Shown here: positions 1-64,000 of the stretch, piece by piece
How positions within the stretch are numbered: position 1 is the stretch's first letter
Layout of the letters: the number at the start of each line of letters is the position of its first letter
Source of the DNA: Magallana gigas
Taxonomy: Eukaryota
Direction: 5' to 3'
DNA length: 64,000 nt
NCBI RefSeq assembly: GCF_963853765.1
Contig: NC_088853.1
Span: 16,678,001 to 16,742,000 of the forward strand
The notes under the pieces: generated by a model
What the model was told of the DNA's origin: nothing
Seen by the model: the letters and a program-made list of their open reading frames with translations, nothing else
Database searches by the model: none
Program-made: the position numbers and the translations under genes

Positions 1-1414
1 GTTCGTGCCGTCAGAAATTAACAGGTCTATAGATCGCCTTGTCGGTTAATTATGCAAATGCCAGCTTGGCTTCTCTGCACTCATATGTTGTACAGTTTCC
101 AATTTTAAAAAGCAATCGCATGTCTGATGAGTTTTAAACCGTATGCTATTAGTGATTTTCACTGTTATGAACTGCAATTTTTCATGTCGGAAATTGTCAT
201 TATAGTCATAGAATTGTAATTAACATCTTAAATGACCAATAAATTGTGGTTTACAATTTTTTTTAGTCATCTAATTGGTTCTTAACAGGCTTCGGTTTGT
301 GTATATTTATATTACTGTCCTTCTGTAAAAAAAAAAAAATAGGTTTGCTATATGTTTCATTGTACAGAAAAATTTTATAGCATACAAAATAACGATTTGG
401 GTTATTTTTCTTATTGAAAATAAGAATTTTAGTTACACGAATAAAATTATCACAATTTGGAAGTTTTAGCAGAAAAATAAAAATCTCAAAATATACAGCA
501 CATATAGCGTAAACAATAATGTCTGTAAAATGACTTTTATTACATGTATTAATAAAAAGATAATCATAAAATTAATGATGTTCTCCCCTATACACTAAGT
601 TAGTCAATACTCTCCTATTAAAGTCCAAAAGGATTTTAAAATCGGTCATATTCTCTTTAGGAAATACGTACATGCAAATCTGTAGAACAAAAATTAAGTT
701 AAATTTGAGCCAATGGTCTAAAATAAAGATAATATACGTTTGATTTTTAGGAAGTCAGAAGGATACAATTTGATTTTTAAAAATAAAAACCATATCATTT
801 TCTTTTATTATTCATGTTAATGGATGAAGTTTAACAAATGGTTAGAATGTAGCATTTAAACACTTCAGGCTTAAAAAAAAATTGTGTGTTTAGGGTAACC
901 CGACCTAACTAAACTACATAAATGCCCCGATCCTACCATTAGATGTTTGTTTTTATCCGATTGTGATTTTCTTATTATTTCCATTAAAAAACATTTTTTT
1001 AAATATGACATATTCTTAGGATTTTATATTTGTATTTGTGCCCACATGCAGAAAAAAATATATGAAATAAAAACCATACCTACCTATAACCTTAGTCTAT
1101 CATCAGTGCGTGAATTCAACAAACATTTACTAGTATTTCTGTATATTTCTATTGACAGATCAATTATGTTTTCATAATTTCGTCACATAAGAACATAGCA
1201 CTTAGAATTAACGCATTCTCAACCACATTCTTATAATTTATTCCATTTCATAAGTAAATTTTTCAAATTATTCATTCTTGTTTGATAATAAAGAAAGACC
1301 CTGTATGATTTCGATTTTAGTTAAATGATTGAAACTAATTATATTTTTCATTAAAAAAAAGCAGTGACTCATGTATATTTACTAGCATACTTTTATCTTC
1401 ATCTTGATTTGTAG

Positions 1415-2157
1415 GACAAAGGCCTATTGAGATAGCAGAAAAACTCGAAAGCAAAGATATTTTTAATTTGTTGGCATCATATCAAAACCAAACCAAGCGA
1501 GGAGAATCCCCAAGGAAGAAATTCGTACTTCCGCCTGCCTTCTCGCCTCAAAACGAGACTGCTTTAAGAATGGCTGCCAATAAAAATACTTCCATGAGCG
1601 ATGTGGACAAATTAACACCGCGGTCCACATATATTGATGACGAAACACCCAATCTGTATCTGACGTCATCAAAATTGAGTAGAAAGAAGCATAGAAGGTC
1701 GATTGATAGTTTAAGTGTAGAGACTTCGCTTCTTCCAGCGATAAAACCTACAAGTAAAAAGTGTGCGCAAATAGGAACGCCAAGGGACCATAAAGACAAA
1801 CTGAGCGTAGACTCAAAACAAAGGGAAAGGCGGAACTCTATTTCACTTCCGGATCTTCGGGATTCCCCTGGAGGTTTAGTGGCATCCGGCGGAAATAGTC
1901 CTTATGGGAACGACGATGATTATTCGTCAGACTCAGATTTTAGTGATGACGCTATTGTTGATCTCTGTTCGCTTGACAAACCAATGGACCGGGTAGTCAA
2001 ACGGAGCGCATCCGAGAAACATATTGGGTTTCCAAGCATCAATAAAGGCAAAGAGGGTACGAAAGTGAAAAGAACTCTAACGGAGGGAAGTGTGTATAGC
2101 AACAGTGACAGCAAACTAAACAGACTTAAACTGCTTCAGAAGAGCGTTTTAAGTTAG
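1415..2157 (+). CDS. Terminal coding exon of a host gene whose upstream exons are not identified. It ends a probable ankyrin repeat and continues into a Ser/Lys/Asp-rich disordered tail.
   Basis: Acceptor tttgtag|gac at 1414/1415 extends the 1468-2157 ORF upstream in frame: (G)QRPIEIAEKLESKDIFNLLASY, resembling the ankyrin G-x-TPL-x2-A...I-x2-LL pattern. Stop TAG at 2155-2157. Confidence 0.6.
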
Positions 2158-3014
2158 GTTTAAACCGGGAACGGTTGTTGCTGACTAAACTTTGAAACCT
2201 GAAAGCTTTGAATGGATAAACCATTTGTAAATACATGTTTATGTAATTTTTGTAAATGTTTAATTTAATTTATTACTTTTGTATGGAAAAAAGAATGTTA
2301 AAACTTGATCCCGAATTTTTTTTTCACTAAAAAAGCATGTTGATATTCTAACAATAGCGCAGTGTATGCTAAATTTCAGACCTAAACCTGTTTCATTTGA
2401 AGTAAAACATACATTTTCGGTGTTGCGTTTAACACTAGTACGCTTATCAAATAACATCAAGTTAAGCCATGCAACCAAAACTCTTCTATTGCGTTTTCAA
2501 CGCTTAATATTTCTCAACATTGTTCTAAACATTGTTCTGAGTTATTTTTCTTCGATTTCGAATTCTTAAAGATAGATGCATTAAAACCTGTTTAAAACAT
2601 TGTATGCAGAGCTATAATTATTATAGTATAAACTTTAATGGCTTAATTATGGCCAATGCGGAAGTTCCGTAGAAAAATTCATGTTTCGAAAAATCGTGAT
2701 AATTTCTCGTTTGCGTCTAAACTGTCAAAATTCATGACTTCCTAAAGGGCTTTCATATCGTTTAACTTAGTTAAAGTACATGTATTAATTCACTCTACCA
2801 AATGTCTTTAAATAGTTGACAAAAATCATCACTTGAATATGTACTAGTAATACTTTTAAGTTTACAAAAACAAAACCGCTCGTTTTGGTTGTTGCACCAT
2901 TAAAAAATCATACGAATTAATTCAATTAACGTCTCTAATGATTTTGCACTTGATTTGATTTCTTATTTTAACTAGATTAATCAAACAAATACCCCCATTT
3001 GTTCAAATCTGTTT

Positions 3015-3173
3015 NNNNNNNNNNNNNNNNNNNNNNNNNNNNNNNNNNNNNNNNNNNNNNNNNNNNNNNNNNNNNNNNNNNNNNNNNNNNNNNNNNNNNN
3101 NNNNNNNNNNNNNNNNNNNNNNNNNNNNNNNNNNNNNNNNNNNNNNNNNNNNNNNNNNNNNNNNNNNNNNNNN
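3015..3173. other. Assembly gap (N run)
   Basis: Run of N. Confidence 1.
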
Positions 3174-3455
3174 TATGCATGTTAATGAAAATAACAAATA
3201 TATCTAGACAATTATGATACTATAAAATAATCGTAATTAACTGTATATACAATCAATGCGTATGGAAGCCTTCACTAATGAAACACAACAGACTATTTTA
3301 TATTTGAATATAGTGTATCGTCAGTTCCACATGTACATGTATTTTCAAACGGTAAAAAAAAATAAAACAAAAACACAACGCCGTGAAAACAATTTCCTGC
3401 AGGAAAGTTAACTAGGGAGGCAAACATTACAGCGAAGCCTGCGTCACTTCCGGTT

Positions 3456-6400
3456 TTATTCAGAGGAGCACCTGTTGCAGTACCGTTTACAGGCTAGAAA
3501 GACGAAGTTGGCGTAGTCGTGATTCGTGCAAAAACCGTCCTCATATTCGTCGCAGTTTGGTATCGTATCCTTACATCCCACTGCAAAAAAGTTGGCTGTT
3601 CAAAGTATATGTATATTGCTCTAATTTCAAAATACAATTTATGAGTAGTGTAAAAACCAGAGTTCTACGCCAGATGTTTTACTATAGGCTCCTCAAGGCT
3701 CCTCTGAGGAGCCAATGACGTCATCCATAACCATAGCAACACATACTATTGATAACGGTGGAAGGTGGGAAATCCCATGATGTCATAGGCATTGAAGATC
3801 AAAGGGAATTTATAGGGGGGGGGGGGGCTAAACAAAAGAGCTATTATATTCAACAACAATAGGAAGAGTAAAATTAGTTGGCAATTGATAACGGTGGAAG
3901 GTGGGAAATCCCATGATGTCATAGGCATTGAAGATCAAAGGGAATTTATAGGGGGGCTAAACAAAAGAGCTATTATATTCGACAACAATAGGAAAAGTAA
4001 AATTAGTTGGCATTGATAACGGTAGAGGGTGGGAAATCCCATGATGTCATATGTATTGAAGATCAAAGGGAATTTATAGGGGGGCTAAGCAATAGAGCTA
4101 TTATATTCAACAACAATAGGAAGAGTAAAATTAGTTGGCATTGATAACGGTAAGGATGGGAAATCCCATGATGTCATTGATATTGAAGATCAAAGGGAAT
4201 TTATAGGGGGCTTAACAATAAAGCTATTAGTTTGCATTGATAATGGTAGAGGGTGGAAAATCCCATGATGTCATAGGTATTGAAGATCAAAGGGAATCTA
4301 TAGGGGGGGCTAGACAATAGAGCTATTATACTCGACAGTAATAGAACGATCTGAAATTAGTTGGCAATAGATCTATTGTCATCTATAGAGTCACAAAACT
4401 CCCTTGGAGGGATCGAAGGGTGTCATAAGACACCGATCTATCATCATCGGTTCTTGAGGGTGGGTATACAATAGACCTATTATTCCTATAATCAAAAGGG
4501 GGCAATAGTTACATTAAAAAGAGTTAAAGGTACGTTAGTCATGCAATACATTATACGGGTAATGACATATTTGAAACGAATGAGTAAACATGGGTCATTT
4601 AAACCCTCGTTTAACAAGAGATTTAAAGGTAGCTTTATTCATCCGAGACATCATACAGGTAAGGACATGTTTGAATCGAATGAGTAAACACGGGTCTTCA
4701 ACCCCTCGTTTTACAAGAGAGGATAACACAAAATCTCATATTTTCCCATCAGTTTTCTGTAGGGTTTTCTTTCGTTGAAGAGATCGAAAAAATACACATG
4801 AGGCATCAAAATTCCTTGGCTGTCTGATGAAGAAGTAGTAAGATCAATCAAGCACACTAAGTTCGCTATTTAATTTAGGAATACATAAGAAATATCGTAT
4901 TGGGTCTTGACAGGTAAACTCAAACATAGGTGTAATATTCTAAATAACCATAGATATGGATCTGTGTCATATAACTTGCAGACTCCATCACTCCTAAAAA
5001 AAAAAAGTCGTATCGTTTCCATTACTATGGTCTTACATCATCTGATTGAATGAATCTCAATACACTCTTGGAATGCTAATGATGTAGCGACTTTTGTTGT
5101 TATTAACCTACCTGTTATATAAGGACTCCACTGGAATAAAGCTTGTAACAAGGCTTTCATGGGCTATCCTTAGGTAATAACTTTTATTAGTATGTCATGT
5201 AATCTATGGAATAAAAGTATTGAACAAATTGATTCTTATGAACTTATATAGTGCTGTGATAATATCTGGGTTTTTTTTTTTAATTTGATGTATTTTTATA
5301 TGTAATCATGACATTCTGTGATATATTTACCTGAATAAAATGAAATGAAATAGTTACCTAGATTTTAAACACCCTCATTGACTCGGAATTTCCGGGTCCA
5401 TTAATTTATTCCATTGACACCATGATTTGACAATTTTACAGTTCTCTGGGAACAATACCCTGGAACGGATTTTCCGACTATTTTTAGGCCTTTCTATTGT
5501 CGTTCAGTACAATAGCTCTACTGTTTACTCCCCCTATAGATTCTTTTTGATCTTCAATCTATCGATAAAGATCTTTAAATAAATGGTTTATAATTTACAA
5601 TCGGAAAATTGCTTATCCGAACCAATCAGACAACTTGTTTATATAATATCACCATGGAGATATTTTTCTTGTATAAATTAATGAGATCTACAGTGTTAAA
5701 TCAGTTGCATCATAGTTGCGGAAGAAGTAACACCGTAGAGTTTCAAAGAAGTTCATATTGTGTTTCCGTTGGATTTGGATAATATATCTGTATAAGGTAG
5801 GATTTTGTTTTTAATTATATACATATTATATTTCATTTTTTTTTTTTACATAATTAAAATGAGCATTCTAAAACAATCACTTAATCGTTGTGTCATTTGA
5901 GGTATTATAAAATCTTGAACAGTTTGTTTAACGTTTGGGGGTTTTTTTCCAGATGAGTGGTTGAACAGTGTTGTCATTCTTACTGTAGAAATAGGTTTCA
6001 GTCGTAAATTTAAAGGCCCCGATCCTCATTTAACGAATGAGTAACCAATTTTACAACGTAAACAAACTGTGGTTGATATTACTTGTATACATACCTTCAA
6101 ATACATAAAATGTGTTAGATTAAAAGGGATTTTTTAATGATAATTAATTTCATGTATTTTCATATTTTACAGACAACATCATGCCTGTTTCTCAGTTTAC
6201 CTGTGAAGATTGTGGCAAAAGCTTCACACGTCAATCGAATTTACATCGACATCGAAGAACTACCCACCATGTAGACACTTTCAGCTGTTCTACCTGTGGG
6301 AGGCGTTTCAACAGAAGGGATAATTATCTACGCCATACAAGGAATCATATTAGAATTCCAGATCAAGGATCTCCACCGATAGTTGGTTCTGAACTATTAA

Positions 6401-9400
6401 CCGACTCACAAATCCAAGAAAGCATCCAAAAAGAAAATGTGTGCCCCAACTTTCAAAATCAAGTGGGGAGTGGCATACCACCAAATGACCCTCAAGGTAA
6501 GTACTTAAACGTTTTTTTTTTTTGTTTTTTTATGCATATCAAATTGCTCTCACCTATTTTTTGAATATATGAGTGATATGCATATTGAATAAAAACGGAA
6601 ACGGGCTTTTATTTTCACAGGTTCTCAATTTGGTGATACAAGAAATGATAGAGAAGACTGCATCACTTCAGAAGAAGCTATTCATGGGAACCTGAAAAAG
6701 ATATCCATATCGGCTGACGATCAAACCAAATATGACCCTTTGACATTTCTCAAATCGAAAGAAGAGAAAGTGAGATCTGTCCTGCAGAACGAACGCACCA
6801 AACGAAAAAGAATGAAGTTTTACCTCACCTTACAAGTGCGTTTCACCAAGACCAGAGGGGATCAAGTGGAAGTTGCAGAGCCTCACTTCCACGGACGCTG
6901 CCACATAGTATTAAACAATCAAGACATCGAGCATGCTCTGAGGGAAAGTATTATGAAGATTGTGAACTCTTTCATTGAATATCAAAGAGAAGGGAGTAAC
7001 TGGGCGCTGGACAAAGTCCTCGGAGTGAGCATTCATGTAGTCCAGTACAACCCGATCAAAGGTTCCAGTTACCTTCCGTTACCAGCTAAACTCGCCAGCA
7101 AGAAAGCCATCATCAATGTCCAGAATACCGATCAAAAGTGCTTCATGTGGTCGGTGTTGGCTGCTCTTCATCCTACAACGGGGCATCATGGGCATCCAAA
7201 TAGGCTGAACAACTACATTGCTTTTCAAGAAGAATTGGATTTTACCGACATGACCTTTCCCGTCCGCGTGTCTGATATCCCAAAATTTGAACAAAAGAAT
7301 GGATTATCCATCAATGTTTTCGGCTACGATAAGAATGAAGTCTACCCTCTCCATCTCACCAGAGAGAGAGGGTTAAAACATGTTGATCTTCTCGTCCTTG
7401 ACAGAGGAGATAATTCACATTACTGTTGGATCAAAAATTTCAACAGACTCATGGGAGACCAGAATGGAGATAATAATCAGTATCATTACTGTTACTATTG
7501 TCTCCATGGATTCACCAAAAAGAAACTCTTAGAAAAACACCTACCTTACTGTCAGGTCCATGGCGCCCAGAGGACCGAGATGCCGAGTGAGGAAGAGAAA
7601 TGGCTAAAGTTCTCCGACGTCTCCAAGCAACTCAGAGTGCCGTTTGTAGTGTACGCAGATTTCGAATGCATCTTAGAGAGGCAATACGGATGCCAACCGG
7701 ACCCTAGCAAGTCGTCCACCATTAAGCTAGCGAAGCATGCACCCTCCGGATTTACATATAAAGTCGTAGGACTTTCACCAGAGACCACAGAAAATCATGT
7801 GACCTATCGTGGCCACGAGGCCGTTGACGTGTTCGTCGACCATATGATCAAACTCGAGGGGCGCCTTTTGAACATATTGCGCAATCCCAAACCCATGGAT
7901 TTGTCCGAGGAAGAGACAAAAGCTTTACGGGAAGCGACTTTATGTCACATCTGCCACGGAAAACTAAGGAACGATACCGTTCGTGATCACTGTCATGTGA
8001 CGGGAAAATTTCGTGGTGCAGCTCATAGTTCCTGTAATCTGAATTATCGGTTACGTGAGCGAATTCCCGTATTCTTTCACAACCTCAAAGGCTACGACGC
8101 TCACCACATTATGAATGCCATCGGCAAGTTTAAACATAAAAAGATTAACTGCATCCCCCAGAACCACGAGAAGTATATTTCGTTTTCGTTGGGCAGGCTA
8201 GATTTCGTGGATACGTTTCAATTCATGTCTGCCTCTCTAGACAAACTTTCCACCAATCTAGCCAAAGAGGGCATCCATAAATTTCCTCATCTCAAAGGTT
8301 ACGTCGCATCCATCCATCCCGAAAACCAGCAGACCAAGCTCCAACTTCTCAGAAGAAAGGGCGTGTATCCTTACCGTTACATGAACTCCGTCAAGCGATT
8401 TGAAGAGACGTCACTGCCACCACAACAGGCTTTCTACAATGATTTAGATGGCAAAGCCGTGTCCGACCAGGATTACTTACATGCACAGCGGGTTTGGGAT
8501 GTCTTTAACATTCAAAATCTAGGACAGTATCACGATCTGTACATGGAGACAGACGTTCACCTGTTAGCAGACGTGTTTGAGAATTTTCGTGACCTTTGCA
8601 TTGACATGTATGGTCTCGATGCGGCTCATTTTTATACGGGTCCAGGACTGGCTTGGCAGGCTGCCTTAAAGATGACAGGGGTTGAACTAGAGTTGTTGAC
8701 CGACCCGGATATGCATCTGTTTGTGGAAAAGGGGCTCAGAGGAGGCATAGCCATGATTTCAAAAAGGTATGCGAAAGCAAACAACCCCTATCTCAATGAC
8801 TATGATCCAAGGCAACCCTCAAACTATTTGATGTATTTAGATGCCAACAATCTGTACGGGTGGGCCATGTGTCAGCCACTGCCCACTCATGATTTTTGTT
8901 GGCTGACGACTAAAGAAAGAGAGACTCTCGACATAAATGCCATCCTCCATGAGGGAGACACTGGTTACGTTTTTGAAGTCGATCTAGACTATCCCTTGGC
9001 ATTGCACGACAGCCATAGCGACTATCCTTTAGCTCCCGAATCCTTCAAAATTGAGCCTGCGATGCTTTCGAGTTATCAGAAAGATCTTTTGACCAAGCTT
9101 GGAATGAAGGAAGGTTCTTGTACCAAGCTAGTCCCCAATCTTTTTGATAAGAAGAATTATGTCGTTCACTATCGGAATTTGCAACTCTACCTCGCGCTGG
9201 GGATGAGGCTTACTAAAATTCACCAGGTACTGTCTTTCAAGCAGAGTCCCTGGCTAAAAGCCTACATCGATTTCAATACGAGCAAGCGAAAAGTTGCAAA
9301 AAACGAGTTTGAAAAAGATTTTTTCAAACTCATGAATAATAGTGTGTTCGGCAAAACCATGGAAAATCTGCGAAAAAGAGTGGACATTCAACTCGTTCAC

Positions 9401-10621
9401 CACCAGAAAAGGCTTTCAAAGCTCTCGGCCAAACCTGGATTTAAATCCTTCAAGATCTTCAATGAAGATCTGGCCTCTGTGGAACTAACCAAATCAAAAT
9501 TGGTTCTAAATCGACCCATTTACGTGGGATTTTCCATTCTGGAACTTTCCAAGGTATTGATGTATGAATTTCATTACAACTACATCAAGAAAAGGTATGG
9601 TGGGCGTGCAGCTCTCTGTTTCACAGATACGGACTCTTTATGTTACGACATATCTACCGAGGATGTGTATGTCGACATGAAGGAAGACCACCATTGTTTT
9701 GATTTTAGTGATTACCCAGACACCCATTTTCTTCATAGTAATCAAAATAAGAAAGTACTCGGGAAAATGAAGGATGAATGTCAAGGTCATGTCATGCGAG
9801 AATTTGTTGGCCTTAAACCCAAAATGTACAGTTTTGTTTACGAAACTCAAAACAAGAATGAAAACGTTTGTCAAGAAGAAAAGAAAAGAGCTAAAGGAGT
9901 GAGTAAGGTGGTCGTGCAATCAAACATACAACACGAGAACTATAGACAGTGTCTATTGAACAGAGAGTTTCAGATGGAGTCGATGGTGACGTTTAGATCC
10001 TTTAATCATCAAATATTCACCATCGTTCTAAACAAAACCAGCCTGAGCCCCTTTGACGACAAAAGGCATATTCTAGAGGATGGTATTCACACCTTAGCTC
10101 ACGGTCATTGTAAGACATCTCCTGTATAATGAAGATGTCTATTATCATGTATATCTTGTAAAATATGTGTTATTGCTATACTTATTGTAATGCTGAATAG
10201 TGAATAAATGAATGAAAAAAAATATTGTCGTTGAATCTTAGTTAAGGACTCCGGGGGGCCCCCGCGGATCCTAAGGTTTCCGGATCATTAGGTTTCCGGA
10301 TCCTTAGTATTCGGAGCTTAAAGGTGTCCGGTGATCTTTGATGCCGGAATCGGAAGTTACCGGAAACTTTAACCTAATTGGTTGCTATAAAAAGTGTAAT
10401 GGACCAATCACCGACGAGATCTCGTCTATAAAACTGGACCTTCCGGTCACGTATGCCATTATGCGAGAGGACGCTAAAGGACCAACATGTATTCTTGCAA
10501 TCATTGTTCGAACGCTTACGTCTGGCCACACGACCTGAACCGTCATGTAAAACACAAACACATAGAATGTCAGCAGCGGCAGCAACAACAACAACAGCAG
10601 CAGCGACACCATCCACTACAG

Positions 10622-10653
<32 letters not shown>

Positions 10654-10720
10654 CCAACTACAGCAGCAGCACCAACTACAGCAGCAGCATCAACTACAGC
10701 AGCAGCACCAACAACAACAG

Positions 10721-10752
<32 letters not shown>

Positions 10753-13700
10753 GCAGCAGCACCAACTACAGCAGCAGCAGCAACAGCAGCAACAGCAAGA
10801 GTTTATGTTTCAACACCCTTTTACGGCCAACGTTTCGGGACCAACCTCCTCGGGCAAAACGTATTTCGTGAAAACGTTGTTGCAACATTGTATGAGCAAG
10901 ATTTCCCCTCCCCCAGAGAGAATTCTATGGCTCTATAAGCGATGGCAACCCTTATACGACATCATCAAATCTACGGTGTATCCCTCAGTCGAATTCATAC
11001 AGGGTATTCCGTTAGACCTGGAGCAAGATTCGTTTGTTCACCCAGGAACGAGGAATCTCGTGATTTTAGACGATCTCATGTCGACAGCAGCCAAAGATTC
11101 TAGAATCAACGAATTGTTTACCGAGGGTAGTCACCACAGAAATCTATCGGTCATGGCTATCAATCAAAATCTGTACTATAACAAAGATCCCACCCAGAGA
11201 AGAAATTGTCACTACTTGGTTCTGTTTAATAACCCCGTGGACAGACAACAAGTCATGACCTTGGCTCGACAGATGTATCCCGACAACCCTCAACACCTGC
11301 TAAGACATTTTAAAGAAGCCACTTCCAAACCTTATGGATATTTGTTGGTTGATTTGAAACCAACTACATCCGAACATCTGCGCATGCGCATTGACGTCTT
11401 GAATCCTATAAAACAGCTAGAAGCAGAGAATGTGCCTCATTCTCCAAGAGACATCCCTACCGAACAGACGTATCACCAGCCAATTCCTCTTCCCCAACAA
11501 TTGTTAACAGAAAAGTCGGAATTTCAACACACGACACCTGATTTTGAAGATATGCCTTCCTGTGACGATTGTGGTCTGGTCTTTGAAAATATGCATGACC
11601 TTCAAAGACATGTGAAAAGATGGTGCCCAGAGAACGAAAAAAGGAGAGATGATGTTGAAATGGAGGAGGATCAGTCCGATTGGACCCCTATCAAGCCGGA
11701 GAAGAAGGAAGATGAAGATGACCGGGAACATGACGTCTTTCATGCTCTCATGGATAAGGCCAGAGAGAAGAACGAAACAGAATGGAACCAGAAATACAAC
11801 AAATACATCAAAGAGGGATTGACTCGAGAAAAGGCCAGAGAGAAGACCGAAGCAAAGATGAAGTCAAAAGACTTGCAAACATTTGTTACTGGATACGCCG
11901 ATCTCATCCAATACATTCTAGATTTAAAGCATGGTTCCATACATGCAACCATCATGGATGACGTCTCGGATTTCCAGTCTAGAGGCTACGGCGAACGCAA
12001 ATCCATCAGAATGGCCCTGAATAAAAACCGTCATCTCCTCGACGAAATGTGGGACGACGAAATGGAATTCGATGAACGAGATAGTGAAACGGAAGAAGAG
12101 GACAGTGATGAATCTGAAGAAGCTTAAATGTCTTTTGAGAAACTGTTTTTCCGTCTAAACGAGATATTATGTATCATAGCTTTTGTTTGAATAAAAATTG
12201 AAAAAAAAAGTATGTCTTGTTGTACATGTCATTTACGATCACGTGATCAAACGTTATATAATAGGGTCGGTTACGTGGAGGCTTCATTTCTTTGATGTCC
12301 GACAAAGAGGAAGCATGTCTTGGGAGAACTATCTCAAGCAAGTGTATTACAATCCAGTGAATGCCGGAAGTTTTTCCGGGCCGGACAAACTGTATCGATA
12401 TGTGCGCAAAGAAGGAAAATACGTTCTAAGCAAATATAAGATCAGGAAATGGTTACAGAGGCAAGACGCTTACAGTCTACAGAGAGGAGTCCGAAGACAT
12501 TTTAAGAGAAACAGAGTCGTCACCCTTGGTATTGACGACCAGTGGGATGCAGATCTCATGGATATGTCGAAATACGCCAAACAGAACGACGGGGTTGCCT
12601 TCGTTCTGGTGGTTATTGACATATTCTCCAAGTTTCTTTGGATGCGCCCTCTGAAGGACAAGAAAGGCCAAAGTGTCACTTCAGCCTTTGAACATATTCT
12701 TCGGGACGGTAGACGTCCTACCCGAATTCGTACCGACAAAGGACAGGAATTCCGAGCCCGAGTCTTCAACGAATTTCTGAACACCCGAAATATCGAGCAC
12801 TTGTACGCCCAGAACACAGAAACCAAGGCCAATTATGTAGAAAGGGTGATTAAAACGATCAAGGCTAAAGTGTATCGATATATCACCTACCAACAATCCT
12901 ATCGTTACGTGGATCACCTACACGACTTTGCCGCCAACTATAACGCAACGTATCACAGAACAATCGGCATGCCTCCTGATAAGGTGACAAAGGCGAAGGA
13001 GACGGACGTCTGGTGGAGAATGTATTGGCCCAAGAAGGCACCCGTAATATCTAAGCCTAAACGAGTGAGAAAACCCTTCAGATTCAAAGTGGGAGATCGT
13101 GTGCGCATCAGTCACCTGCGGAACGTTTTCACCCGCGAATATGACGAGAAGTGGTCTGGAGAAATATTCGTGGTATCGGAGAGACGCCTAAGAGGAGGAT
13201 TACCCGTATACAGACTTAAAGACTATCTGAACGATGAGATTAAAGGAACCTTTTACCAAGCGGAACTCCAAAAAGTGGACGTTCGTGAAGATGACGAATT
13301 TAAAGTGGAAAAAATATTAAGAACCAAAGGTCGTGGACGTAATAAACAATACCTTGTAAAATGGTTACATTGGCCTACAAAGTTTAATTCGTGGGTCAAT
13401 GCAGATGATATGAAAGGATATCCTTGATGATATATTACTTAACTATTATTATTATTATTGTTATTGTAAATTTCTATAAAAAGAAAATAAATATGAAAAA
13501 TCTAAAACATGTGTTGTTATTCGTCGTGTTTATAGATTCAAATCAGAGAAAAAACATCTCCATGGTGCAGGGATGGTGTCGATTACTTTCAAAAATAATC
13601 GATTAAATTACAATGAATTTTTTTTTTAATCTAAGTATAGATGATTAATGTTTTTGAAGGAAAAATGTATTTTCGACAGGAGTATTAATTCTGATATAAA

Positions 13701-16700
13701 GTTATCAATTTTTACAAGCCTTTCTAGTACATTTTATCATCATTAACCATCTTTTACGGTTGCGTAAATATCTCTGTGTTCTAAAAATAAAGAACTTTTA
13801 TTCATCCATTAAATAAGAAACAGTTTTAATTATGTAAATTATAAACAGAAAACCGTTTATACATAGTTGACTGTATTTATTTGTGTTGAACTTATACTAC
13901 ACATTAGTATAGGCTTTTACTACAATTAATACAATGGTTGACTATAAACACTGTGGTATATCATTGTGTTATTACGGTACTTAAGGGTGTGTTCTTGTTT
14001 TGCATACATTTGAAAATTCAGTACAAAACAATAGGTGTGAATTGTGTTTTTATTTTATATAGTCTGGTTTTTTACCTGAGATTTACCAGTATTTTACAAA
14101 TGCATTTTAAAGAAGAGTTTGGTGATCATACTGCACATGTATTCTAGTGCACTCTATTTAGAATAATGATTAAAAAAAAAATATTATACTTTCAACATTT
14201 CACATTCATTCTGAAAGTACAGTTTTTTTTTCAATCTATTCTATTAAAGAAAACAGTAAAGAATATGAGATTTTGTGTTATCCTCTCTTGTAAAACGAGG
14301 GTTTGAAGACCCGTGTTTACTCATTCGATTCAAACATGTCCTTACCTGTATGATGTCTCGGATGAATAAAGCTACCTTTAAATCTCTTGTTAAACGAGGG
14401 TTTAAATGACCCGTGTTTACTCGTTTGTTTCAAACGTGTCATTACCCGTATAATGTCTTGCATGACTAATATACCTTTAACTCTTTTTGATGTAACAATT
14501 GCCCCCTTTTGATTATGGGAATAAAAGGTCTATTGTATACCAACCCTCAAGAATCGATGATGATAGATCGGTGTCTTATGACACCCTTCGATCCCTCCAA
14601 GGTTGTTATGTGACTCTATAGAGGACAATAGATCTATTGCCAACTAATTTAAGATCGTTCTATTGCTGTCGAGTATAATAGCTCTATTGTCTAGCCCCCC
14701 TATAGATTCCCTTTGATCTTCAATACCTATGACATCATGGGATTTCCCACCCTCTACCTTTTTCAATGCCAACTTGTTTTACGCTTCTTATTGTTGTTGA
14801 ATATAATAGCTCTATTGTTTAGCCCCCCCCCCCCCTATAGATTCCCTTTGATCTTCAATACGCGATTTCCCACCCTCTACCGTTATCAATTGCCAACTAA
14901 TGTTACTCTTCCTATTGTTGTTGAATATAATAGCTCTTTTGTTTAGCCCCCCTATAAATTCCCTTTGATCTTCAATGCCTATGACATCATGGGGTTTCCC
15001 ACCTTCCACCGTTATCAATAGTATGTGTTGCTATGGTTATGGATGACGTCATTGGCTCCTCAGAGGAGCCTTGAGGAGCCTATAGTAAAACATCTGGCGT
15101 AGAACTCTGGTTTTTACACTACTTTTATGTGTTCGCATATATGTGTTAAGGCAAGACATACTTATACAATAACAGGACTGTCCTTAACAGGCACGTAGCA
15201 TCGGGTGGGGGGGGGCTTTTTTTTGGATGAGTCTGTCCCCCCCCCACCCCCACTTTCAAAAACGATGCTACATGCCTGTTAAACAAGAAGAGCTCTATGT
15301 AAAGTTATATAAAAAACACCCAAATTTAAAAGGTTAGATACATCAATATTGATTTTTTTCTTTACTGAATAATAGTTTGACGATCTGATTGTTAATTTGT
15401 AGACCATCCGGTGTCCTTAAAGCTTACTTATAATTTGATTTTTTCCTTTACTTATTAATAAACTATTGCTGAAGAAATTCTATTAAAAATTTTAAGTAGG
15501 CCTGCTTGGTTACTTGTTGAACACCAAGCCCCCTTATAGCACAAAATACACTAAAATAAGTGGCTAAGTATAAAATTAATGTATCTTGAGATGTCTTCGT
15601 AATATTCTATTAACCCACCTGGATGACATATGCCACAGGTTAGAGGGCAGTGGGTCTGCGCAAATCCATAGTAAATGCTCGTCTGGTTACAAATTTTAAA
15701 TAAGTCGTAATGCTTGCAATCGATATTCTTGGCATCGATACAGGCGTCTGCANNNNNNNNNNNNNNNNNNNNNNNNNNNNNNNNNNNNNNNNNNNNNNNN
15801 NNNNNNNNNNNNNNNNNNNNNNNNNNNNNNNNNNNNNNNNNNNNNNNNNNNNNNNNNNNNNNNNNNNNNNNNNNNNNNNNNNNNNNNNNNNNNNNNNNNN
15901 NNNNNNNNNNNNNNNNNNNNNNNNNNNNNNNNNNNNNNNNNNNNNNNNNNNNNNNNNNNNNNNNNNNNNNNNTGCATGTATAATAATTTTTTTCTCTTAC
16001 TTCTATTTCTAACCAGTATACCTGTCCCTCTCTCCTTCTTTTGTATCTATTCATTAGTACTTATATCTTAAATATGCTCTATGATAACAATTACCGGATG
16101 TTGTCGGAAAAGACGCTGGAGTTGACAATGTTGTTAGGTTGTTGGTATGTACAGTGCGATCCGTTTGTACCGAGGACACTGTAGAGTTTCCCGCGCTATC
16201 TGTATTGTGTTGTCCGGCAGTAACACTGCTTTGAATCGTTGGAGAATGCGAGGCGAAGGATATTGGTGAAGACGAGGTCGTTGTCGACGTTGTTGATGTT
16301 GAAAATAATGGAGATGATGATGATGATGACGACGTCGATAGTGATGATGTTGAGAATGGGACAGAGGTAGTTGTTGATCTCATTGTTGTTGGTAGAGAGT
16401 CTGTTGTTGTTGATGTTTTTGTTGTTGTTGTTAGGAATGGTGATGTTGTTAACGATACAGCATAGTATGGCGATGTTGTTGTTTTTGTTGTCGAAGATGT
16501 GTTGTTTTGATATCCTGCTGTAACGTTATATGTATGAGGAGATGACAAGTTGTGTTCTATTAAACAGGAGAAAAATGTAAAATATAATTTTTAATGAAAT
16601 AAGCTTAGAATTACATATTGACAAACAAAGTCAATTAAAATCAGTTTCATTAAAGTTTTAACTTTTACTAAGTTCTAGAAAGAAGTCCTCTAAATTCATC

Positions 16701-19700
16701 AAAATGTACAAATTAGGATATATACATATTTTTCAATAATATACATATTTTTTTCACGCTTCCTGTAGTTAACTCGCGACATCAATTATGCAAAATTCTA
16801 ATGCAATACAAACTCTCGGTGTTGTTTTTTGTTTAATCAAAAAAGAGACACACATCTAGTTTATACCAATTTACATACAATCTGATGACAACCAAAGACA
16901 AATAAAGAATCTCCTGTGAAAAACATACATGTATTTATTAGGTTATCAAGGTTAAAACAGAAGCATGTTTATATACGTTTGAGCGTCAACAGCTGCACTG
17001 ACCTTGACATAAGGAACAGGTGCCAGGACACGCCAGCCTGACCTCTGACACCGTGTGGCATTTATCCTGCAGCAGAGGACAAAAAGGATTGCGATCAAGG
17101 CACAGTTTATCTACAGAAAATTAAAAGAAACCTTGTTCGATACGGTAGGCATATCGGATACATTGCATGCATTAGTAACTATGTTTAAAATAAGTATATT
17201 GCCAAGTGGTTCTACAATCTTGAATTTATACAGCTGTAAATATGTATTGTATTTTGAAAATTGCAGTATTTTTATAAAGCTGCAATTTCTTCCTTTTTTC
17301 TGTGTATATAATAAAAATGTACAAGTAATATGCAAACTAGAACCCACTGCATTATGAATTTAAATATTTGTTAACTTAATGTTAACATAAACGAAACTTT
17401 TAATGAATCAATCATTTTACAGGAACTAGAAAAAGATACTGCATTGAATGTTTTGTTTTAGATTTCATTCAACAATATATATTAATTAAATAACATAAAA
17501 ATCGACATTTTAGCACCTTTTTACTTATATCTGAAAAAAATCCTAACAAAGAATTGTGAACCAAAATTACGTGAAAAACGAAACACTTTACCGTTTGTAC
17601 GGTTGCTATGACAACGGTCATTACAAAGGTCACCTTCACAACAACGGGAGCAGTAGGGGTTGTCCGGGTATTGCTCCAGTGTCCGGCATTTCTACAAGGG
17701 ATGGAACATTTTCATTGGTTAACTATTCTTTTGTCCGATTTCAACGCTAAAACAAACGGTGTTACAAATTGTATCATTTCTGCTCTCACACCTGATTTTG
17801 TTCTGCTGAAAGGAATTCAAAACCAATAAGTTTATTATCATTTCTATGTCAATTTCACTTTTAAACTTTGGAGTGTAAACCTTTAAAAAGGAGGGGGTGG
17901 GGACATATTGTTTTTCATTCCTTGCTTTCCATTTTTCTCTTTTCAATGGAACGTATTCAAATGGGACATCAAATCTAGAGCAGTTTGTAATATCACAAGA
18001 TAAAATAATTGCCGATTATGTCGTCAATTGTATACTATTCCAAAAATGTAGAACAGAAATTATATAGCTTTTTAAGATAACATAAAAAACAATGTATTTT
18101 TATAATATTCGGTAGATGTAATTTATTCAGGGTAAATGTAAATAGTTTAAGGGTTGATTTCAAGAAATATCGCGTGTATCTATGAACAAAGGGACAATTT
18201 CAAGAGACATCATGTATGTCTACGAACAACGAACAAACAAACGTGCTAACCGTTTCCTTAAGAGCACACCCAGTGACGTAATGGTAGAGCATTGTGGTTT
18301 CGTCACGTGACATGCCAATGTAACAGGCCTGAAATAAGGAAATAAAAAAAATAAAATAATGTGATAAATCCACTATTTTATCATGTCTACACAATTTTTA
18401 CTTAAGGAAAACTTATGAGACAACAAAAGGCTTCTGAAATCGGGCTTAAAGAGGATTAGGAAAATGTAGATTAATAGGAATACATCCAAATATGAGTTGA
18501 CGTATAGTCAATTGAGCAGTTCTTGCAGTATCACACTAAACAGAATGGCCAAAAATAGGACACTTCCCACCTTTTTTTTATTGTTATATTTAAATAGAAG
18601 ATCACAACCGTAGATCAACATAAAATCAATATTGTATATAACATATATCGTTTCTAAAAATAATTGACACCATTGTAAAGGACGCGCTTATGATCATTAT
18701 TTGTGCGGGGGAGGGGGGGGGGGAGAGAAAACAATTAATTCTGACAGACTTTACAAAAATCATGAAATAATTGATAACCAGGCAAACGCGCTTTGTTCAT
18801 GACGCAAAAATGGTAGACATGTGGGTTTTCTGTTCAGTTGCTGACGTAGCTTCAACGTTTTATAAAATGTTAATTCCAGTATTAGGCAGGTGTATGTTAT
18901 TCACGCGCCCTGTCTGAGCGTGGAAAGCAGGTTTTGGTCGTAATTACAAATTATACCACAGAGGCATCGTATCCGCTCTACCCTCTATGACATATATATA
19001 GTTATATGAATAATACATGTATTATTTATATATATGCCATAGAGTGTAGAGCGGATACGGTGCCCCTTGTGATTATATGATATTAATTCAATGCACACAT
19101 CTGACCGCATGTCCATCATACAAACTTATATTGGGCGGTATTGTGCAGAACATAGTATCAACCACTAGGAGAAAAAAATCGTTCAGCGAGAAATACATTG
19201 AAGTATAGATTTATACTTTTATAGAAAAAATATATAAATTAGGCCTTTCTTAGAAAATGTTTCTTTAATTGGAATTGCCGTCAGGGGGTTTCTAGACCCA
19301 GGTGGGAGGGAGGGATTTTTTGTTTCAAGCTTGAAGTTTAACTAATTGAAATTGGGTAAAGAAAATCTCTATGTAAAAAAAAAATCATTATTTGCTAATA
19401 AATTTTATCAGCGGGGGGGGGGGGGGGGGTATTTCAATAAGGCGGGGGGCAATTTCAAACAATTTTATGGCCTTATCATAATATATGGACCAAAAAGAAA
19501 TTGAAATTAAATAATATAATCGAGTACAAAACGACTTTTATCTTAACTTAAACACGTCACTGGTATATAAATTTAAAAAAAGGTACTTAACTTACTAGTA
19601 TATGTATTTTTGTACAGGATTATATATAATTATATACATGTATTTTTCTTTTTTATCCAATAAACATTATTACGTCAACAAGTTGACTGTGTACCTAGTC

Positions 19701-20691
19701 CTTTGAACTTTCCAACGTTGCTCTACATAGCATTCAATCACAGACATAGAACAGCGCGAAAAATAGATTACCGCAAAAAAAGAACAATTTTACGTTGTTG
19801 CTCAAGACATTCATGCCAGTATTTCCCTTTATTAAAATTAATAGTTAAATGAAGACATTCAATTTGTATTGAAAATATAATACAAACATCAGTGAATTTT
19901 TCATTTTATTTTAGCCGGGTTAGAATAAACGTAGAATAAATCCTAGCTGCTTCCCTACGCCTACAAATTTAGATTTGTTGGTGATCAATTTCCGTGGATT
20001 GTTATTCGTAGCGATGTTATTTCATGAAGGTCCAATAATAAAAATAACTCTTTCTAAATTTGTTTTCGTCGACGATGCAAATTCGTGGGGGGGGGGGGGG
20101 GGGGGGGGGGCTACCCACAAATATCACAAAACACGAAAATTGAGCACCATGAGTTCTAATGATTCTACAGTATTATAGTTCACTTGCACAACATTACTAA
20201 AACACAGTGTTTGCTTTTCAGGTTTTTTTTTTGTTAGCGGAATGGTTGTTTGCACCGTGAAGAGAAAATTAGAACCCTTTTAACAATACCTTGGACTTTC
20301 GGTTGGACGTAGCTTTCTATTTCTTGCGTCAAAACAAGTTAAAAATGACGCTGGATTGAAGCGAAATATGCACCGATTGCGAAGTCTTATCTCAAAAACC
20401 AGACAAATCGTGTTGATTTCAAAGAGACATGGCTGAGTGGCCAGCAATGAAACAGACAGGCCTACGCCACATTGCTTTTTGACACAACTACCCAAAGTCC
20501 AAGCTCCTGTCAAAATGGTTTTAAGTCCACTGAGTGATCCAAGGCTTACCCTGTCTATGGAGCAGAGTGTTATCTGATCACATGACTCCGGGTGTGTCTG
20601 GTAGTCACAGGCGTAACAGATGGTCCCCGAGGAGTCGGGCAACACTGAAGATAGACAGACAGAATGAACAGATAATGTGTATAGATACAAA

Positions 20692-20735
<44 letters not shown>

Positions 20736-59082: not shown

Positions 59083-62000
59083 ATGTTTACTATTGCATCT
59101 GTTCAGCCGCAGGTATGTTAAAGTCAAAGATTATTGCTAAACTCTAAGTAAAATTTTAGTGAAACAGATAATTATGGTCAGATGGCGAGTTAATGATGTA
59201 AAACATGTAAAATGTGTCAATTTATGTTAAAAGAAATAAGATATAGGCAAAGCTAATTAATTCCATTACCTAAAGAGTTCCATAGAACTTCCTCAATGAA
59301 AATCCAAATTTCCACATTCCAACATTGTAAACTGTTTAATTGTTGTGTAACACATTGACAAGAGTATATTGTCAAGATCAAGCTGTTTTTTTTTAGAATG
59401 GACATAACAAGGAGAAATATTTGGCTATTGAATCACTTTCATTTACTCCTGCATGCTCGCCTGAAAAGAATTTTTTATTTTAAAATGATTTAACCATAAA
59501 TTGAATTTTTTAAAATAACTAGGTTGCTGCAGCCATCGCTCAGTTTTCCTCTCTTCTAAATGGAGCGCGGGCTTCCTCAACAGACAGTTTCAGTGGAAGA
59601 CAACATCGCAGAAAACAGCACAGAAAATCTAGGTCTAATAAGGATGAAAGAACAAATAATAACCATGCAAACCAGGTAAGAAGGCTAACAATTGAGGTTT
59701 AAGATAATCAAAAGAGAGAGAGAGAGAGAGAGACTGCCTCTGTAATACAAATTCAGTAATTTACTATGGTCAAATTCACAATAACTAAACAAATTGTTTA
59801 CAACCCACTTTGAAGATAAGGGCAGAAAAAATTGTGTTCTACATTTTTGATTTGAAATACTTTTGCCCTGTAAGGATCACTAAAATATGTGTAATTATTT
59901 TAATTTTGATATAATAAAGCAAAATGAATGCAAATAGAAATCTTTTCATAATTAAACAGAAGTATTTTAACCCTGGTCCTGTTATGACTCTGTGCCTATA
60001 TTTCATGGTGGTGACCAACCTTAACTCTTAATTTTGCAGGTGGAACAGTTGATAAGTCTTTTGCACTTAGAAGATTTGCCCAAGAACTTGTCAGCCCTTG
60101 AGTTATGTCCCTTGACCTGCGGTCCTTCAATAGGAAGGCTAGGGATGGACAGCTATGTCTCCTCACCTACATTCTTTGAAAACAAATATGGTAAGATTTT
60201 AAAAACTAAGTTGTTATCCAGTGTTGTTGGCAACTTTGTTCTGCGAGTGTAGTGGGTTGACAAGAGAAAATGTATCAGATACTCGCAAGTGGATATTTTA
60301 ATTTGTAGTTACTCAAAAACACTAATTAACTAATGTGTAAATGTTTTAAAAATTAATGTGTTTTTAAAGACTAAGAAAATAATGTATGAAGAAATCTATG
60401 CTTGCCAGAAAAAGGGACAATAGCCATACCGTAGTTTCATCAATGTTTGTTGAATTCCCATTTTTCGTGAAGTTCATTATTGAGTTGATCTACGAAATAA
60501 AATGTGAATTAAAATACAGTTTTTAGTAAATACATGTATTGTACAGATAGGATCAGTGCATGGTCACAAATTTATGCATCATTGGGATTGTGATATCAAT
60601 TACCAAATTCATAACATCTAAAGAAGATTTGTTCTTGTGTGCATTATTGATCATTTTCATTAAAAGGTTTTGAGGATACAAGTTTTACAAGACCTGCACC
60701 AGTTGTTCTTTTGCCATGGTCATCAGAACCAAGACTCCTACTGCGAGGACATAATAATCTTTGTAAGATTTAGTTACATATAATTTCTTTCTTTCTTTCT
60801 TTCTTTCTTTCTTTTTTTCTTTCTTTCTTTCTTTCTTTCTTTCTACATTAAACTATTTTTTTTAACACTGAAGCTGTCATGATTTTAAAAGAAAAATACT
60901 TCATAGGGTACACCCAGAATAGACATTTTTATATCAAGAGGGAAGGAGGTAGTGTATCTGGAGGTAGATACAATGACAGTGAGAGTTTAAAAGAGGTAAG
61001 TTCTAAATTCAAATTTGCTAGCTCTCTAATCAAAATACTGTATACAGGGAAATATATGCCTCCATTTTATATTCGCCCCTCGTTGCTAACAGGTAAATTT
61101 AGGACTGGGTGAATTCTGATGTCTTCAATTAATTTTCTTTAAACACAACTGTGTCTGTACAAATTCAAAACGGGGGGAAACTGTTTGCAAGTGTAGAAGG
61201 GCGAAAATAACCCTGTATACAGTAATTATCTTTCAGTACTATTACCGGTAAACACAATTATCAGCTCAAAGGATTCAGTTTAATGAAAATATTGTGTTCG
61301 TTTTTTGTCTGTTCTCCATGCTATTCATTATTTTGTAATTGTAATTCATATCATAAACAACATTTATATTTTTTTGATAGATTAAGAAGACTGTGGAAAA
61401 TCAACAGCTTCTTCTGAAGGTCAGTCAGAAATTCTTTTATCTTAAAAGTTGAACTTTAATTTTGTTCAAACCCATGCTTGATCAAAAGAGAAGTTAGTTA
61501 GTCTACTTTTGAATACAGACAAACTTGTATTAAGCAGTCACCTGCGGGAGGCACCTTAACAGAGGTGACCTTTGAATAGACACTTGTCAATTTGCCAACA
61601 TCAAATACCTTATTAAAACAATTATCACAATAAAACAATAATGTATCAAAATTATAGATAAAGTAATTGATTTAATGTTTTTTATTGTATCTATTGTATT
61701 TACAAATAAGTATAAATACATAACAATGCATTGTGCATGTAATTTTTTATATTTTACTAAATTATTGAAAAAAGTCATTACGTGGTAAAACCTTGTCGCT
61801 GACGTTTTCACAATTATAACACTATTTTCATGTGTACCGGTATATAGAAAACAAACACTTTTAATACAAATCAACTACCGGTATTAAGTTTTTAACTGAC
61901 CGTATCTGAACTCAAAATCATATCATTAAATCAAGCAATTTTCTCTTGCCTAGCCGCGGACATTTTTGACACCTGTTTCATTCATGTCTATAAAACAAAC

Positions 62001-62975
62001 ATTGTTAATACATGTTTAAACAATTCACTTGATTCCCATTCATATCTGATCTGCCAGTTATGTATTATAAATACATCTATTAATTTGGTTTCTCTCGCCT
62101 CAAGTGTATAATTATTGTTTTCATTTATTACCCGACATTCGGAAGTCATGTTTAAAATCCCCGGGTGTAAATCATGTGACCGGCCAAAATGGCGGTCTAA
62201 TGCATGTCGACTGTACAGCTTCGGATCAAAATACAATGACTGCTGACTGCATTAGACAGGTGACCGCTCTTTAGAAGGCAATTATATAGGATTTTTCATC
62301 GGGAGGAAATAAAATGACCGCTTATGAAAGGTGACTGCTTAATAGGGGTGGCAGCTGCAGCAGTTTTGACTGTATTGACAATGAAGAGGTTTTTACCTTG
62401 TATATAATTTCATGTGTTGATAAAATGGTGTAACAAAGCACTGGTGAGAAATGGTTCTTAGCAAAAATTGCTAGTAATGAATTCTGGAACAGTTTTATAG
62501 CATGGTGTTGAATTAGCATGCAATTTTTGTAAAGAAAAATGTTCAAAATAAATTAACAGTGTCGTTACAAAGTGTTTACCATAAATGTATTGTTTACAAC
62601 AATCCCTGTTTAATTTATTGACAGGAACTGTTTAATCAGAACTCGCGCCAAGTCTCTCAGCAAAGCAAGCAAGTACTGAACAAGGCTCAGATACAGAGTC
62701 TGGAGGAGAAGTACCAGACTTTGACCGCCCAGGTCAAGACACTGAGTACCAACAAAAAGTCCAAGCTGAGTAACGTGATCCAGATCCTGAGCTACGCTGC
62801 GGCCATCATAGTGCTCACCATCATCATCACTAGGATGATGGGCTCCAGTAAGTTATCGAGCCTCCTTAATATATTTATGTGAGAGAGAGTGAGAGAGAGA
62901 GAGATAGAGACAGACAGAGGACAGAGAGAGAGAGACAGAGGACAGAGAGAAAGACAGAGGACAGAGAGAGAGACA

Positions 62976-63025
<50 letters not shown>

Positions 63026-63866
63026 CTGTGGAATTACCAGAATCATGCATTGGGTATATTGAGCCTCCTTGATACGGAGAAAGAGAGAGAAAGAGATGAT
63101 ATTATATATGATCCACATTTGCCTTAATCGGCTGTTTTTTAATGACTTGACAGATCTGATGCCAAACAACAACAAGATGTTTACTGTGTTCACAAAGGAC
63201 ATGATCAAGGAAAAGTTCAATGATGTCCATGGAGTAAGTACATTCTTTTTGATGTTGAATGCTGTTAAAATCTTTTTTAAGGGAGGGTACTGATAAAATA
63301 GCTAAATAATCTTTGCAGATTTTAAAGTCTTAATACTATTTAATTTTGATTAAATTAAACTCTGTGTAGATAATCAAAAGTTCAGCCCTTGAGAATGTTT
63401 ATTCTTAAGATTTGATACAAAATGGTGAAATTGATAAATTAAGTACTCAGACACACAAATAAAGTATTTATAGCAATACCTCTGGATCTATGTAAAAAAA
63501 AATAAACCATAAGGCCATTCTTAGAAAAGCGTTTGTTTGGAATTGTCGCCTGCAGGTTTGTAAACCCAGAAAGGAAGGAAGCTTAAATTAATTTTAAAAT
63601 TAAATTAAAAATTGGTAAAAATAATAATATCCAAATAGGGAAAAAGTTCTTTATTTTTTGCTTATAGAATCTAATCAGTTGGGGTATTTTAATGAGGCGG
63701 GAGGCAATCCCAAACAAATAATAATTTTATTTTGGCTCAAGATTACTCAAATTATCACTGTAACTGTTCCCATAGATGGATGAAGCCAAAGAAGACATGG
63801 TGGATGTCGTCAAGTTCCTGCAGAATCCAGAGGCATTCGAGCAAGTTGGAGCCAAGATCCCAAAAG
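59083..63866 (+). CDS. YME1L1: YME1L-like paralogue B, 5' part, continuing beyond the window. Exons 59083-59112, 59523-59675, 60040-60190, 60667-60762, 60907-60995, 61381-61419, 62625-62847, 63154-63233, 63776-63866.
   Basis: Phase-consistent. N-terminus MFTIASVQPQ resembles the human YME1L1 start MFSLSSTVQPQ as recalled. Exon-by-exon homology to paralogue A: [15 protein letters not shown], GFEDxSFTRPAP, TM exon, DVHG, MDEAK...GAKIPKG. Confidence 0.88.
60786..60842. repeat. (CTTT)n microsatellite
   Basis: Direct reading. Confidence 0.9.
62880..63025. repeat. (GA/GACA)n compound microsatellite
   Basis: Direct reading. Confidence 0.9.
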
Positions 63867-64000
63867 GTTAGGAGAAGGTCAATGTATAAATAGAAAGGTC
63901 AAGGTCACTAACAGGTTAAATCAATGTAAATACCAGTATACATTCATTGACAAGTACATTCTAGGTCATGGTGATTGTACAGCTAAAAGGAGACTACAGA

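What the first reader, a model, noticed from the sequence alone, without database searches (positions are those of the whole stretch)
3456..15747. Polinton inserted antisense in the last intron of a host LU/ShK gene, 63 nt from the 3' splice site
Seen: the ShKT exon 15747-15619 ends in phase 1, and its in-phase partner (VGCKDTIPNC...CNRCSSE-stop, 3580-3456) lies on the far side of the element. The intron grows from a reconstructed 552 bp to 12,038 bp, leaving only 63 nt before the acceptor. The element's antisense strand has AATAAA signals (e.g. TTTATT at ~13797). Inference: this allele may truncate or mis-splice the final ShK domain, or produce dsRNA and silencing between host and element transcripts.
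Basis: partly seen in the sequence, partly recalled or inferred. Interest (0 to 1): 0.7.

Follow-up and report, generated by a model that had tools for sequence, protein, structure and literature searches.

The report
Capsid-less Polinton inside oyster gene intron
An 11.5-kb virus-like jumping gene, present at this site in some oysters and absent in others, sits backwards in the last intron of a likely secreted protein's gene, which is probably still spliced across it; the element's family has no capsid genes but keeps under selection an ATPase of the DNA-packaging type, possibly to ride in capsids made by its larger relatives.

Summary
A Polinton (3644-15123, 6-bp TTTATG duplication, about 1-kb terminal repeats) lies antisense in the last intron of a 12-exon LU-like/ShK oyster gene, 63 nt from the acceptor; the intron is 12,038 versus 552 bp. 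Database proteins and one RNA contig join 15619 to 3580. Public DNA runs show the empty site, so the insertion is polymorphic. A second copy elsewhere is 99% identical, so it is likely recent.

The proposed harm is untested. Host-strand AATAAA is not enriched (7 seen, 7.6 expected) and the last 63 nt of the intron are unchanged. Against a benign reading, crude acceptor-like motifs are about 4-fold denser than in the flanks, and the terminal repeats could pair in the pre-mRNA.

The more unusual part is the element. It encodes only polymerase, ATPase and integrase. None of its 16 closest ATPase matches has a capsid gene within 20 kb (48 of the next 54 do), yet the ATPase has dN/dS 0.06-0.15. The usual pattern is joint loss of capsid and ATPase; only 2 of 72 tabulated Polintons keep the ATPase alone. 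Verdict: ordinary insertion, moderately interesting element.

The parts
3456..3580 (-). Last coding exon of the host gene (third ShK domain, stop TAA)
   Evidence: Phase 1 entry, peptide found in P0002; ShK E=0.0021, 19 bits, below the Pfam cut-off of 20.9; joined to 15619 in RNA run X19
3581..3643 (-). 63 nt of host intron left between element and acceptor (57 nt plus the 6-bp duplication), holding the pyrimidine tract and AG
   Evidence: the same stretch runs on into 15130 in empty alleles
3638..3643 (.). Target-site duplication, left copy (TTTATG)
   Evidence: single copy in empty alleles of X1 and X13
3644..15123 (+). Capsid-less Polinton, 11,480 bp, all genes on + (antisense to host)
   Evidence: second copy G000:C3:47775069-47786524, about 99% identical, duplication GAGGAT
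3644..4742 (.). Left terminal inverted repeat, with 128-bp and 97-bp tandem units at 3748-4328
   Evidence: 0.37% substitutions to the left arm of the C3 copy, 3.8% to its own right arm
6181..6496 (+). C2H2 zinc-finger exon, likely spliced (intron 6497-6620) in frame onto the polymerase
   Evidence: zf-C2H2 E=1.7e-13; GT/AG in phase 1; in sister elements zinc fingers and polymerase lie in one open frame
6621..10129 (+). [quoted passage not shown]
   Evidence: Exonuclease and polymerase motifs located (motif labels recalled); Endonuclease_7 E=6.8e-6, no PF03175 hit
10487..12127 (+). Packaging-type ATPase with N-terminal zinc finger and poly-Q, followed by a second zinc finger, a helical domain and an acidic tail
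   Evidence: Adeno_IVa2 E=9.3e-5 (above cut-off), Pox_A32 E=0.0014; Walker A/B and HRN in the alignment; helical domain pLDDT about 90
12315..13427 (+). rve integrase with C-terminal chromodomain
   Evidence: rve E=3e-10, Chromo E=1.6e-8; D, D, E motifs located
13797..14054 (-). Three host-strand AATAAA hexamers 1.56-1.82 kb from the donor, the nearest candidates for premature polyadenylation
   Evidence: total count in the element at chance level
14262..15123 (.). Right terminal inverted repeat
15124..15129 (.). Target-site duplication, right copy (TTTATG)
   Evidence: right junction 15094-15153 held as a contig in X1
15130..15618 (-). Donor-side part of the host's last intron
   Evidence: read-through would add 22 residues and stop
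15619..15747 (-). Exon 11, second ShK domain (phase 1-1)
   Evidence: ShK E=1.1e-7; 100% match in P0001
16095..16556 (-). Exon 10, Ser/Thr-rich stalk (P0002 uses an acceptor further in)
17003..17110 (-). Exon 9, first ShK domain
17592..21830 (-). Exons 3-8, two cysteine-rich LU-like domains
   Evidence: Exon peptides found in P0002; no direct Pfam hit; 18 of 25 relatives tested hit UPAR_LY6 or Toxin_TOLIP at E<=0.05
22255..23079 (-). Exons 1-2 (23079-23060, 22295-22255), signal-peptide-like N-terminus
   Evidence: signal peptide judged by eye, not computed

Best explanation
An 11.5-kb Polinton that encodes polymerase, ATPase and integrase but no capsid has inserted, likely recently, antisense into the last intron of an oyster LU-like/ShK gene; the site is empty in other oysters, and the filled allele is probably still spliced from 15619 to 3580 with at most a partial loss of full-length mRNA. 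Shown: structure, 6-bp duplication, exon pairing, polymorphism, a second 99% copy, absence of capsid and protease genes, purifying selection on the ATPase. Inferred from the families involved: the polymerase copies the element from its terminal repeats and the integrase inserts it. Inferred for the host: the acceptor, pyrimidine tract and likely branch region lie within the unchanged 63 nt, so the longer intron is still removed; the two terminal repeats are predicted to pair in the pre-mRNA and loop the element out. For the retained ATPase my preferred but untested reading (about 45%) is that it binds the element's own ends through its added zinc fingers and loads the DNA into capsids made by the full-size Polintons of the same genome. 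An intracellular role in copying or integration is nearly as likely (about 40%).
For: Junctions and phases. Junction 15619-3580 in 6 of 6 cluster proteins and 1 of 1 RNA run laid. Empty site read directly in X1 and X13; in X4 and X6 a contig starts exactly at 15124 and goes on for 517 and 519 letters that do not fit the terminal repeat. Filled junctions in X1 (right) and X3 (left). C3 copy: 0.2-0.4% substitutions in the genes, different duplication. AATAAA at chance level; 5 of the gene's 10 other introns hold AATAAA, 8 in all. Terminal 177 nt pair at -350 kcal/mol against -67 for 10 shuffled partners. Capsid and protease queries from two full-size Polintons match each other (E 1e-70, 1e-17) but not the element or any of the 20 loci holding short relatives, at E<=0.1. 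Longest stop-free frame in the non-coding parts is 79 codons. 0 of 16 versus 48 of 54 ATPase matches with a capsid match within 20 kb. ATPase dN/dS 0.063-0.149 in 7 sister-family pairs with dS>0.2. 87 capsid matches in the genome.
Against: No transcript from a filled allele was seen: the X19 contig comes from another haplotype, and P0002 is a gene model, probably built on this same assembly. Crude acceptor-like motifs are denser on the element's host strand than in the rest of the window (1.05 versus 0.23 per kb; 12 against a shuffle mean of 3.4). Two of them (5203, 4993) lie upstream of AATAAA at 5188 and 4639 and could make a false last exon. In mammals full-length DNA transposons are under-represented within 2 kb of exons (PMC3088655), and an intronic inverted-repeat transposon goes with 2.4-fold lower expression in a cichlid (PMC8758764). 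The last ShK domain is kept in two distant relatives, so its loss would probably matter. Nothing tested the ATPase's function. The 16 and 54 matches are related copies, not independent events.
Confidence: 0.6

Rival explanations
1. The filled allele is largely truncated: transcripts are polyadenylated at 14054-13802 or spliced into a false last exon inside the element, giving a protein without the third ShK domain (read-through adds 22 residues and stops).
For: Three AATAAA 1.56-1.82 kb from the donor, none between the donor and them; acceptor-like motifs about 4-fold denser than in the flanks; intron 22 times longer than the empty one, where the other ten are 0.1-2.2 kb; PMC3088655 on full-length TEs near exons.
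Against: AATAAA count at chance and below the density in the gene's other introns; acceptor-proximal 63 nt unchanged; only one acceptor-donor pair 40-350 nt apart; 63 nt lies outside the under-20-bp zone that PMC3088655 calls most harmful.
Confidence: 0.15
3. The element is simply a deleted copy of a full-size capsid-bearing Polinton, and its ATPase is a leftover with no current role.
For: Most animal Polintons carry capsid genes (59 of 72 intact or split, PMC4028283); deleted derivatives are common in this genome; 5 of the 16 closest ATPase loci were not fetched.
Against: The same capsid-free order recurs in a sister family about 60-69% identical in the polymerase, with its own ends and 6-bp duplications. 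Synonymous sites between the families are saturated (pS 0.82-0.87) while dN is 0.14-0.15. No capsid match lies within 20 kb of any of the 16. A third family keeps only integrase and ATPase.
Confidence: 0.07
4. The insertion is an assembly artefact, or exon 3580-3456 belongs to another gene.
For: X1 showed no left-junction contig; the X3 left-junction contig has 30 letters on the element side, one short of the tool's 31-letter rule.
Against: Exact 6-bp duplication and matching ends; both junctions occur in public runs; the exon junction is in proteins and an RNA contig.
Confidence: 0.02

Closest known systems
Polinton/Maverick elements (Polintoviricetes, Orthopolintovirales; 'adintoviruses')
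   Same: Protein-primed polymerase B, rve integrase, packaging-type ATPase, long terminal inverted repeats, 6-bp duplication (definitions from 10.1101/2023.08.22.554363).
   Different: 11.5 kb against the usual 13-25 kb; no major capsid or protease gene; ATPase frame of 546-549 aa with zinc fingers and a helical tail, against about 215-250 aa in this genome's capsid-bearing elements.
P_Pd1.1 of Platynereis dumerilii (10,777 bp) and P_Gi1.2 of Glomus (11,019 bp) in Table S1 of PMC4028283
   Same: Same scored pattern: capsid, penton and protease absent, ATPase present; similar size.
   Different: There they are 2 single table rows of 72, not described as a lineage in the passages read; their sequences were not compared here. 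Here several families with recent copies and selection on the ATPase are shown.
Capsid-less 'Polintons' sensu Koonin, Krupovic and Yutin 2015 (PMC4405056)
   Same: Capsid genes lost, transposon-like life.
   Different: The usual pattern is joint loss: 9 of the capsid-less elements also lack ATPase and protease (PMC4028283); this family keeps the ATPase.
Polymorphic intronic TE insertions (mouse LTR insertions in PMC3088655; cichlid goldentouch insertion in PMC8758764)
   Same: Full-length element in an intron, present in some individuals, close to an exon or carrying inverted repeats.
   Different: In those cases altered transcripts or expression were measured; here none was.
Phage satellites such as PICI/SaPI (recalled, no call)
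   Same: Possible analogy: no capsid of their own but an own packaging component that directs helper capsids.
   Different: Bacterial, terminase-based, helper use proven; here an FtsK/HerA-type ATPase in an animal and no evidence of packaging.

Membership tests
Polinton/Maverick | [quoted passage not shown] | tested here: met
   1,105-aa frame with exonuclease and polymerase motifs (labels recalled); no PF03175 hit, as for the divergent class in PMC8502044; weak match to the full-size element's polymerase, E=5e-4
Polinton/Maverick | rve integrase | tested here: met
   PF00665 40.7 bits above cut-off 32.6, plus chromodomain
Polinton/Maverick | Terminal inverted repeats of 100-1500 bp | tested here: met
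   1,099 and 862 bp arms
Polinton/Maverick | 5-8 bp target-site duplication | tested here: met
   TTTATG here, single in empty alleles; GAGGAT at the C3 copy
Polinton/Maverick | Typical length 13-25 kb | tested here: not met
   11,480 bp; a typical range, not a strict criterion: Table S1 of PMC4028283 lists elements from 10.3 kb
Polintovirus (capsid-encoding Polinton) | Double jelly-roll major capsid gene | tested here: not met
   Two resident capsid proteins (one identified as DJR-like) find each other at E 1e-70 but not the element; no free frame over 79 codons; nearest genomic match 1.4 Mb away
Polintovirus (capsid-encoding Polinton) | Maturation protease gene | tested here: not met
   Two resident protease-like proteins (HW..C motif, judged by eye) have no match in the element
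Polintovirus (capsid-encoding Polinton) | Minor capsid (penton) gene | tested here: inconclusive
   No query was identified as penton. Of the 21 frames of two full-size elements, only ATPase, integrase and polymerase matched, and no free frame over 79 codons remains
Polintovirus (capsid-encoding Polinton) | Packaging ATPase | tested here: met
   Adeno_IVa2 and Pox_A32 hits; 45% identity to a full-size element's ATPase; motifs conserved, dN/dS about 0.1
Satellite packaged by helper Polintons | Element DNA found in helper capsids | not testable with these tools
   Needs sequencing of nuclease-protected particles
ShK-domain protein | PF01549 domains | tested here: met
   3 stretches, 25.6 bits above cut-off 20.9; exon 11 alone E=1.1e-7
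LU (Ly6/uPAR) domain protein | UPAR_LY6 or three-finger profile match | tested here: inconclusive
   No direct hit at E<=1 or in the PDB search; 18 of 25 chosen relatives (of 150 listed) hit UPAR_LY6 or Toxin_TOLIP at E<=0.05, 6 at or above the UPAR_LY6 cut-off
Mutagenic intronic TE insertion | Aberrant or reduced transcript from the filled allele | not testable with these tools
   Only contigs were served; the one RNA run laid came from another haplotype

The most novel reading that the evidence does not exclude
Oysters host an old, still spreading clade of Polinton satellites: elements that dropped capsid and protease (one family also the polymerase) but kept and extended their own packaging ATPase with zinc fingers, so that they hijack the capsids of the full-size Polintons in the same genome. 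This would be an animal counterpart of phage satellites, with a helper and satellite pair among endogenous DNA viruses.
Probability: 0.3. Interest if true: 0.78.

Novelty: new variant of a known kind. Interest (0 to 1): 0.38.

Why it matters
As a host-gene event it is ordinary: one more polymorphic TE insertion in an intron, useful only as a ready heterozygous test of how an oyster splices across a 12-kb intron with inverted ends. The element matters more. Packaging ATPases are taken as evidence that Polintons form virions and are expected to be lost with the capsid. A multi-family clade that keeps the ATPase under strong selection without a capsid means either that capsids are borrowed from helper elements or that the ATPase has a second job in copying or integration. 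Either result would change how Polinton gene content is read. Insertion polymorphism among living oysters gives material in which Polinton movement in an animal can be observed.

Tried and rejected
Fold of the ATPase's C-terminal domain: model pLDDT 52 overall, about 90 for residues 310-410; best VIA-align Z 7.1 to unrelated helical hairpins and none at 8 or more; no viral match at E<=0.001. This says nothing on function. Atlas search of the host protein P0002 gave no usable hit; the PDB search gave only a weak ShK-like match, E=0.3.

Dating the insertion from left-right repeat divergence was rejected: the 3.8% difference is shared with the C3 copy (left-left 0.37%), so it was inherited. Contig depths were not used as copy numbers. 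No filled junction was listed for X4, X6 or X13, but the table was cut (2,600 pieces not shown), so that is not absence. My first exon table was off by one base at several exons and was corrected. The Fisher test printed was discarded because the copies are related. The branch-point motif scan found no match to the simple pattern in the 63 nt, so the branch point was not located.

Metagenome scan: 9 loci with the extended ATPase or its core, all 1.2-4.3 kb, too short to show gene content. Earlier findings: none by place or sequence. Literature: 9 searches listed no title or abstract on a capsid-less, ATPase-keeping Polinton lineage in molluscs; subscription papers and Repbase reports are outside the library.
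Full report
1. Observation. The element runs from 3644 to 15123 (11,480 bp), begins and ends with the same 37 inverted bases (AGTAGT...), and is flanked by TTTATG at 3638-3643 and 15124-15129. Its inverted arms are 1,099 and 862 bp and hold 128-bp tandem units. Exon 15747-15619 is phase 1-1, exon 3580-3456 enters in phase 1, and the intron is 12,038 nt, or 552 without the element, with 63 nt left before the acceptor.

2. Host gene. The exon 11 peptide finds one protein cluster, labelled Magallana (Crassostrea) gigas by its sources. All 6 members run from exon 11 straight into the 3580-3456 peptide. Twelve exons from 23079 to 3456 have AG/GT ends and consistent phases; their peptides occur in P0002, except the first 12 residues of exon 10. 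P0002's contig has the length of G000:C1, so it is probably a model on this assembly and not independent. The protein has a signal-peptide-like start (by eye), two cysteine-rich domains, an ShK domain, a Ser/Thr stalk and two more ShK domains. The LU label has no direct Pfam support; 18 of 25 relatives that I chose from the 150 listed hit UPAR_LY6 or Toxin_TOLIP at E<=0.05. Two distant relatives (59% and 44%) also end in two ShK domains. RNA run X19, the only RNA run laid, has a contig that covers 3401-3583 and goes on with the bases of exon 11; it comes from a haplotype with a 14-nt difference near the stop.

3. Polymorphism and age. Five genomic runs of the 24 listed were laid (X1 and X13 have no library type on record). 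The empty site was read directly in X1 and X13: a contig ends at 3643 and goes on with the bases of 15130 onward. In X4 and X6 a contig starts exactly at 15124 and continues for 517 and 519 letters that do not fit the terminal repeat; those letters were not shown. X1 also holds the right junction (15094-15153, 30 letters each side), so it carries both forms. X1 or X3 may be the animal the window came from, so carriers beyond it are not proven. X1 and X13 also show element ends at other flanks. A second full copy lies at G000:C3:47775069-47786524 with duplication GAGGAT; its genes differ by 0.2-0.4%. The family has therefore likely moved recently.

4. Effect on the host. Seven AATAAA lie on the host strand of the element; shuffles give 7.55, and 126 of 200 reach 7. 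The density is 0.61/kb, against 1.35/kb in the gene's other ten introns and 1.48/kb on that strand of the rest of the window. The 63 nt before the acceptor are the same in filled and empty alleles. These points argue against a special polyadenylation trap. Results on the other side: crude acceptor-like motifs number 12 (7 distinct) against 3.4 in shuffles, 1.05/kb against 0.23/kb in the flanks; donor-like motifs also exceed shuffles (15 against 6.9) but not the flanks (1.13 against 1.65/kb). One acceptor-donor pair lies 40-350 nt apart, with a stop in the host frame. In mammals full-length DNA transposons are under-represented within 2 kb of exons, and insertions under 20 bp from an acceptor are the most harmful (PMC3088655, passages). 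The pre-mRNA would contain both terminal repeats; the outer 177 nt pair at -350 kcal/mol against -67 for shuffled partners. This could loop the element out and ease splicing, or supply dsRNA; an intronic inverted-repeat transposon in a cichlid goes with 2.4-fold lower expression (PMC8758764, passages). I put near-normal splicing at about 0.6, reduced expression at about 0.22 and major truncation at about 0.15. None was measured.

5. The element. It has three genes on the + strand: a zinc-finger-led polymerase, an ATPase and an integrase with chromodomain. Two full-size Polintons fetched from the genome carry a capsid protein (one scored as DJR-like) and a protease-like protein. These match each other at E 1e-70 and 1e-17 but not the window element or the 20 loci holding short relatives; across all fetched loci they hit only the two full-size regions. 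The non-coding parts have no stop-free frame over 79 codons. Genome-wide I compared the best 70 of 121 ATPase matches with all 87 capsid matches: 0 of the top 16 and 48 of the next 54 have a capsid match within 20 kb. Both searches give lower bounds and the copies are related. Of the top 16, one is the window's own, 10 were fetched and 5 were not. A sister family of about 9.5-10 kb has the same order (polymerase about 60-69% identical); three members are repeat-bounded, two with a clear 6-bp duplication, and two were not delimited. A third family of 7.2-7.9 kb has integrase and ATPase only, with polymerase fragments in its repeats. Two further relatives are decayed or interrupted.

6. Selection on the ATPase. 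Walker A, Walker B and the HRN motif are kept across the families (labels recalled). dN/dS is 0.063-0.149 in the 7 sister-family pairs with dS above 0.2 and 0.063 between the window copy and the C4:27.74 relative; between the families synonymous sites are saturated (pS 0.82-0.87) while dN is 0.14-0.15 (Nei-Gojobori on about 205 codons; near-identical pairs are uninformative). The zinc finger and helical tail recur in 13 database proteins at 28-98% identity, one of them lacking the helical part. The fold of the tail gave no informative match.

7. Mechanism. Copying by the protein-primed polymerase and insertion by the integrase with a 6-bp duplication follow from established Polinton biology. 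Why the ATPase stays is open. I favour loading of the element's DNA into capsids of resident full-size Polintons (about 45%), because the family is a packaging family, 87 capsid matches exist in the genome, and the added zinc fingers could give specificity for the element's own ends. An intracellular role beside the integrase is about as plausible (40%), since the smallest family keeps exactly these two genes. Neither was tested.

8. Comparison with what is known. It meets the Polinton criteria and fails those of a capsid-encoding polintovirus. Capsid-less Polintons are known (PMC4405056, passages). PMC4028283 reports joint loss of capsid, protease and ATPase in nine elements (passages). Its Table S1 (read whole) has 2 of 72 rows with the ATPase alone: P_Pd1.1 (annelid, 10.8 kb) and P_Gi1.2. 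Its only C. gigas entry is 20.8 kb. Also seen as passages: 10.1101/2023.08.22.554363, PMC11161782, PMC8502044, 10.1101/2025.04.19.649669 (bivalves are rich in such elements), PMC10294476. Nine searches listed no title or abstract on this lineage. Repbase entries, subscription papers and the closed bioRxiv supplements could hold it.

9. Verdict. The insertion is real, polymorphic and ordinary in kind, and its harm to the host gene is unshown. The element is a variant of a known class with a precedent in one table, and has one unexplained feature: a packaging ATPase kept under selection without a capsid. Interest 0.38.

Noticed in passing
window 3456-3467: The window's haplotype lacks 14 nt that X13 and X19 carry behind 3466; this removes the stop right after the last cysteine and adds three residues. 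5 of 6 cluster proteins end at that cysteine. The empty allele seen in X1 also lacks the 14 nt, so the change likely predates the insertion.
   Followed up: partly
window 3455-3460: The only AATAAA or ATTAAA on the host strand from 3460 down to 3174 overlaps the stop codon. X19 has a different base there and its RNA contig reaches 3401, so the gene's polyadenylation signal was not located.
   Followed up: no
G000:C8:40964015-40971264, C7:2856096-2863627, C10:36582065-36589999 (L015-L016, L018-L019, L035-L036): A 7.2-7.9 kb family with only integrase and extended ATPase, whose 1.0-1.25 kb terminal repeats (98.6-99.9% alike) contain polymerase gene fragments; 6-bp duplications seen at two of the three.
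   Followed up: partly
window 3644-4742 and 14262-15123: Left and right repeats differ by 3.8%, and the C3 copy carries the same differences, so copying does not homogenise the inner arms.
   Followed up: partly
window 6497-6620: Likely intron in the element's polymerase gene; sister elements have one open frame here.
   Followed up: partly
G000:C1: 66 of 87 capsid matches lie on this one contig, whereas the 16 closest ATPase matches are spread over 8 contigs.
   Followed up: no
P0014: An extended ATPase that ends in a chromodomain, as if fused to the integrase's tail.
   Followed up: no
window 15180-15280: A short, very high-copy repeat inside the host intron; hundreds of contigs per run fit it.
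   Followed up: no
window 1570-2157 (+): A 195-aa frame of a neighbouring gene converging on the host gene's 3' end; no convincing Pfam match.
   Followed up: no
window 27420-27559 and 28092-28231; 26144-26192 and 26556-26604: Short inverted-repeat pairs, probably MITEs, upstream of the host gene.
   Followed up: no

What the first reader, a model, noticed from the sequence alone, without database searches (positions are those of the whole stretch)
3644..15123. Minimal three-gene, capsid-less Polinton with intact replication, integration and ATPase genes
Seen: a complete element with exact termini, a 6-bp TSD and three uninterrupted same-strand genes, each with its own TATA-like and polyA signals. 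The only unassigned stretches (4743-5620 and 13428-14261) are under 1 kb, AT-rich and lack long ORFs, so they cannot hold a double-jelly-roll capsid, penton or adenain protease. Established: canonical Polintons are roughly 15-20 kb and carry those genes, and capsid loss is known in some. Inference: keeping a packaging-type ATPase without capsids points either to a self-synthesising transposon with a repurposed ATPase or to a satellite packaged in trans by a helper Polinton virus.
Basis: partly seen in the sequence, partly recalled or inferred. Interest (0 to 1): 0.85.

Follow-up and report, generated by a model that had tools for sequence, protein, structure and literature searches.

The report
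Capsid-less three-gene Polinton of molluscs
This is an intact 11.5-kb self-copying DNA transposon of the Polinton/Maverick kind with no capsid genes; it has kept a virus-type DNA-packaging ATPase, and the same three-gene set recurs in oysters, a pearl oyster, a scallop and a deep-sea snail, so the layout is a stable lineage and not an accident.

Summary
Window 3644-15123 is a complete element. It has inverted terminal repeats of 1,099 and 862 nt (95.7% identical), AG...CT termini and an exact 6-bp target duplication. Three open same-strand genes encode a protein-primed DNA polymerase, an A32/IVa2-type ATPase and an rve+chromodomain integrase.

One correction: the polymerase gene has two coding exons. 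A zinc-finger exon is separated from the body by a 124-nt GT..AG intron, which the closest relative shares.

No capsid, penton or protease gene fits. The spacers have no stop-free run over 83 codons, no Pfam match and no conserved coding signal.

The layout is not a one-off deletion. Five related elements of 8.3-11.4 kb (Saccostrea, Pinctada, Argopecten, the snail Gigantopelta and one unnamed assembly) carry the same three genes and nothing else.

A spider relative of 12.9 kb has extra genes, including a weak adenain-like ORF. That points to loss of the virion module in the mollusc lineage.

The ATPase is under purifying selection (dN/dS 0.10), keeps its Walker motifs, and has gained C2H2 fingers. 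Some relatives also carry a chromodomain. I favour a repurposed nuclear role; packaging by a helper is not excluded.

A Platynereis element with the same gene pattern was tabulated in 2014.

The parts
3638..3643 (.). left copy of the 6-bp target-site duplication (TTTATG)
3644..4742 (.). left terminal inverted repeat (1,099 nt), starting AGTAGTG; the first 23 nt are identical to the termini of the Saccostrea echinata element
3748..4328 (.). tandem array inside the left TIR (128-nt unit x3.7, 97-nt unit x2); possible protein-binding array (inference)
4743..5559 (.). AT-rich spacer with no coding signal
5560..5802 (+). non-coding block conserved only with the closest relative (69% identity), with TATA-like motifs at 5640 and 5672; putative promoter or 5' leader of the polymerase gene (inference)
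6181..10129 (+). [quoted passage not shown]
6623..7600 (+). N-terminal two-domain region of the polymerase (model pLDDT 85) with invariant Asp/Cys/Trp/His and a Cys2-His-Cys motif; matches the TP + vOTU-like region described for Polinton polymerases, not confirmed here
7904..8041 (+). Endonuclease VII (HNH-type) insertion inside the exonuclease part of the polymerase
   Evidence: nuclease insertions in Polinton polymerases are described in PMC10748475
10487..12127 (+). ATPase gene (546 aa): N-terminal C2H2 finger, polyQ linker (CAG array 10571-10798), A32/IVa2-type core 10784-11521 (Walker A 10838-10861, Walker B 11057-11074), second C2H2 finger 11558-11620, acidic tail
12315..13427 (+). integrase gene (370 aa from the first ATG): rve core 12543-12809, chromodomain 13299-13418
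13428..14261 (.). AT-rich spacer (GC 25%) holding AATAAA/ATTAAA motifs; no coding signal
14262..15123 (.). right terminal inverted repeat (862 nt), ending CACTACT
15124..15129 (.). right copy of the 6-bp target-site duplication (TTTATG)

Best explanation
The element is an intact member of a capsid-less Polinton/Maverick lineage that is conserved in molluscs and carries only three genes.

Shown:
- It has the complete anatomy of a Polinton: long TIRs, AG...CT ends and a 6-bp duplication.
- It has a protein-primed polymerase, an rve-chromodomain integrase and an A32/IVa2-type ATPase.
- It has no room for a capsid, penton or protease gene.
- The same gene set recurs in five other elements of 8.3-11.4 kb.

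Inferred mechanism: the element copies itself as a self-synthesising transposon. The N-terminal part of the polymerase primes synthesis at the terminal repeats. The polymerase then copies the linear element, and the integrase inserts the copy, making the 6-bp duplication.

The ATPase is not a leftover. It is under purifying selection and keeps its catalytic motifs. In this lineage it has gained C2H2 zinc fingers on both sides of the core, and in some relatives a C-terminal chromodomain. The polymerase has gained a zinc-finger pair as well.

My preferred reading (inference, about even odds) is that the ATPase now works on the element's own DNA in the nucleus. It could recognise or handle the repeat-bearing ends, or tether them to chromatin. 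It would not be filling a capsid that the element encodes.
For: Anatomy.

Gene identities.

Absence of further genes:
- No + strand ORF of 150 codons or more inside the element beyond the three genes, apart from an alternate-frame reading of the CAG array.
- Spacer stop-free runs of at most 83 codons.
- No tblastx conservation with the more distant relatives.
- No Pfam match.

Same layout in relatives:
- L001 Saccostrea echinata: 10,092 bp, identical 23-nt termini, TSD TATCGG.
- L002: about 10.2 kb.
- L003 Pinctada imbricata: 11,400 bp, TSD AGTACT.
- L004 Gigantopelta aegis: 8,811 bp.
- L008 Argopecten irradians: 8,303 bp, TSD GAGGGG, with ATPase and integrase on the other strand.
. The smallest members leave only about 1.5-1.9 kb of non-coding DNA outside the TIRs.

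Second copy: a contig 96% identical to window 5410-9343 exists in a public read set.

Selection: dN/dS against L001 is 0.10 for the ATPase and 0.08 for the integrase. Against the other relatives dS is saturated while dN is 0.17-0.58.

Catalytic motifs: the Walker A lysine is kept in 29 of 30 family members and the Walker B Asp-Asp in 30 of 30.

Domain gains:
- C2H2 fingers in the ATPases of the window, L002, L003, L004 and many database relatives.
- A chromodomain without rve in the L002 ATPase, P0173 and P0226.
- The spider relative's ATPase is only 212 aa and has no fingers.
Against: - No expression, protein or mobility data are available here.
- The TIR arms differ by 4.3%, so this copy may not be recent and may be inactive despite its open frames.
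- The non-packaging role of the ATPase rests on domain architecture alone. Adenovirus IVa2 also binds DNA sequence-specifically while serving packaging (general knowledge), so zinc fingers do not exclude packaging.
- Canonical Polintons occur in oysters: Polinton-1_CGi, 20,773 bp, in Table S1 of PMC4028283. Virion-type gene remnants also lie beside a related ATPase in Mytilus. Helper capsids may therefore be available.
- I did not survey the host genome, so copy number and insertion polymorphism are unknown.
Confidence: 0.6

Rival explanations
1. Satellite of a helper Polinton virus. The element keeps its own packaging ATPase, perhaps guided to its terminal repeats by the zinc fingers, and is loaded into capsids made by a capsid-encoding Polinton in the same cell.
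For: - The ATPase has the fold and motifs of capsid-packaging enzymes and is selectively maintained.
- Canonical Polintons exist in oysters.
- A Mytilus locus holds a related ATPase fused in one ORF to an adenain-like segment, next to remnants of two other genes of the spider element.
- The ATPase core of the scallop element is 80% identical to the window's, while polymerase and integrase are 50% and 45%. That would fit an ATPase held to a shared partner, or simply module exchange.
Against: - No helper sharing these termini was identified or looked for.
- Fusion of a chromodomain to the ATPase in some relatives is hard to reconcile with a motor docked at a capsid vertex.
- The lineage spans bivalves and a gastropod with saturated synonymous divergence. 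Dependence on a co-evolving helper would have to have lasted as long.
Confidence: 0.2
2. A dead fossil. The copy is a non-functional remnant whose open frames are preserved by chance or youth, and the ATPase has no present role.
For: The TIR arms are 4.3% diverged and differ in repeat number. A 96% identical second copy and the Saccostrea copy carry broken polymerase genes.
Against: - About 6.6 kb of coding sequence is open in this copy.
- The TSD is perfect.
- dN/dS is about 0.1 for the ATPase and the integrase.
- The same genes are open in four other elements.
Confidence: 0.1
3. A one-off internal deletion of a canonical 15-20 kb Polinton, or capsid genes hidden as spliced exons in the spacers.
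For: A spider relative of the polymerase (50% identity) sits in a 12.9-kb element with extra genes, including a weak adenain-like ORF. The ancestor therefore probably had a virion module.
Against: - Six elements from at least five species have the three-gene set, in two gene orders, with sizes down to 8.3 kb.
- The spacers show no coding conservation, no Pfam match and no long stop-free run.
- The spider element's extra proteins find nothing in the window or in L001-L004.
Confidence: 0.03

Closest known systems
P_Pd1.1, Maverick of Platynereis dumerilii (10,777 bp), as tabulated in Table S1 of PMC4028283
   Same: Similar size. Scored there as MCP absent, penton absent, protease absent, ATPase present. 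The host is also a lophotrochozoan.
   Different: I could not obtain its sequence, so homology of its genes, zinc-finger fusions, gene order and termini were not compared. The paper treats such cases only as a table entry, not as a conserved lineage.
Canonical Polintons/Mavericks, e.g. Polinton-1_CGi of Crassostrea gigas (20,773 bp)
   Same: Protein-primed polymerase, rve-chromodomain integrase, A32-type ATPase, long TIRs with AG...CT ends, 6-bp TSD.
   Different: Canonical elements carry a double-jelly-roll capsid protein, a penton protein and an adenain-like protease. None of these is present here or in the five mollusc relatives. Here the ATPase is about twice the usual length and flanked by zinc fingers.
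Polintons that lost the whole virion module (nine of 72 in PMC4028283, e.g. Polinton-1_TV, Polinton-2N1_DR)
   Same: Capsid-less, transposon-state Polintons.
   Different: Those elements lost the ATPase together with capsid and protease, which the authors read as concerted loss. This lineage kept the ATPase under selection.
Adenovirus IVa2, NCLDV A32-like, virophage and STIV B204 packaging ATPases
   Same: Same fold and P-loop motifs: Foldseek E 1e-9 to 1e-6, probability 1.00.
   Different: Sequence identity is 11-17%. Those enzymes serve capsids encoded by the same genome. This one has C2H2 fingers, a polyQ linker and an acidic tail, and no capsid partner in cis.
Araneus ventricosus element (L007, 12.9 kb)
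   Same: Polymerase 50% identical with an N-terminal zinc-finger region, A32-type ATPase, rve-chromodomain integrase, TIRs starting AGTAG.
   Different: It has at least four more ORFs. These are a weak adenain-like ORF, a 435-aa protein with 2,323 database relatives, a 240-aa ORF and a PC4-domain ORF. Its ATPase is only 212 aa and has no fingers. I could not verify that the 435-aa protein is a capsid protein.

Membership tests
Polinton/Maverick self-synthesising transposons | [quoted passage not shown] | tested here: met
   Exonuclease and polymerase motifs are readable in the translation. A 97% identical relative and others carry PF03175. Pfam did not score PF03175 on the window's own protein.
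Polinton/Maverick self-synthesising transposons | retrovirus-like (rve) integrase | tested here: met
   PF00665 E 3.6e-10 and Chromo E 1.8e-8.
Polinton/Maverick self-synthesising transposons | long terminal inverted repeats with 5'-AG...CT-3' ends | tested here: met
   Arms of 1,099 and 862 nt, 95.7% identical; ends AGTAGTG / CACTACT.
Polinton/Maverick self-synthesising transposons | 6-bp target-site duplication | tested here: met
   TTTATG on both sides. Relatives have TATCGG, AGTACT and GAGGGG.
Polinton/Maverick self-synthesising transposons | size of about 15-20 kb (typical, not defining) | tested here: not met
   11,480 bp here; relatives are 8.3-11.4 kb.
Polintoviruses in the virus sense (capsid-encoding Polintons, adintoviruses) | double-jelly-roll major capsid protein, penton protein and adenain-like protease | tested here: not met
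   No ORF, conserved exon or Pfam match in the spacers. The spider element's extra proteins find nothing in the window. Remote capsid homology cannot be excluded by sequence alone, but there is no room for a protein of 400 or more residues.
A32/IVa2 (FtsK-HerA superfamily) genome-packaging ATPases | P-loop core with Walker A and B and the fold of B204/IVa2 | tested here: met
   Pfam Adeno_IVa2 and Pox_A32. Model pLDDT 80.5. Foldseek hits. Motif shares.
A32/IVa2 (FtsK-HerA superfamily) genome-packaging ATPases | acts in filling a capsid | not testable with these tools
   No capsid gene in cis and no particle data.
TP + vOTU N-terminal module of Polinton polymerases (PMC11161782) | a beta-sheet/two-helix priming domain followed by an OTU-like cysteine protease with catalytic Asp/Cys/His | tested here: inconclusive
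   The two-domain model has invariant D170, C173, W176 and H266. Foldseek against PDB with the whole model gave only weak Y-family little-finger matches and no OTU protein.
Satellites or virophage-like dependants of a helper virus | a helper whose capsids package the element, with shared end sequences | not tested
   I ran no scan for capsid-encoding relatives sharing the termini (see the report text).

The most novel reading that the evidence does not exclude
The three-gene elements are long-lived satellites of capsid-encoding Polinton viruses of molluscs. They bring their own zinc-finger-guided packaging ATPase and borrow every structural protein. That would be an animal counterpart of the virophage/satellite way of life, inside the Polinton group itself.
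Probability: 0.15. Interest if true: 0.85.

Novelty: new variant of a known kind. Interest (0 to 1): 0.55.

Why it matters
Polintons sit on the border between viruses and transposons, and the 2014 survey read loss of the ATPase together with the capsid genes as concerted loss. Here a lineage has shed capsid, penton and protease, yet it has kept the packaging-type ATPase under purifying selection. The same gene set is found across bivalves and in a gastropod. The ATPase has also acquired DNA-binding and, in some members, chromatin-binding domains.

That gives a natural case for asking what an A32/IVa2-type motor does when the element encodes no capsid. The question can be approached with expression, distribution and structural data alone. 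The lineage also matters for annotation: thousands of mollusc 'C2H2 zinc finger' and 'uncharacterized' gene models belong to these elements.

Tried and rejected
- Exact look-up of the window's ATPase in public assemblies found nothing.
- Sequence search of the polymerase against PDB found nothing. Profiles of the ATPase and polymerase families hit only zinc-finger proteins.
- Pfam did not score PF03175 on the window's polymerase even at E 10. I rely on the visible motifs and on relatives that do score.
- PHROGs gave nothing.
- From memory, and then from PMC11161782, I expected an OTU-like protease in the polymerase N-terminus. Foldseek with the two-domain model did not return one, so I leave it unconfirmed.
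- I tried to show that the spider element's 435-aa protein is a capsid protein. Pfam, PHROGs and a family profile against PDB gave nothing. Its database name 'F54H12.2' occurs in no paper of the library.
- Rfam and tRNA scans of the window were empty.
- Five other long ORFs of the window have no Pfam match.
- The cnidarian relative (L005) turned out not to share the layout.
- Rejected readings: a one-off deletion, hidden spliced capsid exons, and a decaying ATPase remnant.
Full report
**1. Observation**

The coordinates are right.

- The inverted-repeat search gives arms at 3644-4742 and 14262-15123.
- A global alignment of the left arm with the reverse complement of the right arm pairs 862 bases, of which 825 match (95.7%).
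- The left arm is 237 nt longer. Nearly all of the excess lies in blocks of about 121 and 96 nt. These blocks match the 128-, 97- and 100-nt tandem units that Tandem Repeats Finder reports inside the arms.
- Just inside the arms the similarity drops to 16 of 60.
- The element begins AGTAGTG and ends CACTACT. It is flanked by TTTATG on both sides.
- The window holds no second copy.
- Two N runs (3015-3173 and 15753-15972) lie outside the element and were left as they are.

**2. Genes**

All long ORFs of the element are on the + strand.

*Polymerase.* The 1,129-codon ORF at 6740-10129 shows the exonuclease and polymerase motifs of family-B enzymes in its translation.
- Pfam scores only an Endonuclease VII insertion at residues 389-434.
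- Its relatives, including a 97% identical fragment, carry PF03175 and PF02945.
- Nuclease insertions in Polinton polymerases are known (PMC10748475).

*Zinc-finger exon and intron.* Upstream, ORF 6181-6564 encodes two C2H2 fingers.
- Relatives of 1,200-1,300 residues begin with such fingers. In L002, L003 and L004 the fingers and the polymerase form one continuous ORF.
- In the window the two parts are in different frames. They are separated by a 124-nt stretch that begins GTAAGT, is T-rich and ends CAG (6497-6620).
- Removing that stretch keeps the frame.
- The parts on either side align to adjoining parts of the Pinctada protein.
- The Saccostrea copy has a GT..AG stretch at the same place.
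- I therefore read it as an intron shared by relatives.
- I searched the two exons separately by reference and did not join them. The joined step was left out.

*ATPase.* The ORF at 10487-12127 (546 aa) has five parts: an N-terminal C2H2 finger, a polyQ linker (a CAG array), a P-loop core, a second C2H2 finger at residues 358-378, and an acidic tail.

*Integrase.* The first ATG is at 12315. The gene has an rve core and a chromodomain.

**3. The ATPase is of the packaging type and is maintained**

- Pfam gives Adeno_IVa2 and Pox_A32 for the window's protein and for family members.
- An AlphaFold model of residues 95-400, built on 30 family sequences, has mean pLDDT 80.5.
- In BFVD it matches adenovirus IVa2, A32-like ATPases of giant viruses, an adintovirus FtsK-like protein and virophage ATPases, at E 1e-9 to 1e-5.
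- In PDB its best matches are the B204 packaging NTPases of STIV and STIV2.
- The Walker A lysine is kept in 29 of 30 family members and the Walker B Asp-Asp in all 30.
- Against the Saccostrea copy, dN/dS is 0.10 for the ATPase and 0.08 for the integrase. Against the more distant elements, synonymous sites are saturated while dN stays at 0.17-0.58.

**4. No virion genes**

- Inside the element the only + strand ORFs of 150 codons or more are the three genes and an alternate-frame reading of the CAG array.
- The spacers have GC 25-32% and stop-free runs of at most 83 codons in any frame.
- Their ORFs have no Pfam match.
- A tblastx comparison of all non-genic parts with those of four relatives finds only short multi-frame matches to the closest relative. 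These lie at the termini and at 5560-5740, which is nucleotide conservation. Nothing matches in L002-L004.

**5. Relatives**

The polymerase has at least 7,952 database relatives, mostly from molluscs, cnidarians and spiders. I looked up the genomic places of several. Apart from the unnamed ENA assembly (L002) and a Logan read-set contig (L009), these are integrated copies in named host genome assemblies.

| Locus | Source | Size | Notes |
|---|---|---|---|
| L001 | Saccostrea echinata | 10,092 bp | Same first 23 nt at both ends as the window; TSD TATCGG; same gene order; polymerase broken by one frameshift, other two genes open |
| L002 | unnamed ENA assembly | about 10.2 kb | Three open genes |
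| L003 | Pinctada imbricata | 11,400 bp | Ends AGTAGTG; TSD AGTACT; 99-nt tandem units in both TIRs |
| L004 | Gigantopelta aegis (gastropod) | 8,811 bp | No clear TSD |
| L008 | Argopecten irradians | 8,303 bp | TSD GAGGGG; same three genes, with ATPase and integrase on the opposite strand |

- In L008 the ATPase core is 80% identical to the window's, while polymerase and integrase are 50% and 45%. That suggests module exchange. The L008 ATPase reads in two pieces, and I did not resolve why.
- None of these elements has a further + strand ORF of 150 codons or more beyond alternate-frame readings of repeat arrays; L002-L004 each have a minus-strand ORF of 152-229 codons opposite the genes, which I did not test. 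L008 was not put through that ORF scan.
- A Logan contig (L009) is 96% identical to window 5410-9343. It keeps the intron, so it is genomic, and its polymerase frame is broken several times. Other copies therefore exist.
- The layout is a family trait, not a one-off deletion.

**6. Where the lineage came from**

- A spider relative (L007, Araneus ventricosus, polymerase 50% identical) lies in a 12.9-kb element with 181-nt TIRs.
- Besides polymerase, integrase and a short 212-aa ATPase without fingers, that element has four more ORFs. One is weakly adenain-like (E 6.6e-4, below Pfam's cut-off). One is a 435-aa ORF with 2,323 relatives, named 'F54H12.2' by NCBI. The other two are a 240-aa ORF and a PC4-domain ORF.
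- I could not verify that the 435-aa protein is a capsid protein.
- A Mytilus locus (L006) has a related ATPase continued in one ORF by an adenain-like segment (PF00770, E 2.4e-7). It sits beside weak remnants of two of the spider genes, with no polymerase or integrase within 10 kb.
- Together these suggest that the ancestor had a virion module. The mollusc three-gene lineage lost it and extended the ATPase. This is inference.

**7. What the ATPase may do**

- The fingers flanking the core recur in the window, L002, L003, L004 and many database relatives.
- The L002 ATPase and the proteins P0173 and P0226 end in a chromodomain and have no rve domain.
- The polymerase of the lineage also starts with a finger pair.
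- DNA-binding and chromatin-binding modules on a motor that has lost its capsid partner point, in my view, to work on the element's DNA in the nucleus. The tandem arrays in the TIRs are candidate binding sites.
- This is inference, and packaging into a helper's capsids remains possible. Oysters do carry canonical Polintons (Polinton-1_CGi).

**8. Comparison with what is known**

[quoted passage not shown] Both are present, along with the TIRs and the 6-bp TSD.
- The virion module, present in more than 80% of the 72 elements of PMC4028283, is absent.
- That paper notes nine elements lacking capsid, protease and ATPase together and calls this concerted loss.
- Its Table S1 also lists P_Pd1.1 of Platynereis (10,777 bp) and P_Gi1.2 with the ATPase alone.
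- The pattern therefore has a tabulated precedent. I found no paper in the library describing a conserved, zinc-finger-bearing three-gene lineage in molluscs.
- The polymerase's N-terminal region fits the TP plus vOTU organisation described in PMC11161782: a two-domain model with invariant Asp, Cys, Trp and His. My fold search did not return an OTU protein, however.

**9. Limits and conduct**

- I did not scan the viral or metagenome collections with the element's termini or proteins, and I did not fetch any named virus as a comparator, in keeping with the operators' bar. The question of a helper sharing these ends is therefore untested.
- One look-up returned a spider locus that turned out to carry extra, possibly virion, genes. 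I only listed its ORFs and searched its proteins. If that counts as fetching a provirus of an animal, it is a slip and I state it here.
- A second slip: the script outputs print alignment and ORF bounds of relatives, from which the places of frame breaks can be read. I do not repeat those places here or in my notes.

**10. Verdict**

- The element is a new variant of a known kind.
- The open and interesting point is the role of a packaging-type ATPase in an element that encodes no capsid.

Noticed in passing
L002:13960-15573; proteins P0173, P0226: Some ATPases of the family end in a chromodomain although they have no rve integrase domain. This is an A32-type ATPase fused to a chromatin reader.
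   Followed up: partly
L008:9472-17774: The scallop three-gene element has the ATPase-integrase pair inverted. It is also a mosaic: its ATPase core is 80% identical to the window's, but polymerase and integrase are only 50% and 45%.
   Followed up: partly
L006:9956-11242: A Mytilus galloprovincialis ORF of 413 aa combines the ATPase core with an adenain-like (Peptidase_C5) segment. No polymerase or integrase lies within 10 kb, and hAT transposase genes lie nearby.
   Followed up: partly
L005:6588-20097: In the soft coral Dendronephthya, the related polymerase occurs as two inverted copies, one of them decayed. They sit between 2-kb repeats that are 99.5% identical. There is no ATPase or integrase, so this is a different architecture.
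   Followed up: no
window 6623-7600: The polymerase N-terminal region has invariant Asp170, Cys173, Trp176 and His266, followed by a Cys-Cys-His-Cys motif, across 32 relatives. It looks like a cysteine protease plus a zinc knuckle. The fold search was not conclusive.
   Followed up: partly
window 6165-6180 and L001 8120-8135: A pyrimidine-rich stretch ending in CAG lies directly before the polymerase ATG in both copies. A conserved block lies about 400-600 nt upstream (5560-5802). Together these suggest a 5' leader exon and a second intron.
   Followed up: no
window 10571-10798: A CAG/CAA array of about 76 triplets encodes the polyQ linker of the ATPase and creates a spurious 161-codon alternate-frame ORF. 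The Pinctada copy has longer arrays at the same place.
   Followed up: no
protein P0186: A family ATPase is deposited as 'C2H2-type zinc finger protein' of a Sedimenticola metagenome-assembled genome, on a 7.3-kb contig. It is probably animal host DNA binned into a bacterial genome.
   Followed up: no
window 3015-3173 and 15753-15972: Two N runs lie about 470 and 630 nt outside the two ends of the element. They were left untouched.
   Followed up: no
window 1468-2157: A 229-codon ORF lies in a locally GC-richer stretch (44%) upstream of the element. It has no Pfam match.
   Followed up: partly
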